IMG/VR virus record: IMGVR_UViG_3300028591_005215
Coordinates: 64,001-128,000 of that record
Direction: 5' to 3' (one strand)
Length of the DNA: 64,000 nucleotides
Origin: a virus
Taxonomy: Duplodnaviria > Caudoviricetes
Under the pieces are notes generated by a model. It had not been told where the DNA came from. It did not search any database and saw nothing but the letters and a program-made list of their open reading frames with translations. Shown one piece after another: positions 1 to 64,000 of this stretch. How positions within the stretch are numbered: the first letter of the stretch is position 1; each line of letters opens with the position of its first letter. The translations under genes were made by a program, and so were the position numbers.

Positions 1-874
1 TGCTTATTCTGGCATCACTTTGACGTCTTATTGCAGCTTCTCTCTTAGTAATACCCTCTCCCCTCATAAGTCTTGATATTGGTTCTCCACACATTGAAAA
101 GTCTTTAACGCATACTTTTAATGTTTCTATTTGTGGATTACCTTTTTCAGCCAAGATTCTGTTAAAGTTATTTAATTTAATTCTTAAATTATCAATACAT
201 TTAAGAGTGTTTTCAGGAGTAGATGTAACTTCGTTTTGCGGAATTGGTGAAGAAAGATGGACATCCTTATTGAATAATTGGTTATATACTCTTAGAACGC
301 CTTCGCAAGCAGTTTTAAGGCAATCATTTATATCGAAAACACCAACTAATTTATAAATTTTATTGGCCATTGAAGCTCGCTCAGGAATCCTTTTAAGCAT
401 TTCACGCCCTTCTGCGTTAAACGAATTTATATTTAATTGCTCGTTAGGCAATTGTTTAGTTAAAATGTCCTTTGTTTTGATACTTGCTATATCAACTGTT
501 CTAGGGTCAACAACCATTGTGGATTGGGTCATAGGTTTATTTTTTTGCACTTTTGCAACACCTGTAGTCTCTAATGATTTTAATTGCGAAGTATACATCT
601 TAACACGTTTTCTTGCTAATGCAACACGATTAACGAAAAGCTTTTCAAGCATCATAGGATGATTTCTATGTGCATCTACTTTCTTTTTTTCAGCAACTGT
701 TAATTTGCTATAAATAAAATCATCGTCATCTTCATGCTGTATAATAGACTTTTCTAAAGCAATCGCTTTTTTGATTTCTTCAGGGTCATTTTTAGCTTCC
801 TTTATAATTTGTCTAACTGAATTTTCGATAATTCTGTGCAAATCACTTTCAGTTAACCTAATTAATTTCTTCAT
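1..874 (-). CDS. Hypothetical protein with MKKLIRLTE leader (partial, probably runs off the left edge); candidate internal head protein
   Basis: Hand translation from ATG at 874: MKKLIRLTESDLHRIIENSVRQIIKEAKNDPEEI..., open for at least the ~140 codons checked; N-terminus nearly identical to ORF 30387; ATATTTAT motif upstream (917-924). Confidence 0.7.
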   Translation of the reverse strand, partial: MKKLIRLTESDLHRIIENSVRQIIKEAKNDPEEIKKAIALEKSIIQHEDDDDFIYSKLTVAEKKKVDAHRNHPMMLEKLFVNRVALARKRVKMYTSQLKSLETTGVAKVQKNKPMTQSTMVVDPRTVDIASIKTKDILTKQLPNEQLNINSFNAEGREMLKRIPERASMANKIYKLVGVFDINDCLKTACEGVLRVYNQLFNKDVHLSSPIPQNEVTSTPENTLKCIDNLRIKLNNFNRILAEKGNPQIETLKVCVKDFSMCGEPISRLMRGEGITKREAAIRRQSDARIS

Positions 875-932
875 ATTTGATTATGTATTTTTTCTTAGGA
901 ATTTATATTTATAATTATAAATATCCGTTTAA

Positions 933-1148
933 ATGAAAAAAAGTGAAATAGAAAAACGTAAGCTTGCAAATCGTTTACGTAAAAAAATAAATGAAAATAA
1001 AAACGATAATATCATCATTAGTGATGGTAAAGTTTATTATTCTCTAAATGAAAGTGAACTAAGAAGTCTTGTTAGTGAAGCTGTTAAAAATGTTATTGCT
1101 GATAAACGTCCAAAAAGTGGTATCACCAAAAGAATTAATAACATGTAA
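933..1148 (+). CDS. Small hypothetical protein with LNESELRSLVSEAV motif
   Basis: 71 aa ORF; carries the same helical LxE..L..xxxE.V motif as the leader family. Confidence 0.55.
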   Translation: MKKSEIEKRKLANRLRKKINENKNDNIIISDGKVYYSLNESELRSLVSEAVKNVIADKRPKSGITKRINNM

Positions 1149-1187
1149 GCACTAAAAGTAATATGAGAAATAAAAATACGTAAAAAA

Positions 1188-2009
1188 ATGCTCATTAAAA
1201 AAATTATTAATGAAGTAATTAATGAAACTATAAGGGATAAAAACAATATACAGCGGAAATTAAATTCTGAAGTGTATAAATTTGCTAGAAGTATAACACC
1301 TGAAATCTTAGAAAGTTGCGTTAGTATTAAAGACGCAATAGGGTTAGGGTGTGTTGGTGATGAATATCAAGATTATGATTTAGCGTATGATAACCTTGAT
1401 AAAAGACTAGGATGGTTTGGTTTACAATTCGATACGCTTCTTATCCAGTTCGTAGATTATGATGATAGTGGGAAGAAAGCTGCTTTTGGTGAGTCAAGAG
1501 AAAGTAATGTTGCAATAATTGAATTAAGTCCTACAAGAATGTTAAGGTCAGTAAACCCTTCTATTACTATATATAGAAATTTAATTCATGAATTAACACA
1601 TTTATTAGATTGGTGTGACGCACAAAATGAAAATTATCCAGAAAATAATAAAAACATACTTAGTGATTTATTATATTGGCTAAGTAAAACTGAAATTCAA
1701 TCAAGACTTCAAGAAACATACGTTGTAGCAGCTAATTTACTAAGAAATATTGATTATATACCTAATATTAACGAACTAATTGAAATGACTAATGATGCGA
1801 GTAGATTAGATGATATTAAACTTGCATTATCAGAATTATCAAGTCAAAAAATTAGCAACAAAGATATATCTAACGCATCTAAAATGCTTAATATTAATTT
1901 TAATAACATTAGTCATACTATAGTAATTAAGTTGATTAAAAAAGAACTTACTAAAAGATTAATATATTTTCAAGAAAAACTTTATAAACTAATTGAAACT
2001 TTAATATAA
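1188..2009 (+). CDS. Zincin-like metallopeptidase (HExxH)
   Basis: LIHELTHLLD motif plus downstream E..S..QE; N-terminal IINEVINE leader. Confidence 0.6.
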   Translation: MLIKKIINEVINETIRDKNNIQRKLNSEVYKFARSITPEILESCVSIKDAIGLGCVGDEYQDYDLAYDNLDKRLGWFGLQFDTLLIQFVDYDDSGKKAAFGESRESNVAIIELSPTRMLRSVNPSITIYRNLIHELTHLLDWCDAQNENYPENNKNILSDLLYWLSKTEIQSRLQETYVVAANLLRNIDYIPNINELIEMTNDASRLDDIKLALSELSSQKISNKDISNASKMLNINFNNISHTIVIKLIKKELTKRLIYFQEKLYKLIETLI

Positions 2010-2012
2010 CAA

Positions 2013-2041
2013 AAAAGGCTGAGAAGTAATCTCAGCCTTTT
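2013..2041. terminator. Bidirectional intrinsic terminator
   Basis: AAAAGGCTGAGA-loop-TCTCAGCCTTTT between convergent genes. Confidence 0.8.
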
Positions 2042-2047
2042 ATATTA

Positions 2048-2515
2048 TTATTTTTTATAATATTCCAAAAACTTTTTCCAATATCCAGGTCTAACTTTTT
2101 TACTGTTAACACCACCATTCCAAATTCTGCATGCATTCATTGCAGATTTTGTTTTATTATATTGGTTCATTATTAAAATAAACATTTCTTTAGATTTTTT
2201 AATATTTAATCTATCAGCTAATGTATATTTTTTCTTACTACCTTTTCTTTTAAGAATGTTATTACATTCAGTTACAAGAATAGGTGTGATTTGTAAAATG
2301 CCAAGTGAATTCCCGTGAGAAGCTTTACTATCACCTCTACTTTCAACTTGAATTATAGCATCCATAATAGAATCCCATTTGGATGATTCATCTTCAACAT
2401 ATTCAACTTCCGTTGAAACATCCTCCTTCGTTTGATTTTCACCTGCGTATGTATTTACTGTGACAGCTAATAACATACTTAAAAACAAAAATACCTTTTT
2501 AAATTGTCTCATCAT
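2048..2515 (-). CDS. Lysozyme-fold / lytic transglycosylase with N-terminal signal peptide
   Basis: AIIQVES (catalytic Glu), GILQI and WNGG motifs; hydrophobic N-terminus after MMRQFKK; likely start ATG 2515 rather than GTG 2566. Confidence 0.75.
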   Translation of the reverse strand: MMRQFKKVFLFLSMLLAVTVNTYAGENQTKEDVSTEVEYVEDESSKWDSIMDAIIQVESRGDSKASHGNSLGILQITPILVTECNNILKRKGSKKKYTLADRLNIKKSKEMFILIMNQYNKTKSAMNACRIWNGGVNSKKVRPGYWKKFLEYYKK

Positions 2516-2528
2516 ATAAAATTTTATT

Positions 2529-2601
2529 GAGGTTCGTACAAATCTGATGTACGTTGTCTGCGGCACATGTGAGAGCGAGTTCTCCGCAGAAGGCTGACCT
2601 C
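2529..2601 (-). ncRNA. Candidate structured cis-regulatory RNA in the 5' leader of the transglycosylase
   Basis: GC-rich island with nested stems GAGGT/ACCTC, CGTACA/TGTACG, TCTGCGG/CCGCAGA. Confidence 0.45.
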
Positions 2602-2611
2602 TTATTATTAA

Positions 2612-2986
2612 CTACTTTTCTACAATAGAACCTTCCTTAGTAATATTATGATAATACCAAGCCTTGATTACTTTTTTTAAGAAATCATCACGTTCTTTTT
2701 TATCTGAAATTAAATTTTTAAATTCTTCTTGAACAACATAAAATAATTGCGTTGCAGTCAGTAACTTAGCAACCTCTTTTTTAGGGGTTAACCAAGCTAC
2801 TAATTCTTTGTTTGTCGGATGCCCATTATCATCATAAGAATTTTCATCTGCCCTTGAAAAACTCCCATCAAGAAACTTAACTACTGATAAAACCTTATCT
2901 GATTCATCACCATTAGTTAATGATTCATTCAAAATTGCTGAAAAAAGGACACCACGTTTATTTTCACTTATTATGATTTTCTTCAT
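2612..2986 (-). CDS. Hypothetical protein with MKKIIISE leader
   Basis: 124 aa ORF; leader motif; ATATTTAT upstream (3009-3016). Confidence 0.7.
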   Translation of the reverse strand: MKKIIISENKRGVLFSAILNESLTNGDESDKVLSVVKFLDGSFSRADENSYDDNGHPTNKELVAWLTPKKEVAKLLTATQLFYVVQEEFKNLISDKKERDDFLKKVIKAWYYHNITKEGSIVEK

Positions 2987-3015
2987 ACTATTATAACGTC
3001 CTATTTATATAAATA

Positions 3016-3615
3016 TTAAGAAAAATCTTTTAATCTATAATAATGTGATAAATCCCAATTTATACTGTCATTTTTACTTAAAATGTAAAATGAAGCTTGG
3101 GGTATTGTAAAAATTTTTTTAAAACCTAATCGTTTCCAATAATCATGTGATTTAAGGTCTTTTTCTACTGCGCACCAAATAAAATCAAATGATTCAGCAT
3201 ATTTTTTAATATACTTTAACATTTTAACATCTATTTTTTTACCTCTTAAACGTTCATCTATTATGAATGAATGACCATTTATTTGCGTGTATTGGTTTAA
3301 ATATTTGGATAGGTTAGGATTTACCAAATTAATTGGAGAGCCTTCGCATATGGGATAATATGCTATTAAAAGCAAGCCATATAGTTCGCCATCACGTGAA
3401 TCTATAAGCTTAACTGATTTATTTAAATCAATATTGCTATGAACTATCTGTTCAAATGCCATCATATTATCGCCTAAACCCCAACTTTTAGTTATAAATT
3501 CTATTATTTGTGGTACATCGTTAGGTACAGTTGACGTAATCTCGATGTTTTCCAATAGTTCTTCACCACTTAGTTCTAAGTTACCAAATCTATTGCATAA
3601 ATCTAAAGACATCAT
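3016..3615 (-). CDS. GNAT-family acetyltransferase
   Basis: FIIDERLRGKKI (motif A-like) and YWKRLGF; TATATTTG promoter box at 3637-3644. Confidence 0.7.
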   Translation of the reverse strand: MMSLDLCNRFGNLELSGEELLENIEITSTVPNDVPQIIEFITKSWGLGDNMMAFEQIVHSNIDLNKSVKLIDSRDGELYGLLLIAYYPICEGSPINLVNPNLSKYLNQYTQINGHSFIIDERLRGKKIDVKMLKYIKKYAESFDFIWCAVEKDLKSHDYWKRLGFKKIFTIPQASFYILSKNDSINWDLSHYYRLKDFS

Positions 3616-3760
3616 ACTTTTAAAGATTTACATTTGCAAATATATAAAAAATATTTTTAATTTTCAAATTTGCTTATTTTAAAGAAAAAATGGAAAGCAA
3701 TTACTTCAAATAACGCTTTCCATTAAAGGTTGTAAAAATATTTGAGAAAATATGAGAATC

Positions 3761-4891
3761 TTATTTAATTACTACTTCATTATCAATGCAAGTTGCACTA
3801 AAAACGTAATTTTTCTTATAGTCATTCTCCAGCATTAAATCAGTAATTTTATCTTCAATATTATCTTGAACAAGCCTAATAATAGGACGAGCACCAAATT
3901 CCTTTTGACTAACTGCTTTAACGTGTAAGTAATCTACTACTTTGTCATCATATTTTAAATCATAATGTAATTCATTTAATCTATTGGCTAATTTATTAAT
4001 TTCTAACTTAACAATAGTATTAAGATTTTCATCAGTCAAATTGTTGAAATAAACTATTTTATCAATTCTATTTAAGAATTCTGGTGTAAACTTCTTTTTT
4101 AATGACTTTTCTATGATAGATTTTTTATTTGCTGTCTCGTTAGTGTTAAAACCGACACCACCACCAAGTTCAGCAGATTCTTTAGCACCAATATTAGATG
4201 TCATTAGAACAATTACGTTTTTAAAATTAACAATTTGTCCTGCTGAATCAGTTAGTCTTCCTTCATCAAATAATTGCAAGAATAAATTATAAACTTCTTG
4301 GTCAGCTTTTTCTATTTCATCAAGAAGCAAAACGCAATGCTGCTTATTTTTAATTGCTTCTGTTAATTGACCACCATTTTCATATCCTATATATCCAGGT
4401 GCAGCACCAGTTAATTTAGCAACTGAATTCTTTTCAGAATATTCTGACATATCAATCCTGACTAAAGCCTTCTCATCACCAAAAATTTCTTCGGCAAGTT
4501 TTTTCGCAATTAGCGTGTTATGACTTAGTATTCCATTTGTAAAATATCTATGGTTTGAATTGTCAGACAACGCCAAATCGTACATCTCTTCATATTCATT
4601 TGTATTAATAACGTCAGTGACGGTTTCAATACCATTTATAGTATAGATTTTATCACCTACGGCAAAATCTTTTGCAAATTTTTCTTCTAATTTTTCATTG
4701 AAAAGAATGTGGTCATCTGCACATTCAAGTTCTTTACCACTGGATGTTTTAATAATATATTTCAGATAAGGTATTGTCTTGTTTATAGAAACGATGTCAG
4801 CAAACCCATTATCAGTCTCAACTTCGTAATCTGTAACATCAATTATTTCTGTAAATTTTCTATTTATAGTATTTGATAATTTTTCATTCAT
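3761..4891 (-). CDS. Split intein C-fragment fused to the C-terminal half of a ClpC/ClpB-like AAA+ ATPase
   Basis: CADDH (block B), MYDLAL (block F), GILSHN|T (block G), then RIDMSEY, APGYIGY, LLLDEIEKA, PEFLNRID, FGARP; ATG at 4891 overlaps the upstream stop (ATGA). Confidence 0.9.
   Translation of the reverse strand: MNEKLSNTINRKFTEIIDVTDYEVETDNGFADIVSINKTIPYLKYIIKTSSGKELECADDHILFNEKLEEKFAKDFAVGDKIYTINGIETVTDVINTNEYEEMYDLALSDNSNHRYFTNGILSHNTLIAKKLAEEIFGDEKALVRIDMSEYSEKNSVAKLTGAAPGYIGYENGGQLTEAIKNKQHCVLLLDEIEKADQEVYNLFLQLFDEGRLTDSAGQIVNFKNVIVLMTSNIGAKESAELGGGVGFNTNETANKKSIIEKSLKKKFTPEFLNRIDKIVYFNNLTDENLNTIVKLEINKLANRLNELHYDLKYDDKVVDYLHVKAVSQKEFGARPIIRLVQDNIEDKITDLMLENDYKKNYVFSATCIDNEVVIK
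4517..4891 (-). mobile_element. C-intein (about 125 aa) of a naturally split intein
   Basis: Hint blocks B, F, G; ends His-Asn before Thr+1. Confidence 0.85.
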
Positions 4892-6090
4892 TTTTTTAAA
4901 AAATTTATACATTCATTAATTACTTTTTCTTTATTTTCCCTATAATCTTTTTCCCACACTACAAACTCTTCAAATCCATTTCTTTCAGCAATATTTTTTT
5001 TATCTTCATCTATTTCCCAAAGTTCTTTAGCTGTCTTATCGTGAAATGGATTTGGTTTATCAGATGGCTTAAACATTTTTGGGTTAGCATGATAAATATC
5101 TCCGTTAAATTCAATGAATTTTCTTTTATTCAAATCACAGAAATCGTACCTATAGTAAAAATTATTGTCATTTTTTAAAGTATATTCTCTATTTTTATCT
5201 TCATAAAAAACAAAATCTTTTTCTTCTTCTGGATATTTTTTCAATATTTCGCCAAAAAGCTCTTGGGATATTTTGGAATAACCTAGTTGATGAAAACCAG
5301 TTTTGTTTAGGCTATCTTGCCATTTTTCTTGTCTTTTCTTCCATCTTTTTAGTCCTTCATTTTCTCCGTATTTTTTTATGCACTTTTTAAGTGAAAATGT
5401 GGATTGTATTTCAGCAACTTTTTCCTTAGCATCATTCTCAGAGTAACCTTTTTCAATCCAGTGTTCTATGCACCTAACACTATTTTTTCTGCGTTCGCTT
5501 TTGCTTTTTGATGCATTTCTTTTAGCAAGTTCTGTTTGATATTCAGATACTTTTTTTTTAGCATCATTTTTAGAATAACCTCTTTTAAGCCAGTATTCAA
5601 CACACCAAATGCTTCTTTCTTTAAAGAATTTATTGCAATCTTTGCCAAGTGATTCTATATATTTTTTGTTAACTATTGGTACTTTACCAGCAGCTTTTTT
5701 ACCCCTTTCAGATTGCATTTTTGATATTATTTCTTTTCCTTCATTTTTAGAATAACCTTTTTTAAGCCAATATTCTATACACAACTTATTACGCTCCTTC
5801 ATATATTCATTAATGAAGTCGTCATCGAATCCACGTTCTAATAGTCCTTCACGAGAACTATGCCAATGCTTGATGAATGGAATTTTTTTAATAACATCTT
5901 TTATTAGTGTTAATTTGTTTATTTTTCCATCATTTAAACAATAGTAATCAAAGCAATCTTTTAATGCGTTTATTATTTTTGGATTTTTAAAGTTTAGTAA
6001 AGGATTAAATGACTTTAATACTTCAACAAATTCATTAAAATTTAAATCGTCACCAAATGTTTTTCTTTTTTTATCTAATAATATTGTCAT
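4888..6090 (-). CDS. Free-standing Vsr-like (PD-D/ExK) putative homing endonuclease
   Basis: C-terminal YDF...IEFNGDIYHANP...VVWEKD; three C(I/V)E(Y/H)W.(K/E)(K/R)GYS repeats; lies between the split intein halves. Confidence 0.75.
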   Translation of the reverse strand: MTILLDKKRKTFGDDLNFNEFVEVLKSFNPLLNFKNPKIINALKDCFDYYCLNDGKINKLTLIKDVIKKIPFIKHWHSSREGLLERGFDDDFINEYMKERNKLCIEYWLKKGYSKNEGKEIISKMQSERGKKAAGKVPIVNKKYIESLGKDCNKFFKERSIWCVEYWLKRGYSKNDAKKKVSEYQTELAKRNASKSKSERRKNSVRCIEHWIEKGYSENDAKEKVAEIQSTFSLKKCIKKYGENEGLKRWKKRQEKWQDSLNKTGFHQLGYSKISQELFGEILKKYPEEEKDFVFYEDKNREYTLKNDNNFYYRYDFCDLNKRKFIEFNGDIYHANPKMFKPSDKPNPFHDKTAKELWEIDEDKKNIAERNGFEEFVVWEKDYRENKEKVINECINFLKK

Positions 6091-6114
6091 AATATTTTGT
6101 TTTCTATATAAATA

Positions 6115-7998
6115 TTATGATTTTTTATATTTATTGGCTCTACTGGCTAACTTTTTAAACTCTTCTATCGTAAGTTCTTGTATTTCAAGTGTTTTCTTAT
6201 TTCTAACCCTTATTTTCGTGTTTTTTGTAACGCATTTTCCACAACCCGTAGGACCTCCCATTAGGATGTTAGCCATAGTTTTTGTTTTATCACCAAGTCC
6301 TACCTTGTTTCTTTTAATGACTTTGCAAATAGCATCAACAGCTTCATCTTGCCCTATAACACTATTTTTTAAAATTTCATCAATATGTGCAATCTTCTTT
6401 TTTTCGTTTGAACTGAGCTTTGAAACAGGCACCTTTACCATTTCTGAAATTGTTTCATTAATATCATCTGCGTCAATAATTACTTCTTTTGATTTTTTAG
6501 ATGACTGCTCACGTTTATAATCACTTAATTCTTTTTTGATTACATTTTCTTCTAACGTAATAGCATCAATTTTTTCAAATTCTCCAGCATTAAGATACGT
6601 TGATTTTTCTTCTTCAATTCCATCTAATCTTTTTTTCATTGCAATAATTTCTTTTGGCTCTTTTTCACCGATTGATGTTGATGCGCCTGCTAAATCAATA
6701 ACATCAAAAGCAGAATCTGGTAAACTCCTATCAGTTATATACCTTTCAGCAAGTTCAACTGCTTTTTCTATTGCTTCATCAGTGTATTTAACATTATGAA
6801 ATTCTTCATAATAACCTTTAGACTGCTTCAAAGTTTCAATGGCTTCTTTAGTACTAGGTGCTTCAATAATGATACGTTGCATTTTTCTTGAAATAGACGT
6901 ATTAGATTCAATTGAATTTCTATAATCTTTAAATGTTGTTGTACCAATAACTCTAACATCACCGCCAGATAAAATATCTCCAATCATTCCTGAAATATCA
7001 GTATCTTTATCTTTAGTTCCACTTTTTAAAACATTCTGCATATCATCAATAAAAAGAATGTACTTTGATGATGATTTTAATTCATCAAATAATCCTTTAA
7101 TGCGTTCTTCAAACATTCCTCTAAAGTGTGTTCCAGAAACAATTGCCATAATATCAATCATAACGATTTCTTTACCTTCAAGTATTGATGGTACGTTACC
7201 TTTTGAAATCATAGATGCCAAACCATACACAATTTCAGTCTTACCTACGCCACCATTACCTACAAGAATTACGTTGTTTTTCTTTCGTCTTGCAAGAACC
7301 TTGATAATTTCATTAATTTCATCTTTCCTTCCTACAAGTTCATCAATTTTACCGTTCTTAGCTAATTCATTCAAGTTAGTTGTAAACTTTGACACATATT
7401 CGTCTTTTGTTACAACGCTTGAAGTATTTACTTCACTTTTTAGAGGGAAAATAGCTGGTTTAAGCGAATTACCAATTTTATTACTGATAAAGCCTTTAGG
7501 CCTTATTGCTTTTGGTGTATGTTTTGGTTTAACTTTGTCTTCACTGCATTTATCTAAAATAAAGCTATATTCAATCCCTACTGTTTTGAATACATCCTTA
7601 ATTTTAATTTCGTTAGATGGGTTTAAAATAGAAAGTAATACATGTTCAGTGCCAACTTTTTTAGAACCTGTTGCTTCCATTTCTTTTTCAGCATTTTCTA
7701 AAATTTTATTTAGCTCAAAATCAAAGTTTACTTTACTATTGTCTTTATTTTTTACAATTGGCTTAGAATGTTCCTTTAATACGTTTATATAAATTTCTTT
7801 TAGTTCATACATATTATTGGACATTAAACAATTGTCAAGTATCATATTTGCGTGACAATTCTTTGTATCAAGAATTGAAACCATTAAGTATTCAGGCGTA
7901 AAAATTTCAGTTGGGAATTCATTTACAAGGATATCAACCATATAAGTCAAGACACCCTGTAGCTCATAAGAATAAATATCGTTTTTGCTTTCACTCAT
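6115..7998 (-). CDS. ClpC/ClpB-like AAA+ ATPase N-terminal half ending in an N-intein
   Basis: Clp N repeats (GTEHVLL), VGRKDEI, RRKKNN, GNGGVGKT, RYITDRSLPD, VIGQDEA, GPTGCGK|CVTKNT. Confidence 0.9.
   Translation of the reverse strand: MSESKNDIYSYELQGVLTYMVDILVNEFPTEIFTPEYLMVSILDTKNCHANMILDNCLMSNNMYELKEIYINVLKEHSKPIVKNKDNSKVNFDFELNKILENAEKEMEATGSKKVGTEHVLLSILNPSNEIKIKDVFKTVGIEYSFILDKCSEDKVKPKHTPKAIRPKGFISNKIGNSLKPAIFPLKSEVNTSSVVTKDEYVSKFTTNLNELAKNGKIDELVGRKDEINEIIKVLARRKKNNVILVGNGGVGKTEIVYGLASMISKGNVPSILEGKEIVMIDIMAIVSGTHFRGMFEERIKGLFDELKSSSKYILFIDDMQNVLKSGTKDKDTDISGMIGDILSGGDVRVIGTTTFKDYRNSIESNTSISRKMQRIIIEAPSTKEAIETLKQSKGYYEEFHNVKYTDEAIEKAVELAERYITDRSLPDSAFDVIDLAGASTSIGEKEPKEIIAMKKRLDGIEEEKSTYLNAGEFEKIDAITLEENVIKKELSDYKREQSSKKSKEVIIDADDINETISEMVKVPVSKLSSNEKKKIAHIDEILKNSVIGQDEAVDAICKVIKRNKVGLGDKTKTMANILMGGPTGCGKCVTKNTKIRVRNKKTLEIQELTIEEFKKLASRANKYKKS
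6118..6234 (-). mobile_element. N-intein (39 aa) of a naturally split intein
   Basis: CVTKNTKIRVR...ELTIEEF block A pattern starting at Cys1 directly after the Walker A Lys. Confidence 0.85.
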
Positions 7999-8116
7999 AT
8001 TTTCTCTATTTTTATATAAAATATATAATAATATTTTAAAGAGTCAAATAAAATATTATATATATTATTAAAAATAAAATATATATTATTTTTTTTGTTT
8101 TATTAATTATTTTTAA

Positions 8117-8124
8117 TATATTTG
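8117..8124 (+). promoter_or_regulatory. Bacteroidetes-type primary sigma -7 box (TAnnTTTG)
   Basis: TATATTTG upstream of the KTSC-thyA operon; same box at 19473, 36366, 49356 (+) and 3637, 28838 (-). Confidence 0.6.
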
Positions 8125-8186
8125 TAATATACGCAATGGAACTATGAAGCCTATTGCTTAGTTTTTTTTAAAAAAAAAAGAAGTTT

Positions 8187-8651
8187 ATGAGTAAATTATT
8201 TAATTATTATGCAGATGATGTTGATAAAGTATGGTATCAAAGCAGTAATATAAAATATTCAGAATGCATTGATAACGATAATAAGCCTAAGACATTAAAA
8301 GTAGTGTTTTCTAACGGTACACAATATCAATACGATGATGTTGACGTTAGAGATTATTTATTGTTTAGAGAAGATGATTCACAGGGTAAAGCACTAAACA
8401 AATTTATTAAATCAAAAGGTTATCAATTTACAAAATTACCCAATGCAGATTTAAATTTAATTAACGAAGAGTATGAATTTAGAACAGGTAATGGACTTCA
8501 AATAGAATCATTTGATAGTAGTAGCTTTAGAATCCTTGACAATAAAAATAATGAATTATATAGTATAAAAAATGCAGATGAATCTTCGTATGAAGATATA
8601 GTTAAAGATATTCTTAGTGCCGTAGGCTTCAACGTCAAAATAAAAGTTTAA
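8187..8651 (+). CDS. KTSC domain protein
   Basis: SSNI...LKVVFSNGTQYQYDDV...SQGKALNKFIK pattern. Confidence 0.75.
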   Translation: MSKLFNYYADDVDKVWYQSSNIKYSECIDNDNKPKTLKVVFSNGTQYQYDDVDVRDYLLFREDDSQGKALNKFIKSKGYQFTKLPNADLNLINEEYEFRTGNGLQIESFDSSSFRILDNKNNELYSIKNADESSYEDIVKDILSAVGFNVKIKV

Positions 8652-8660
8652 TTTAAAATT

Positions 8661-8903
8661 ATGGAAAAATTTGACAATTATTTAATAGAAAATTCAAAAA
8701 CCTATAAGTCAGATATATCATGGGTGGATTGCTTTTATAATGATGCTGCAATGCGAATTATTAATGACTTGCTAACTCCGCAACTTATAGAAGAAATAGA
8801 CAGAGAAATAGTAAATTCTTTATCATCTAATCAATGGACTTGGAAAATTACGCAAAAGTCTGATGTTATTCCTAATAGCAGACCTTATCACTATGAGAAA
8901 TGA
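8661..8903 (+). CDS. Small protein resembling a major capsid protein segment (EIDREI helix)
   Basis: LTPQLIEEIDREIVNSL vs own MCP LSEQIAAEIDREILRDL. Confidence 0.65.
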   Translation: MEKFDNYLIENSKTYKSDISWVDCFYNDAAMRIINDLLTPQLIEEIDREIVNSLSSNQWTWKITQKSDVIPNSRPYHYEK

Positions 8904-9060
8904 AAACATTGATATTAACATAAGTAATACATATGTTGGCAAAGCCTTAGTTGATATAGTATTTCATCGAATTCGTCCAATGGTGATTGGAAATAAAGAC
9001 GTTAATTCTATAGAAATGGATAAACCAACAGGTATTTTATTTTATATTGATTTTAAATAA
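8893..9060 (+). CDS. Small protein resembling the Gol-peptide region of the major capsid protein
   Basis: HRIRPMVIGNKDVNSIEMDKPTGILFYI vs own MCP RRVFSKLLANDIVSVQAMNLPVGKLFFI; ATG 8893 overlaps the upstream gene end. Confidence 0.65.
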   Translation: MRNENIDINISNTYVGKALVDIVFHRIRPMVIGNKDVNSIEMDKPTGILFYIDFK

Positions 9061-9066
9061 AAAAAT

Positions 9067-9543
9067 ATGAGTGCAATTATAATTAGTGCTTTCCCTGGTA
9101 TGGGAAAAAGTTATGCTTTTAATGCTTTAAAGGACAAAATTAAAATATTAGATAGTGACTCTAGTAAATTTAATAAAGATGAATTTCCTTCAAATTATAT
9201 CAAGCATATAAAAGATAATATAGCAGATAATGATATAATTTTTGTATCATCGCACAAAGAAGTACGTGATGCATTAGAAATTGAAGGAATTGATTATGAT
9301 TTATTTTACCCATCTAAAGAGCGTAGGAATGAGTTTTTAGAAAATTATGTTAGTAGACATTCCCCAAGTGGGCTAATTCAAAAAATAGATAATAATTGGC
9401 CAGAATGGATAGATGAAATAGATGGTGAAGTAAGTAAACATTGCCATAAACATTGCCTAAAAAATAAAGGTGAATTTATTTTAAATAACCCTATGATTAT
9501 GTCGTTTGTGTCACAAGTTATTGACGAAAAAGAAAATAAGTAA
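9067..9543 (+). CDS. P-loop NTPase / kinase-like protein
   Basis: N-terminal AFPGMGKS Walker A followed by DSDSS. Confidence 0.65.
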   Translation: MSAIIISAFPGMGKSYAFNALKDKIKILDSDSSKFNKDEFPSNYIKHIKDNIADNDIIFVSSHKEVRDALEIEGIDYDLFYPSKERRNEFLENYVSRHSPSGLIQKIDNNWPEWIDEIDGEVSKHCHKHCLKNKGEFILNNPMIMSFVSQVIDEKENK

Positions 9544-9554
9544 CTTATTAAAAA

Positions 9555-10535
9555 ATGATTATGAACAACGTAGATAAGCAATATTTAAATTTACTTACTG
9601 ACATTAAAAATAATGGAGCTTTAAAATCAACAAGAAGTGGTGATGTACTATCAGTATTTTCACGTACAATGCGATTTAATTTAAAAGAAGGCTTTCCATT
9701 ACTAACAACCAAAAAAGTCTTTTACAGAGGGGTTATAGAAGAATTATTATGGTTTATAAGCGGTTCTACTAACATAAAGGCTTTAACAGATAAAAACGTA
9801 CATATATGGGATGATGATGCTTATAGGCATTATAAGTCATTGATAAAAAAACACAATTCGCTTACAAATGCGTTAGATAATGACGTTAAAGTCGCACTAA
9901 ATAAAGATGAATTTATTAAAAAAGTTTCCGAAGAAGGATTTGAAGATTTACTATATAGTCCCGATGGATATAGAATGCGATATATTTATGGTGATTTAGG
10001 CCCTGTATATGGTAAACAATGGAGAAGATTTGGAAATAGTGGCGTTGACCAAATAAAAAAAATAATTGACACATTAAAAACAAATCCTAATGATAGAAGA
10101 TTACTTTGTGTTGCATTTAACCCATCGGATTTAGATGAAATGGCATTACCTCCTTGTCATGTAATGTTTCAATTCTATGTGCGTGAATTAAATGATGGCA
10201 AATATGGGCTAAGTTGTAAATGGACGCAAAGAAGCGTAGATAGCTTTTTAGGTTTGCCATTTAACATAGCAAGTTATGCAGCGTTAACATATATGATTGC
10301 AGAAGTTGTTGGAATGGTACCAGATGAATTGATTGCCGATTTAGGTGATACTCATATTTACTGTAACCAAATGAAAGCTGTTGATGAACAATTAACAAGG
10401 AAAGGGTTTGATACATTACCTACTTTAAAATTTGGAAGAAAAATTGATGATATAGATGACTTCAAATATGAAGACTTTATAATAGAAAATTATAAAAGTG
10501 ATAGTACAATAAAAGCACCTTTAAGTGTTGGGTAA
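9555..10535 (+). CDS. thyA: Thymidylate synthase
   Basis: FPLLTTKK, ELLWF, GDLGPVYGKQWR, ALPPCH, QRSVDSFLGLPFN, GDTHIY. Confidence 0.97.
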   Translation: MIMNNVDKQYLNLLTDIKNNGALKSTRSGDVLSVFSRTMRFNLKEGFPLLTTKKVFYRGVIEELLWFISGSTNIKALTDKNVHIWDDDAYRHYKSLIKKHNSLTNALDNDVKVALNKDEFIKKVSEEGFEDLLYSPDGYRMRYIYGDLGPVYGKQWRRFGNSGVDQIKKIIDTLKTNPNDRRLLCVAFNPSDLDEMALPPCHVMFQFYVRELNDGKYGLSCKWTQRSVDSFLGLPFNIASYAALTYMIAEVVGMVPDELIADLGDTHIYCNQMKAVDEQLTRKGFDTLPTLKFGRKIDDIDDFKYEDFIIENYKSDSTIKAPLSVG

Positions 10536-10574
10536 AATAAAAGCGAAGCTTGAATAAGGCTTCGCTTTTATTTT
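10534..10574. terminator. Bidirectional intrinsic terminator
   Basis: AAAATAAAAGCGAAGC...GCTTCGCTTTTATTTT. Confidence 0.8.
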
Positions 10575-10578
10575 TTTC

Positions 10579-11463
10579 TTATCTTTTAAGGCCGAATATT
10601 CTTTTACCTCTAACACTTTTAGATGCTTCTGGATTTGTAGGTTTGCTTTGCATTATATATTTTTCATACATAGACGGGTCGTTTTTTGCTTTAATATACC
10701 ATTGCATAATAGCACTTTTTTCCTTTGTTGGCACAAATTTTAAGTATTGTTCCTTTTGCCCAAACGTAGCTGGTTGAAAGTCGTTTGTTAAATATTTAGT
10801 TTCATTACCAGTTCTATTATTAACACTGCGTTTTTTCCTTATCCAATTTATAGTACCTTCTGGATAGTTGCCATTACTATCAGCCACACCAACACTTATT
10901 CGCTCTAATGTACCACTTGATATTTGATTACATTTTAAGAAAGTTTTCTTTGCCACATCATATTTTGGGTTAAAAAACAAATTAGCCCAAACTGGTACAC
11001 CGCTATTATATATTTCCATAATAAGCATATAATAGCATCTGCATTTTTGCATAAATGTTTTTCTATCTGATGGTGATAAATGCTGCTTATCATAATCTGG
11101 TTCCAAATAAAATGTAGAAGGGTGCATACCAAATTTACCTATGTTAGTCTTTTCTTTTGTTGCAGGTGGTTCATTTGTTGCTGAATTATAGAATGCATGC
11201 ATATTATGCGAAATTTTTTCGTAAGTATCATATATAGCATCAACGATTTCATTCATTTGATTTTTTAAAGCCAAATCATAAGTAATTTTATCATTACTCA
11301 TAGTCTCATCACTTATTGATGGGTTTTTAAAATAGTCATTACCTAATTTTTGATAGAGTGCTAATCGCCTAACTGCGTCATCCATTGTTTTATCTTCCAA
11401 AACTAAATTGGTAAATATATTGTTAAATGTACTTTCAGATATAATAATAGTCTTTTTCATCAT
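10579..11463 (-). CDS. Hypothetical protein with MKKTIIISE leader
   Basis: 294 aa ORF; leader then LVLE; TTATTTAT variant upstream. Confidence 0.7.
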   Translation of the reverse strand: MMKKTIIISESTFNNIFTNLVLEDKTMDDAVRRLALYQKLGNDYFKNPSISDETMSNDKITYDLALKNQMNEIVDAIYDTYEKISHNMHAFYNSATNEPPATKEKTNIGKFGMHPSTFYLEPDYDKQHLSPSDRKTFMQKCRCYYMLIMEIYNSGVPVWANLFFNPKYDVAKKTFLKCNQISSGTLERISVGVADSNGNYPEGTINWIRKKRSVNNRTGNETKYLTNDFQPATFGQKEQYLKFVPTKEKSAIMQWYIKAKNDPSMYEKYIMQSKPTNPEASKSVRGKRIFGLKR

Positions 11464-11512
11464 CTATAATATTTATTAATAAATAACTAATTAAAAAGAA
11501 AAAAACGATTAT

Positions 11513-11770
11513 ATGATAGATAAAGGATATGATTCTTATGGTTATGATTTGTCAGAACAGTTTGTTCCATTGGCAGTACAATGTAATACCAGTTATGATG
11601 GCATAAAGAATAAAGATGGAATTAAATACACTGAAGCTGAATCATTTGCTTCCGAAGAAGGCGTAAAAGAAGCAGAATTAGTAGCCCCTTTATGTAATTT
11701 CAATAAAAACCAAAATGTTAAAATGATTAATGATGATGAAACTGTAAACGATAGAAAAACACAAAACTAA
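11513..11770 (+). CDS. Hypothetical protein
   Basis: 85 aa ORF colinear with the downstream operon. Confidence 0.55.
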   Translation: MIDKGYDSYGYDLSEQFVPLAVQCNTSYDGIKNKDGIKYTEAESFASEEGVKEAELVAPLCNFNKNQNVKMINDDETVNDRKTQN

Positions 11771-11782
11771 AATATTTTTTTA

Positions 11783-14761
11783 ATGAAAAAAATAATATTA
11801 AATGAACATAAACTTTTAAATTTAAGAGAAAGTATAATAAACGAGCTTAATTTGAATCCAGAGTCAGACATGGGTTCAAATAATGATGTGTTTTATTTTG
11901 CTTTATATAAAGGTGATATTGCTATATACACAGATGATAACCCATTATCATTAAAAAGCATGTTAAATAGTCATAAGAGCGAATTAAAGGATTATTTAAA
12001 TGATTTAGATGTAGCAATTGAAAATCATGATATTGAAAATTATACAAAAATATTAGGCTCTAATTTCCCAAGACTTGTAACAGGCTGTTTCTATGGTAAT
12101 ACTTTAGAAATCACGCCTAATAGCACATATAATGTTTTAAACTCTACTGAACTCTATTCATTAAGTAAAATGTTTAGTTTAGATTACGTAAATGTTTATT
12201 ATGGGTCTAAAAAAATAAAAACTTCACAAATAAATAGAAATATAGAAAAACCAAAATCTTTTTATCATGGTACTACTTTAAAATTTGCAGAAGGAATACT
12301 TAAAAAAGGATTAAGAAGTAACCCTGAAAAAAGTAGATGGGATATTAAGCATAATGATACTGTGTTCATAACATCAAGCTTTGATATTGCAATGGAATAT
12401 GCTTCTATTGTTTCTGGTGATATGCCAATTAATGAAAAAAAATTTTATCCTTGTGTTATAGAATTTGATGGTGATAAACTTGATGAAAATAAATTTGTGT
12501 TTGACTATGATACATATAATTCTTATGCAAATGAAAGATTTGATAATGTGTATAACAACCAAATGGAAAAAAATGGTATAGACTATACTGATTACCATAA
12601 AGCAGATGCTATTGATAAAAAAGAAAACCCTGCTAAATATACAAAAATAGGGTATCGTGGGATTATTCACCCTAATGCTATTAAAAGTATTTGTATAGAC
12701 GGAATGCATGGGAAGGAATTTTATACGCCTCAAGAATATTTTAACAGTAAATATTACCAACTAAAAGAATCTAAACCTGATGGATATATAGGTGCTGAAG
12801 GTGATGGTGGTAGCAATGAATATTTTCATGTAGAACAAAATATTGAAGAAAATCAAGAATCGGAAGTAAAGGCTGATGAAGTAAGCCTTGACTCCTTTAA
12901 AAAAGAAGATACTTTAGCACCTAAAATTTGGAAAGGTGATAAATTAAATTCTAAAGTAAGGCTAAAACTATTAGATATTGCTGATGATTTTTGGGAAACT
13001 GTTAACGTTAATTGGGTTAAAAGAAAAGGTATTATTTTAACAGGTTCAATTTGTAATTACAATTGGTCTAAATTTTCAGACATTGATTTGCACATAATTG
13101 TAGATTTTTCTGAAGTTGATGAAAGGACAAATTTTGTTCAAGAATATTTCAATTCAAAAAAGAATGAATGGAATAATGAACATGAAGGGTTAAAAATTTA
13201 TGGTTTCAATGTTGAAGTATACGTAGAAGATATAAATGCTGAAACTGAATCTGGTGGGTTGTATGATTTGGAAGACAATAATTGGATAAAAAAACCTAAC
13301 CCGAATGATATACATTCCATTGCGCCTGACAGTAAAGAAATTAAACTTAAATCATCAAAAATAATGACTAAAATTGATGATTATATTGATTTAATGAATT
13401 CTACAAATGATGATGCACAACTAAGAAAAATTGGTAAGAAGGCACACAAATTGTTGAATAAGATTAAATCAATGCGTAAATTAGGCTTAAAGCGTGGAGG
13501 TGAAACTGACCCGTATAATATTATATATAAGGTATTAAGGAGAACTGAATATCTTGATAAGCTATGGGATATTTCAAGTAAATTGTATGATAAGCTTAAT
13601 TCTATCACTGAAAGTAGAATAATAAATGAATCTGCTTCAGTAGATTTATCAGAAGTAGGTGAAGTAGAATGGGAATTATCAATTGACCAAGATGATTATA
13701 AAGAATATCTTGAAGAAAATGGACTTGAAAATAGCAATGAAGTTTTAGCTGCGTATGTTAAAAACGAATTCCCTACTTTTGAATTAACATATTATGATAA
13801 TGAAGATTATCATTATTGTGGTGGCGATAGTGTTTATTGGGATGATTTGGTAGATATTTTTGGCGAAGATTGGGCTGAAAAAATGCTTAACACTTTCATA
13901 CAAAAAGGCGAAATAGATAAATACGACTTCTTCTCATACACAGGAAGATTTGAAACTTGCGAAATGTATGAAGATAGCCCTATAGATATTAACAATCCAT
14001 ATGAATTAAATTATCGTGCGTTACAATTATTTAGGCACGGTGGTTATTTTAAAGGCTGTAGGGGCTTTATTTTATCTGATGGTAACATTATATATACCGA
14101 AGGTGAACACAACGAAGTAACACGAATAAATGGTATTGATGATAAATTCCAATTTATTAAACTTGGTAACATTAGAATAATGCCTAATTCTATAGACATT
14201 GGCAGAGAGCCAACTTATGAGCAAAAAGAAGTTCTTAGAAAAGTTATAGCATCTTATTCTGATGAAGAATTATATATGGATGTATACAATGAAAAGGTAG
14301 GCGATGCTGGCGCCAAATATGTATGTCCTGATTGGAGATATGTGATTGGCGAGATAGATAGATTCTATGATAAAGGAATTAAGCCAATGGGTAGAAATGT
14401 CTATGAAAATAAAGGATATGTATTTGAGGAAGTAGTTGCTGATGGCAATTCTGAGCATAACCCATATATTAAAAAATGGAAGCACCAAAAAGATATACTT
14501 AGGAATTATATTATACAAACAGGCGAAATAATGCAAAGCATGGAGAACGGTAAACTTTACAAAGTTTTATATGATAAAGATTTATCTGTGTATTTGGGTG
14601 TTGAATATGCATATTGTATACAATATGACCCTAATAAATTGAAGCCTATAGGCGCAATATATATAAGACCATTAAGTTCTTTTACGTATGTAGTACAAAA
14701 TATTGAATATGACACAAGAGGGCATGATAATATTGAAGGTACTTCTGATGATATTGAATAA
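11783..14761 (+). CDS. Multidomain protein: ADP-ribosyltransferase-like domain, Pol-beta-type nucleotidyltransferase domain and unknown domains; MKKIILNE leader
   Basis: FYHGT...KGL...VFITSS...A..YA (ART-like); LTGS...SDIDLH...VEVYVE (NTase GS/DxD). Confidence 0.7.
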   Translation: MKKIILNEHKLLNLRESIINELNLNPESDMGSNNDVFYFALYKGDIAIYTDDNPLSLKSMLNSHKSELKDYLNDLDVAIENHDIENYTKILGSNFPRLVTGCFYGNTLEITPNSTYNVLNSTELYSLSKMFSLDYVNVYYGSKKIKTSQINRNIEKPKSFYHGTTLKFAEGILKKGLRSNPEKSRWDIKHNDTVFITSSFDIAMEYASIVSGDMPINEKKFYPCVIEFDGDKLDENKFVFDYDTYNSYANERFDNVYNNQMEKNGIDYTDYHKADAIDKKENPAKYTKIGYRGIIHPNAIKSICIDGMHGKEFYTPQEYFNSKYYQLKESKPDGYIGAEGDGGSNEYFHVEQNIEENQESEVKADEVSLDSFKKEDTLAPKIWKGDKLNSKVRLKLLDIADDFWETVNVNWVKRKGIILTGSICNYNWSKFSDIDLHIIVDFSEVDERTNFVQEYFNSKKNEWNNEHEGLKIYGFNVEVYVEDINAETESGGLYDLEDNNWIKKPNPNDIHSIAPDSKEIKLKSSKIMTKIDDYIDLMNSTNDDAQLRKIGKKAHKLLNKIKSMRKLGLKRGGETDPYNIIYKVLRRTEYLDKLWDISSKLYDKLNSITESRIINESASVDLSEVGEVEWELSIDQDDYKEYLEENGLENSNEVLAAYVKNEFPTFELTYYDNEDYHYCGGDSVYWDDLVDIFGEDWAEKMLNTFIQKGEIDKYDFFSYTGRFETCEMYEDSPIDINNPYELNYRALQLFRHGGYFKGCRGFILSDGNIIYTEGEHNEVTRINGIDDKFQFIKLGNIRIMPNSIDIGREPTYEQKEVLRKVIASYSDEELYMDVYNEKVGDAGAKYVCPDWRYVIGEIDRFYDKGIKPMGRNVYENKGYVFEEVVADGNSEHNPYIKKWKHQKDILRNYIIQTGEIMQSMENGKLYKVLYDKDLSVYLGVEYAYCIQYDPNKLKPIGAIYIRPLSSFTYVVQNIEYDTRGHDNIEGTSDDIE

Positions 14762-14788
14762 AAAATTACTACTTTTTAGATGAGAAAG

Positions 14789-14796
14789 ATATTTAT
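14789..14796 (+). promoter_or_regulatory. Candidate late promoter ATATTTAT (representative copy)
   Basis: Same 8-mer on the sense strand shortly upstream of about 15 structural/late genes (see findings). Confidence 0.6.
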
Positions 14797-14838
14797 ATAA
14801 AAAAATAAAAAATTAATATATATTAATAATTTAAAATT

Positions 14839-16335
14839 ATGAACAATAGCAAGGACGTAAATAGTCAGCTTTCAAGAATGAAAAGCCTTATGAAATTTGG
14901 CATTAACGAAGGCAAGAATGTTGCTTACACTGGTGTCGAATATCAGAAGGTTGGCGCTGATGGTAAATTATACGGTATTGTACGTGAAGGTGCTAAATAC
15001 TATATTAAGACTTCACCAAACAAAAAAGGACAATTAGCTGAAAATTTCGAATATATCGGTGGATTCAGAAACAGGAAAGACAATGAGTACAAAAGTTTTG
15101 CTGAAGCTCAGAAGCAGTTTGATTTAAAAATGATGAGTATCAATGAAGCCAATGCTCCTGAAAAGAAAATTATGGTTGAATCTTGGAATCCTGATAGACA
15201 AGAAGAATTGACTGTAGAATCAACTGAAAGGTTGAGAAAGGAAATCTCACGTGAACGTCAGATTATGATGAATGCTTCTCGCATCAATGAAAAGAAAGAG
15301 CAGAACTTAAAACCAATCGCTGAAGAAGCTTGCTCTTGCGAAGGCTGTGAAGCTGATGTGAAAGCACAAGGTAAAAACAATATTGGCAAACAGAAAGCAC
15401 CTCAGACAGGTGATGCAAAAAATGCAGTTAAAGATTTTAAAGCTGTAAAAGATTCTGATATGAAAGACATGAATGAAGCTGCCGAACCATTGGCATGGCA
15501 TTCAACAGGTAAAGATGCTTCTGGTAACATTGCTGACGAATATTTGGATAAATCGCACGGCACTGAAATTGGCGACTCAGCTCCTTTTGATGATGCTAAA
15601 GGCAAAGATATTACTGAAGACATTGATGACATTGATGGAGAAGCTGACGTAGAAGATGATAGTGCCTTGGCTGATGATGAAGATGGGTTCGGTGCTGAAG
15701 ATGACTTTGAAGACGAAGATAGTTTGGGTGCTGAAGATGATGATTTTGGTGCTGAAGAAGACGAAACTGACCCTGATATTCACGATTTACAAGACCAAAT
15801 TGCTGATTTGTCCGATAAGCTTGATTCAATATTAGCAGCTGTAGGTGGTGATGAGCCAACAGTTGATAGTAGTGATTATGAGGATGATGACCTTTATGGA
15901 GACGAAGATGATGACTTCGATGATGATGAAATGCCTATGGAATCTCGTAACCGTAGAGGTGTGCAAGTATATGAGTCACGTGCATTCAGAAGAATGATGG
16001 TTAATGAATCAAGACGTAATCGTGCTCGTAGGCTTAACGAAGATGAAAAAATGAAAGCTTTTTCTGATGCAGGTAGAGTTCCAAGTGGTAATATGAATAA
16101 ATTGAACGACTTTGGTAAACATCCAGCTTATCAGAAGAAAGTAATGGAATTGCCTAAGACTGCAAAGCAAGAATTCCCTGGATACTACGATATGAACGAT
16201 GAAAGTGTATATAACGAAAATCCATATGGTGAAAAAATTGGCAGCAGTGCTCCATTCGTAGTTGACCCAGAAGAAATAGAAAATACTATTGCAGAATCTA
16301 TTAAAAGGCATTTGGGAAAAAAATTCATACGATAA
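14839..16335 (+). CDS. Acidic prohead core/scaffold-like protein
   Basis: D/E-rich tracts, many (I/L/V/M)xE sites, late motif upstream, located in the head module. Confidence 0.6.
   Translation: MNNSKDVNSQLSRMKSLMKFGINEGKNVAYTGVEYQKVGADGKLYGIVREGAKYYIKTSPNKKGQLAENFEYIGGFRNRKDNEYKSFAEAQKQFDLKMMSINEANAPEKKIMVESWNPDRQEELTVESTERLRKEISRERQIMMNASRINEKKEQNLKPIAEEACSCEGCEADVKAQGKNNIGKQKAPQTGDAKNAVKDFKAVKDSDMKDMNEAAEPLAWHSTGKDASGNIADEYLDKSHGTEIGDSAPFDDAKGKDITEDIDDIDGEADVEDDSALADDEDGFGAEDDFEDEDSLGAEDDDFGAEEDETDPDIHDLQDQIADLSDKLDSILAAVGGDEPTVDSSDYEDDDLYGDEDDDFDDDEMPMESRNRRGVQVYESRAFRRMMVNESRRNRARRLNEDEKMKAFSDAGRVPSGNMNKLNDFGKHPAYQKKVMELPKTAKQEFPGYYDMNDESVYNENPYGEKIGSSAPFVVDPEEIENTIAESIKRHLGKKFIR
16314..16323 (+). 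other. Putative -1 ribosomal frameshift site G GGA AAA (AAA)
   Basis: X XXY YYZ heptamer a few codons before the stop; -1 frame open into ORF 16386. Confidence 0.6.
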
Positions 16336-16385
16336 CTGAAAAGTATGTAATTAAAGTACCAAAACAGTATACAGCACCAGACCCT

Positions 16386-16844
16386 ATGGGTGGTGCTGAC
16401 CCTATGATGGGAAATGACCCTATGGGTGGTGCTGACCCTATGGCAGGTAATGAACCTGCAGGTGGCAATGACCCTATGAATGATAGTGACCCTATGGGTG
16501 ATGGTGCTGATAATCAATCACAAGATTCTGACCAACAAGAATTGGATGATATTTTCAATAGTGCAAGTATTGAAACTAAAAATGCAATTCTAAAATACGC
16601 AAAAAGTCAATCCAAAAATGATAGCGGAAATGACGGTAACGAAGAAGATAGTCAAGAACCTATGCCAGAAATGCCTATGGAATCAAGGAAATATCATAAT
16701 AAGTTAGTTAATGAAATTGTTAACGGTATTATTGGTGATTTGGATATGAATGATAGAGAAGGTATTAAAGGCACTAAACGTGATGAAAAAAAAATTACTA
16801 ATAAAAGGGTAAAAAGAAATAATCCTTTTGTAGCAGGAAGGTAA
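16386..16844 (+). CDS. Low-complexity DPM-repeat protein; probable frameshift extension of ORF 14839
   Basis: Frame open from 16305; GACCCTATG repeats; shares the EMPMESR peptide with the upstream ORF. Confidence 0.65.
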   Translation: MGGADPMMGNDPMGGADPMAGNEPAGGNDPMNDSDPMGDGADNQSQDSDQQELDDIFNSASIETKNAILKYAKSQSKNDSGNDGNEEDSQEPMPEMPMESRKYHNKLVNEIVNGIIGDLDMNDREGIKGTKRDEKKITNKRVKRNNPFVAGR

Positions 16845-16848
16845 ATAT

Positions 16849-16876
16849 AAGGGAAGTCTAACAGACTTCCCTTTTT
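16849..16876 (+). terminator. Intrinsic terminator
   Basis: AAGGGAAGTCT-AAC-AGACTTCCCTTTTT. Confidence 0.8.
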
Positions 16877-16913
16877 GCTTTATATAGAATATTTATATTA
16901 AAAAGTTTCATAT

Positions 16914-17357
16914 ATGAAAAAAATAATTTTTGAAAAAAGACAACTTAAACTTATAGAAAATGAATTAACGTTTAATTCAGATTCTTTAAATAACGGTACA
17001 AATATAAATAAAGAAGCTAATGTAACGCCTTCAGCAACAGGTAGTTCTAATATTTCAAGTGATTTAAATACTGCTAAGGCTGATAATCCTGAAGCAAATA
17101 CATTTAATGTTAATTTATCAAACTATGCTGATAAAAATAAATCAGTTACACCAACAATTGCTAATTTTAATGTTAACGGTACTTCAGATGCGTCTAAAAC
17201 AATAGACAGTGCAATTAAATCTGACCCACAATTGGCTGCTGCTGTAAACAATGGCACTGCAATAGGTAAAATACATATGAAAGGTGCGTCAACTAATTTA
17301 GGGGAATCAATTAATTTTACTAAAAAAGAATTAGATAACTTTTTAAAAAAATTATAA
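16914..17357 (+). CDS. Hypothetical protein with MKKIIFE leader
   Basis: Leader ..LKLIE; C-terminal LGES..FTKKEL; ATATTTAT at 16889. Confidence 0.7.
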   Translation: MKKIIFEKRQLKLIENELTFNSDSLNNGTNINKEANVTPSATGSSNISSDLNTAKADNPEANTFNVNLSNYADKNKSVTPTIANFNVNGTSDASKTIDSAIKSDPQLAAAVNNGTAIGKIHMKGASTNLGESINFTKKELDNFLKKL

Positions 17358-17358
17358 T

Positions 17359-19455
17359 ATGAAAAAAATTATAATATCTGAAGAAAAATTAACATCACTA
17401 AAGAATTTTATGGATGAAAAGTTACCTGATTATGTATATCAGTCAGTTAAAACTCATAATACTTCTTTAGGTGAAAGTCCATGCTTCCCGCCTTCATCAG
17501 ATTATGATTTTGATTATAAGCTTCTTAAACAAAGATATTCTGAATTAATTGAGAATATGAAAGAATATGAATTACCTTTAGATGATATTGAAGCCGAAAA
17601 TTTGTTATATAAATTGACAACAAAAGCAATGTCAATTGAAAGAGGTATTAGACCTCATTTAAATAAGTTAGTTGAAAATGTTATTAACAAATTATTTGCT
17701 GTACCTCAGGAAACAATTAATTTAACTTGTGAGTTAACTGATAACGTAGCCCCACAAAAATCAATAAGGGTAATTCCTGAAGATGGCAGCGATAATGATG
17801 AATATACATTTAACGATGTAGATGAAATTTCGCAAGTTAATGATATTGTAAAACAAAGAAGGTTTATTAATTCATTGATACAAGGTTATTCTGTTATAGA
17901 ATCCGAAAACGATGAGAACTACGCTGATTTTTTTATAAGCCACGGATTGGAAAATTTACTTGATTTGTATGCAAAGATTAATACGCTGAATGATTATTTA
18001 ATTTTCACAAAGGAAGAAAAAATAGATAAAAAAAATCCAACATTAGTATCATATGTAGAAGTGCATTTAGGACATGGGGATAATAAAACTGTTATCAAAT
18101 CACAGGGTATAATATTCCCTTATCTTTTAAAGGAGACAATACGTGGATTTATGGAATTATTTTCTTCACATGGCTTACCTGAAGATAATCATAAAGCGCA
18201 AGCAATTATTAAACGTTCAGATTTTACAATGGCTGAACCTTGGGATATAAGATTGGGTGTTCCATTGTGGAATAAAATGTTTGGCAAATATCATATTCTA
18301 TCAAATATGATTCCTTATTTCTTTGCACAATATTGCTCTGAAGAAAAAGATACATTCTTCGATATAACAAAAAACATATTAGCTAATACAAGAAAAGGGA
18401 AAGAATATTTATTAAGTTCTACGGAAAATATAGAACATGATATGCAATATCAAGAATTCTTAGATAGTATATCACAAAAAAATGTTGATAATTCTCTAAT
18501 CAGTGATGGGTATATGACTGCTGATGAATTAGATAGTTACACTATTTCAGAAGAAGGCAACATCGAAGAAAATCAAGAAAACGAATATAATGATTCTTAT
18601 CATTTATCACCTTTAAAAAATCATTTGACGAATGATGATGGAATGGAAAATGTGAAAGGCTTCTATAACAACGCTGGCATGTTTGTTGATAATTACTTTA
18701 AGTATGCTGTTGATGTTAAAGACCGTGAAAAATTAAACAGTGGCAGCTTAGACTTTGAAGAGACTATTGGAATTCTTAAAAAATACCCAGAAGTGTTAAA
18801 AGCTTTTATCGAAAAATGTAATAGGTTAGCGATAGAAAGAAATGTAACAAATACATTGTTAGATTACAATAGAAATATAGACATTAATAAAGAATGGCTC
18901 ATTCATTTTACACCTGTGCCAGCTGATATTGCATTAAACGGCTTTGCTAAAGGAACATCAGATTATACTGATTTAGGAATAACGCATGGTTCATTTAAAA
19001 GAGAGGAAGGGTATAATTTTGCATTTACTGCTGATAATGCTAACGAAGAATATGCAAGGTATTATTGCGGTGATAATACGGATAATTGGGGAGCTGTTAT
19101 GTTTAAAGCAAATGGTGTAGAAGCATACCATGGTGGTGACAACCAATACCAAGTAATGTTCTGGGGACCATCGGCACGTGATATTGTCCCAATTTATTAT
19201 GGCGATATAAGTTATGATATTAATATGGACTATGAGGATGATTATTATGACACAAGAGGTAGTGCCGAAGATTGTTGGTATGTAATGGATGACAGGTCAC
19301 AACAGATTTATTACTCAAATGAATCATTGAAAGCTGTTGTTGAATGGGTTGAAAATAATTATTTTCAATATAAAGATAGATTAAATAATTACACTCACGC
19401 AAAATCCGACTATGTTAAGAAAAAGATGAATAATAATCAATGGCATACTTTTTAA
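17359..19455 (+). CDS. Two-domain hypothetical protein with MKKIIISE leader
   Basis: 698 aa; acidic linker ISEEGNIEENQE separates the domains; C-domain has HFT...NFAF...QYQV. Confidence 0.7.
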   Translation: MKKIIISEEKLTSLKNFMDEKLPDYVYQSVKTHNTSLGESPCFPPSSDYDFDYKLLKQRYSELIENMKEYELPLDDIEAENLLYKLTTKAMSIERGIRPHLNKLVENVINKLFAVPQETINLTCELTDNVAPQKSIRVIPEDGSDNDEYTFNDVDEISQVNDIVKQRRFINSLIQGYSVIESENDENYADFFISHGLENLLDLYAKINTLNDYLIFTKEEKIDKKNPTLVSYVEVHLGHGDNKTVIKSQGIIFPYLLKETIRGFMELFSSHGLPEDNHKAQAIIKRSDFTMAEPWDIRLGVPLWNKMFGKYHILSNMIPYFFAQYCSEEKDTFFDITKNILANTRKGKEYLLSSTENIEHDMQYQEFLDSISQKNVDNSLISDGYMTADELDSYTISEEGNIEENQENEYNDSYHLSPLKNHLTNDDGMENVKGFYNNAGMFVDNYFKYAVDVKDREKLNSGSLDFEETIGILKKYPEVLKAFIEKCNRLAIERNVTNTLLDYNRNIDINKEWLIHFTPVPADIALNGFAKGTSDYTDLGITHGSFKREEGYNFAFTADNANEEYARYYCGDNTDNWGAVMFKANGVEAYHGGDNQYQVMFWGPSARDIVPIYYGDISYDINMDYEDDYYDTRGSAEDCWYVMDDRSQQIYYSNESLKAVVEWVENNYFQYKDRLNNYTHAKSDYVKKKMNNNQWHTF

Positions 19456-19503
19456 AAAAATATTTTTTTATATATATTTGTTAAAATATGTAAATTTGTC
19501 ATA

Positions 19504-20448
19504 ATGAAAAAATTAACAAAAGACGATATAGTAAAAAAAGCTAATATTATTTTTAATAATGTTTATGATTATTCTTTATTCATTAAAAATGACGTAGAAT
19601 ATACAGGTAATGCAACGAAAATGCCAATTATTTGCAAGAAACATGGCGTATTTTATAAAACCGTAAACAAACATCTTTGTGGACAAGGATGTCCAAAATG
19701 CTCATCAGAAAAAAATTCAGTGAATAAAACATTAACAACTGAAGAATTTATAAAAAGAGCCAAAGAAGTGCATGGTGATAAATATTCATACGAAAAAACT
19801 AAATATGTGGATGCTTTAACACCTGTCACAATAACTTGTAAAATACATGGCGATTTTGAGCAAATACCACATTATCATTTATCTGGTAATGGATGCCAAA
19901 AATGTGGCTTGGAAAGCAGAGCTAAAAAAAGAGTAAAACCTTTGAAACAGTTCATCAGTGATGCCAAAGAAAAGCATGGTGATAAATATGATTATTCTAA
20001 TGTAGTATATAGAAACGAAAAATCTGTTATAAAAATAAAATGCCCTATACATGGTGAATTCGAGCAAATAGCGGATAACCATGTGAGAGGGCAAGGGTGT
20101 CCTAAATGTAATTCTTCTTCTTTAGAAAATGAGATAAGAACTTTATTAACAGAATCAAAAATCTCTTTTGAAGAACAAAAGAGGTTTAGCTGGATGGGTT
20201 TACAAAGGATTGATTTTTATTTGAGCGATTACAACATTGCTATAGAATGTCAAGGCAAACAGCATTATTACCCTATAGATTTTTTTGGTGGGATAGATGA
20301 TTTTATACATAGGAAAGAACTTGATGAAAATAAGAAAAAGTTATGTAAACAAAATGGTGTAAAATTATTATATTATTCAGATAAAAAGTATTCATATGAT
20401 GTCATTGATGATAAAAATAAATTGTTAGAAGAAATTATGAAAACATGA
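19504..20448 (+). CDS. Putative homing endonuclease (Zn-ribbon repeats plus PD-D/ExK)
   Basis: Three CxxHGxF...H..G.GCxxC repeats; DFYL...IAIECQGKQHY. Confidence 0.75.
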   Translation: MKKLTKDDIVKKANIIFNNVYDYSLFIKNDVEYTGNATKMPIICKKHGVFYKTVNKHLCGQGCPKCSSEKNSVNKTLTTEEFIKRAKEVHGDKYSYEKTKYVDALTPVTITCKIHGDFEQIPHYHLSGNGCQKCGLESRAKKRVKPLKQFISDAKEKHGDKYDYSNVVYRNEKSVIKIKCPIHGEFEQIADNHVRGQGCPKCNSSSLENEIRTLLTESKISFEEQKRFSWMGLQRIDFYLSDYNIAIECQGKQHYYPIDFFGGIDDFIHRKELDENKKKLCKQNGVKLLYYSDKKYSYDVIDDKNKLLEEIMKT

Positions 20449-23400
20449 TAATTGACCCTAATGAAATGGCTGCTGAATATATAAAGTCATTTCAAGATAA
20501 ATCAAGAATTTATTTCATTGAAAAATATTTGAGCACTTTCAATGCCACTAAAGGAAAGAAAACGCAATTTCATTGTTTTCCAAGGCAGAAAGTGTTCTTA
20601 CAAACATTGGCAAAGGTAAGAAATATTGTTTCTATTAAACCACGTCAGTGTGGTATAACAACGCTTACCAGTGCGTGGGCTACAGCTCAGTGTGTTTTTG
20701 CTTCAGAAGATGCTCCTGAAACAATTCTTTGCGTTGGTAACAAACTTGACCTTGCCAATCAGTTAATTACTAAAATGAGGGACTTTTTAACACAAGTTCC
20801 TCGTTGGTATTGGGGTGATGATTATTATTCACCTGACCCTAAATCTGATAAAAACACAAAATCTATATTTGTTAAAGATAGTAAATCAGAACTTGAATTA
20901 TTTAATGGGTGTCATATAATTGCTCGTTCTTCAGGTGAAAATGCAGCCCGTGGTATTTCTGCCGTATCTATATTGATACTTGATGAGGCAGGGTTTATTG
21001 AAAATGGTAAAGCTGTATATGCTACTTGTGCTGCGTGTATGGCATCTAACCCTAATTCAAAGACTGTAATGGTATCAACACCTAATGGTCATGATGAACT
21101 TTATTACAACACATATAAGCAAGCTTTAGCTCACGAAAACAACTTTACTGCCGTACAGTTTAGATGGTATCAAGACCCTCGTTATAACAAAAATCTTAAG
21201 TGGTTTAAGAAAAACGAAGAAACAGGTGAATTAAAGTGGTTTGTTGAAGATTTAGTTGATGAAGAAGGCTCTGTAAAATATGATGAAGAACATTGGGAAG
21301 AAATGATTCAAAAAGGTTGGACGCCACGTTCACCTTGGTATGAAGAAATGTGTAAATCATTTAACAACGATTCAATGAAAATTGCTCAGGAGTTGGATGT
21401 GTCATTCCAAGGTTCTGCCAATAACGTTGTTGCACCTGAATTTATCGAACAGCAAAACAATCTTAATGTTCGTGAACCGTTGGAAGATTTTAAAGACCCT
21501 ATGAATGAAGATACTTGGTTTTGGAAAAAGCCTATTGATGGGCATAGGTATATAATTGGCTGTTTACCTACAGGTGATAAAGTTTTAACTAAAGATGGTA
21601 TTAAAAAAGTTGAAGATGTAAATGAAAATGATTTACTTATTACTAAAGAGGGTGAAAAATCTAAGATTAAAACGTTTTACAAGAGAGAAGTATCAAACGA
21701 AAAAATGATTTCAATTAAACTATATGGGGATTGTGAAAAATATAATTTCACTTGGAATCATCCTATATATGCTTCTTGCAACACTAAATTAAAACGTAGT
21801 TTCAAAAAAAATAGTGATAATAAAAGATATTGGGATTTTAAATTCGACTTTGTAAATGCTGAAAACCTTTCTAAAGGCGATTGGGTGCAAATGCCAAACA
21901 TTTATGCTAATAACATTTTGAGTGATGATGAAATATTAAGCAAATGGGAAGGCTATGAACCAAAAGGCAAAGGCAATAAATTGTTTGATAACCCACTTTT
22001 AGAAAAAGATTTTTGGTGGTATTGTGGAATGTGGTTGGCTGAAGGTTCAGTTGTTGTGGATAAATCTGGGCATAATACTGTTATGACTGCACACAATATT
22101 AATGAAAAAGAATACCATTTAAAGATAAAAGAGTTTGCAAAAACAAAATTAAATCGTGATGCAACTATTTTAGATAGAGAAAAATATAATTCAACTGAAG
22201 TTATTTTTGGTTCTAAATCTATTGGTGAATTTTTAACTGATAATTTTGGTAAAGGGGCACGTTTTAAATTTATTAAAGAATGGATTAAATATTTGCCTAA
22301 AGAATATAAAATAGAATTAATCAGAGGATATTTTCAAGGCGATGGCTGCGCTTATGGAAAAAATGAAAAAGTTTCGTTTACAAGTGCTTCGCATCAATTA
22401 CTACAAGATGTACAAACATTACTATTGTCACTTGGGATTTTTTCTTCAATAAAAAAGCATAATGGGGAATTTGAAGGGGAAATTTGTGGCAGAAAATGTA
22501 TGCTCCATGATAAATTTTATCTTGAAATTGGTCTTTATGATAGTAAAAAGTTTTTAGACTTATTAGGTATTGAAAATTCAATAGAAATAAACAATAGAAG
22601 GACAATTGCTTATTCATTATTTAGTGAAGACCTTTCAACTATTTACTTTAGAATTTCTGAAATTGAAGTATGGTATTATGATGGATTCGTTTATAATTTT
22701 GAAACAGAAAATGCTTCACACACTTATTGCACCAATCGTTTTGTAACGCATAATTGTGACCCCTCCAGGGGCGTGTCAGCCGATAGGACTGCTATAGAAA
22801 TAATTGATATGGATGGTAGGGACGAAAATGGTATGCCAATCATAGAACAAGTTGGTGAATATGTAGGCAAAAAATTAGGTGATGATATTGGTGGCATGGT
22901 TTATCAATATGCTAAACTTTATAATGAAGCCTATGTTGTGGTCGATTGTACAGGTGGACAAGGTGATGCATTAATTCTTACGATGATTCAGTTAGGATAT
23001 AAGAACTTTTATTATGAAGATGCTAATCAGAAAACTTATACTATACAAAATCAATCAAATAAGCCAATGAATTTTTCTGATAGATTACCTGGATTCCATT
23101 TCCAAGGAAACAGATATCCTGTACTTGCAAGTTTTGCAGGTATGGTACGTTCAAATGAGTTTAAAATACGTTCTAATAGGGTTACTAATGAATTGGATAC
23201 ATGGATTTTTGAAGGTGAAACAGGTAGAATGAATCACCAAGATGGGGCACATGATGATACTATTTGTTCTTTAGCAATGGCTTTATTTGTCATGAAGTAT
23301 ACTTACAATAGACTTGAAGAAGCTAAGCATAAAGACCAATCTATTCTTAATGCTTATATGATGGGTGGGACTATGAATATGAATAAACCAATGGTTTCAG

Positions 23401-23522
23401 AAGGAAAACCTATTACACCTAACAATGGCTTGCCATTTTACAATGAAAGAACTATAAGAAGAACTAATAACGGCTTGAATAACATGGGAAGCTATTTATG
23501 GCTGTTCGCAGGATATAAGTAA
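20445..23522 (+). CDS. terL: Terminase large subunit (gp17-like) with intein
   Basis: KPRQCGIT, ILDEAGF, VSTPNG, QELD, G|CDPSRG RNase H Asp, HDD. Confidence 0.93.
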   Translation: MIIDPNEMAAEYIKSFQDKSRIYFIEKYLSTFNATKGKKTQFHCFPRQKVFLQTLAKVRNIVSIKPRQCGITTLTSAWATAQCVFASEDAPETILCVGNKLDLANQLITKMRDFLTQVPRWYWGDDYYSPDPKSDKNTKSIFVKDSKSELELFNGCHIIARSSGENAARGISAVSILILDEAGFIENGKAVYATCAACMASNPNSKTVMVSTPNGHDELYYNTYKQALAHENNFTAVQFRWYQDPRYNKNLKWFKKNEETGELKWFVEDLVDEEGSVKYDEEHWEEMIQKGWTPRSPWYEEMCKSFNNDSMKIAQELDVSFQGSANNVVAPEFIEQQNNLNVREPLEDFKDPMNEDTWFWKKPIDGHRYIIGCLPTGDKVLTKDGIKKVEDVNENDLLITKEGEKSKIKTFYKREVSNEKMISIKLYGDCEKYNFTWNHPIYASCNTKLKRSFKKNSDNKRYWDFKFDFVNAENLSKGDWVQMPNIYANNILSDDEILSKWEGYEPKGKGNKLFDNPLLEKDFWWYCGMWLAEGSVVVDKSGHNTVMTAHNINEKEYHLKIKEFAKTKLNRDATILDREKYNSTEVIFGSKSIGEFLTDNFGKGARFKFIKEWIKYLPKEYKIELIRGYFQGDGCAYGKNEKVSFTSASHQLLQDVQTLLLSLGIFSSIKKHNGEFEGEICGRKCMLHDKFYLEIGLYDSKKFLDLLGIENSIEINNRRTIAYSLFSEDLSTIYFRISEIEVWYYDGFVYNFETENASHTYCTNRFVTHNCDPSRGVSADRTAIEIIDMDGRDENGMPIIEQVGEYVGKKLGDDIGGMVYQYAKLYNEAYVVVDCTGGQGDALILTMIQLGYKNFYYEDANQKTYTIQNQSNKPMNFSDRLPGFHFQGNRYPVLASFAGMVRSNEFKIRSNRVTNELDTWIFEGETGRMNHQDGAHDDTICSLAMALFVMKYTYNRLEEAKHKDQSILNAYMMGGTMNMNKPMVSEGKPITPNNGLPFYNERTIRRTNNGLNNMGSYLWLFAGYK
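21561..22754 (+). mobile_element. LAGLIDADG intein (398 aa) in the terminase
   Basis: CLPTG start, TWNH block B, GMWLAEG and RGYFQGDG motifs, VTHN|C end. Confidence 0.92.
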
Positions 23523-23532
23523 TGAATAAGGC

Positions 23533-23563
23533 GGTGATGATATATATCATCACCTTATTTTTT
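23533..23563. terminator. Intrinsic terminator between convergent genes
   Basis: GGTGATGATA/TATCATCACC stem followed by a T tract. Confidence 0.75.
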
Positions 23564-24376
23564 TTATGGATTAATATAATTCAATAAGTCATTTATATCT
23601 AATATAGTATTTTTGGAATTATATAAAAACTTAAATAATTTGTATTTTGGGCTTGTATAGTACAGCAGCCTAACTCCATTTTCAAGACATTTTTTTTGCT
23701 TTAATTCATCTAACTTTAAACGCTTAACAAATCCTTCTACGCCACCAAAGTGGTCAACAGATTTAAAGTGCTGCTCTCCTTGGCATTCTATAGCTATATT
23801 ATATTTTGGTAAATAAAAATCTAACGATTGAGGTTTTAACCAATCAAACTTTTTTTGATATACATACTCTATTGATAAATCCTGTAGTTTATCTTTAATT
23901 TCTCTTTCAAGCGTACTCTCATTGCATAAAGGGCATCCGTGCCCTCTAAGATGCTCTGATGGAAGTTGGTAGAATTCACCATGCTTTGTACCATTACAAT
24001 ACGGACACCCACATCCATTAAGGTGTGAATTCGGCTTTTGCAAAAAGCTATTGCCGCATTTTTTGCAAGTTATAATTACTTTAGCCCTTGCATTTACATA
24101 ATTGACTTTATCATAATCATATGCATCGCCATGTTTTTCTTTAGCCTTTTTAATAAATTCTTCAGTTGAAGAACTTTTTAAAGCATCTGCGCATTTCTTG
24201 CACCCATAGCCCTGTAAATGAGAATTCGGTAAAACATAAAATTCTCCGTGTTCTGGACATATTATGCATACCTTAGTCCTTGCATTGATATAATTAGTTT
24301 TTGAGTAGTTATACTTGTTCGAATGAATTATATTAGACCTTTCTATAAACTCTTCAGTTGTTAATCTTTTAGTCAT
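23564..24376 (-). CDS. Putative homing endonuclease (Zn-ribbon repeats plus PD-D/ExK)
   Basis: CPEHGEF repeats; LDFYLPKYNIAIECQGEQHF. Confidence 0.75.
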   Translation of the reverse strand: MTKRLTTEEFIERSNIIHSNKYNYSKTNYINARTKVCIICPEHGEFYVLPNSHLQGYGCKKCADALKSSSTEEFIKKAKEKHGDAYDYDKVNYVNARAKVIITCKKCGNSFLQKPNSHLNGCGCPYCNGTKHGEFYQLPSEHLRGHGCPLCNESTLEREIKDKLQDLSIEYVYQKKFDWLKPQSLDFYLPKYNIAIECQGEQHFKSVDHFGGVEGFVKRLKLDELKQKKCLENGVRLLYYTSPKYKLFKFLYNSKNTILDINDLLNYINP

Positions 24377-24468
24377 AGTGTAAATATATATAAAATATAT
24401 TAAAATACATAATAAAGATATTTATTTAAATGAAAATATTCATATAATTTAATTATTAATATTAAAAA

Positions 24469-27400
24469 ATGGCAAGAAATCATACTATATTCCAAAATCT
24501 TGATAAAGCTTTTAGTGGTAATTGGAATGCTGAAGCATCTGCACCGCATATTAACTCATATGATATGTCAACTGCTGATAAAGGAATTCTATATAGAACT
24601 ACCAATAAGGCTGATTATGAAGAAAAGAAACTTGAATTACAGCAAAATAATTATCTTAAAGAAAGATGGATTAAGGCTAATGTAGACCTGTCAGTAACAG
24701 CATATTCAGGACTCAATAATGTAAAACTAATGTATCGTGATTGCGACCTTATGGACTCCTTCCCTGAAATTGGCGCTGCATTAGATATTGTGTCTGAAGA
24801 ATCTACATGTTTAGATGCTAAAGGTCAAATTGTAACTGTATCATCTAAATCTGACAGAATCAAATCAATTCTTGAAGATTTGTTTGTGAATAGGTTAAAT
24901 TTACAGGTAACTGCACCTATGGTTATTAGGGCTATGTGTAAATATGGCAATCAGTTTATGCTGCTTGATATTGACAATAAGCTTGGTGTTAAGGGTTGGA
25001 AACAATTACCAGTGTTTAACGTTGAACGTATTGAAAATGGAGTTATGAATCCTTATGGAACAGGTGTATCTATGGCAGTATCTACGCAATCAGATTCAAG
25101 CAAGATTGACACTTCCACAAAATTCGTTTGGCTTGACGAAAGTAATTCACAAGTACCATTTAGAAATTGGCAAATAGCACACTTTAGATTGATGACAAAT
25201 TCAATTTATTTGCCCTATGGGTCCAGTTTTCTTAATTCTGCTAGAAGACACTGGAGAATGCTTTCCTTAATGGAGGATATGATGCTTATATATCGTTTGG
25301 AACGTTCTATTGAAAGACGTGTATATAAGATTTATGTAGGTGCTATTGATGATGCTGACGTACAGGCATATGTTGAAAATATTGCTAATAATTTCAAACG
25401 TACACCTATTATTGACCCAATGACAGGACAAATAGATTTAAGGAAAAATATCCTACCTGTGCATAAGGACACGCCAATTCCATTGTTGGATGGTAGAACA
25501 ATTACAATAGAGCAATTGTCTAAGGAATTCAATGAGGGAAAGGAAAATTATGTATATTCAATACAAGACAAAACATTAAAAATAGTCCCAGGGAAAGTAG
25601 TGTGGTGTGGAAAGAATTACACTGCTGAAAAACTCATTAGAATAACATTAGATGATGGGTCTCATTTTGATTTGGCAGCAGAACATGAGTTAATCATGAG
25701 GGATGGAACAAAGAAACGTGCTGATGAAGTATCAGTTGGGGAGTCAGTAATGCCTTTTTATCGTAAGGTTGACAAAGATAGCAAGAAACTTTTTGATAGA
25801 TATGAGAAAGTATTTAATCCGAATAGCGGTAAGTATGAGTTTACCCATAGAATTATTGCTGAGACAGTAGAAAAGGAAAATGACTTATATAATACAGTTC
25901 ATCATAAGGATTTTAATAAGTATAATAATTCACCATGCAATTTGATATGGATGGATTATCATGAACATCATAAGATGCATGGCGACTTGGCAAGAAACAA
26001 TTGGAAAGACCCAATAAAGAGAAAACGTCATATAGAAAATTTGTCAATGGCTTGTCGTGGCAGAATTATAACTGAAGAGACTAAGGATAAAATATCAAAA
26101 GCAATAAAGTCAAAGTATGAAAGCGGTGAATTTGATTTCGTTAAAGAAATTTCTAAAAAACATATAATTGGGTTTAACAAGTCTGAAAAAGCTATAGAGT
26201 GTAGAAGAAAACAAGGTATAAAGTTTGGGTATAGAGAAGAATTTAAGGTTTATAATGAGTCTGAATTACATAAACAACACGATGAAATACGTAAGGTTGC
26301 TACAGCTAAAAGTTGGGAAGGCAATGGAAGAACAAATAGGGTTCAAAAGATGAATATTCATTTCGATGATTTTATTTGGGACTCATTAAGGGATAATATA
26401 CTTCGCAAAAAGATTGATAGCCGTAAAACAATGCTTGAGTACATTAATAATAATTTGATTGACCATTTGATAGAAATAAATGACAACAAAAGATTAGAAA
26501 ACAATCATTTCATATCTAGAGAAGTATTAGAAAATAGAATTAGGGAACGTGGCTTCTGTACCATTACTGAATACGTTAAATCTATGCTAAAGAATCACAA
26601 AATAGTTAAAATTGAGACAATAGAAGGTGATGACGTATATTGTATGACTGTTGTTGGGCAAAATGGCGAAGAGGATAGGCATAATTTTGCAATTCGTTCG
26701 CTTAAAGGTGATGGTTCATTAAATGAAAGTGGTGTATTTGTGTCAAACTGCTGCGACCAAGATATCTTCATCCCTGTGCGTGACCAAAATGCACCAACAC
26801 CTATTGATACATTGTCTGCTGCGCAAAACTTGACTGCAATGGATGACATCAAGTTTGTACAGAATAAGGTTTGCACTGCGTTAAGAATTCCTAAGACATT
26901 TTTGAACTTTGAAGAAGCACAAGGGGATGGTAAGAACTTGGCACTTGAAGATATTAGATTCACAAGAACTGTTAATAAGATTCAGCAAGCATTTTTGATG
27001 GAATTAACTAAAGTTGCTTCGATTCATTTGTATTTGCTAGGATTTACTGATGATTTAACAAACTTTAGCTTGTCAATGACAAATCCATCTACACAGGCAG
27101 AACAACTTGAAATTGATAATATTCAGAAAAAGATTAGTGCTGCGAGAGACGCTATATCTGACCCAGGTAATGGCATACCTATAATGTCACAAACAAGGGC
27201 ATTGAAAGAAATTATGAAATGGTCTGACAAAGATATTAAAGACAACCTTGAAGAAATTCGTCTTGAAAAGGCAATTGCTGCTGAACTTGAAAAAACATCT
27301 CAAATCATTAAACGTACAGGCGTATTTGATACAGTTGACAGAATGTATGGCGAGCCAGGTGCTGAATATCAGGATGATGTACAGCAACAAGGTGATGATG

Positions 27401-27849
27401 GCATGGGTGGCGGCCTTGGAGGAGGTGGCGGTATGCCATCTGGAGGTGGCGACTTCGGTTCTGAATTAGATTCACTTGGTGCACCTGGTGCTGAAGATGA
27501 AGGTGAAATTGCAGGTAATGAAGGCTCTGAACCAACTATGGATATGGGTGGTGGAACTGATGACGTAGGTGCTGCACCTCCTATGGAAGGTGCTAATAAA
27601 TATAAGCCACTTATTAACGAAGTTAAAAAAGTGAAATATCGTGCCCCTGTAAAGCATAATGAAGCAAAGGTTGATTTATTGTTTGCACAATATTTTAAAC
27701 ACCTTAATGAAGATGAAAAAAAGAGGAAAGATGAAGCAAGAATAGAAAGAACTACTATCTATGATAAATCACTTATGATTAATGAAGAATTTAATAGGAT
27801 GATAGCAAATCTTGATAATAAGTTAAACGAAAAAAAAGAAGGGGATTAA
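24469..27849 (+). CDS. Portal protein (gp20-like) with intein
   Basis: PEIGAALDIVSEE, LMEDMMLIYR..R..ERRVYKIYVG, DQDIFIPVR, ALRIP, EDIRF. Confidence 0.92.
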   Translation: MARNHTIFQNLDKAFSGNWNAEASAPHINSYDMSTADKGILYRTTNKADYEEKKLELQQNNYLKERWIKANVDLSVTAYSGLNNVKLMYRDCDLMDSFPEIGAALDIVSEESTCLDAKGQIVTVSSKSDRIKSILEDLFVNRLNLQVTAPMVIRAMCKYGNQFMLLDIDNKLGVKGWKQLPVFNVERIENGVMNPYGTGVSMAVSTQSDSSKIDTSTKFVWLDESNSQVPFRNWQIAHFRLMTNSIYLPYGSSFLNSARRHWRMLSLMEDMMLIYRLERSIERRVYKIYVGAIDDADVQAYVENIANNFKRTPIIDPMTGQIDLRKNILPVHKDTPIPLLDGRTITIEQLSKEFNEGKENYVYSIQDKTLKIVPGKVVWCGKNYTAEKLIRITLDDGSHFDLAAEHELIMRDGTKKRADEVSVGESVMPFYRKVDKDSKKLFDRYEKVFNPNSGKYEFTHRIIAETVEKENDLYNTVHHKDFNKYNNSPCNLIWMDYHEHHKMHGDLARNNWKDPIKRKRHIENLSMACRGRIITEETKDKISKAIKSKYESGEFDFVKEISKKHIIGFNKSEKAIECRRKQGIKFGYREEFKVYNESELHKQHDEIRKVATAKSWEGNGRTNRVQKMNIHFDDFIWDSLRDNILRKKIDSRKTMLEYINNNLIDHLIEINDNKRLENNHFISREVLENRIRERGFCTITEYVKSMLKNHKIVKIETIEGDDVYCMTVVGQNGEEDRHNFAIRSLKGDGSLNESGVFVSNCCDQDIFIPVRDQNAPTPIDTLSAAQNLTAMDDIKFVQNKVCTALRIPKTFLNFEEAQGDGKNLALEDIRFTRTVNKIQQAFLMELTKVASIHLYLLGFTDDLTNFSLSMTNPSTQAEQLEIDNIQKKISAARDAISDPGNGIPIMSQTRALKEIMKWSDKDIKDNLEEIRLEKAIAAELEKTSQIIKRTGVFDTVDRMYGEPGAEYQDDVQQQGDDGMGGGLGGGGGMPSGGGDFGSELDSLGAPGAEDEGEIAGNEGSEPTMDMGGGTDDVGAAPPMEGANKYKPLINEVKKVKYRAPVKHNEAKVDLLFAQYFKHLNEDEKKRKDEARIERTTIYDKSLMINEEFNRMIANLDNKLNEKKEGD
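25456..26748 (+). mobile_element. HNH-containing intein (431 aa), Pro-1, class-3-like
   Basis: PVHKDTPIPLLDG start, AAEH block B, VHHKDFNKYNN HNH, VYCMTV block F, VFVSN|C end. Confidence 0.85.
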
Positions 27850-27868
27850 TTAATCCCCTTCTTTTTTT
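27831..27868. terminator. 38-bp perfect palindrome / bidirectional terminator formed by the ends of two genes
   Basis: AAAAAAAGAAGGGGATTAA|TTAATCCCCTTCTTTTTTT. Confidence 0.85.
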
Positions 27869-28833
27869 ATTTTATTTAAAAGTATATTTAAATTTTCTCG
27901 TAGTATAAAATTATTATCATATATCCCACAACATAAGTCACTTAATGCTATTTTCAAATCATTCATATTTATGACATAAAGTACTTTTATGTTATTTTTA
28001 ATACATTGTTTATTTTTATTAACATCAAGTTTTATTCTATCATTAAGTGTAATTTTTTTTTCAAATATTTCTATACTGTTAAAATGTTGAGCGCCTTGGC
28101 ATTCAATTGCTATGTTATATTCTGGTAAGAAGAAATCCAAAGATTGGAAGCCTAACCATTTAAAACGTTTTTGTTCTATGAAATTAAAGTTATTTTCAGT
28201 TAAAAATTCTCTAACTTCAGATTCCATCTTGCTACTGTTACATACAGGACAACCTTTTCCCCTATAATGATTATCTGGTGTTTGCAAAAAAATGCCATGC
28301 TGTGGGCATATTATTTCTATTTTTTCTTTATACCCTTTATATTTCATTAAAGAATAATCATACTTACCTTTATGGATTTTATTAAATCTTTCTATCCATT
28401 CTTTTTCAGTAATCATTTCTTCTTTGTTTCTTTTTAATCTTCCACATATAGGGCAGCCCTTACCTTGGTATAATGAATGTGGACTTGTTAAAAACTCCCC
28501 ATGTTCAGGACAAATAACTATGCTTTTAGATTTATTATTGGTGTATACAAATTTACTTAAATCGTATTTGCTATTGAATGTGTTGTTAACACGTTTGATA
28601 AATACATCTTTACTGTTTCTAATTTTATCATTTCTGCATTTAGGACATCCTGTATGCTCTAAAACTAAATGTTTAGGACGTGCATAAAAAGAACCATGTA
28701 TTGGACATATGACTTCAACTTTTTCATTTGCATTAACGTAATTAACTTTGCTGAAATCATAATCATACGGGTATGCTTTCATTTTATCCCAAAATATCTT
28801 TTCGTTACGTTGTCTAATTTCTTCTTTATTCAT
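27850..28833 (-). CDS. Putative homing endonuclease (Zn-ribbon repeats plus PD-D/ExK)
   Basis: Three CPxHG repeats; LDFFLPEYNIAIECQGAQHF. Confidence 0.75.
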   Translation of the reverse strand: MNKEEIRQRNEKIFWDKMKAYPYDYDFSKVNYVNANEKVEVICPIHGSFYARPKHLVLEHTGCPKCRNDKIRNSKDVFIKRVNNTFNSKYDLSKFVYTNNKSKSIVICPEHGEFLTSPHSLYQGKGCPICGRLKRNKEEMITEKEWIERFNKIHKGKYDYSLMKYKGYKEKIEIICPQHGIFLQTPDNHYRGKGCPVCNSSKMESEVREFLTENNFNFIEQKRFKWLGFQSLDFFLPEYNIAIECQGAQHFNSIEIFEKKITLNDRIKLDVNKNKQCIKNNIKVLYVINMNDLKIALSDLCCGIYDNNFILRENLNILLNKIKKEGD

Positions 28834-28896
28834 GTATCAAATATATCAATATTTTTTTTAATAACCAAATATTTATATGTAATAAAACGTTTTATA

Positions 28897-29853
28897 ATGA
28901 AAAATGACAATAAAAATAAATTGCTTGGAGAATGGGAAAAAGCTATGAAAGCATGGGCATCAGCTATGAAAAAAGGTGATACAGAAGTAGCTGATATTAT
29001 GCAACAGAGGGCTAATGAAGCATACAAGCAATATAAAGATGAAGCAGATTATGAAACATCTATAGCTAATTCTACGGCTGCTGAATTAGGGTCAATGTTT
29101 GAATCAGTTTTGCCAACATTATTTGTTAAGAATAAAAAGGCTGTTGGTGACATTTTAAAACTTATTAAAGAAGATTCTAACATTAAAGCTCAATTACAGT
29201 TTTTTGAAGCAATGAAGAATTATGATGGTAGTATAGATGCTAAAGAATATATTAACGAATCACTTAATTTAGCTTCAAAAAGCATTAATCCTAAAACATT
29301 GAAAGAATCTAATAAAAAATTAGGTGAACTTATGCTATCACATAATGTTAGACCTGATGAGTTAATATCAGAAAATAAAGAAAATTTTTTCAATGCAGGT
29401 ACTTATTTGCTTACACATAAGAAGAATTTAAATAATCTTTCTGAATTAGCAAAACAAAGGACAATTGTTGAAAACTATATTGTTGCAAATAAAAAAGAAA
29501 TTGATGAAAATAAAGTGAACATTAAAAAAATCACTGAAGATTTTGATAAGAAAATGGCAATGCTATCTGAAGAAGAAAAATCTTTAGTACAGGATATTAT
29601 TAATTCCAATTCATCAATTGCAGAAAAAAGGCAAATGAAATTTTTCAATGATTTGAAAGAAAAATGTCTTGATGTAATTAATAAGATGATTAATGAATCA
29701 TCTGAAGAAGAAAAACATGACTTGCAGTCTATTAAAGAAGAAATTTCTTCTATGGCATACTGCAAAGAATCAATAATTAAAGACACAGCAAAATTACTTG
29801 AAGTAGGTGCTGTATTGAGTGATAATGATAATAAAAAAATATATAAACACTAA
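28897..29853 (+). CDS. Helical head-module protein (hypothetical)
   Basis: Likely start MKNDNK at 28897 after ATATTTAT (28869); many (I/L)xE sites. Confidence 0.65.
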   Translation: MKNDNKNKLLGEWEKAMKAWASAMKKGDTEVADIMQQRANEAYKQYKDEADYETSIANSTAAELGSMFESVLPTLFVKNKKAVGDILKLIKEDSNIKAQLQFFEAMKNYDGSIDAKEYINESLNLASKSINPKTLKESNKKLGELMLSHNVRPDELISENKENFFNAGTYLLTHKKNLNNLSELAKQRTIVENYIVANKKEIDENKVNIKKITEDFDKKMAMLSEEEKSLVQDIINSNSSIAEKRQMKFFNDLKEKCLDVINKMINESSEEEKHDLQSIKEEISSMAYCKESIIKDTAKLLEVGAVLSDNDNKKIYKH

Positions 29854-29928
29854 TCAGTAATGGTTAGTGTTTTTTTTATTTGACACTTTCAAAAAGAAAA
29901 TTATATTTTATATATAATATAAAATATA

Positions 29929-30357
29929 ATGGAACGATTGAGTAAAGAATTTAAATTGAATATTTCAAACAACATATCAGTAAAATATGGTTCAGTGGAC
30001 AAAAATAACCCTAAAGTAATCTATATTGAAGGTAAGTGTTGGGTTTCCCCTTTATTTGAAGGTGATTATACAGCGCACATTGATAATATAAAAGCACAAT
30101 TTAGGAAAGGTGTTAGTAAATTACTCATCTCAAATGAAGTATACTCTTCAAAATTTATTTTAGATTTTGATGTTAACACTGAAAATATGAAAATTGATGA
30201 AAAAAAATTTTTATCATTTAATATTTTTTTAAGACAAAAATCTAATTCATTATACGCATTAAAAGACTCAAAATTATACGAACATTTCCCAACAATGGTT
30301 AATATGCTATACAATTTATTAAATGAAAATGAATTTAGGGTTACAAAACGTAAATAA
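29929..30357 (+). CDS. Hypothetical protein
   Basis: 142 aa ORF; TTGACA upstream. Confidence 0.7.
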   Translation: MERLSKEFKLNISNNISVKYGSVDKNNPKVIYIEGKCWVSPLFEGDYTAHIDNIKAQFRKGVSKLLISNEVYSSKFILDFDVNTENMKIDEKKFLSFNIFLRQKSNSLYALKDSKLYEHFPTMVNMLYNLLNENEFRVTKRK

Positions 30358-30386
30358 TAGATATTTATTACTAAAAATAAATTATC

Positions 30387-30707
30387 ATGAAGAAATTAAT
30401 TAGATTAACCGAAGGTGACTTACATAGAATTATAGAAAATAGCGTTAAGCACATTGTCAATGAAATTGGTGATAATAGAAAGAAAAGGATAAACGAAGCT
30501 GGTAATGATGATATTGAAAACGGCATTCGTGGTTATGAAGAATACAATGGTATGACTGATGATGAATATGATGATTATGCAAATTTCATAGGGAATCAGT
30601 ATGATGACGATGATATGCAGGATTATTTAAGCGATTTAGAAGCAGACCAATATATTGACGATGACGACCATATGCTTACTGACAATGAATTATATAATAA
30701 TTTCTAA
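30387..30707 (+). CDS. Small acidic protein with MKKLIRLTE leader
   Basis: MKKLIRLTEGDLHRIIENSVKHIVNE; ATATTTAT at 30361. Confidence 0.75.
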   Translation: MKKLIRLTEGDLHRIIENSVKHIVNEIGDNRKKRINEAGNDDIENGIRGYEEYNGMTDDEYDDYANFIGNQYDDDDMQDYLSDLEADQYIDDDDHMLTDNELYNNF

Positions 30708-30721
30708 AACAATTAAATGAA

Positions 30722-31447
30722 ATGAAAGCATTTATATTAGATTACATATGTAAATTGGAGGGATATAAAACTGCAATAAAATCATTGCACTGGAATAGTT
30801 CAAGCCTTGAACAACATAAACTATGCGATGATATAGCAGATAGAATATCTGAATTCCAAGACCAAGTTTCTGAAGTTGAACAATCTATCAGTGGTAAATT
30901 GCCTTTCAATAAGTTAAAAGGAATTAATTATAAAATTTCAAATTTAAAAAAGTTTGTTGAAGATGTTATATCTGAAACAAATAAATTCCATAAAAAAATA
31001 AAAACCCAAGGTGATAAATATGTTGGTATGGCAAGTGATTGCGAATCATTTTTAAGTGATATCCAACGACAATTATATCTAGTTAAATTTACCATGAAAG
31101 AAAATAAAAAAAGATTGCATTCACTAATCAGTGAGTCAATTAGAAAAAGTTTAAATGAACTTTCTTTAGATACTATTAAGTCAGCATCACAGGAAAGTTA
31201 TCCGTTAAATCATACTAATGGTAGCATATTGTATGATAAATATTATAATATAACTATTAGTGAATTATATGATATGTTATCACATTATGAATCCAAAGGC
31301 AATAGGCAAGCTTCTGAATACGTGTCATATTTAGATGAAATATTGTCATTTGTTGATAGGAAAACAAATCAAGCTGAAAATTTTGAATATACTGCCGAAG
31401 ACATGGAAAGTCAGTATGAAGACCAAATAAAAAAACAAGAAACTTAA
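30722..31447 (+). CDS. Ferritin/Dps-like domain protein with C-terminal extension
   Basis: LHWN...HKLCDD...D..E pattern typical of Dps-like folds; linker LISESIRKSLNE. Confidence 0.6.
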   Translation: MKAFILDYICKLEGYKTAIKSLHWNSSSLEQHKLCDDIADRISEFQDQVSEVEQSISGKLPFNKLKGINYKISNLKKFVEDVISETNKFHKKIKTQGDKYVGMASDCESFLSDIQRQLYLVKFTMKENKKRLHSLISESIRKSLNELSLDTIKSASQESYPLNHTNGSILYDKYYNITISELYDMLSHYESKGNRQASEYVSYLDEILSFVDRKTNQAENFEYTAEDMESQYEDQIKKQET

Positions 31448-31678
31448 ATAAGTTTCTTGTTTTTTTTTTTATATTATAATTTTAGAATGTTTTTTATTTG
31501 TTCTATTTTTTCATTTACTAATGTATTGTTTTCATTATAGATATTATAAATTTTCTTTTTTTAGACAGCATAATATCTTTTTCATTAATCAAATAAATTA
31601 ATTTTTTTGGCATAAAAAATGATATTTACTATTATAAGTTATAATAATAAATATCATTATTAGGTAATAGTTTTTATA

Positions 31679-32392
31679 CTATTCTTTTAATATTTCTTTA
31701 ATTTTTTGCACTTTTTCTGATATTAGTTCTTTTTTACCGTCCATTCGTATTTCTTTACCTTCAATCCAAGTTGATAAACCTTCTCTTCCACTAGTAGATA
31801 TATAAGCATTATTTGTACTAGGGTCTGAAACAATGTCCCAACATATAAGTTCAAAATCATCACCTACCATGTATGTTCCTAATTTATTTTCCACTGAACC
31901 TACACCTCTTGATGAAACACCTATTTTATAGCCATTAAGTAATAGATTAGCTGCCATATCTCCCATAGTTGAAACAATCCCTTCATTTACAAAGCCTTGT
32001 GTAATATTAAGTTCAATTTTACCTACAAGCGTTCTACCTTCCCAATGCAACTCAGTGATGTTATGTGATATTCTTCCAAGGTCTATTGTAGATTCAGCTG
32101 GGTGATTTAATTCTCCATATGCCCTATGCTCTGCTATCTTTTGTTGGTAAATCTCTACTTGCTTTTTCAACACGTCTTCAGGATATACTCTTCCGTTAGC
32201 ATTTTTAATATCAAATTTCTGAAATACAGCATCTACAACAAATGGATAAGGAACGTGCCATCCACCGTCTTCTATTCCTTCTTTGATTGTTCTGTTTTTC
32301 CCTTCGTTTAAAGAAATATACCCATCATTATCTATAATAAGTCCTTTACCTGTCTTACCTTTCTTTATTTCTATTAATTCATTTTTATTCAT
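31679..32392 (-). CDS. Prohead core protease (gp21-like)
   Basis: KNANGRVYP, GELNHP, ISHNI, GVSSRGVGS, DIVSDPS. Confidence 0.93.
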   Translation of the reverse strand: MNKNELIEIKKGKTGKGLIIDNDGYISLNEGKNRTIKEGIEDGGWHVPYPFVVDAVFQKFDIKNANGRVYPEDVLKKQVEIYQQKIAEHRAYGELNHPAESTIDLGRISHNITELHWEGRTLVGKIELNITQGFVNEGIVSTMGDMAANLLLNGYKIGVSSRGVGSVENKLGTYMVGDDFELICWDIVSDPSTNNAYISTSGREGLSTWIEGKEIRMDGKKELISEKVQKIKEILKE

Positions 32393-32670
32393 AATGCAAT
32401 ATTTATTACTATATAATAAATATGTTTTTATAGTGAAAATATCTTAGACAATTTTTGATAAAATAAATAAAGAATGACAAAATAACGCTGACTTGCTGAA
32501 TAGGCAATAGAACTTATTTAATTCACAAAAATGGTAAATAGTAGGGAATAATGAATAAAAATTAATATAATGTGCCATTTATTGTGTATTGTGGCATTCT
32601 TTTTTAATATTTTTTACTTTAATTATATATTTATATTTAAAATAACTTAAAAATTTATTTTTTCAAATAA

Positions 32671-34251
32671 ATGAAGAAAAATAACAAAATAAGAAGCAAA
32701 GTTGTAAAGGAATCTTTATTAGACTACAACAATCTTGCTAATACATTGAAAGAGAACACCACTGCTGCTGTAAGGGATTTACTTTCTGAAGCAGTACGTG
32801 ATACATACTCTAAAATCCTTATGGAAGATGACGAAAAGGATTATGATGTAGAAGAAGTGGATGATACAGATTCTGAAACAGATGCAGACGAAGACGTAAC
32901 AGCTGATGATTCAGCTGACGCAGAAGGTTCTGACGATGTTACTGACGATGCTGAAGCCACTGAAGATATTGATACTGACAATGATGGTGAAGTTGATGAC
33001 GCTGAATCAGAAGAAGGTGTTGATGATGAAGGTGCTTTAACAGGTGAAACAAGTGCATCTGGTGAGAACGAAGACGGTGATGAATGGTCTGAGTTTGACA
33101 AATATAAGGTTTCAGATGATGAGTATGACTTCTCAAATGCGGAAGACGATGAAATCGTAAAAGTTTACAAGTTATTGAATAATGATGACCAAGTTATTGT
33201 TAATAAAACTGATGATAATAAAGTTAGCATTAAAGATAACGAAGCAGGTACAGAATACCTTGTTGACTTAGGTTGTGAATCTGAAGGATTTGCTGATGAT
33301 GACACTGAAGATTTCGGTGATGAAGATGGGCTTGAAGAAGGAAATGATTTCAGTGCCGATGACGATGCAGATTTAGAAGATGAAGATGACTTTGATAACG
33401 AAGAAGATGATATGAATGAATCTAGAATTTATGAAATAGCTCTTGATGAATATGATTCACATGTTGGCTATACTGACAATTATCAGAGTAAGAGTCCATT
33501 AGACACAAAAGGCTTGAAGGTCGCAGATGACAAAGACAAGAACGATTGGGGTTCTAAAGGCTTGAAAGATAGAGGGGATTCTAAACCTTGGTCAGGAAAG
33601 AAAAATAATGCAAGTGAAAATCAGCCATTTACAGGTGCTAAAGGTAAAACCGTTGAAGAGGAAGATGAAATCGAAGGCGGTGATGCAAACGCTAATATCG
33701 CAGAAAGTGCTGGCGAAATGGGTGCACGAAGAGGTGCTAAAGCAAGAATGGTAGGAACTAAGTTCCATAGAACAAATTCAAGTGGTAATAAGCATCCTTA
33801 TGGTCAACATCACGTATCTACAGCTGGTGAATATGAAGGTGATGACAATGGTGCAGCTACAAACGAATCAATCATTCGCAAAGCTAACAAGATTTTCGCT
33901 GAAAACAAAGAACTTAAACAAGCTTTAGGCAAGTTTAAGAATGTTCTTGAAGAAGCTGCTGTTACTAACCTTAATTTAGGTCAAATCATTAAATTGATTT
34001 CTGAAAACACAACAACACAGAATGAAAAGAAAGAAATCATTGCAAGATTTGGCAAGGAAGCTAAAACAGTAGAGCAGTCAAAGAATTTGTATGAATCTAT
34101 TTCAAGAGATTTGAAGAAAAAAGATACTATGAATCTTGATGAAAGTAGGCAATATAATGTCGAAGGTTCAAAACAAATTAACGAAACACAAATCTATCAA
34201 TCAAAGGATTTAATTGATTCACTTGATTTAATGCATAGACTTTGTAAGTAA
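32671..34251 (+). CDS. Prohead scaffold (gp22-like position), acidic
   Basis: D/E-rich N-half, helical C-terminus, directly upstream of the MCP gene. Confidence 0.7.
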   Translation: MKKNNKIRSKVVKESLLDYNNLANTLKENTTAAVRDLLSEAVRDTYSKILMEDDEKDYDVEEVDDTDSETDADEDVTADDSADAEGSDDVTDDAEATEDIDTDNDGEVDDAESEEGVDDEGALTGETSASGENEDGDEWSEFDKYKVSDDEYDFSNAEDDEIVKVYKLLNNDDQVIVNKTDDNKVSIKDNEAGTEYLVDLGCESEGFADDDTEDFGDEDGLEEGNDFSADDDADLEDEDDFDNEEDDMNESRIYEIALDEYDSHVGYTDNYQSKSPLDTKGLKVADDKDKNDWGSKGLKDRGDSKPWSGKKNNASENQPFTGAKGKTVEEEDEIEGGDANANIAESAGEMGARRGAKARMVGTKFHRTNSSGNKHPYGQHHVSTAGEYEGDDNGAATNESIIRKANKIFAENKELKQALGKFKNVLEEAAVTNLNLGQIIKLISENTTTQNEKKEIIARFGKEAKTVEQSKNLYESISRDLKKKDTMNLDESRQYNVEGSKQINETQIYQSKDLIDSLDLMHRLCK

Positions 34252-34300
34252 TTAAAAAAAAAATAAATTAAAATTTTTATTAATAAAAATCTTTTTATAA

Positions 34301-36283
34301 ATGAGAGAATTTTTAACTAGCGGTCAAGTTGGTAATATCGAATTGAACGCACAAAAGAAAATACGTGAAGACATCCAGAATCGTTGGGACCAGTTAGGCT
34401 TTACTGAAGGCCTTGATGGCACAATTAAAGAAAATGTCGCTACGTTGTATGAAAACGAAGCAAAGCACTTGATTTATGAGGCCACTGCTTCTGATAACTC
34501 TGGTTCATTTGAAACTGTAGTTTTCCCTATTATCCGTAGGGTATTCAGCAAGTTGCTTGCTAATGATATCGTTTCAGTTCAGGCTATGAACTTGCCAGTA
34601 GGTAAATTGTTCTTCATTCTTCCTGTAACAAGTGAAAGAGAATGGGAAGTTCCTGCTGCTGGTGCTGCTGATGCAGCTGCTGGTGACATTGTAGATGGTA
34701 CTACAGGTCGTCACAAAGGTTTGATGGGTTATGACCGTACAAACCGTAACAAGGAAGGTCGTGTTGAGCCACGTTACTATCTTCCTGATGAAACTATCAA
34801 AGATTTGGATAAAGAAAAGTGGTATGTTCCTCAGTTGAATCAGACACCAGAAGATGCTACTACTTACGAAGCAGCATTGGAAGCAGCTAAGGCTGAAGGT
34901 CTTGGCGTAACCGCATTGCGTCAGGCAGGTCCTGAAGTTACTCAGTATTTCGAAAAGAGCTTGTATGACTTGTTCTACAATGATTTCTTGTATGATAACT
35001 CTAAGGGTAAGGTAACTATCAAGGTTGGTGAAGCTAAACTTGCTAAACTTACTCCACGTGGTATGGAAGATTTCGTAGATGGCGATTCTGTACAGGTTAA
35101 CGGTTTCGATGGTACTGTTCGTAACGTAATTCTTAAAGTTGGTGGTTTCTCAAGCTTCAACGCTTCTAAATTGACAGGTCCTGATGGCAACGAAATGGAC
35201 ACTGAAGGTTTCTTAGCTTCTTTGAAAGTTATCACTACACAGGCTATTGCAGCTGGTGAAGTTGAAGGTGCAAGTGGTGTTACTACTGCTTCTTTCAAGA
35301 AATACGAATCAGTTCCTTTCCGTGTTGCTACACAGAAATATGGTAAAGGTATCGTAGAATATGGTTCAGCTTGTGATGCTGAAGGTTATATGTACATCGA
35401 ACTTGATTTGGCTAAACCAGTAGTTCAGCAAGCAGGTACAATTGATGGTTATGTTGGTGTTAACCCATCAGCAATAGCAGACGCTTCAATGTTTAAAGTG
35501 GCTTGGGCTCAGTATGATTCACTTGAATTGGAAACTGAAATTGGTGAAGTTTCTTTCAAACTTGATTCAGTAACTGTATCAGTAGAAGAAAGAAAACTAC
35601 GTGCTACTTGGTCACCTGAATTGGCTCAGGATGTTAGTGCATTCCACAACATCGATGCTGAAGCTGAATTGACAGCTATTCTTTCTGAACAGATTGCAGC
35701 TGAAATTGACCGTGAAATTCTTCGTGACTTGCGTAAGGGTGCACCTTGGCAGGCTCGTTGGGATGTAAATGGTTGGAGACGTATGGCAGCATTCTCAACT
35801 AACTACACTCAGAAAGATTGGAATCAGGAATTGTTCACAAAGATTAATCAGATTTCTGCTCAGATTCATAAGGCTACACTACGTGGTGGTGCAAACTTCA
35901 TTGTAGTTTCTTCTGAAATTTCTGCATTGTTCGATAACTTGGAATACTTCCACGTTTCTGATGCAAGCGCTGAATCAGACCAGTACAATATGGGTATCGA
36001 AAAGATTGGTTCTTTGAACGGTCGTTATCAAGTATATCGTGACCCATATTCTCCACATTGGTCAATCATTATTGGTCACAAGGGTAAGTCACTTCTTGAT
36101 ACAGGCTACATCTATGCACCATATGTACCAATGCAGTTGACCCCTACAATCTACAACCCATTCAACTTTGCACCTGTTAAGGGTATTATGACTCGTTATG
36201 CTAAGAAGATGGTTAACAACCGTTACTACGGTCATGTACGTGTTGATGGTCTTGTACATTGGGATATTTCTGAATTGAGATAA
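34301..36283 (+). CDS. Major capsid protein (gp23-like) with large insertion
   Basis: IIRRVF...VSVQAM..P.G; RKLRATWSPELAQD; EIDREI; GYIYAPYVP; KGIMTRYAK; strongly biased codons. Confidence 0.96.
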   Translation: MREFLTSGQVGNIELNAQKKIREDIQNRWDQLGFTEGLDGTIKENVATLYENEAKHLIYEATASDNSGSFETVVFPIIRRVFSKLLANDIVSVQAMNLPVGKLFFILPVTSEREWEVPAAGAADAAAGDIVDGTTGRHKGLMGYDRTNRNKEGRVEPRYYLPDETIKDLDKEKWYVPQLNQTPEDATTYEAALEAAKAEGLGVTALRQAGPEVTQYFEKSLYDLFYNDFLYDNSKGKVTIKVGEAKLAKLTPRGMEDFVDGDSVQVNGFDGTVRNVILKVGGFSSFNASKLTGPDGNEMDTEGFLASLKVITTQAIAAGEVEGASGVTTASFKKYESVPFRVATQKYGKGIVEYGSACDAEGYMYIELDLAKPVVQQAGTIDGYVGVNPSAIADASMFKVAWAQYDSLELETEIGEVSFKLDSVTVSVEERKLRATWSPELAQDVSAFHNIDAEAELTAILSEQIAAEIDREILRDLRKGAPWQARWDVNGWRRMAAFSTNYTQKDWNQELFTKINQISAQIHKATLRGGANFIVVSSEISALFDNLEYFHVSDASAESDQYNMGIEKIGSLNGRYQVYRDPYSPHWSIIIGHKGKSLLDTGYIYAPYVPMQLTPTIYNPFNFAPVKGIMTRYAKKMVNNRYYGHVRVDGLVHWDISELR

Positions 36284-36309
36284 TAATCTATTTAGATTAT
36301 GCTTTATAT

Positions 36310-36344
36310 AAAAGAAGGGTTCTTAATTGAGCTCTTCTTTTTTT
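36310..36344 (+). terminator. Intrinsic terminator after the MCP gene
   Basis: AAAGAAGGGTTC...GAGCTCTTCTTTTTTT. Confidence 0.75.
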
Positions 36345-36402
36345 GTTTTTTTTATTATTTTATTATATATTTGTTCAAATATATGCTAAAAAAAAACAAT
36401 AA

Positions 36403-37914
36403 ATGCCAAAAAAAAGAATAACCTGTACTAAAGATTTTATAGAAAAAGCTAAAGAAATACATAATGATTTTTATGACTATTCCAAAGCAATTTTCAATAA
36501 AAGTAGTGAACCAATAACTATAATTTGCCCAATACATGGTGAATTTTTGCAAACACCAGAAAAGCATTTAAAAGGAAGGGGTTGTCCTAAATGTGGTGTA
36601 ATTAAACGAGCTAAAAAACGAACATATACCACTGAAACATTTATAGAAAAAGCTAAAGAAATACATAATGATTTTTATGATTATTCTAAAACAGAATATT
36701 TAAAAAGTAAAGAAAAAGTAATTGTTACCTGCCCACTGCATGGCGATTTCTTAATAAGCCCAAATAAGCATTTATGCGGGGAAGGATGCAATGAATGTAA
36801 AAAAGATAAAATACACAAATCTTTAACAAAAGATAATAGTCTTTTTAAAGAACAGTCATTTTCAGTTCATAATGGTAAATATGATTACAGTAAATCAATA
36901 TATAAAGGTGCTAAAGAATATATTAGTATAATATGTCATGAAAAGGATGAGAAGGGGAAAGAACATGGTGAATTTTTAATGACACCAGATGCCCATTTAA
37001 ATCAAAAACAAGGATGCCCTAAATGCGCTAAAATAGAATCACAAGCTGAAAATGAAATATATGAATTTGTTTGCAATATTATTGGTAAAGAAAACATACG
37101 TAAAAATGATAGAATTATTTTAAAAGGACTTGAATTAGACATTTATATACCATCTCTTCAAATAGCAATAGAATATAATGGTATTAGGTGGCATTCTGAA
37201 ATGTATAAAGATGATAAATTTTATCATTTAAATAAATTAAATAAATGCAACGAGCATGGTATTGCTCTTATTAATATATTTGAAGATGAATATATTAATA
37301 ATAAAAATTTAGTTCTTCAAAAGATAAAGCACATTTTGAAATGCGAAACTGACTTACCGAAAATAATGGCAAGAAAATGTGCTATAAGGGAAATTGATAA
37401 AGAATCAGCTGAAATATTTCTTAATAAAAATCATATACAAGGGTTTGTTAATTCCACTATTTATCTTGGCTGTTTTTATAATAATTTACTTGTAGGTGTA
37501 ATGACATTTTTAAAAGAAAAAGAAAGACAATGGAATTTAACAAGATTTGCTTCCATCAATAATTATATTTGCAATGGTGTTGGTGGCAAGTTATTTAAAT
37601 ATTTTGTAAGAACTTATAACCCATTAAATGTAAAATCATTTGCAGATAGAAGATGGACTTTAAGAAAAGAAAACAATATATATGTTCAATTAGGCTTTAA
37701 ATTAGATGATATTTTACCACCTGACTATAGATATTACTACCCTAAAGAATTTGGCATTAATAGAATGCACAAATTTGGTTTTAGGAAACAAATATTAAAT
37801 AAAAAATATGGTTTGCCACTTACTATGTCTGAAAGCGAAATGTGTCATGCGATAGGTGCTTATCGAATATATGATTGTGGGTTATTTAAATATGTATGGA
37901 AAAAAATAGAATGA
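36403..37914 (+). CDS. Hef-like putative homing endonuclease (Zn repeats, PD-D/ExK, C-terminal GNAT-like domain)
   Basis: CPxHG repeats; ELDIYIP..IAIEYNG..WH; ARKC..NHIQG..LTRFA..GKLF..SFADRRW..LGF. Confidence 0.75.
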   Translation: MPKKRITCTKDFIEKAKEIHNDFYDYSKAIFNKSSEPITIICPIHGEFLQTPEKHLKGRGCPKCGVIKRAKKRTYTTETFIEKAKEIHNDFYDYSKTEYLKSKEKVIVTCPLHGDFLISPNKHLCGEGCNECKKDKIHKSLTKDNSLFKEQSFSVHNGKYDYSKSIYKGAKEYISIICHEKDEKGKEHGEFLMTPDAHLNQKQGCPKCAKIESQAENEIYEFVCNIIGKENIRKNDRIILKGLELDIYIPSLQIAIEYNGIRWHSEMYKDDKFYHLNKLNKCNEHGIALINIFEDEYINNKNLVLQKIKHILKCETDLPKIMARKCAIREIDKESAEIFLNKNHIQGFVNSTIYLGCFYNNLLVGVMTFLKEKERQWNLTRFASINNYICNGVGGKLFKYFVRTYNPLNVKSFADRRWTLRKENNIYVQLGFKLDDILPPDYRYYYPKEFGINRMHKFGFRKQILNKKYGLPLTMSESEMCHAIGAYRIYDCGLFKYVWKKIE

Positions 37915-37949
37915 AAGAGGGGCTCTTAATTGAGTCCCTCTTTTTTTTT
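37914..37949 (+). terminator. Intrinsic terminator
   Basis: AAAGAGGGGCTC...GAGTCCCTCTTTTTTT. Confidence 0.75.
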
Positions 37950-38024
37950 ATTTTTTTTTATTTCATTTACGATTTTCGCTAAATATTTATATAAAAATAA
38001 GCATTTAAAAATTAGCATAATATT

Positions 38025-38297
38025 ATGAAACAAATTTTTGACCCATTGGCATTTTATGAAACGATGCCATCAAACGTAAAAAGCGTTAATTATATTAATG
38101 GGGACTTTAATCCTGACCATAAGGGCGATTATAGGAAAGGTATTAGCAAAACTGCTATGGAAGTAACTGATGCACTTGCAGACGATAACTTACCATTTGT
38201 GGATATACATGATTTCGAAGCTAATCAAACATTTACTGAATCAGTTAAACCTGGTAAAAAGGATGAAATTACTGAAGAAGTTAATGATGGTGAATAA
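38025..38297 (+). CDS. Small hypothetical virion protein
   Basis: First gene after ATATTTAT at 37983. Confidence 0.65.
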   Translation: MKQIFDPLAFYETMPSNVKSVNYINGDFNPDHKGDYRKGISKTAMEVTDALADDNLPFVDIHDFEANQTFTESVKPGKKDEITEEVNDGE

Positions 38298-38329
38298 TAT
38301 AAGTTAAAAAGTTAATAAAATAATAAATA

Positions 38330-40054
38330 ATGAGTGATAAAACAAGACATTTAGAACCATATGGATATAATACAGACTATGCTTACGAAGCTCAAAAATG
38401 CTGCTGCAATGCAGATAATGGAAAAGATAAAGAACAAGACGCAAGACTTGGTAGAGTGGATGAAGAATTGGCTCAAGTTGCAGGTGTCATTAACGGATGT
38501 GTTGACGACATTACAGAATTGTCTGGAAAAGTTGAAACAATTGATAACGAAATCTTGTCAATTAACGAAAGAGACGATAACCAAGATGCAGAACTTTCAA
38601 AATTATCAAAAAAAGTAGATACATGCGTAAGCATTAGTTCAATGACTGAATTAGAAGAAGCAGTTGTTGCGGAACTAAGGGATGATTTTTACACAAAACA
38701 GCAAACAAATGAAATATTTGCAACAATTGAAATGGTTTCTGGGTTAAGCAATGATAAAGCTGATGCTACTGAAGTGGAAGAATTGAAAAATAAAGTGGAA
38801 CAATTGCATGAAACTACAGATTCTTTAACAGCAGTTAAAGCTGACAAAGAAACTGTTAATGCACAAATTGATACTATTAACCAAAACGTAGTACAAATTA
38901 CTGACACATTAAATCAAAATTTGGTTAACGTTACAAACAATTTAATTTCACAAATAAATGCTACAACATCTACTGCTGATGAAGCTAAAAGAATTGCTGA
39001 TACTGCATACATGAATGATAAATATACAAGGGAACTTGTGGATAAAAGCATCGAAGATGCTAAAGATTTGTCAGATGAAATTGCTTCCAATTCAGAATTC
39101 ATAAGCAACATTTCTGCTAAAGTTCAGGAAATTGATGCTACACTTGAAAATAAAGCTGATATTTCATATGTTGATGAAAAAAATGATGAAATTTCTAATT
39201 TATCTGAAGAAGTGTCAGAAATTTCAGTTAAAATAGACTCGTATGACGCATATGTTAAAAGCATAGCAAACGAAAAAGCAAACCTTTCAGACTTTAATGA
39301 ACTATCTAATGATGTTAAGAACTTAGAAAATGAAGTGGAATCTAAAGCTAATGCTTCTGATTTAAATGAAGTAAAAGAAAACGTTGAAAATAATAATGAA
39401 AAAATTGAAGCTTTAGAACAAACTAAACAAGATGCAGGTGATTATGTAAGCGTTTCAATGCTTAATGATTATTACACAAAAGATGAAGCTGTTTCAAAGG
39501 ATGATTTGTCAGCAGAAATGATTAAAAAACAACCACTTGGTAATTATGTGAGTGCTGCGACACTTGATAATTATTATACCAAGGCTGAAACAACGCCTGT
39601 AAGTGAATTTAATGATTTCAAAACTGAAATAGAAGCTGAAGTTAATAGTAAAGCTGATAAAGAAGCATTATCTACCACGGCAAATAAGGCTAATACAGCT
39701 TCAGAAAAAGCACTTGAAGCGTTGAGTGAAACTGAAAACTTGACTAACAAAATTGAACTTGTTAATAGTGAGCTAAATGTGCTAAATAGTGATATTGAAG
39801 GTCTTGATAATTCTATTTCTAATAACACAACTTTAATATCAAAAATTGCTGATATTAACAACTTATCATCATATGTCGAAGGTGGTAAATATGTTAATAA
39901 TGGTAATGGTGTACTTGATGTTTTGCATAAAAAATTCCATTTGTTAATTAATGGCTTAGATGAAAGTGATTCAGGACTGTTAGGTGTTATATATCAAATG
40001 CAATCTGAAATTAATAACTTGAAAGAAAGAATAACAAATTTAGAAAATAATTAA
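38330..40054 (+). CDS. Coiled-coil fibre-like structural protein
   Basis: Heptad-rich; KAD and YYTK fibre repeats. Confidence 0.65.
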   Translation: MSDKTRHLEPYGYNTDYAYEAQKCCCNADNGKDKEQDARLGRVDEELAQVAGVINGCVDDITELSGKVETIDNEILSINERDDNQDAELSKLSKKVDTCVSISSMTELEEAVVAELRDDFYTKQQTNEIFATIEMVSGLSNDKADATEVEELKNKVEQLHETTDSLTAVKADKETVNAQIDTINQNVVQITDTLNQNLVNVTNNLISQINATTSTADEAKRIADTAYMNDKYTRELVDKSIEDAKDLSDEIASNSEFISNISAKVQEIDATLENKADISYVDEKNDEISNLSEEVSEISVKIDSYDAYVKSIANEKANLSDFNELSNDVKNLENEVESKANASDLNEVKENVENNNEKIEALEQTKQDAGDYVSVSMLNDYYTKDEAVSKDDLSAEMIKKQPLGNYVSAATLDNYYTKAETTPVSEFNDFKTEIEAEVNSKADKEALSTTANKANTASEKALEALSETENLTNKIELVNSELNVLNSDIEGLDNSISNNTTLISKIADINNLSSYVEGGKYVNNGNGVLDVLHKKFHLLINGLDESDSGLLGVIYQMQSEINNLKERITNLENN

Positions 40055-40056
40055 AA

Positions 40057-41157
40057 ATGGGTATAAGAATTAAATATCCAGACCCTTATGGATATGAAGA
40101 GCAACCTAAGTTTGATGGTCTTTCAACTGACCTGTCTAAAATTAAGGGTAAAAATGATGAACAGGATAAAGTCAATATCAAACAAGATGCTGAAATTGCT
40201 AATCTTGACGAAACTAACAAAAAGCAAGACGTAGAAATCGAAAATAAGAAAATTACTGTAGAACAAGAAGGTAATCTATTCATATTCTATCAAGGTGGCG
40301 AAAAAATAGCATCTATTTATCAGGAAGAAGGCTCAGGCTCAACTGTTGTTGGTGGTGAGCTTTCTGATGGTGGTAATACATTGACCATCATAAAAGATAG
40401 TGGTAGTAACGTTAATATTGACATATCTCAACTTATTAATGAAGTTGAATTAAATGCTGTTGTTAATGCTATTAATACCAATATTGTTGGTGTCACAAAT
40501 AATCTTCATCAAGAAATTACTGACACCAATACTACATTAAACGCAGTTAAAGATACTGCTGATGAAGCTAAAAGAATCGCTGATACTGCTTATTTGAATG
40601 ACAAGTATACAAGGGAACTTGTTGACAAGAATACGGCAGATATTGCTAAAATTGATGAAGATATTGAAGCTAAAATAGGGGATGCAGTTGAAGACTTGAC
40701 TGATGCAATTTCTGCTGGTGACAAGGCTAATGAAGACGCCATTAATGAAGTTAAAGAAGACTTACAGAATAATTACATGAATTCTGAAGCCACCACTAAT
40801 TTCATAAGTGGTACTGTTGACACTATGATTGCATCTAAAGGTTACATTAGTAATGAATCGTTCAATAATGAAATCAAGCCTTCATTAGATGAAGAATACG
40901 CAAGTAAAGAAGAATTGCATCAAGAAGTTGCTGAAGGCATTGCTAAAGTAGTTGCAGATGCCCCTGAAGACTTAGACACATTAAAAGAAGTTGCTGACTA
41001 CATAGCTTCTGATAAAACAAAAGCATCTGAAATTGAAGTCAAAATAGCTAAAAATGCTGAAGACATTGAAAATCTTTCTACAAAAGTAACTGAAGAGTAT
41101 GCAGAAAAAAAATCAGTAGAAGAATTAATTAGCATGCTTCAATCAGATATTTATTAA
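40057..41157 (+). CDS. Fibre-like structural protein (paralogue of 38330)
   Basis: PYGY N-terminus; shared ADEAKRIADTAY.NDKYTRELVDK; APEDLDTLKEVADYI fibre motif. Confidence 0.65.
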   Translation: MGIRIKYPDPYGYEEQPKFDGLSTDLSKIKGKNDEQDKVNIKQDAEIANLDETNKKQDVEIENKKITVEQEGNLFIFYQGGEKIASIYQEEGSGSTVVGGELSDGGNTLTIIKDSGSNVNIDISQLINEVELNAVVNAINTNIVGVTNNLHQEITDTNTTLNAVKDTADEAKRIADTAYLNDKYTRELVDKNTADIAKIDEDIEAKIGDAVEDLTDAISAGDKANEDAINEVKEDLQNNYMNSEATTNFISGTVDTMIASKGYISNESFNNEIKPSLDEEYASKEELHQEVAEGIAKVVADAPEDLDTLKEVADYIASDKTKASEIEVKIAKNAEDIENLSTKVTEEYAEKKSVEELISMLQSDIY

Positions 41158-41193
41158 TAACTAACATTTTTAAATTTTAAAAAATTAATCATT

Positions 41194-42558
41194 ATGAACG
41201 AAAAATTACATTTACATTTATACCGTAACGGTAAGATGTACGCAAGTTATGAAGAAGCAATTGCTTCTTATGATAATGCAGATGTAACTAATGAAAACTT
41301 GGATGGTACTCCAAGACTTGCTAGATATGTCAAAAATGGCAAAGTAAAAACCATCTTTGGTGTGTATGCTAACGGGGCTGATGGTGCTAATGGGCATTGG
41401 ACTATTTTCGATACTGAAGCTGATATGGCTAATGTATCAGAAATTAAGAATTCGCTTGATGAAAACACTAAAAACGATGAAGAATACAGAAAATCCAATG
41501 ATTCTACCATTAATGCCTTAGATGTTGAAAAGGCAGATAAAAGGGATATGGTATGGGCTAAGGAAGAAAATGGTATTGTAGCAAGAAACACTAAAAACCA
41601 AAAAATAGCTGAATTGGGTGATGATGGCTCATTAAAACTATATGTTGAAGGTGAACTGCTTTCAATTAATGATTTACTTGGCCAATTAGCTCATGAAAGC
41701 TATAATGATGAAACTCACCAAAGTGCAGTAGTTAATCCTACTGAGCCTGGAGCACTTGTAGCTGACGAGGTTATCGTAAGCGGTACATTGGATGGTGCTG
41801 CGGTTAATGACAAAGTTGCTGTATCAGCTCAAAAGGATGCTATTGTTAACTTAGCTTACATTGAATCGAAACAATTGAGCGTTAAAGCTGAAGAAAACGT
41901 TACAGTTAACGACCTTTCAAGTGAAGGTGCTTTAGCAAAATCTATTTCAAATGCGGGTTTTATTGTTTCATCTAAAGGTGATGTTGTAATCAATGGTGGT
42001 ACAATTGGCATGGATGGTTATAACGCCTTAGAAATTGGTCTTGCAAATGGATATGAGCCAAAAAATGTTACTATCCAAAACCTAAACGTTGACAACACTT
42101 TAACTAATAACGCTATTTTGGTATTCGGTGTTCAGGAAGGTGGTATGATTACTTTGAAAAATTGCCATTTCAAAAAGGTTTCTAACGTTTTAAGATTTTC
42201 TAATAAACTTGGTGTAGGTAATGTAACTATTAACGTTGAAGACTGTACAGTAGACGAATGGGATGCTAATAAATCTTGGAGGGGCTTCTTAATCCTTGAA
42301 GATTATACATCAAAAACTAAAGAAGAATGCGATACTGCTAACCGTTTCAGTAGTGATAAAGTTACAGTACACTTCAAGAATTTAGTACATGCAGGTAAAA
42401 AGCTTGTTATGACTAAAGACGAAGCTTGCGATTACGAAAACAGTGAAAGAGTTGTTTATAAGTGTGTAGACTATGTTTCTGAATATGGAAGTGGCGCTAA
42501 CACTGACTTATATAACGAAGAAACTAAAGACACATATCCAACAATTACATTTGAATAA
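41194..42558 (+). CDS. Fibre/spike protein with possible beta-helix C-terminus
   Basis: N-terminal module shared with 42773; V/I/N-rich repeats (NVTIQNLNV, ITLKNCHF). Confidence 0.6.
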   Translation: MNEKLHLHLYRNGKMYASYEEAIASYDNADVTNENLDGTPRLARYVKNGKVKTIFGVYANGADGANGHWTIFDTEADMANVSEIKNSLDENTKNDEEYRKSNDSTINALDVEKADKRDMVWAKEENGIVARNTKNQKIAELGDDGSLKLYVEGELLSINDLLGQLAHESYNDETHQSAVVNPTEPGALVADEVIVSGTLDGAAVNDKVAVSAQKDAIVNLAYIESKQLSVKAEENVTVNDLSSEGALAKSISNAGFIVSSKGDVVINGGTIGMDGYNALEIGLANGYEPKNVTIQNLNVDNTLTNNAILVFGVQEGGMITLKNCHFKKVSNVLRFSNKLGVGNVTINVEDCTVDEWDANKSWRGFLILEDYTSKTKEECDTANRFSSDKVTVHFKNLVHAGKKLVMTKDEACDYENSERVVYKCVDYVSEYGSGANTDLYNEETKDTYPTITFE

Positions 42559-42581
42559 TAAATCTAAGAAATAAGTTAGAT

Positions 42582-42746
42582 ATGGCAAGTCAAATTGCTG
42601 ATATACCTTTTGAGGTAGAAAGCAAACAAGAAAAAAATAATATGAGTGTCAAAGAAAAAAGAGTATTTGACACTCATACAAAAAAAGAACCAATAAAAAA
42701 GGAAAAAAACAATATTTTTGGGTTCTTTAAAAAAATTTTAAAATAG
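42582..42746 (+). CDS. Possible 54 aa protein (not in the ORF track)
   Basis: MASQIADIPFEVESK...FGFFKKILK fills the gap between fibre genes. Confidence 0.4.
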   Translation: MASQIADIPFEVESKQEKNNMSVKEKRVFDTHTKKEPIKKEKNNIFGFFKKILK

Positions 42747-42772
42747 CAATTAAAACTTAATTTTTTAAACAA

Positions 42773-44968
42773 ATGGCTGTAAATAATCATATACAATTAT
42801 TTAGAAATCAAACTTTATTTGCATCAAGAGAAGATGCTATTATTGCATTAAATAATGCTAATAAATCCGTTGATGCAATGCAAGTTCAAGATGGTAACCC
42901 TGTTCTTGCTCGTTACACTGACACTGACAAGAGTGTTAAATCTTTGCTTGCTTTGTTCCATGTTGCAAATGATAAGACAACTTACACATTGGTAACTGAT
43001 GGCGCTGCTGTTGAAGCTGCTATTAGTGCATTGGAGACAAATGTTAATAACACTTTTGGCACTGGTGTTACTTCTGCAAATACAGCAACTGCTCAGTTTG
43101 CAGCTTTGAAGGGAACAACTGCTGACACAAAGGTTGCTGAATCTGTAGCTGGTGCTAAGAAATATACTGATGATGCAGTTAACACTTTGAAGAGTGGTGC
43201 TACTAAAGGCTATGATACTCTTAAGGGACTTGAAGATAAGATTAAAGGTGTTGAATCAGCAAATGCTGCTACAATTGGAGCACTTGATTTAGATACTGTT
43301 AGCGCAGAAGGAAGTGTGATAACTTCTGTTTCACAGACAGACGGTAAAGTTTCTGCTAGTGGTACGCCAATTGTTGACGTTAAATTGACAGGCTTTGCAA
43401 AAGACAGTGCTTCTGGTGATATTGCTGCTACAGATAGTGTTAAAGACGCCTTCTCTAAATTGGAGAATCGTATTATTAGCTCCACAAATAAAAACTCTTT
43501 GAGTGCTGGTAACAAATCAATTGTTGTTACATCTAGTGAAAATGGTAACACAGTGGCTGTTAAAATTAAGAGTGGTGAAAAAGTTCTTGCTCTTAATAAT
43601 GACACAACTGAAGAAAATGGTGGTATTTACACTGACATCAAACTCGTTAAAATTACAAGTGGTCTTGGTGCTAATGTAAAAGAAGCCTATCAATTGCAAG
43701 GTATTGGTGGTACACAACTTGGTAATACACAAATCGAAATTCCTAAAGATTATTCTTTGAAAGAAGCTTATCTTGGTTCTTCTGGAGATACCGTAAATTC
43801 AGAAACAGGTGATATTACAAAGGTGCCTGCTCAAGATGCGCAATCATTGAACTTTGTTTATCATCTTGAAAATGGTACGTATTCAATGGCTAAGGTGGAT
43901 GTTTCTAAATTCTTAACCCAAAGCGAATTTGCAAGTGGTGTTACTGCTGACAAGACAAGTGGTATTGTTCATGGTGTTGTTGATAGTACCTCTGAAGAAT
44001 TCTTGACTGTTGGTGAAAATGGTTTTAAACTTGATGGTGTACAAACTGCAATTAACTCAGCAAAAGCTGAAGCTAAGACTGCTGTTAGTAAAAAAACTAG
44101 TGGTCACGTAACTGTTACTGTAGTTTCAGATGCTACTGATGGTCATGCTGTAGTAACTGTAGCTGAAAATGACATCGCAAGTGCTGCTGACCTTGCAAAT
44201 GAGATTACCCACCGTAAAGCTGTTGATGGTATTGATGGTGATACTTATGTAGTTAATCAAAATACTAATTATATTAGCACTGCTACATCTTTGAACGATG
44301 CTGACATTAAGTTGGACGCTCAAGCTAAGGCTAATGCTGATGCTATTGCTATTTTGAATGGTAATGCTACTACTAACGGTTCAGTTGCTAAAGCCGTTGC
44401 TGATGCAAAAGACCTAATTAATGCTTATACTGTAAATAACAAAGCAATTAGTGGAAATCCTGTACTTGATGGTTCTGATATCACATTGACTGGTTATGAA
44501 GCAGCTACAGAAGCTTCTGCCCCTACTTCTGCTGATACAGTTAATGCAGCAATAGCTAAATTGTATAAGGCTATCAGCGATGCAACTGGTGGAGCAAGTT
44601 CAAGTATTTCTGATGAAATTGCACGTGCTGAATCTGCTGAAACATCAATTGATACAGCTGTAGGCTTAACCAAGGCTGTTGATGGTGAAAGTAGAACTTA
44701 CACTAACACAGGTACTTATATCGGAACTGGACAGACTAACACAATCACGTCTGATATCAAGGCTCTTGATACTCAGGTTAAGGCAAACGCTGACGCAATT
44801 GATTCTGCTAATACAAAGAATACATTATCATCTGCTAATAACGCTCTTGATATTAATGCACAGTCGAGTGGTACAACTTTGACTATCAAAGTTGACACGC
44901 AAACTGGTCTTGCAATTGATAGCGCAAAAGGTATTCAGATTTCAGGTATTGATGGCGGGACATACTAA
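42773..44968 (+). CDS. Tail fibre-like protein
   Basis: A/T/S-rich; DTLKGLED, GSVAKAVADA, EIARAESAE fibre motifs; ends IDGGTY. Confidence 0.7.
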   Translation: MAVNNHIQLFRNQTLFASREDAIIALNNANKSVDAMQVQDGNPVLARYTDTDKSVKSLLALFHVANDKTTYTLVTDGAAVEAAISALETNVNNTFGTGVTSANTATAQFAALKGTTADTKVAESVAGAKKYTDDAVNTLKSGATKGYDTLKGLEDKIKGVESANAATIGALDLDTVSAEGSVITSVSQTDGKVSASGTPIVDVKLTGFAKDSASGDIAATDSVKDAFSKLENRIISSTNKNSLSAGNKSIVVTSSENGNTVAVKIKSGEKVLALNNDTTEENGGIYTDIKLVKITSGLGANVKEAYQLQGIGGTQLGNTQIEIPKDYSLKEAYLGSSGDTVNSETGDITKVPAQDAQSLNFVYHLENGTYSMAKVDVSKFLTQSEFASGVTADKTSGIVHGVVDSTSEEFLTVGENGFKLDGVQTAINSAKAEAKTAVSKKTSGHVTVTVVSDATDGHAVVTVAENDIASAADLANEITHRKAVDGIDGDTYVVNQNTNYISTATSLNDADIKLDAQAKANADAIAILNGNATTNGSVAKAVADAKDLINAYTVNNKAISGNPVLDGSDITLTGYEAATEASAPTSADTVNAAIAKLYKAISDATGGASSSISDEIARAESAETSIDTAVGLTKAVDGESRTYTNTGTYIGTGQTNTITSDIKALDTQVKANADAIDSANTKNTLSSANNALDINAQSSGTTLTIKVDTQTGLAIDSAKGIQISGIDGGTY

Positions 44969-45091
44969 TATTTAGTATAAAATAATAATTAATGGGTGGT
45001 AATAATTTACCGCCCATTTTTTTGTATTTTAGAAAATATTTATATTGGTAAGAACACAAGTAAATAAAATTAATGACAAATATTTATATAT

Positions 45092-47455
45092 ATGGCTTTA
45101 AAAATTAAACATATTAAGAGTAACCAGTTAATTGAACATGGTACTGACGAAAATAAGTATTATACACCTAAATTGCCATCCGTTAAAGACAGTAAAGGTG
45201 AAGTACTTGATAACCCACAGATTGAATACGGTGAGCTTGCTATTAACTATGCTAAAGGCTATGAAACCATTTCGTTGAGAAATGATAATAACGATGTCGT
45301 TACTTTTTCAACAACTGATAAAATGGTTGAATATGTTGGTGCGGTGTCACCTTTTGTGTATAACGAAAAAATAAAAAGTCTTGCAGTAAAGGGAAGTGGT
45401 TCAGTTGCTTCTGGTAATTTATCCTTTGCAGAAGGTTATCATACAACAGCGTCAGGAACATATTCTCATGCAGAAGGTAGTCTAACAAATGCTATCAGCA
45501 GCTATTCGCATGCTGAAGGTGAAGAAACCAGTGCCACAAGTAATGCATCTCATGCTGAAGGCAATAGTACATTAGCAAGTGGTAACGATTCACATGCTGA
45601 AGGTAATCAAACAACTGCAAGTGGTGCTTTTGGCTCTCACTCAGAAGGTCAAAACACAGTCGCTGGAGGCCAAAGTTCCCATGCAGAAGGTTCAAGTACA
45701 ACTGCAAGTGGCGAATATTCTCATGCTGAAGGTAATCAAACAACTGCAAGTGGTAAATATTCTCATGCAGAAGGTTCAAGTACAACTGCAAGTTATGATA
45801 ATTCCCATGCTGAAGGTAATCAAACAACTGCAAGTGGTATTACTTCTCACGCTGAAGGCCAAAGCACAGTCGCTGGAGGTCAAGGTTCCCATTCTGAAGG
45901 TATTGCAACTAATGCAACGAGTAATGCATCTCATGCTGAAGGCAATAGCACATTAGCAAGTGGTAACGATTCCCATGCTGAAGGTAATCAAACAACTGCA
46001 AGTGGTATTGCTTCTCACGCTGAAGGCCAAAGTACATTAGCAAGTGGTAACGATTCACATGCTGAAGGTATTGCAACTAATGCAACAAGTGCTGCATCTC
46101 ACTCTGAAGGTTTTATGGTAATAGCTAGCAATTTATATTCACATGCAGAAGGTGAACGAACAGTTGCTAGCGGCCAAGGTTCTCACGCTGAAGGTGGTTA
46201 TATACCTGCTGAAGTCGGCTTATCAGCTTCATATACAACTGCAAGTGGTAAATATTCTCATGCTGAAGGTGCTGGAACATTAGCAAGTGGTAATAATTCC
46301 CATGCTGAAGGTCAAAATACAACTGCAAGTGGGCAATCTTCTCATGCAGAAGGTTTTGAAACTATTGCAGTAGGTGATTATTCACATACTTCAGGTTCTT
46401 ACACTGAAGCATTAAATGATAATGAAACTGCTATTGGCGTTTTTAATTCATCTAGTCATGCAAGTAATACTTTTGGAGATAGTGGAAATACTATATTTAC
46501 AGTAGGTATTGGAAATTATGATTTGCCTAATCATGTTAGAAAGAATGCTTTTGAAATTAGGCAAAATGGTGACATTTATGCTCTTCAGAATTTGACAGAA
46601 GACAAGAATAGAATAGTTAAGAATACTGATACCTTAGCTGATGCATTTGAAGCTGTTGTAGATAAATTAAATGACCTTAGCGAAGGTGCTGAAGAAGGCG
46701 ATGCAAGTAAGTTGTCTAAAACTGAATTGTTAACAGTCTGGGATGCTGATTCTAATGCTTCTGGCACCACATTTGATGCAAAGACAATTGCAAAGGTTAT
46801 TACCGATAATGAACAGACAACGGCAGCAGCATATAATGCAAAGGTTGGTTTTGCCGAATATAATTCAACTGATAAAAAGATTTATTTCTATAAGGACAGC
46901 ACTAATAAGACTACTGCTTTAGCTGAAATTGACACATCTGACTTTATCAAGGATGGCATGGTATCAAATGTTGAGATTAATAATGGCAATTTGGTGATAA
47001 CTTTTAATACTGATAGTAATAAAGAAGATATTTCTTTACCATTGACAAGCATATTCAATCCATCTAATTATTATACAAAAAATGATGTTGATACTGCTTT
47101 GAGTGGTAAAGCTGACGCATCTACTGTAACTAGTCATACAAGTAATAGTGATATTCACATTACTGCTAGTGAAAGAACTGCTTGGAATGCGAAACTTGAC
47201 GCATCAGCATACACTCCAACTGATTTGAGTAATTATTACACTAAATCAGAAACAAGCGGTGCTACTGAAATTAGTACAGCCTTGAGTAGTAAACAAGGTA
47301 ATTTAACAAGTGGTAATGGAATATCTATTAGTGAAAATAATGAAATTAGCGTTAAAGTTAAAGATGATGTAGCTAATGCATTCACAAATCTTTTGAGGAT
47401 TGATGATAATGGGTATCTGTATGTTAACGAAACTTTGGATGCTGGTGATTATTAA
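45092..47455 (+). CDS. Fibre/adhesin with YadA-like (Hep/Hag) head repeats
   Basis: GELAINY N-module; about 23 14-aa SHAEG repeats; FTVGIG..RKNAFEI; ends LDAGDY. Confidence 0.8.
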   Translation: MALKIKHIKSNQLIEHGTDENKYYTPKLPSVKDSKGEVLDNPQIEYGELAINYAKGYETISLRNDNNDVVTFSTTDKMVEYVGAVSPFVYNEKIKSLAVKGSGSVASGNLSFAEGYHTTASGTYSHAEGSLTNAISSYSHAEGEETSATSNASHAEGNSTLASGNDSHAEGNQTTASGAFGSHSEGQNTVAGGQSSHAEGSSTTASGEYSHAEGNQTTASGKYSHAEGSSTTASYDNSHAEGNQTTASGITSHAEGQSTVAGGQGSHSEGIATNATSNASHAEGNSTLASGNDSHAEGNQTTASGIASHAEGQSTLASGNDSHAEGIATNATSAASHSEGFMVIASNLYSHAEGERTVASGQGSHAEGGYIPAEVGLSASYTTASGKYSHAEGAGTLASGNNSHAEGQNTTASGQSSHAEGFETIAVGDYSHTSGSYTEALNDNETAIGVFNSSSHASNTFGDSGNTIFTVGIGNYDLPNHVRKNAFEIRQNGDIYALQNLTEDKNRIVKNTDTLADAFEAVVDKLNDLSEGAEEGDASKLSKTELLTVWDADSNASGTTFDAKTIAKVITDNEQTTAAAYNAKVGFAEYNSTDKKIYFYKDSTNKTTALAEIDTSDFIKDGMVSNVEINNGNLVITFNTDSNKEDISLPLTSIFNPSNYYTKNDVDTALSGKADASTVTSHTSNSDIHITASERTAWNAKLDASAYTPTDLSNYYTKSETSGATEISTALSSKQGNLTSGNGISISENNEISVKVKDDVANAFTNLLRIDDNGYLYVNETLDAGDY
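45400..46395 (+). repeat. 42-nt tandem repeat array encoding xxT.ASG..SHAEG
   Basis: Recurrent CATGCTGAAGG and ACAACTGCAAGTGGT units. Confidence 0.9.
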
Positions 47456-47478
47456 TTGATGAGTTATAATAAAAAAAA

Positions 47479-47517
47479 TAAAAAGGATAGATTTTTTTAT
47501 AATCTATCCTTTTTTAT
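47479..47517 (+). terminator. Intrinsic terminator
   Basis: AAAAAGGATAGAT...ATCTATCCTTTTTT. Confidence 0.75.
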
Positions 47518-47650
47518 TGCCATTTATCAAACTATTTATAGTATGACACTTGTTTAATAGTAATTTTCATACTTTTTAGGCACTATTGTCTTTACACCTT
47601 ATGAAATCGCTATTTCAGTGGAAATAACTAATAGACAAAATTAAAACAAA

Positions 47651-48229
47651 ATGGCAAAAAACATTCAACACATTTTGCATAAAAAAAGTAATGATGCAAA
47701 TGCAAATGGTTCACCTAAATTACCTACTGCTGACGTCCTAAGCAATGGTGAAATAGCAATCAATTACAAAAAGGGGATTGAAACAATTTCTATTAAAAAT
47801 GACAACAACGAAATTGTAACATTCTCAAGTGATAATAAAATTAATGACTTAATTAATTCTCAATTAATTCATTCGTATGATAGTGCTTCGACAGCTACCA
47901 ATGCAACTTATGATGCCAAGACAATTACAGATACAATAAATGAAAATGAAAGGATTGTAGCTGCTGCTTATAATTCAATTTCAGGCTCAGTAAGTTCTCA
48001 TGCAAGTAATAGTGATATTCATATTACTGCTAGTGAAAGAACTGCTTGGAATAATAAAGTTGACACGGCAGATTTGAATACTAATAACTTGATTGTGAGT
48101 GGCATGACCGCTAATGTGCCTTTTGCAAATGGTAATACATTATCTTTTGCCCTTACAAAGATACTTGAAGAGATAACCAATCTAAGTAATAGGATTGCTG
48201 CGTTGGAAAACAACTCGAATAATGAATAA
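47651..48229 (+). CDS. Short paralogue of the 45092 fibre lacking the repeat head
   Basis: GEIAINYKKGIETISIKND N-module; shared SNSDIHITASERTAWN. Confidence 0.7.
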   Translation: MAKNIQHILHKKSNDANANGSPKLPTADVLSNGEIAINYKKGIETISIKNDNNEIVTFSSDNKINDLINSQLIHSYDSASTATNATYDAKTITDTINENERIVAAAYNSISGSVSSHASNSDIHITASERTAWNNKVDTADLNTNNLIVSGMTANVPFANGNTLSFALTKILEEITNLSNRIAALENNSNNE

Positions 48230-48285
48230 AACAGATTGGTGGATTGGTTAATAAACTGTTTCCAATAATTATATGATAGTGAAAA

Positions 48286-48326
48286 TAATAAAAGGTAGAT
48301 AAGTTAACTTATCTACCTTTTATTTT
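48286..48326. terminator. Bidirectional intrinsic terminator
   Basis: ATAAAAGGTAGATAAGTT/AACTTATCTACCTTTTAT. Confidence 0.8.
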
Positions 48327-48335
48327 ATAATAGTA

Positions 48336-49148
48336 TTAGGAATCTAACCTATCAAGAATCTTAGTAATTAATTTGTTTCTAACAATATCTTCTCTTGAAA
48401 AAGTTGTAACTGCCACTTCTTCCATTCCATCCAATTTATCAGCCACATATGATAGCCCACATTCATCTTTCCCTTTTACAATTGATTGCCTATTTACTTG
48501 CTCGCAATCACCTGTAATAACAAGTTTACTTTTTTCACCAATGCGAGTAAGGATAAGTTTCATATCTTCTTTAGTATATTGTTCTGCTTCATTAACAAGA
48601 ATAAGTGCATTATCAAATGTTTTACCTAACATAAAGTTAATAAATTCATATTGTATAACACCACTATTAATCAGTTGGCTTGAAATTAATTTTGCTTCAT
48701 TATTTTCACTCATTTTAAGGATTTTTTCAATAGTATATCTATCTACATCCTTAAATGGTCTTGTTTTATCTTCAAGTTCACCTTTTAGGAAGCCAAACCC
48801 CATGTCTTTTCCAGATGCTTGTGCTGTAGGTACTACCATTATAATTTTATCAAATTCACCATCCTTTATTGCCTTAAGTCCATAAGATAACGACATAAAT
48901 GATTTGCCCGTACCAGCAGAACCTGTTCCAAAGCATATTTCTTTATTTTTATCTTTAAGTGATTTTAGAAATTCTTTTTGCTTTTCATTTTTGCATTTAA
49001 TGCTTAATTTATAACTTAAAAGTTTTAGCTGATTCTTATATCCATCAACATATTCATAATTATCGCTTAATTCAGGCGCTTTCATTTTTGCATTGATGAA
49101 GTCCAAATCTTCTTCTGAAATGTTTGCTAAACGCTTTCTTTTTCCCAT
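48336..49148 (-). CDS. phoH: PhoH family protein
   Basis: GSAGTGKS, GFLKGELEDK, FMLGKTFDNA, LTRIGEKSKLVITGDCEQ, DIVRN; likely start MGKRKR at 49148. Confidence 0.9.
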   Translation of the reverse strand: MGKRKRLANISEEDLDFINAKMKAPELSDNYEYVDGYKNQLKLLSYKLSIKCKNEKQKEFLKSLKDKNKEICFGTGSAGTGKSFMSLSYGLKAIKDGEFDKIIMVVPTAQASGKDMGFGFLKGELEDKTRPFKDVDRYTIEKILKMSENNEAKLISSQLINSGVIQYEFINFMLGKTFDNALILVNEAEQYTKEDMKLILTRIGEKSKLVITGDCEQVNRQSIVKGKDECGLSYVADKLDGMEEVAVTTFSREDIVRNKLITKILDRLDS

Positions 49149-49319
49149 AAAATTTTTAATTAAAATTGTTAGTAAAAAAATAAATGGCATAAAACCTATA
49201 ATTCAATTATAAGGCAATCCTTTTTTCAATTATAAATATTGTCCATTTCCTATTTAAATGATATGAAAACATACGAATTTGTCAAGAAAGTAGAAATATT
49301 TTGTCTATTTAACATTTTT

Positions 49320-49660
49320 TTAGAACTTTGATAGAGTTATTAAGAAAAACAGTATTATATTTGCAACATATAAATCAAACAACTGTTTAAAAAATTATGA
49401 AATGTTCAATTTAATTAATAATAATGTAGATAAAAAAATATAAAAATACTATTCTTAGAATTAAAAAAATAGGTTTAACAAACATTAACTAAAACTATTT
49501 GGAAAAATAGAAATAAAAGAATATATTGCCATTGTTAACAAGAAAACAACAACGTTAATTAATTAACGAAATGTTTAATATCTTTTAACAAAAAAGATTT
49601 GCAATTATGAAAACAAAGTAATATATTGCAGTCGTTAATCAAAACAATAATTAATAACTT
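49320..49660 (+). promoter_or_regulatory. Tandem early/host-type promoter array
   Basis: TTTG...TATATT(T)GC units at about 49356, 49521 and 49621; the last two exactly 100 bp apart. Confidence 0.55.
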
Positions 49661-49676
49661 CAAATTTTAGAAGAGT

Positions 49677-50714
49677 ATGCAGAATTTAGATTTCAGTGCA
49701 TTTCAGATGCCAACAGCAGTAGACAACGTAGTAGTAGAAAACAATGTAGAAACTACACCATCAGTCATTGACTTCGACCACTTCGAGGATTGGTCTGAAA
49801 AAAAGGTTCAAGACTTAACTCTTGACCAACTTCGTCAGACTTCACGTGAACTTGGTGGAAATGGTGCTCCTAACAATGGCATTCTTCATTATCAGTTCAT
49901 TCAAAAAGTTCTTGATATGTGTAATGAACGTGGATTCAACGCTGAAATTCGTGACCTTTTTGCTTGTAAGCAAGGTTCTTCACAGTGGCCTGGTGTATCA
50001 ATCGTTGATGATATTGCAAAACGTATTGATGAGCCAGAATTGCTTCAGCAAAGAAACATTCACGCCACAATTGTAAGACGTGTGTTCTGCAATATTGTGA
50101 TTAAGGATTTCGATGAAAGTTCTGAATATACTAACGCACTTACATTGTCTTATTCACAGCGTGGTATACAAGCAGCTGTAGGACAGCACGTATATGCTTG
50201 CCATAACATGACAATCCTTGGTGCTGAACAGACTATTTCTACCTTCAATGATGGCACTACACCTAACAAAGGTCGCTATTCACGTGTTAAGATGAATTAT
50301 GAAAGTATTCTTCAGAAGATTGCTGATTGGTTAGACCATATGGATTCAATCGCACACAATGGAAGCGAGCGAATCAAGAAGATGAAGAGTACTGTCATCC
50401 CTGCTAATGTAATGTATGGATTATTTGGTGTGCTTGCAGCATATCGTGTTCAGTGTGACACAACAGTTCAGAGTATTCACGTTAAGGAAACATACCCACT
50501 TAACAACTCTCAGTTGAATACATTTATCGAAACCTGCCTTATCAAGGCAAAACAGAATTCTTATGCTGACCCTAACAAACAGGGATTCATTACAGCTTGG
50601 GATTTTTACAATGCAGCTACTGACACACAGAAGGCGCAGCAGATGGATAGCGTTCAGGTAATCCCACAAAATGTTGCATTACTGAACTTTATGGATAAGT
50701 TTGTTATTGGATAA
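49677..50714 (+). CDS. DUF932-like protein (tentative)
   Basis: GIQAAVGQHVYACHN (C.N motif) and TAWDFYNAAT pattern; higher GC and distinct codon usage. Confidence 0.55.
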   Translation: MQNLDFSAFQMPTAVDNVVVENNVETTPSVIDFDHFEDWSEKKVQDLTLDQLRQTSRELGGNGAPNNGILHYQFIQKVLDMCNERGFNAEIRDLFACKQGSSQWPGVSIVDDIAKRIDEPELLQQRNIHATIVRRVFCNIVIKDFDESSEYTNALTLSYSQRGIQAAVGQHVYACHNMTILGAEQTISTFNDGTTPNKGRYSRVKMNYESILQKIADWLDHMDSIAHNGSERIKKMKSTVIPANVMYGLFGVLAAYRVQCDTTVQSIHVKETYPLNNSQLNTFIETCLIKAKQNSYADPNKQGFITAWDFYNAATDTQKAQQMDSVQVIPQNVALLNFMDKFVIG

Positions 50715-50715
50715 C

Positions 50716-50755
50716 AAAATAAAAGGATAGTCTTGATTGACTATCCTTTTATTAT
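50716..50755. terminator. Bidirectional intrinsic terminator
   Basis: AATAAAAGGATAGTC...GACTATCCTTTTATT. Confidence 0.8.
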
Positions 50756-52279
50756 TTATATATATTTATTATTTAAATCATCTATAATTTTAAAATGTAT
50801 TTTATCGTGATGTATAATTGATTGCATACCGTAATTTATTTTAATGTCCACATAATAATTTTGCGGTATTAACATATTAGTATCAATTATCATATAACTT
50901 TCGGTTATTGTTTTATTTAAATGCTCCCATTTAATAACATCTATTTCTCTTTCACCGTCTTTTATATATAACCTTGCTTCTATACCGTCAATATTTTGTA
51001 CTTGCTTTGGTGTGTAGTTTACCCTTGTTATAACACCAAGTTTTCTAACGTCACCACGTTTTATTTCCTCATTGTCAGCAATACCAAACACTTGAGGTGT
51101 GAATGTTGGTTCATCTTCTATTGAGTTACCAATATTAAACCATACAGATGGTTGTTTAAGGGTAAAATCGAGCCCTACATCGCTTAGTTTTGTTCCATGG
51201 TATATAATATTAGTCCAAGTGTCATAAAGCATTGTATTGGACTCAAAATCGTTATGTGACAAATTGATATCTATATAATAAACACCAGTTGAATGTTGTT
51301 TTACCTCATATTCTTTTGAAAATTCTTCATAACCGCCATTTTCTTCAGAATAAACATCACCTGATACTGTGCATTTAGGCAATTCGTCAAGGTTCGTCAA
51401 TTTGCCACCTATTGTACAATAAAGATATAGCTTATTGTCCTTGTCTATAACGAAATTAGCCCTATCATCGGATATATAATCAGAATATTCAGTTTCTACA
51501 TATGGTTCAAAAAATGTGTTTGTTTTATCTGTTAAAAAGCCAACATAATTATCCTGTAAACTTTCTGACCTATAATAGGTATAAGCATTTTTTTCTGACG
51601 TGTTTTCAAAGTCTGGTGTAAATGCTACAGCAATACCATAATTTTCCAATTCACCTGTAATAAACTTATTGAAAATATCTGTTATATCCAATAATATATT
51701 TTCATTACCAATGTCAAAATGCTGTCTACCTATAATAATTTCGCTTCCTATTTCAGAAGAAAATTTATCGTATTCTTTTGATAACGTATCCGTAGAATAT
51801 ATGCCATCTTCAGGCCACTTATAGCCATTTTTAGGTTGATACCAATTGCTTCCATCGTATGACACTAATCTTGATGCGTTATGTCTATTTTTAGTGCCAA
51901 AATAATCTATATTAAAAGCATTTTTGGTATAATCAAAACCTTTACCTCTATCCCATTCTTGTGGTACAAGGAAAAAAATAATATCAAAAGACGTTGCACG
52001 TTTTTTAACACCATTACCAATAGAACTTGCATTTTTTTCATGCAATTGTGTAAAGTCTAAAGAACCTGCATTTGTTATATGTAGTGTATGCTTTAGTTTA
52101 TCTACATTTGGGAATATTCCATTTTTAACCATTTCTTTTACTTTGCTATGGTCAAAATAAAATAACATTCTCGTAGTGTGTAAACCATATACCAATTCTG
52201 ATATAGGGTTTATACCAGTATTTATTTTGCTTTCTTTGATAATAGTATTAAATTTGCTTAAATATGTACGTTGTATCAT
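50756..52279 (-). CDS. Putative virion structural protein
   Basis: 507 aa, beta-rich; late motif at 52299-52306; adjacent to baseplate genes. Confidence 0.6.
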   Translation of the reverse strand: MIQRTYLSKFNTIIKESKINTGINPISELVYGLHTTRMLFYFDHSKVKEMVKNGIFPNVDKLKHTLHITNAGSLDFTQLHEKNASSIGNGVKKRATSFDIIFFLVPQEWDRGKGFDYTKNAFNIDYFGTKNRHNASRLVSYDGSNWYQPKNGYKWPEDGIYSTDTLSKEYDKFSSEIGSEIIIGRQHFDIGNENILLDITDIFNKFITGELENYGIAVAFTPDFENTSEKNAYTYYRSESLQDNYVGFLTDKTNTFFEPYVETEYSDYISDDRANFVIDKDNKLYLYCTIGGKLTNLDELPKCTVSGDVYSEENGGYEEFSKEYEVKQHSTGVYYIDINLSHNDFESNTMLYDTWTNIIYHGTKLSDVGLDFTLKQPSVWFNIGNSIEDEPTFTPQVFGIADNEEIKRGDVRKLGVITRVNYTPKQVQNIDGIEARLYIKDGEREIDVIKWEHLNKTITESYMIIDTNMLIPQNYYVDIKINYGMQSIIHHDKIHFKIIDDLNNKYI

Positions 52280-52307
52280 TTCTTTGATTTATTTAATAAT
52301 AAATATT

Positions 52308-53261
52308 TTAAGATATGCGAACTACTGTAGATAGTATATCATTCAAGTCAAAATTCTTAACTGAAAGTACATAATCAGCTACAACTGGTGGCAAGCCATT
52401 GTAATTATGCACATGATTTAAAAATGCATCACATAATAATTTAAGAAATTTTACAAGCACATCACCTTTAGGAAGTTGATGGAGCTGCGACATCATTTCA
52501 TCCATATCACCATCCCTAATTAAAGATTTATTCTTCGCTTTTTCAACATTAATAGATGTATCTCTAACACCTACAATGTTAATCTTGTCTGCAACAATAT
52601 TAATTGCACTATTCATGTAATTAGATTGACTAATCTTTTCACCAGCTTTAGCATCATAATTTTTAGATAATGTGCCCAAATTTTCCTTATACTTCATTTG
52701 TATGTAAGCAGGGTCAACATTATTAAAAATTATTTTGCCTACATTAAGAATAGTACCTTCTTTTCTTGAACCAATATTTGCAAGTGTGTCTTCCTTTCTT
52801 ATGCCACATCTAAGAACAACTTCATCAGACCCTTCTTTTGTGTGTCTCATTATCATGTCTTGACTGTCCCTTCCAACAACTGACACATCGCCAATTTCAG
52901 GGAAAGAACCATCTGTCCTTGAATCATTATGTATATTACCCAAAGGTTCAATTGCCCTACCATCTAAACAGGCTAATGCTTCCCCTCTACCATATTGGAA
53001 TTCACTTTTGGTATTATATTGTGGCTGTGGAATAATTGGTCCTATATAATACCTATTACTATCTTTTCTCTTATCATCTTCATTGATAATAAACACACCT
53101 TCACCAACTTTAGGCACTACTTGAAACTGTTTAGGCATTAGAGGGAATGCCCAAGGTAATTCAGAGCTCCCATCTTGTTTAGTCCTTGCTTTAATTCTTA
53201 GACCACCTGCAGGGTCAGTTGTAGTTTCTTCTACATGACCCATTTTTACTATTATCGCCAT
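52308..53261 (-). CDS. Baseplate hub/spike protein (gp5/gpV-like)
   Basis: DP..LRIKAR..PWAFPL..VPKVGE.V..YYIG OB-fold pattern; C-terminal HVH. Confidence 0.7.
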   Translation of the reverse strand: MAIIVKMGHVEETTTDPAGGLRIKARTKQDGSSELPWAFPLMPKQFQVVPKVGEGVFIINEDDKRKDSNRYYIGPIIPQPQYNTKSEFQYGRGEALACLDGRAIEPLGNIHNDSRTDGSFPEIGDVSVVGRDSQDMIMRHTKEGSDEVVLRCGIRKEDTLANIGSRKEGTILNVGKIIFNNVDPAYIQMKYKENLGTLSKNYDAKAGEKISQSNYMNSAINIVADKINIVGVRDTSINVEKAKNKSLIRDGDMDEMMSQLHQLPKGDVLVKFLKLLCDAFLNHVHNYNGLPPVVADYVLSVKNFDLNDILSTVVRIS

Positions 53262-53464
53262 AATCCTTTACTTCGTTTATCTATCTCTTTTTTAGCATTG
53301 GAATAATCAATATCAAGTTCTTGCATTTCATGTATAAGTTGCAAAACTTTTCTTTTATTAGCTTCGTATTTATCTTCCAATGCTTTAAGTTTTAAATTAA
53401 GTTCAGCATTAGTATAATTTTTAAAATTTTCCATTTTATTGTATGATTGCTGTACCGTTAGCAA
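53252..53464 (-). CDS. Small coiled-coil protein
   Basis: In the operon, overlapping both neighbours; start may be the internal Met. Confidence 0.6.
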   Translation of the reverse strand: MLTVQQSYNKMENFKNYTNAELNLKLKALEDKYEANKRKVLQLIHEMQELDIDYSNAKKEIDKRSKGLWR

Positions 53465-53837
53465 AATTTGTATTAATCCCTTGTGAAATCATAGGTCCAC
53501 CTGAATTAGAACCAGTAGTTACAACTGTCAGTGCACCAGGTTGCACTGCGATTTGAATATTTGCATCTTCATGTAAAGCCCTATATATTTCTTCAACAAT
53601 AGCAAATATTACTGCAACGGTTTTATTTTCATCGCCATCTTTAAAGTGGCCTGTAGGTATTCCGTGTTTTTGCAAAGCTTTAACAATATTACCAACTGAT
53701 ATAACAGTGGATAACCCAGGTCTTTTAAAACCGCCTATTGCCATAAGCATTGCAGGTATAATTGGTGCAGCCGACCTTATTGATTCAAAAACTGCATTTA
53801 TTGGTCTTGTTATTGAACTTATATTCATTTTTAACAA
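53436..53837 (-). CDS. Putative baseplate-associated protein
   Basis: Operon context; Gly-rich beta C-terminus. Confidence 0.55.
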   Translation of the reverse strand: MLKMNISSITRPINAVFESIRSAAPIIPAMLMAIGGFKRPGLSTVISVGNIVKALQKHGIPTGHFKDGDENKTVAVIFAIVEEIYRALHEDANIQIAVQPGALTVVTTGSNSGGPMISQGINTNFANGTAIIQ

Positions 53838-56815
53838 TTATCTGTAGATACTGGTTTATCAGTATTATTATTTGTTATAATATCAGCATATCCTACATTG
53901 TCTATAATTGTAGGCAAATCATAATCATATCCGTTTCCATTGTTATAATATTCAGAACCGCTAAATTTACTCTTTAACCCTTCTAATACTGAATTTAATT
54001 GGGCAGAATAAGACTTGTCAACATTTAACAATGCCATTAATTGTGATAAAATGTTTTGATGAACTGATATCTGTTCTTTCTTAACTTCAACTTTTAATTC
54101 AACAGCCAATTTGCCAACAGAATCAAGAACATAATCAAGTATTTTCTTGATTATTAAATCCCTTATTTCTTTAACTATGCCCACAACAACGCCTTTCATG
54201 CCATTAAGTAAATCATTAGCATTAAATGTCTCACCACCATCACCCATTAATTGTTTGTTAACTGCAATAAGCATTAGCAATTTAGGACTTAATATTGATT
54301 CTACTATAACAGATACAAGTTGACTTATCATGTTGGTAGTAAAATTAATTTTAACTTTTTTGGCGTCAGCAGTTGTGTAAGCTGTTGTTAATGCACTTCC
54401 ATTAGTTTGACTAATTTTAGCCGTAGCTGCTGTTATTACATTACTAATTACTTTTTTCTGTTCTTCTTTAGTACCATATTCAGGATATTCTTGAAGTATG
54501 CCGTATACATCAGTAAAATCTACCGAATTATTCTTATCATTTATATATGGCTGCTGATTATATCTTTTTTCTTCAGCAGTTTTTAGCATTGATTCAAATC
54601 TGCTATTGTCAAACTTAAAAAAGCAATCAGACAATTCAGAATCTTCAGTTTCAACAATTTCCCTAACAATTTCAACAATAGAATTTCTCATGTCATTGAA
54701 ATTAATGTCTGATTTTCCATTATTAAAATCAAACCCAACTTCAAAAGAAGCATCATTACTTGGGTTAGTTGCTGCTTCCAATAGTTTATAGCATACAACT
54801 TTAGAGTCAAGTAGCTTCATTCCCATGACAAAATCATAGTTAAATTCATACACTGTAAGACCTTTATAGCATTGTACTAAATGTTTGGTATAATCACCTT
54901 CCCTATTATTTTTATCATTGTAATCAGCCAAAAAATAGTCACCTGTGTCTATACTAATGTATAACCCGCAAGAGTCCTCTTCTTCACCAACCATTAATTT
55001 TACATATCCATTATCATTTTCTTCACTTTTAGCTATTTTAGTATTTAGACATTCAGTGAGGACTGATATATACTTAGCCTTCGTAGAATCTGTATCAGTA
55101 GGGTCACTTTGCGAATTAGACGGTTTCCACGCTTCAATTGACATTTTAAAAGCCAATATTTCATGCGCTTCATAAGTTTCTACTATTTTAGTTTTAACTT
55201 TATTAATGTCTTTTACATCATCAACCGTTTCGCTGTAAATCATAACAGCAACATTTTTAAGATTATCTAAATATGAAGCATTATTCATTGCTTCAGTTAC
55301 TGCCATATTACTATTAAAAAGTCCTATTTTATCATTATGGACATATGGCAAATTTTTAGAATTCATCCTTTCAGTTGGTAATGAAAAAGCACCGTTTGGG
55401 TCAGGATTTCCATAAGCATCAAATAATATTCTTTTTGCTCTCCATATAGGTTCACCTGTATCCACATATGGTAGATATACATATGGTTTAGGCAAAATAG
55501 TAAATTTAAGCTTTTGCGTTGACCCTCCTACATATGTTGTTGCATAATCAGTAGGCTGCATATATTGCAAATTGCATATAGCAATTTGATTTGTATAATC
55601 ATCTATACTGCTTTTAGATTTATATCCTAAATTATAGTTATAATATTTAGTTTTATCAACATATAAATCAGCACTATTCCAGTTACTTGAAACAGGCACA
55701 AATTGATTGGAAAAAATTCTTGTTGCACCTGTATCTGAAATATCTTGCTCTTCATAGTTAGCACCTATACATAATGCTATTTCGTTAGGTGTATTTTCAT
55801 TAACAATTGCTGTGCCTACTGATATGTTAGACGATTCATTTTCATCAATAACATTAAGATTCATCGGTGTAAAAAGACTTGCCTTTCCATCTTGACCTGA
55901 CATATCAACAAATTTAGTGCCATTTATTGATACTGTTTGCCCTGAAATAACTGCTTCGGTTGGTGAAGGAAACTTCGCAACATGCATTACAAACCATATA
56001 AAAGCATTTCTATCTTCGGCCCTACATAGTTCCCATTTACTTCTCATATTTCCGTAAATAGCATTCCTATTCACTTCATTTGACCCATCAGTTTTTTGTG
56101 CTATATTGTATCCAGCGTTTTCAGAAACGCCAAAGTCTTTCAAAAACTTAGTCATTTCATCATAAAGAACGCCAAAGTAATAATTTTTACCTTTATCACT
56201 ATAAGGTGAAAATGCTAATATACCTTCAGGGTCAATTGAATCACAGTCTATTAACATTCCACGTTCTGCTTCAGCAGATGGCGTCCCATCATATGATTTA
56301 AATTTATATTTTAATTCATCAAAATAGTATTCTCCAGTTCTTTGCCTTAATTGCTTTGGTATTCTTGGGTCAGCTGCACAAGATACTATTGATTTGATAT
56401 TAGATAGTAATGAAGCTTTAATACCAAGTTCAACAGCAGGTAAAACATCAACCAACAAATCAACTAAAAAAGCTTTTAATTCTTCATCAGTTACGCCAAG
56501 TTTTGATAATAAGTCCATTAGTAACCCCAATGGGCTTAAAGAAAAATTAAAAGAATTAGACGTAAGTACATCCATTCCAGCATCAACAAATGCAGGCAAT
56601 TCTTCCATAATTGCCATTGCAGTATCAAGATTGGCATATACTTCTCTTTCAGAATCTTTTATTTTTTTCTGATATTCATTTGCCTTATCTTGCGCTACTG
56701 ATTTTTTCTTTGCATCTAATGCATTATTTTTAGCACCTTCAGTTTTACCAATTAAGGTACTACTATTTATTTGCACTTGAGAAGATACTTTATTTGATGA
56801 TGTACTTACTGCCAT
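53831..56815 (-). CDS. Large putative structural protein
   Basis: 994 aa in the late baseplate operon. Confidence 0.65.
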   Translation of the reverse strand: MAVSTSSNKVSSQVQINSSTLIGKTEGAKNNALDAKKKSVAQDKANEYQKKIKDSEREVYANLDTAMAIMEELPAFVDAGMDVLTSNSFNFSLSPLGLLMDLLSKLGVTDEELKAFLVDLLVDVLPAVELGIKASLLSNIKSIVSCAADPRIPKQLRQRTGEYYFDELKYKFKSYDGTPSAEAERGMLIDCDSIDPEGILAFSPYSDKGKNYYFGVLYDEMTKFLKDFGVSENAGYNIAQKTDGSNEVNRNAIYGNMRSKWELCRAEDRNAFIWFVMHVAKFPSPTEAVISGQTVSINGTKFVDMSGQDGKASLFTPMNLNVIDENESSNISVGTAIVNENTPNEIALCIGANYEEQDISDTGATRIFSNQFVPVSSNWNSADLYVDKTKYYNYNLGYKSKSSIDDYTNQIAICNLQYMQPTDYATTYVGGSTQKLKFTILPKPYVYLPYVDTGEPIWRAKRILFDAYGNPDPNGAFSLPTERMNSKNLPYVHNDKIGLFNSNMAVTEAMNNASYLDNLKNVAVMIYSETVDDVKDINKVKTKIVETYEAHEILAFKMSIEAWKPSNSQSDPTDTDSTKAKYISVLTECLNTKIAKSEENDNGYVKLMVGEEEDSCGLYISIDTGDYFLADYNDKNNREGDYTKHLVQCYKGLTVYEFNYDFVMGMKLLDSKVVCYKLLEAATNPSNDASFEVGFDFNNGKSDINFNDMRNSIVEIVREIVETEDSELSDCFFKFDNSRFESMLKTAEEKRYNQQPYINDKNNSVDFTDVYGILQEYPEYGTKEEQKKVISNVITAATAKISQTNGSALTTAYTTADAKKVKINFTTNMISQLVSVIVESILSPKLLMLIAVNKQLMGDGGETFNANDLLNGMKGVVVGIVKEIRDLIIKKILDYVLDSVGKLAVELKVEVKKEQISVHQNILSQLMALLNVDKSYSAQLNSVLEGLKSKFSGSEYYNNGNGYDYDLPTIIDNVGYADIITNNNTDKPVSTDNC

Positions 56816-57210
56816 TATTTCTTAAGTTCTATAGTTTTAGTTTTATCAGGTTCTTCGTATGATTCACTTACCATTTGCCTAATCTTTTTCATGTCAAATG
56901 TACCTACACTTGCAGCCCCAGATTCAACTGCTTCTTTGACATTGCCGTTGTGATTCATAATTTCAGTCATTAATTTGGCAATATCCAATTTTGTTCTAAT
57001 AGCTTTGTCTTTGATTGTCATATAATCATTCATAGCTTTAGAATACTTTTGTTTACTGTCCATTACTTCGTCTTGTAAACGTGTAGCGTTTGCCAATTTA
57101 TTCATTTCATCTTGAGCTTGAATAAGTTGTTGGTCAGCTAATCTATACGTTTCCTGCAACAATTCACGAATATTATTGGAACTATTTAATTCAACTTTAA
57201 ATTTTGCCAT
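56815..57210 (-). CDS. Helical hypothetical protein
   Basis: 131 aa; late motif at 57226-57233. Confidence 0.65.
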   Translation of the reverse strand: MAKFKVELNSSNNIRELLQETYRLADQQLIQAQDEMNKLANATRLQDEVMDSKQKYSKAMNDYMTIKDKAIRTKLDIAKLMTEIMNHNGNVKEAVESGAASVGTFDMKKIRQMVSESYEEPDKTKTIELKK

Positions 57211-57237
57211 ATTTATAATTTATAAATAAATATTAGT

Positions 57238-57963
57238 TTATTCATTTATCATTACTTTTTTTAAGCCGTAATACGCTGCTTTATACTTTCGCATACCGTC
57301 TCTAATTTGTTTGGTATTAAGCAATGTTGTTTCTTTAAGAAACAATAAAATAGAACTTTTATTGAATTTATTACTACCCATTTGTGCAAATAAATCTTCC
57401 CAGTTAGTCATTAATTCAATAAGCGCTTGTCCTACCTTTATTTCATCATCATTAAGTTTTAATATATCCCTATCTTCTATAATTCCATAAATTTCTTTAA
57501 TGGTCTTTCTCATTAACTCATTTAAAAATGCTAAATTTGTTGTTTCATCTGAATAGGAAAACTTAATATTATCAATGATGTCGTTTTGCATTACGTCATA
57601 CCTATCATTCCTTTTTTGATTTTTATTAAATTGATTAATTTTATATATCAAATAATTTTTACAAATTGTACCACAGTATGAATAAGCTTTATACCCAACA
57701 TCAGGTTTAAAATTATTAATCTTAGTCATCAAAAAAGAAATTGTGTCATCAAATGTTTCTTTGAATTCTTCATTAGGCGGATAAAGATTATATCTTCTTA
57801 TAATTGATTCCACCATTTTAGTTAGAGCTGGCTCTAACCATTCATTAAAGATTTTATCTTTTTCTTCCTTTGTTTCCGCTTTTAAATAATCTTTAATAGC
57901 TTGTTCCTGCTCCAAGCCAAAATAATTTTTATTTTTTGAAGGTTTACGACCTCTACGACCCAT
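57238..57963 (-). CDS. gp55-like late transcription sigma factor
   Basis: NYF..., LTKMVESIIRRY, INNFKPDVGYKAYSYCGTICKNYLI resembles sigma region 2; no evident region 4. Confidence 0.65.
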   Translation of the reverse strand: MGRRGRKPSKNKNYFGLEQEQAIKDYLKAETKEEKDKIFNEWLEPALTKMVESIIRRYNLYPPNEEFKETFDDTISFLMTKINNFKPDVGYKAYSYCGTICKNYLIYKINQFNKNQKRNDRYDVMQNDIIDNIKFSYSDETTNLAFLNELMRKTIKEIYGIIEDRDILKLNDDEIKVGQALIELMTNWEDLFAQMGSNKFNKSSILLFLKETTLLNTKQIRDGMRKYKAAYYGLKKVMINE

Positions 57964-58178
57964 TTTTAATTTTGTCTTTGTATTTATATTTAGATGAAAC
58001 GTCTAAATAAGTTATTTTTATACTAAATATCATCAAAGGCAAAATTCTACGTAATTTCAACGCACTTTCTTTCACATTTTTTTTCAAAAATCTCCGTGTT
58101 GCTATTTTGATGTATAAAAAAATGACGTTAACCATTACAATTAACGCCATTATATAAATCATTTAAAACTCAATTATT

Positions 58179-58943
58179 TTAGTTTTCTTTGTTATAAGGC
58201 GATATTTCTCTTTCTTTGAAGAAATACTCCTTTTTAGCAATTCCCATCCAATACTTTACTTCATCATCAGTAACAGTATTTCTGTAAGATTCAATCAAAG
58301 AATCCTTTCTTCCAAGATAATGAACATATCCAACCTTTGGAATGACAAATACTTTCTTACCTTTATTAGTTGCCCTTAAAAGGAATTCATACCAAAAGTA
58401 AATTTCAATATTCGGCTTTAACCCACCAATTTCTTTCCAATCTGCGGTATTAAATACAGAACCTGTTAAATAAAACTCAAAAAAGTTTTGCAAACAGTCT
58501 AAATCAATATAGCCAATTTCATTACTAAAACTTGATGCCCAAGGCGCTTCATTACCGAAACCAGCATATTCTTTAGTGTTGAAATCCACCAAATCTTCAA
58601 GTGGCATAAAAACACTAACAGTAGGCTCATTATCAATATATTTCTTAGCGTTATCAAACCAAATTGGCGTATATTCGTCATCATATTCAAGAATGGTAAA
58701 CCACTTATAATTTTCATCTACTGCATTGTTAACTAATGTCTGAAAATTAGTAGCATCACCATTTGATAATACTTTTACATTCTTATAATCTGCTACTGCC
58801 TTAGTAATTTCATCAGAATAAGTGTCATTTGTTGAAACTACAATATCAAAATCATTTGGAACAGATTTAATTGCATCTTCAAGTAATGGTTTAACTTCTT
58901 CATCAAATTTATGTAAAGGCAAAATAACTAATATTTCACTCAT
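58179..58943 (-). CDS. Glycosyltransferase family 2-like
   Basis: VILPLH...AIKSV; ILEYDD (DxD-like); EIGG; VIPKVGYVH. Confidence 0.75.
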   Translation of the reverse strand: MSEILVILPLHKFDEEVKPLLEDAIKSVPNDFDIVVSTNDTYSDEITKAVADYKNVKVLSNGDATNFQTLVNNAVDENYKWFTILEYDDEYTPIWFDNAKKYIDNEPTVSVFMPLEDLVDFNTKEYAGFGNEAPWASSFSNEIGYIDLDCLQNFFEFYLTGSVFNTADWKEIGGLKPNIEIYFWYEFLLRATNKGKKVFVIPKVGYVHYLGRKDSLIESYRNTVTDDEVKYWMGIAKKEYFFKEREISPYNKEN

Positions 58944-59040
58944 TTTTTTAGTCTCTATTAAAAATTATTAATTAATACAATACAATCCACATTATTTGGT
59001 TCGTAACTACCTAAAATTTCACTGCATGTATATTTCTCCA

Positions 59041-60159
59041 TTATTTTTCGGCTTTAGCATTTTTATCCTCAACAACTTTAACAAGTTGTTCCATTTCAAC
59101 TTTCCTGTTTGAAATAACACCATCAAGGTATTCTGTAAATTCTTTCTTCGTTGTTTCATAAGGATAAAGTTCATTAGCTTTTTTAACTTCATCGTAAATC
59201 TTAGAAGGTACAGTATCAGTGAGCCAAGAACGTACTGCACTTGCTATTACCTTTTGAACGTTCTTTATATCGTCAAACCAAATACAACAATTTCTTAAAT
59301 TCCCAAAGCTATTATCGTCATCATCATACATCCAATCCAATGGTGCATCAGGTATTTTAGCAATCACAATAGACCCACTTTTAACTGCTTCAAGTGCGCT
59401 ATATCCAAAACTTGTATCATTATCAATCCAAATTGTGATAGCACTATCTCGCAAAGATTGTGCGAACTGTTCTTTTGGCAAACCCCTCAAATCTCTAAAT
59501 GAAACCCATTTAAATGATGGATATTTCCAATAAAATGGTTTAACAATTCTATTGATATCAGATTGGTCAGAAGCAACAATATTAACAATCATCTTTTTTG
59601 GTGCAATTGTATTCCCAAACATTTTATCAACATATGGTGTAATTACTTTAGTCTTTACATATGGAAAAATATCCTTCAAAAGTTCTGCGTTATGATTTGT
59701 ATTTGTAATAGCTTCCATAATACCAAAATCACCCCACTGTGCTGCAAATGGCATTTGCTCAATAAGATAATCATAATTTTGCAAAATAGCGATTCTCTTA
59801 CAAGGTAATTTCTTTGTTTGGTTCATTACATTAGCAAAAATTTCAGGAATAAACAAAATGTCTGAAGGTGCAATTTCTACATCATCTTTTGCAATATTAT
59901 AATGAGGAATACTTGAATAATCTTCGCCAAGCCAATCTTTTACTCCAACGAATTCATCATTTTTATCTTCCTGATAAAGCATTGAAACTTTATACCCTTC
60001 TGAACTTGCAATTTTAGCTAATTTGTATATATATTCAAGGCTTCCGCTAGGATTACCTTTAGTATCAAGAACGAAAAAGAAAACGTTATTTTCTTTCTTA
60101 TCAATCTTTGATATTTCACTTTTAATCCTTTTTAAAGCTTTTTCTTCTTTCTTATCCAT
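59041..60159 (-). CDS. GT-B type glycosyltransferase
   Basis: FIPEIF; SFGYSALEAVKSGSIVI (GT4-like ExxxxG). Confidence 0.7.
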   Translation of the reverse strand: MDKKEEKALKRIKSEISKIDKKENNVFFFVLDTKGNPSGSLEYIYKLAKIASSEGYKVSMLYQEDKNDEFVGVKDWLGEDYSSIPHYNIAKDDVEIAPSDILFIPEIFANVMNQTKKLPCKRIAILQNYDYLIEQMPFAAQWGDFGIMEAITNTNHNAELLKDIFPYVKTKVITPYVDKMFGNTIAPKKMIVNIVASDQSDINRIVKPFYWKYPSFKWVSFRDLRGLPKEQFAQSLRDSAITIWIDNDTSFGYSALEAVKSGSIVIAKIPDAPLDWMYDDDDNSFGNLRNCCIWFDDIKNVQKVIASAVRSWLTDTVPSKIYDEVKKANELYPYETTKKEFTEYLDGVISNRKVEMEQLVKVVEDKNAKAEK

Positions 60160-60169
60160 TTTAAAATTA

Positions 60170-60541
60170 TTACTGATTTATTTCTTTAATTAATCCATAA
60201 TTCACCATAGTATTTAATACCATTCTTTCACCAAGTGACATAGGTGTAATTGATGTATCAAATTCAATATTATCTAATGTTTGCATAAATGTTTTTAGCA
60301 AATCATAACGAATAGTCTGTTTTCCAGAAAAATCACTTCCTTTAACTTCATGAACAACCTTACTTAAAAGTTCCTGTTTTCCTTCATCATTAACACCCCA
60401 AGTTTCAGTAATTTCACTATCACGTGTCTTGTTCAGGTCAACATCTTCTTCAAAAACAAATTTTTTAATTTCATTTAAATCGAAAACCAAGTTTTCATTA
60501 ATTTTATTGTTTTCTTCCATTATACTACTTTTTAAGCTCAA
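60170..60541 (-). CDS. Hypothetical protein
   Basis: ORF in operon. Confidence 0.65.
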   Translation of the reverse strand: MSLKSSIMEENNKINENLVFDLNEIKKFVFEEDVDLNKTRDSEITETWGVNDEGKQELLSKVVHEVKGSDFSGKQTIRYDLLKTFMQTLDNIEFDTSITPMSLGERMVLNTMVNYGLIKEINQ

Positions 60542-61151
60542 TTAATTTATCAAGAAAATTTTCGTCATTTATAACACTTTCCATATCCGAATAAATGATG
60601 TCATCCTTTAACCCATCAATAGTTTCATCCTTTTCAAGCTTCCAATTTGTTGCAATTTTAACAGGTATTTTACCATCCTTCTTAGCCCATTTAATTACGT
60701 CATAATTAGAAGAAATAATTACATCACATTTATTTGACATTTCTTCGATATTTTTAGGGAATATAACCTCACGAACTCTGGTTCCTAATTTACTCAGAAA
60801 AAAATATGTTGACTGTATAGTCAAAGCTTCTTCATTCAGACTATAGTAAATCACCCTAAATTCTTCATCTTCCCTATTTGTCATTTCTTCCATCCAATTT
60901 GTAATGTCTCTTGGTAGATTTTTATCCATTGCTTTAGCACACCCAAAAATTTCATATGGATAATCAATATAGATGAATTCATTTAATTCTTTTTTACTAT
61001 CAAATTTGATATACTTGCTCAAAACATTTTCAGACTTTTCATCAATATCTTCAATGTCAAGTTCTTCATTATAATCTCGTTGATAATATTTTAACAACTG
61101 TTTGTTTATGTTCCTTATTACGTGATTTAATTCAATCGCTATAGTAATCAT
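60525..61151 (-). CDS. HAD-fold / 5'(3')-nucleotidase-like protein (degenerate)
   Basis: IAIELNHVIRN at the DxDxV position; EIFG, TYFFLSK. Confidence 0.45.
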   Translation of the reverse strand: MITIAIELNHVIRNINKQLLKYYQRDYNEELDIEDIDEKSENVLSKYIKFDSKKELNEFIYIDYPYEIFGCAKAMDKNLPRDITNWMEEMTNREDEEFRVIYYSLNEEALTIQSTYFFLSKLGTRVREVIFPKNIEEMSNKCDVIISSNYDVIKWAKKDGKIPVKIATNWKLEKDETIDGLKDDIIYSDMESVINDENFLDKLIELKK

Positions 61152-61178
61152 TACATTATTTATTTCTTATAAAATATA

Positions 61179-62207
61179 TTATTTATTCCGACCAAGTAAA
61201 TATTCTGGTAAACATTTTTTGCAAATACATTTTCCATAAGTATATTTCGTTACATCAGCATCATACACATTCATTTCATCACCACAAATTTCACACTTGG
61301 CAACTCTTGTCACCCCACCTGTTATATCAACTGAAACGTTTTTACGTTCTTTATTCTGATATTTTTTTTCCATAGATTCATCAAAAAATTTGTTTCTCAA
61401 ATTATTGATTGTATATCCTTCCCAATTGAATGTTAGCCTAATTTCAGCATTGCTTTCTTCGCATTTAGTCAAAAAAGGTTTATAAAATCCGTATACTATC
61501 AAGTCAGGTTCATCGTTAGTTGCCTTGTATGTCGTGAAATTTAATGTTATCATAGAAGACGCTAATTCATTATGCCTATAAACTGATTCAACAATTTTTC
61601 TATCAGAAAACAATTTTGTGTTTTCGTAAATTGTAATAAGTTTTTTTAATTCATTGATGAATGGTGCTGATTTTTTATTATACCCATCAGGAATATTACT
61701 AAAGTGTAAAGTAGTAAATATTTCATTAGTTTCTTTGTTTATATCCACGTCAATTTGTGTTGCAAATTGTTCTAATTTAAAAATAACAAGAGGGTTATTG
61801 TATGCTATCTGTAATGTATAATTTTCCACACCATAAGACCCAATTCTTTTCAGTTCTTCCAACACATCAGATGTGATTAATTTGCATTCCTGTGAAAACT
61901 TAATATGATTGGTTCTCTTATTTTCTTCTTTTTTCAAAACCGTACCATTACCAACGTATTCATACTTTTTAGCTTCATCATCAACTTTATAGGTTCTATA
62001 ACGTAATTCTTTTACTGATTGTGTTAATTCACCTTTTAGTAAATGTTTTGCAACCCTTTCATCAGAAACTTCTTTTTCAATTTCCTGCCCATCACCGTTA
62101 CTTGAATTTGAAGTCATTATTTCTTCGTTGGCAGCTTTCATACCAAAAGGTAATGCGTAAAAAAGCTTATACGCAATATCTTTTATTTTATTCATCATAT
62201 ATTTCAA
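61179..62207 (-). CDS. Hypothetical protein with C-terminal Zn finger
   Basis: CEIC...CKKC at the C-terminus. Confidence 0.65.
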   Translation of the reverse strand: MKYMMNKIKDIAYKLFYALPFGMKAANEEIMTSNSSNGDGQEIEKEVSDERVAKHLLKGELTQSVKELRYRTYKVDDEAKKYEYVGNGTVLKKEENKRTNHIKFSQECKLITSDVLEELKRIGSYGVENYTLQIAYNNPLVIFKLEQFATQIDVDINKETNEIFTTLHFSNIPDGYNKKSAPFINELKKLITIYENTKLFSDRKIVESVYRHNELASSMITLNFTTYKATNDEPDLIVYGFYKPFLTKCEESNAEIRLTFNWEGYTINNLRNKFFDESMEKKYQNKERKNVSVDITGGVTRVAKCEICGDEMNVYDADVTKYTYGKCICKKCLPEYLLGRNK

Positions 62208-62466
62208 AAAGTTTTTCTTTAATTATGTTTCTTAACACGTTAAGTAATGAAACGAATTTACCTCTTTCGTTATACAAATGCTGTGTATCGATATCCATTC
62301 TTTGAAATTGTGGGTCAGCACTCATTGTTGCATAATTTGTTAAATCCTTAGCATAGCTTTCGCACATAGCTTCAGTTGCAGACATCAATTCAATTAATTC
62401 AGTTAATGTCTTTTTTCTTAATTTTTCTACATTCATAATTCTTTTTATTTTATTTAATGTTAACAA
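62188..62466 (-). CDS. Hypothetical protein
   Basis: ORF in operon. Confidence 0.55.
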   Translation of the reverse strand: MLTLNKIKRIMNVEKLRKKTLTELIELMSATEAMCESYAKDLTNYATMSADPQFQRMDIDTQHLYNERGKFVSLLNVLRNIIKEKLFEIYDE

Positions 62467-62477
62467 AATCTATGCCA

Positions 62478-63167
62478 TTATTTTTTCATTTTAATTGGCA
62501 ACTTATCTTTATATTTTTTAATTATAATATCCCTGTTTGCATACCATTCATCTTTTAACTCGCCAACTGAATTATGCGCAAGTCTAATATTAGTAGTTAC
62601 ACCTATTTTTGTTTTTCCGTCAATATAGTTAGCTAAGCAAAAATCAATATCATAAAAGTTGAATCCAGATATATCAGCATCAAAATTTTTACTTATTCTT
62701 TTTTTATGTATTGCCATGAAAAGACCATCAATTACACATACTTCTTCTAAGTCATTTTTAATTAATGGCGAAAATGCCGTTAGCCAAGATTTTCCATTAT
62801 TCCTATGCAATACTTGGCCATATTTTTTTTCATACTGCCACCAAGCGCCATTTTCATCAAATTCGGCAGACCCTGCTACACCAATTATTCCATAATCTTC
62901 ATGTTCATTGAATAATCTTAATATTTCTTTGCCCCATCCTTCTTTTAAAAATTCAACATCATCATGAACAAAAACTATAATATTGCTTTCAACTTTTTCA
63001 GACTTAACCATATCTTCATAAATTTGTGTTAGCCCAACCCCATCAGGATTAATCAGAAAAAATATATGTGAATTACATCCACAAGTGTTTTTCATGTGTT
63101 GTATAAAATCTTTTTTGTCATCGCTTGTTTCTCTTGAACAAACAACTACTGAAATACTGTCTTCCAT
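62478..63167 (-). CDS. Glycosyltransferase (GT-A, GT2-like)
   Basis: VFVHDDV, IIGVAG, IDGLFM, FNFYDIDFC. Confidence 0.8.
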   Translation of the reverse strand: MEDSISVVVCSRETSDDKKDFIQHMKNTCGCNSHIFFLINPDGVGLTQIYEDMVKSEKVESNIIVFVHDDVEFLKEGWGKEILRLFNEHEDYGIIGVAGSAEFDENGAWWQYEKKYGQVLHRNNGKSWLTAFSPLIKNDLEEVCVIDGLFMAIHKKRISKNFDADISGFNFYDIDFCLANYIDGKTKIGVTTNIRLAHNSVGELKDEWYANRDIIIKKYKDKLPIKMKK

Positions 63168-63245
63168 TTTTTTTAATTTGTATAAAAAATAAAAAAAAAT
63201 ACAGGTAAATCAATAATGATAAACCTGTATTTTTTTTATAACTAC

Positions 63246-64000
63246 TTACTTATTAATAGATTCGTAAGAAGCCTTAGATATGACAATTGTTTCTGAATTT
63301 TTTAAATCATCCAACGTCCTTGAATTAGTATATGACATTGCTGAACGTAAATAATCAGAAAGATTTTCAGTCCATTGTGGTAAATTATATTTTATTTTAA
63401 TAAATTTAGAAATACCTTCAGATGTGTGTGTTTTTTCACCATTTAAATCAATTTGACCTTCTTTTGAAGCCATCCCATAAAACTTTTTATATAACCTACC
63501 TTTTAGTTCTTTGTTACCTGCTAAATAACTGTCGATTTCGTTTTGATTAGCTCTATGATAATTGTTAGGGCTATCTTCTACCCATACCTCAGCAGAGCTC
63601 TCAACACAAGAAGAAAAAAGCCCACCAATCATAGCATAATCAGCGCCTAAAGCAATTGCCTTAATAATATCAGAATAATTTCTAATGCCACCATCTGCTA
63701 TTATTTTTGGCAAATTTCTTCTTGGACTTGTTCGATTAATCTCGTCTTTAACTTTTACAATATCATCAATTAAAGAAGCAACTGGGTAATGTATTGCAGT
63801 ATTTGAACTTGTTATACAACCCGCACCAGTTCCAATATTAATCCTAACGTAATCAGCACCTGCTTCAGCTAAAACTTTATAAGTTAATGGATTCGCTATA
63901 TTACCTACCATTATCTCAGTTTTTGTATTAGCATATAATGTTTTAAATGATTTAACCAAATCAATCATTTTATGCATATGACCGTTAGCAATATCAATTA
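63246..64000 (-). CDS. guaC: GMP reductase / IMPDH family (5' partial)
   Basis: LIDIANGH at the edge, MVGNIA, IGTGAGCIT, IIADGGI, FYGMAS, SEG, LRSAMSY. Confidence 0.85.
   Translation of the reverse strand, partial: IDIANGHMHKMIDLVKSFKTLYANTKTEIMVGNIANPLTYKVLAEAGADYVRINIGTGAGCITSSNTAIHYPVASLIDDIVKVKDEINRTSPRRNLPKIIADGGIRNYSDIIKAIALGADYAMIGGLFSSCVESSAEVWVEDSPNNYHRANQNEIDSYLAGNKELKGRLYKKFYGMASKEGQIDLNGEKTHTSEGISKFIKIKYNLPQWTENLSDYLRSAMSYTNSRTLDDLKNSETIVISKASYESINK

Follow-up and report, generated by a model that had tools for sequence, protein, structure and literature searches.

We propose, with a probability of about 0.85, that a 1718-nt mobile cassette inserted itself into a ClpA/ClpC-type unfoldase gene of a giant uncultured phage of the class Caudoviricetes (IMG/VR record IMGVR_UViG_3300028591_005215), parting Lys from Thr in the Walker A motif of D2, and that the resulting protein halves are rejoined by protein trans-splicing. 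The gene lies in the 64,000-nt stretch of DNA that was analysed (positions 64,001 to 128,000 of the record; hereafter ‘the window’). An empty allele, intein relatives of solved structure, the nuclease fold and the alignment of the intein family together bear out the original prediction that a Clp ATPase is fractured by an intein with an atypical split and that a Vsr-like endonuclease gene separates the halves.

Results

All features of the locus are encoded on the minus strand. The upstream ORF (7998-6115, 627 aa) starts with the N-extein (6235..7998; 588 aa), which comprises the Clp N-domain, AAA+ D1, a short middle region and the start of D2 through the Walker A Lys. It ends in GPTGCGK and is followed directly by the Cys1 codon (6234-6232) of a 39-residue N-terminal intein fragment (IntN, 6118..6234), consisting of Cys1, block A and the first helix, with the stop codon at 6117-6115. 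Only 24 nt separate this stop codon from the ATG of a free-standing putative homing endonuclease gene (4888..6090; 400 aa; phrog_22677 match), the TGA of which (4890-4888) overlaps an ATG (4891-4889) to form the ATGA that couples it to the downstream ORF (4912-3761, 383 aa). In the latter, SHN closes an initial segment of 132 residues, or of 125 when the second Met (4891) is taken as the start, and TLIAKK follows. Since relatives of the C-terminal intein fragment (IntC) begin 5–10 residues ahead of an RKF motif, we favour the start at 4891 over the one at 4912, which would yield 132 aa; IntC then spans 4517..4891 (125 aa) and contains blocks B (CADDH), F and G (SHN). The C-extein (3761..4516; 251 aa and stop codon) supplies Thr+1 (codon 4516-4514) and the remaining D2. 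The Cys-initial tail after GPTGCGK, the intervening 400-aa gene, the beginning of the C-half and the ATGA coupling are thus as originally described. A second intein was sought in the same genome and none was found.

The uninterrupted gene is present in the contig of a sister phage (L006; 96–97% nucleotide identity), where it encodes 839 aa and reads GPTGCGK-TLIAKK (GPTGCGKTLIAKK). Hence, the insert is exactly 6234-4517 (1718 nt). Its boundaries coincide with the Cys1 and Asn codons, IntN is absent from L006, and the N- and C-exteins are collinear with L006 residues 1–588 and 589–839, respectively. The C-extein differs from L006 at five synonymous positions that cluster within its first 57 nt, where about 2 are expected; the cluster is only suggestive of co-conversion. 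A search for a near-identical match among GenBank phages found none.

A second occupied allele, on contig L005, likewise consists of three ORFs, arranged identically and ending at the same stops. When the window is compared with L005, dS amounts to about 2.1–2.4 for the exteins and 0.16–0.20 for the cassette (dN/dS 0.11–0.19; 0.11–0.16 for both intein fragments), and nucleotide identity steps up precisely at 6234 and 4517. The 10-fold lower dS of the cassette therefore indicates mobility: the cassette has been transferred horizontally as one unit, recently, and under purifying selection. Only 2 of the 37 alleles of this Clp lineage in IMG/VR are occupied, so that the insertion is young in the lineage. 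The L005 copy of the nuclease gene carries a +1 frameshift in an A-run; either misassembly or decay may account for it.

The host protein, of the ClpA/ClpC type within class I of the Clp/Hsp100 ATPases, possesses two AAA+ modules and a D2-small domain, with Pfam matches to AAA_lid_9 and AAA in the N-half and to AAA_2 and ClpB_D2-small in the C-half. The PHROG Clp profile phrog_4871 is covered from 24 to 510 by the N-half and from 510 to 754 by the C-half, and the halves thus abut exactly. The intact ortholog matches TIGR02639 (ClpA) over 29–818, and because it scores below the equivalog cut-offs for both ClpA (623 vs 993 bits) and ClpB (619 vs 1232 bits), we consider it a divergent phage Clp that is an equivalog of neither. 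ClpP is encoded in the same genome, and a GGGVGF stretch in D2, read by eye, is a candidate ClpP-docking loop. One tblastn match (H1, a ‘Staphylococcus phage’ record), which seemed to contain part of the intein, turned out to be an ordinary intein-less bacterial ClpB.

The intein exhibits the features of class 1, that is, Cys1, the block B His, the His-Asn end, Thr+1 and precise in-frame insertion. In an alignment of 26 family members, CADxH (including the block B His), the block F Asp and the Ser, His and Asn of the terminal ...GILSHN|T are invariant, and Cys1 is found in every IntN recovered from the family. Canonical inteins have Thr at the first position of the block B motif (TxxH); this position is Ala throughout the present family and Ser in gp41-1 and Cat. 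In addition to a weak Pfam match of the C-half to Intein_splicing, comparison with known inteins, as proposed with the original prediction, yielded CatC (6dsl_B, E 4e-5), gp41-1 and VidaL as the nearest relatives of IntC with solved structures, Cat being the AceL/GOS-TerL consensus and itself atypically split. The fold was assessed by proxy, with P0271, a contiguous relative, as a stand-in: the modelled intein region of this protein folds as a HINT domain with VidaL, Cat and gp41-1 as top matches (Foldseek E 3e-9 to VidaL; TM 0.77 when normalised to the Cat chain length), pLDDT being 74–96 in the IntC part and only about 45–56 in the IntN part. According to the alignment, the break occurs after ...EEFKKLA, just past the first helix, where P0271 runs on uninterrupted, and DSSP assigns strand, strand and helix ahead of the junction in this low-pLDDT part of the model. 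The 39-aa IntN with block A only and the 125-aa IntC with blocks B, F and G are features of an S2-type atypical split, and their net charges of +8 and −12 render the two fragments complementary.

The IntC family comprises at least 210 protein clusters at 90% identity, most of which keep an intact Clp D2. IntC identity ranges down to about 55%, and more than 100 diverged clusters have an intact D2 behind IntC; with the same layout in L005, this means that the arrangement is not due to chance. Members of the intein family are also located at the Walker A K|T/S of ClpX-like, gp41/DnaB, gp46/SbcC-like and TerL genes, with IntN lengths across the family of 28–53 aa. A search among longer proteins for contiguous Clp proteins with the same intein retrieved only terminase C-halves and one gp46-like cis-intein.

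The intervening gene is indeed a Vsr-like nuclease. Its N-terminal part consists of helical repeats with three ‘...YW..GYS..’ units, and residues 266–400 form a Vsr-like/EDxHD catalytic domain. The structure model (pLDDT 90.9) superimposes in this domain on Vsr (1cw0_A; Z 11.5, r.m.s.d. 3.2 Å over 115 residues) and on I-Bth0305I (3r3p_A; Z 10.5, r.m.s.d. 2.7 Å over 94 of 97 residues). The protein has no match in Pfam or NCBIfam, and its homologues amount to 5454 cluster representatives. Across 43 nuclease sequences, D316, E327, G330 and H334 show no variation, and D331 is nearly invariant; these residues are placed on the Vsr active site by motif rather than residue by residue.

The nuclease start codon is embedded in a predicted RNA hairpin (6087..6120, minus strand; −7 kcal/mol, z −2.47) with an 11-bp stem, the arms of which are 6120-6110 and 6097-6087, and the AUG (6090-6088) lies within the 3' arm. 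The hairpin is identical in L005, and start-codon hairpins of an analogous kind occur in the L049 and L053 cassettes; at the nuclease/C-half junction, no significant hairpin was detected (z +0.58). The 5' arm overlaps a copy of the motif ATATTTATA (6107..6115, minus strand), located 16 nt 5' of the nuclease ATG. This motif occurs 13 times, compared with 5.7 ± 2.6 copies expected, and 12 of the 13 copies lie in sense orientation 3–47 nt 5' of an ORF start. The nuclease gene had been predicted to possess its own late motif: an upstream element does exist, in the form of the recurrent ATATTTATA at 6115-6107, but its designation as ‘late’ is not borne out. The copy of the T4 late promoter octamer TATAAATA at 6107-6114 is on the plus strand and thus antisense to the gene. 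Counts of this octamer across the window show no enrichment (21 copies vs 16.7 ± 4.1), and a sigma-70 promoter scan gave no signal above that of shuffled sequences.

Discussion

The reading that we favour implies the following course of events. The Clp halves would be translated separately, and the basic IntN (strand-strand-helix) would dock on the acidic IntC and thereby complete the HINT fold. Class-1 trans-splicing, using Cys1, the block B His, the terminal His-Asn and Thr+1, would then join ...GCGK to TLIAK..., and the product would be an 839-aa ATPase with an intact P-loop that probably partners the phage’s own ClpP. The endonuclease, in turn, is expected to cut intein-less clp alleles of co-infecting relatives, with repair copying the whole cassette in.

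Could the halves instead stay unspliced, either because the intein fragments hold the Clp pieces together non-covalently or because a recent selfish insertion inactivated the gene, which now decays? Phages do have intein-less fractured genes that work without splicing (PMC2677866), and both the rarity of the insertion in the Clp lineage and the frameshifted L005 nuclease would fit decay. We nevertheless regard this as improbable: the break is within the P-loop, so that about 165 intein residues would stay in the ATP site, the splicing residues are all invariant, the low dN/dS extends to both intein fragments, and D2 is intact after IntC in the diverged clusters. It is far less probable still that the insert is removed at the RNA level, as a group I or group II intron bearing the nuclease ORF. 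Vsr-like/EDxHD endonucleases are also encoded in group I introns, e.g., I-Bth0305I (PMC3239194), but a search of positions 3500–8300 against Rfam (E <= 1) matched no family, the nuclease ORF is flanked by in-frame intein blocks with homology to split inteins that have been characterised, and no more than 24 nt lie between the IntN stop codon and the nuclease ATG. Finally, an endonuclease-containing intein that is in reality contiguous and only looks divided through a mistake in assembly or a frameshift, as is conceivable for a metagenomic contig with overlapping nuclease and IntC frames, has a negligible chance, given that the independent contig L005 has the same ORFs and stops, that the three-ORF layout recurs in cassettes of other host genes, and that many C-half proteins in the databases begin at the IntC Met.

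The cassette invading the Clp gene is an element of a known kind. Fractured genes were described by Dassa, London, Stoddard, Schueler-Furman and Pietrokovski in 2009 (PMC2677866), including the terminase locus GOS-TerL, and share with the present locus (i) a phage gene in two ORFs with split intein halves at the break, (ii) a free-standing Vsr-like endonuclease ORF in between, the 3' end of which overlaps the start of the downstream half, (iii) a hairpin ahead of the endonuclease start and, for GOS-TerL, (iv) a long C-fragment with all blocks except N1. However, the hosts in that paper are exclusively enzymes of DNA synthesis, repair and packaging, and ‘Clp’ is absent from its text, whereas here a Clp/Hsp100 unfoldase is the host, interrupted at the Walker A K|T, and the hairpin bears ATATTTATA rather than TATAAATA in sense orientation. 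We have not found Clp described in the literature as a host of such a cassette. As for I-Bth0305I (Taylor et al. 2011; PMC3239194; PDB 3r3p), a member of the EDxHD (Vsr-like) homing endonuclease family, the catalytic-domain fold, the invariant acidic and His residues and an N-terminal extension of DNA-binding type are common to both enzymes; I-Bth0305I is intron-encoded, whereas the nuclease considered here is free-standing between intein halves and its homing function is putative.

The reversed split (short IntN, long IntC), which had been singled out as unusual, is present but not new: four natural atypically split inteins have been published, with IntN of 15–37 aa (PMC13014065). AceL-TerL, GOS-TerL and Cat are likewise split after the first helix at the S2 site (PMC13014065, PMC11766414; PDB 6dsl) and have a short IntN of block A and first helix only (25–37 aa vs 39 here), an IntC of 104–115 aa (vs 125 here), Cys1 (except GOS-TerL, with Ser1) and the His-Asn end; sequence similarity to them is only distant, CatC being the best sequence match in the PDB. 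These terminase inteins precede CEFLG with Cys+1 (as seen in the terminase locus L044; PMC11766414), whereas the Clp intein has Thr+1 in the P-loop, where splicing is predicted. VidaL, the top structural match of the P0271 intein, and PolB16 OarG are also naturally split with a very short IntN (15–16 aa), but are of the S1 type, split after strand beta2 (PMC13014065; PDB 6vgv, 8cpn) rather than after the helix. The Thr nucleophile, also put forward as uncommon, is present, yet insertion between the P-loop Lys and a nucleophilic Thr is known as the ‘classic’ P-loop insertion (PMC5050341). Such inteins, found in mycobacteriophage TerL1-a as well as in DnaB-b, MCM-a and RFC (PMC5050341, PMC4760082), share the site between the invariant Walker A Lys and a nucleophilic Thr/Ser; they are contiguous, in contrast to the Clp cassette family, which is split and accompanied by a separate endonuclease gene.

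Temporal gating of Clp assembly, as originally envisaged, may follow from the start-codon hairpin and the recurrent motif ahead of the nuclease gene. Read-through transcripts from the clp promoter would carry the full hairpin hiding the nuclease AUG, while those begun at the cassette’s own ATATTTATA element would be devoid of the hairpin 5' arm, so that the nuclease and the translationally coupled C-half would be made mainly when the ATATTTATA promoter fires. This scenario, in which the fracture acts as a timer that renders a ClpC-ClpP protease active only when the cassette promoter fires, is speculative and on balance rather unlikely. As a separate matter, a single cassette family has moved among Walker A sites in five or more unrelated ATPases of phages.

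For protein semisynthesis, to which a short IntN had been expected to lend itself, 39 aa is at the long end compared with the published 15–37 aa (PMC13014065) and represents no advance. For engineering, the family rather provides an atypically split intein with Cys1 and Thr+1 that exists in many natural variants (IntN 28–53 aa), and the window and L006 constitute an occupied/empty natural pair at 96–97% identity that is ready-made for studies of trans-splicing and EDxHD homing. The general understanding of inteins is unchanged by the Clp cassette. It does add an ATPase of protein quality control to the terminase and polymerase genes that host natural inteins with an atypical split, and the occurrence of one split-intein cassette family at one and the same P-loop site of Clp, ClpX, helicase, gp46-like and terminase genes exemplifies ectopic spread via a shared motif.

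Gene layout and host protein

The window corresponds to positions 64001-128000 of an IMG/VR virus contig of 279,749 bp (completeness estimate 80%). Three successive ORFs fill 7998-3761 on the window's minus strand. The first (627 aa; weak Clp_N match, AAA module, AAA_lid_9) ends in GPTGCGK followed by 39 residues beginning with Cys, while the second, a nuclease gene (400 aa; phrog_22677 match, no family in Pfam or NCBIfam), starts 24 nt past the stop of the first. The third (383 aa; AAA_2, ClpB_D2-small) overlaps the nuclease 3' end with its 5' part, where an ATGA places a Met codon (4891) across the nuclease stop; its intein part ends in SHN and is followed by TLIAKK. Since the first and third ORFs cover positions 24-510 and 510-754 of the PHROG Clp profile, the two Clp halves adjoin with nothing lost or duplicated. 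ClpA and ClpB models match the intact ortholog about equally, with scores under both curated cut-offs, and the host protein is a divergent class I Clp ATPase. A ClpP homolog encoded elsewhere in the genome, outside the window (G000:C1:261572-262093; 190.8 bits to PF00574), is its likely partner once the predicted splicing has occurred.

The empty allele

The original prediction that a split intein and a nuclease gene fracture this Clp gene is borne out by an empty allele, by relatives of the intein and by the nuclease fold. A pattern scan of IMG/VR using the C-half yielded 36 related loci. One of these, L006 from a sister phage (96-97% DNA identity to the window), is a single unbroken ORF of 839 aa reading GPTGCGKTLIAKK. 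The sole large gap in its global DNA alignment with the window comprises 1718 nt (6234-4517) and extends from the Cys1 codon to the terminal Asn codon inclusive; the exteins, of 588 and 251 residues, add up to the 839 residues of L006. Only one locus, L005, is occupied like the window, and the remaining 35 carry G-x-(T/S)-G-x-G-K-T/S without interruption. Relative to L006, the C-extein has five synonymous differences within its first 57 nt (4460-4516), and the N-extein has none of that kind within its last 57 nt; this cluster, which is not significant alone, could be a co-conversion tract or reflect target-site drift.

Mobility and selection

L005 shares the three-ORF layout of the window. Between these two occupied alleles, dS amounts to 2.13 and 2.38 for the N- and C-extein (dN/dS 0.08 and 0.03), as opposed to 0.20, 0.19 and 0.16 for the short N-terminal intein part (IntN), the nuclease and the long C-terminal intein part (IntC), for which dN/dS is 0.11, 0.19 and 0.16, respectively. 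Nucleotide identity rises from ~77-85% to 93-100% exactly at 6234 and drops again past 4517. The dS contrast together with these steps indicates that the cassette is about ten times younger than its host genes. It was transferred as a single unit, and purifying selection acts on all three of its parts. An extra A at L005:5910-5912 (A8/A9 run, near codon 363) shifts the frame of the L005 nuclease by +1 and cuts the product to 368 aa; this may represent either decay or a homopolymer error.

Intein and nuclease

The best PDB sequence match of IntC is CatC (6dsl_B, E 4e-5), from the intein Cat, which is atypically split and represents an AceL/GOS-TerL consensus, followed by PabCDC21-1 (6rpp), gp41-1 and VidaL. 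Among 26 aligned family members, Cys-Ala-Asp-x-His in block B, Asp in block F and Ser-His-Asn at the C-terminal end are invariant. Because its relatives begin a few residues ahead of an RKF motif, IntC more likely starts at the Met within the ATGA (4891) and is then 125 aa long. IntN and IntC have net charges of +8 and -12, a complementary pattern known from natural split inteins (PMC2677866).

The Walker A motif of P0271, a gp46/SbcC-like ATPase in the database, is interrupted by a mini-intein that belongs to this family and is contiguous. Aligning the IntN and IntC pairs of 15 cassettes to P0271 places the window's split point directly after the helix ...EEFKKLA, with a 9-residue IntN tail and a 5-10-residue IntC head as extras. 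The P0271 AlphaFold model is poor overall (pLDDT 53) and good in its IntC-equivalent part (74-96), with a low-confidence strand-strand-helix arrangement for the IntN equivalent; among inteins, its structure best matches those of VidaL (E 3e-9), RadA, Cat (TM 0.77, normalised by target length) and gp41-1. In P0271 (residues 53-207), the IntC Met and head are retained right behind the IntN helix (...NHRK-MHQLSDTINRKF...), and it looks as if this mini-intein were a split cassette re-fused after nuclease loss.

A full HMMER search with the nuclease matched 5454 cluster representatives (E <= 1e-3), and tblastn matches include Aeromonas phage genes annotated 'putative VSR endonuclease'. In a model built from 43 sequences (mean pLDDT 90.9), residues 266-400 superimpose on E. 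coli Vsr (Z 11.5, r.m.s.d. 3.2 Å, 115 residues) and on the catalytic domain of I-Bth0305I (Z 10.5, r.m.s.d. 2.7 Å, 94/97 residues), a homing endonuclease shown by experiment to cleave its intron-less target (PMC3239194); D316, E327, G330 and H334 are invariant. A second, shorter ORF similar to the Vsr-like catalytic domain (190 aa, E 2e-6) lies outside the window at G000:C1:177306-177548, and a search with IntC found no intein near it.

Elements upstream of the nuclease

The late motif originally proposed ahead of the nuclease holds up as a recurrent upstream element, while its lateness is not supported. The window contains 13 copies of the 9-mer ATATTTATA (5.7 +/- 2.6 in shuffles), among them those at 14789, 28869, 32627, 37983, 45036 and 45080 (plus strand) and at 3016, 6115 and 49239 (minus strand). 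Of the 13, 12 lie in sense orientation at a distance of 3-47 nt ahead of an ORF start, several before large plus-strand ORFs. The copy at 6115-6107 lies 16 nt ahead of the nuclease ATG, and the 9-mer may serve as a promoter or leader element of the phage. A canonical T4 octamer before the nuclease was rejected, being on the opposite strand and not enriched in the window.

An 11-bp hairpin (6120-6110 paired with 6097-6087; -7 kcal/mol, z -2.47), identical in L005, is predicted to sequester the nuclease AUG. In the L049 and L053 cassettes, similar hairpins involving the start codon lie ahead of the nuclease, and the loop of some resembles TATAAATA. The same arrangement was described by Dassa et al. 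before the endonuclease in 15 of 16 fractured genes and in phage Aeh1 (PMC2677866). In the window, the hairpin may additionally time the synthesis of the C-half.

A wider family of cassettes

With IntC as sole query, at least 210 clusters (90% identity) are found. Most are proteins of 373-417 aa in which IntC is joined to Clp D2, and the contigs reach ~390 kb. At 50-60% identity, IntC also precedes ClpX-like proteins (P0051), gp41/DnaB helicases (P0048, P0076; locus L048 and others), gp46/SbcC-like ATPases (L049, L052, L053) and terminases (P0064, P0272, L044), the insertion point in all these other hosts being Walker A GK|T/S. IntN ranges from 28 to 53 aa across the family, and the halves are ~1050-1270 nt apart with a nuclease and 130-310 nt apart where it is lost or reduced.

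The phage contigs of L049, L052 and L053 each carry two cassettes 3-4 kb apart, in a gp41/DnaB-like gene and in a GGNGAGK-type gp46-like gene; both nucleases are absent from L052. A single terminase gene at L044:4335-8522 appears to hold three inteins, namely an atypically split one in the P-loop (RQVGK|C ... SHN|TTT, 112-aa nuclease remnant), another with an atypical split, resembling AceL/GOS-TerL in type (... SHN|CEFLG, 101-aa remnant ORF), and, farther downstream, a large contiguous one. A UvsX/RecA-like ORF of 539 aa (L048:1243-2862) contains a contiguous mini-intein (AGGG|CLDP...INHN|TGPEY) and is continuous, devoid of this intein, in its L086 homologue.

Vsr-like endonucleases in fractured genes have been known since 2009; among those loci, a terminase locus was the sole exception in having a long C-fragment (PMC2677866). 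The four characterised natural atypically split inteins (AceL-TerL, GOS-TerL, VidaL and PolB16) have an IntN of 15-37 aa and are split after beta2 or the first helix (PMC13014065, PMC10189870, PMC11766414); the P-loop Lys/Thr insertion point has been termed classic (PMC5050341). The literature searched, which covered subscription journals only in part, yielded no report of a Clp ATPase with a split intein. The finding is real and well supported: this kind of element is known, and we found no description of it in this host protein. Its value lies mainly in the pair of occupied and empty alleles, and also in the cassette being part of a large P-loop-hopping family.
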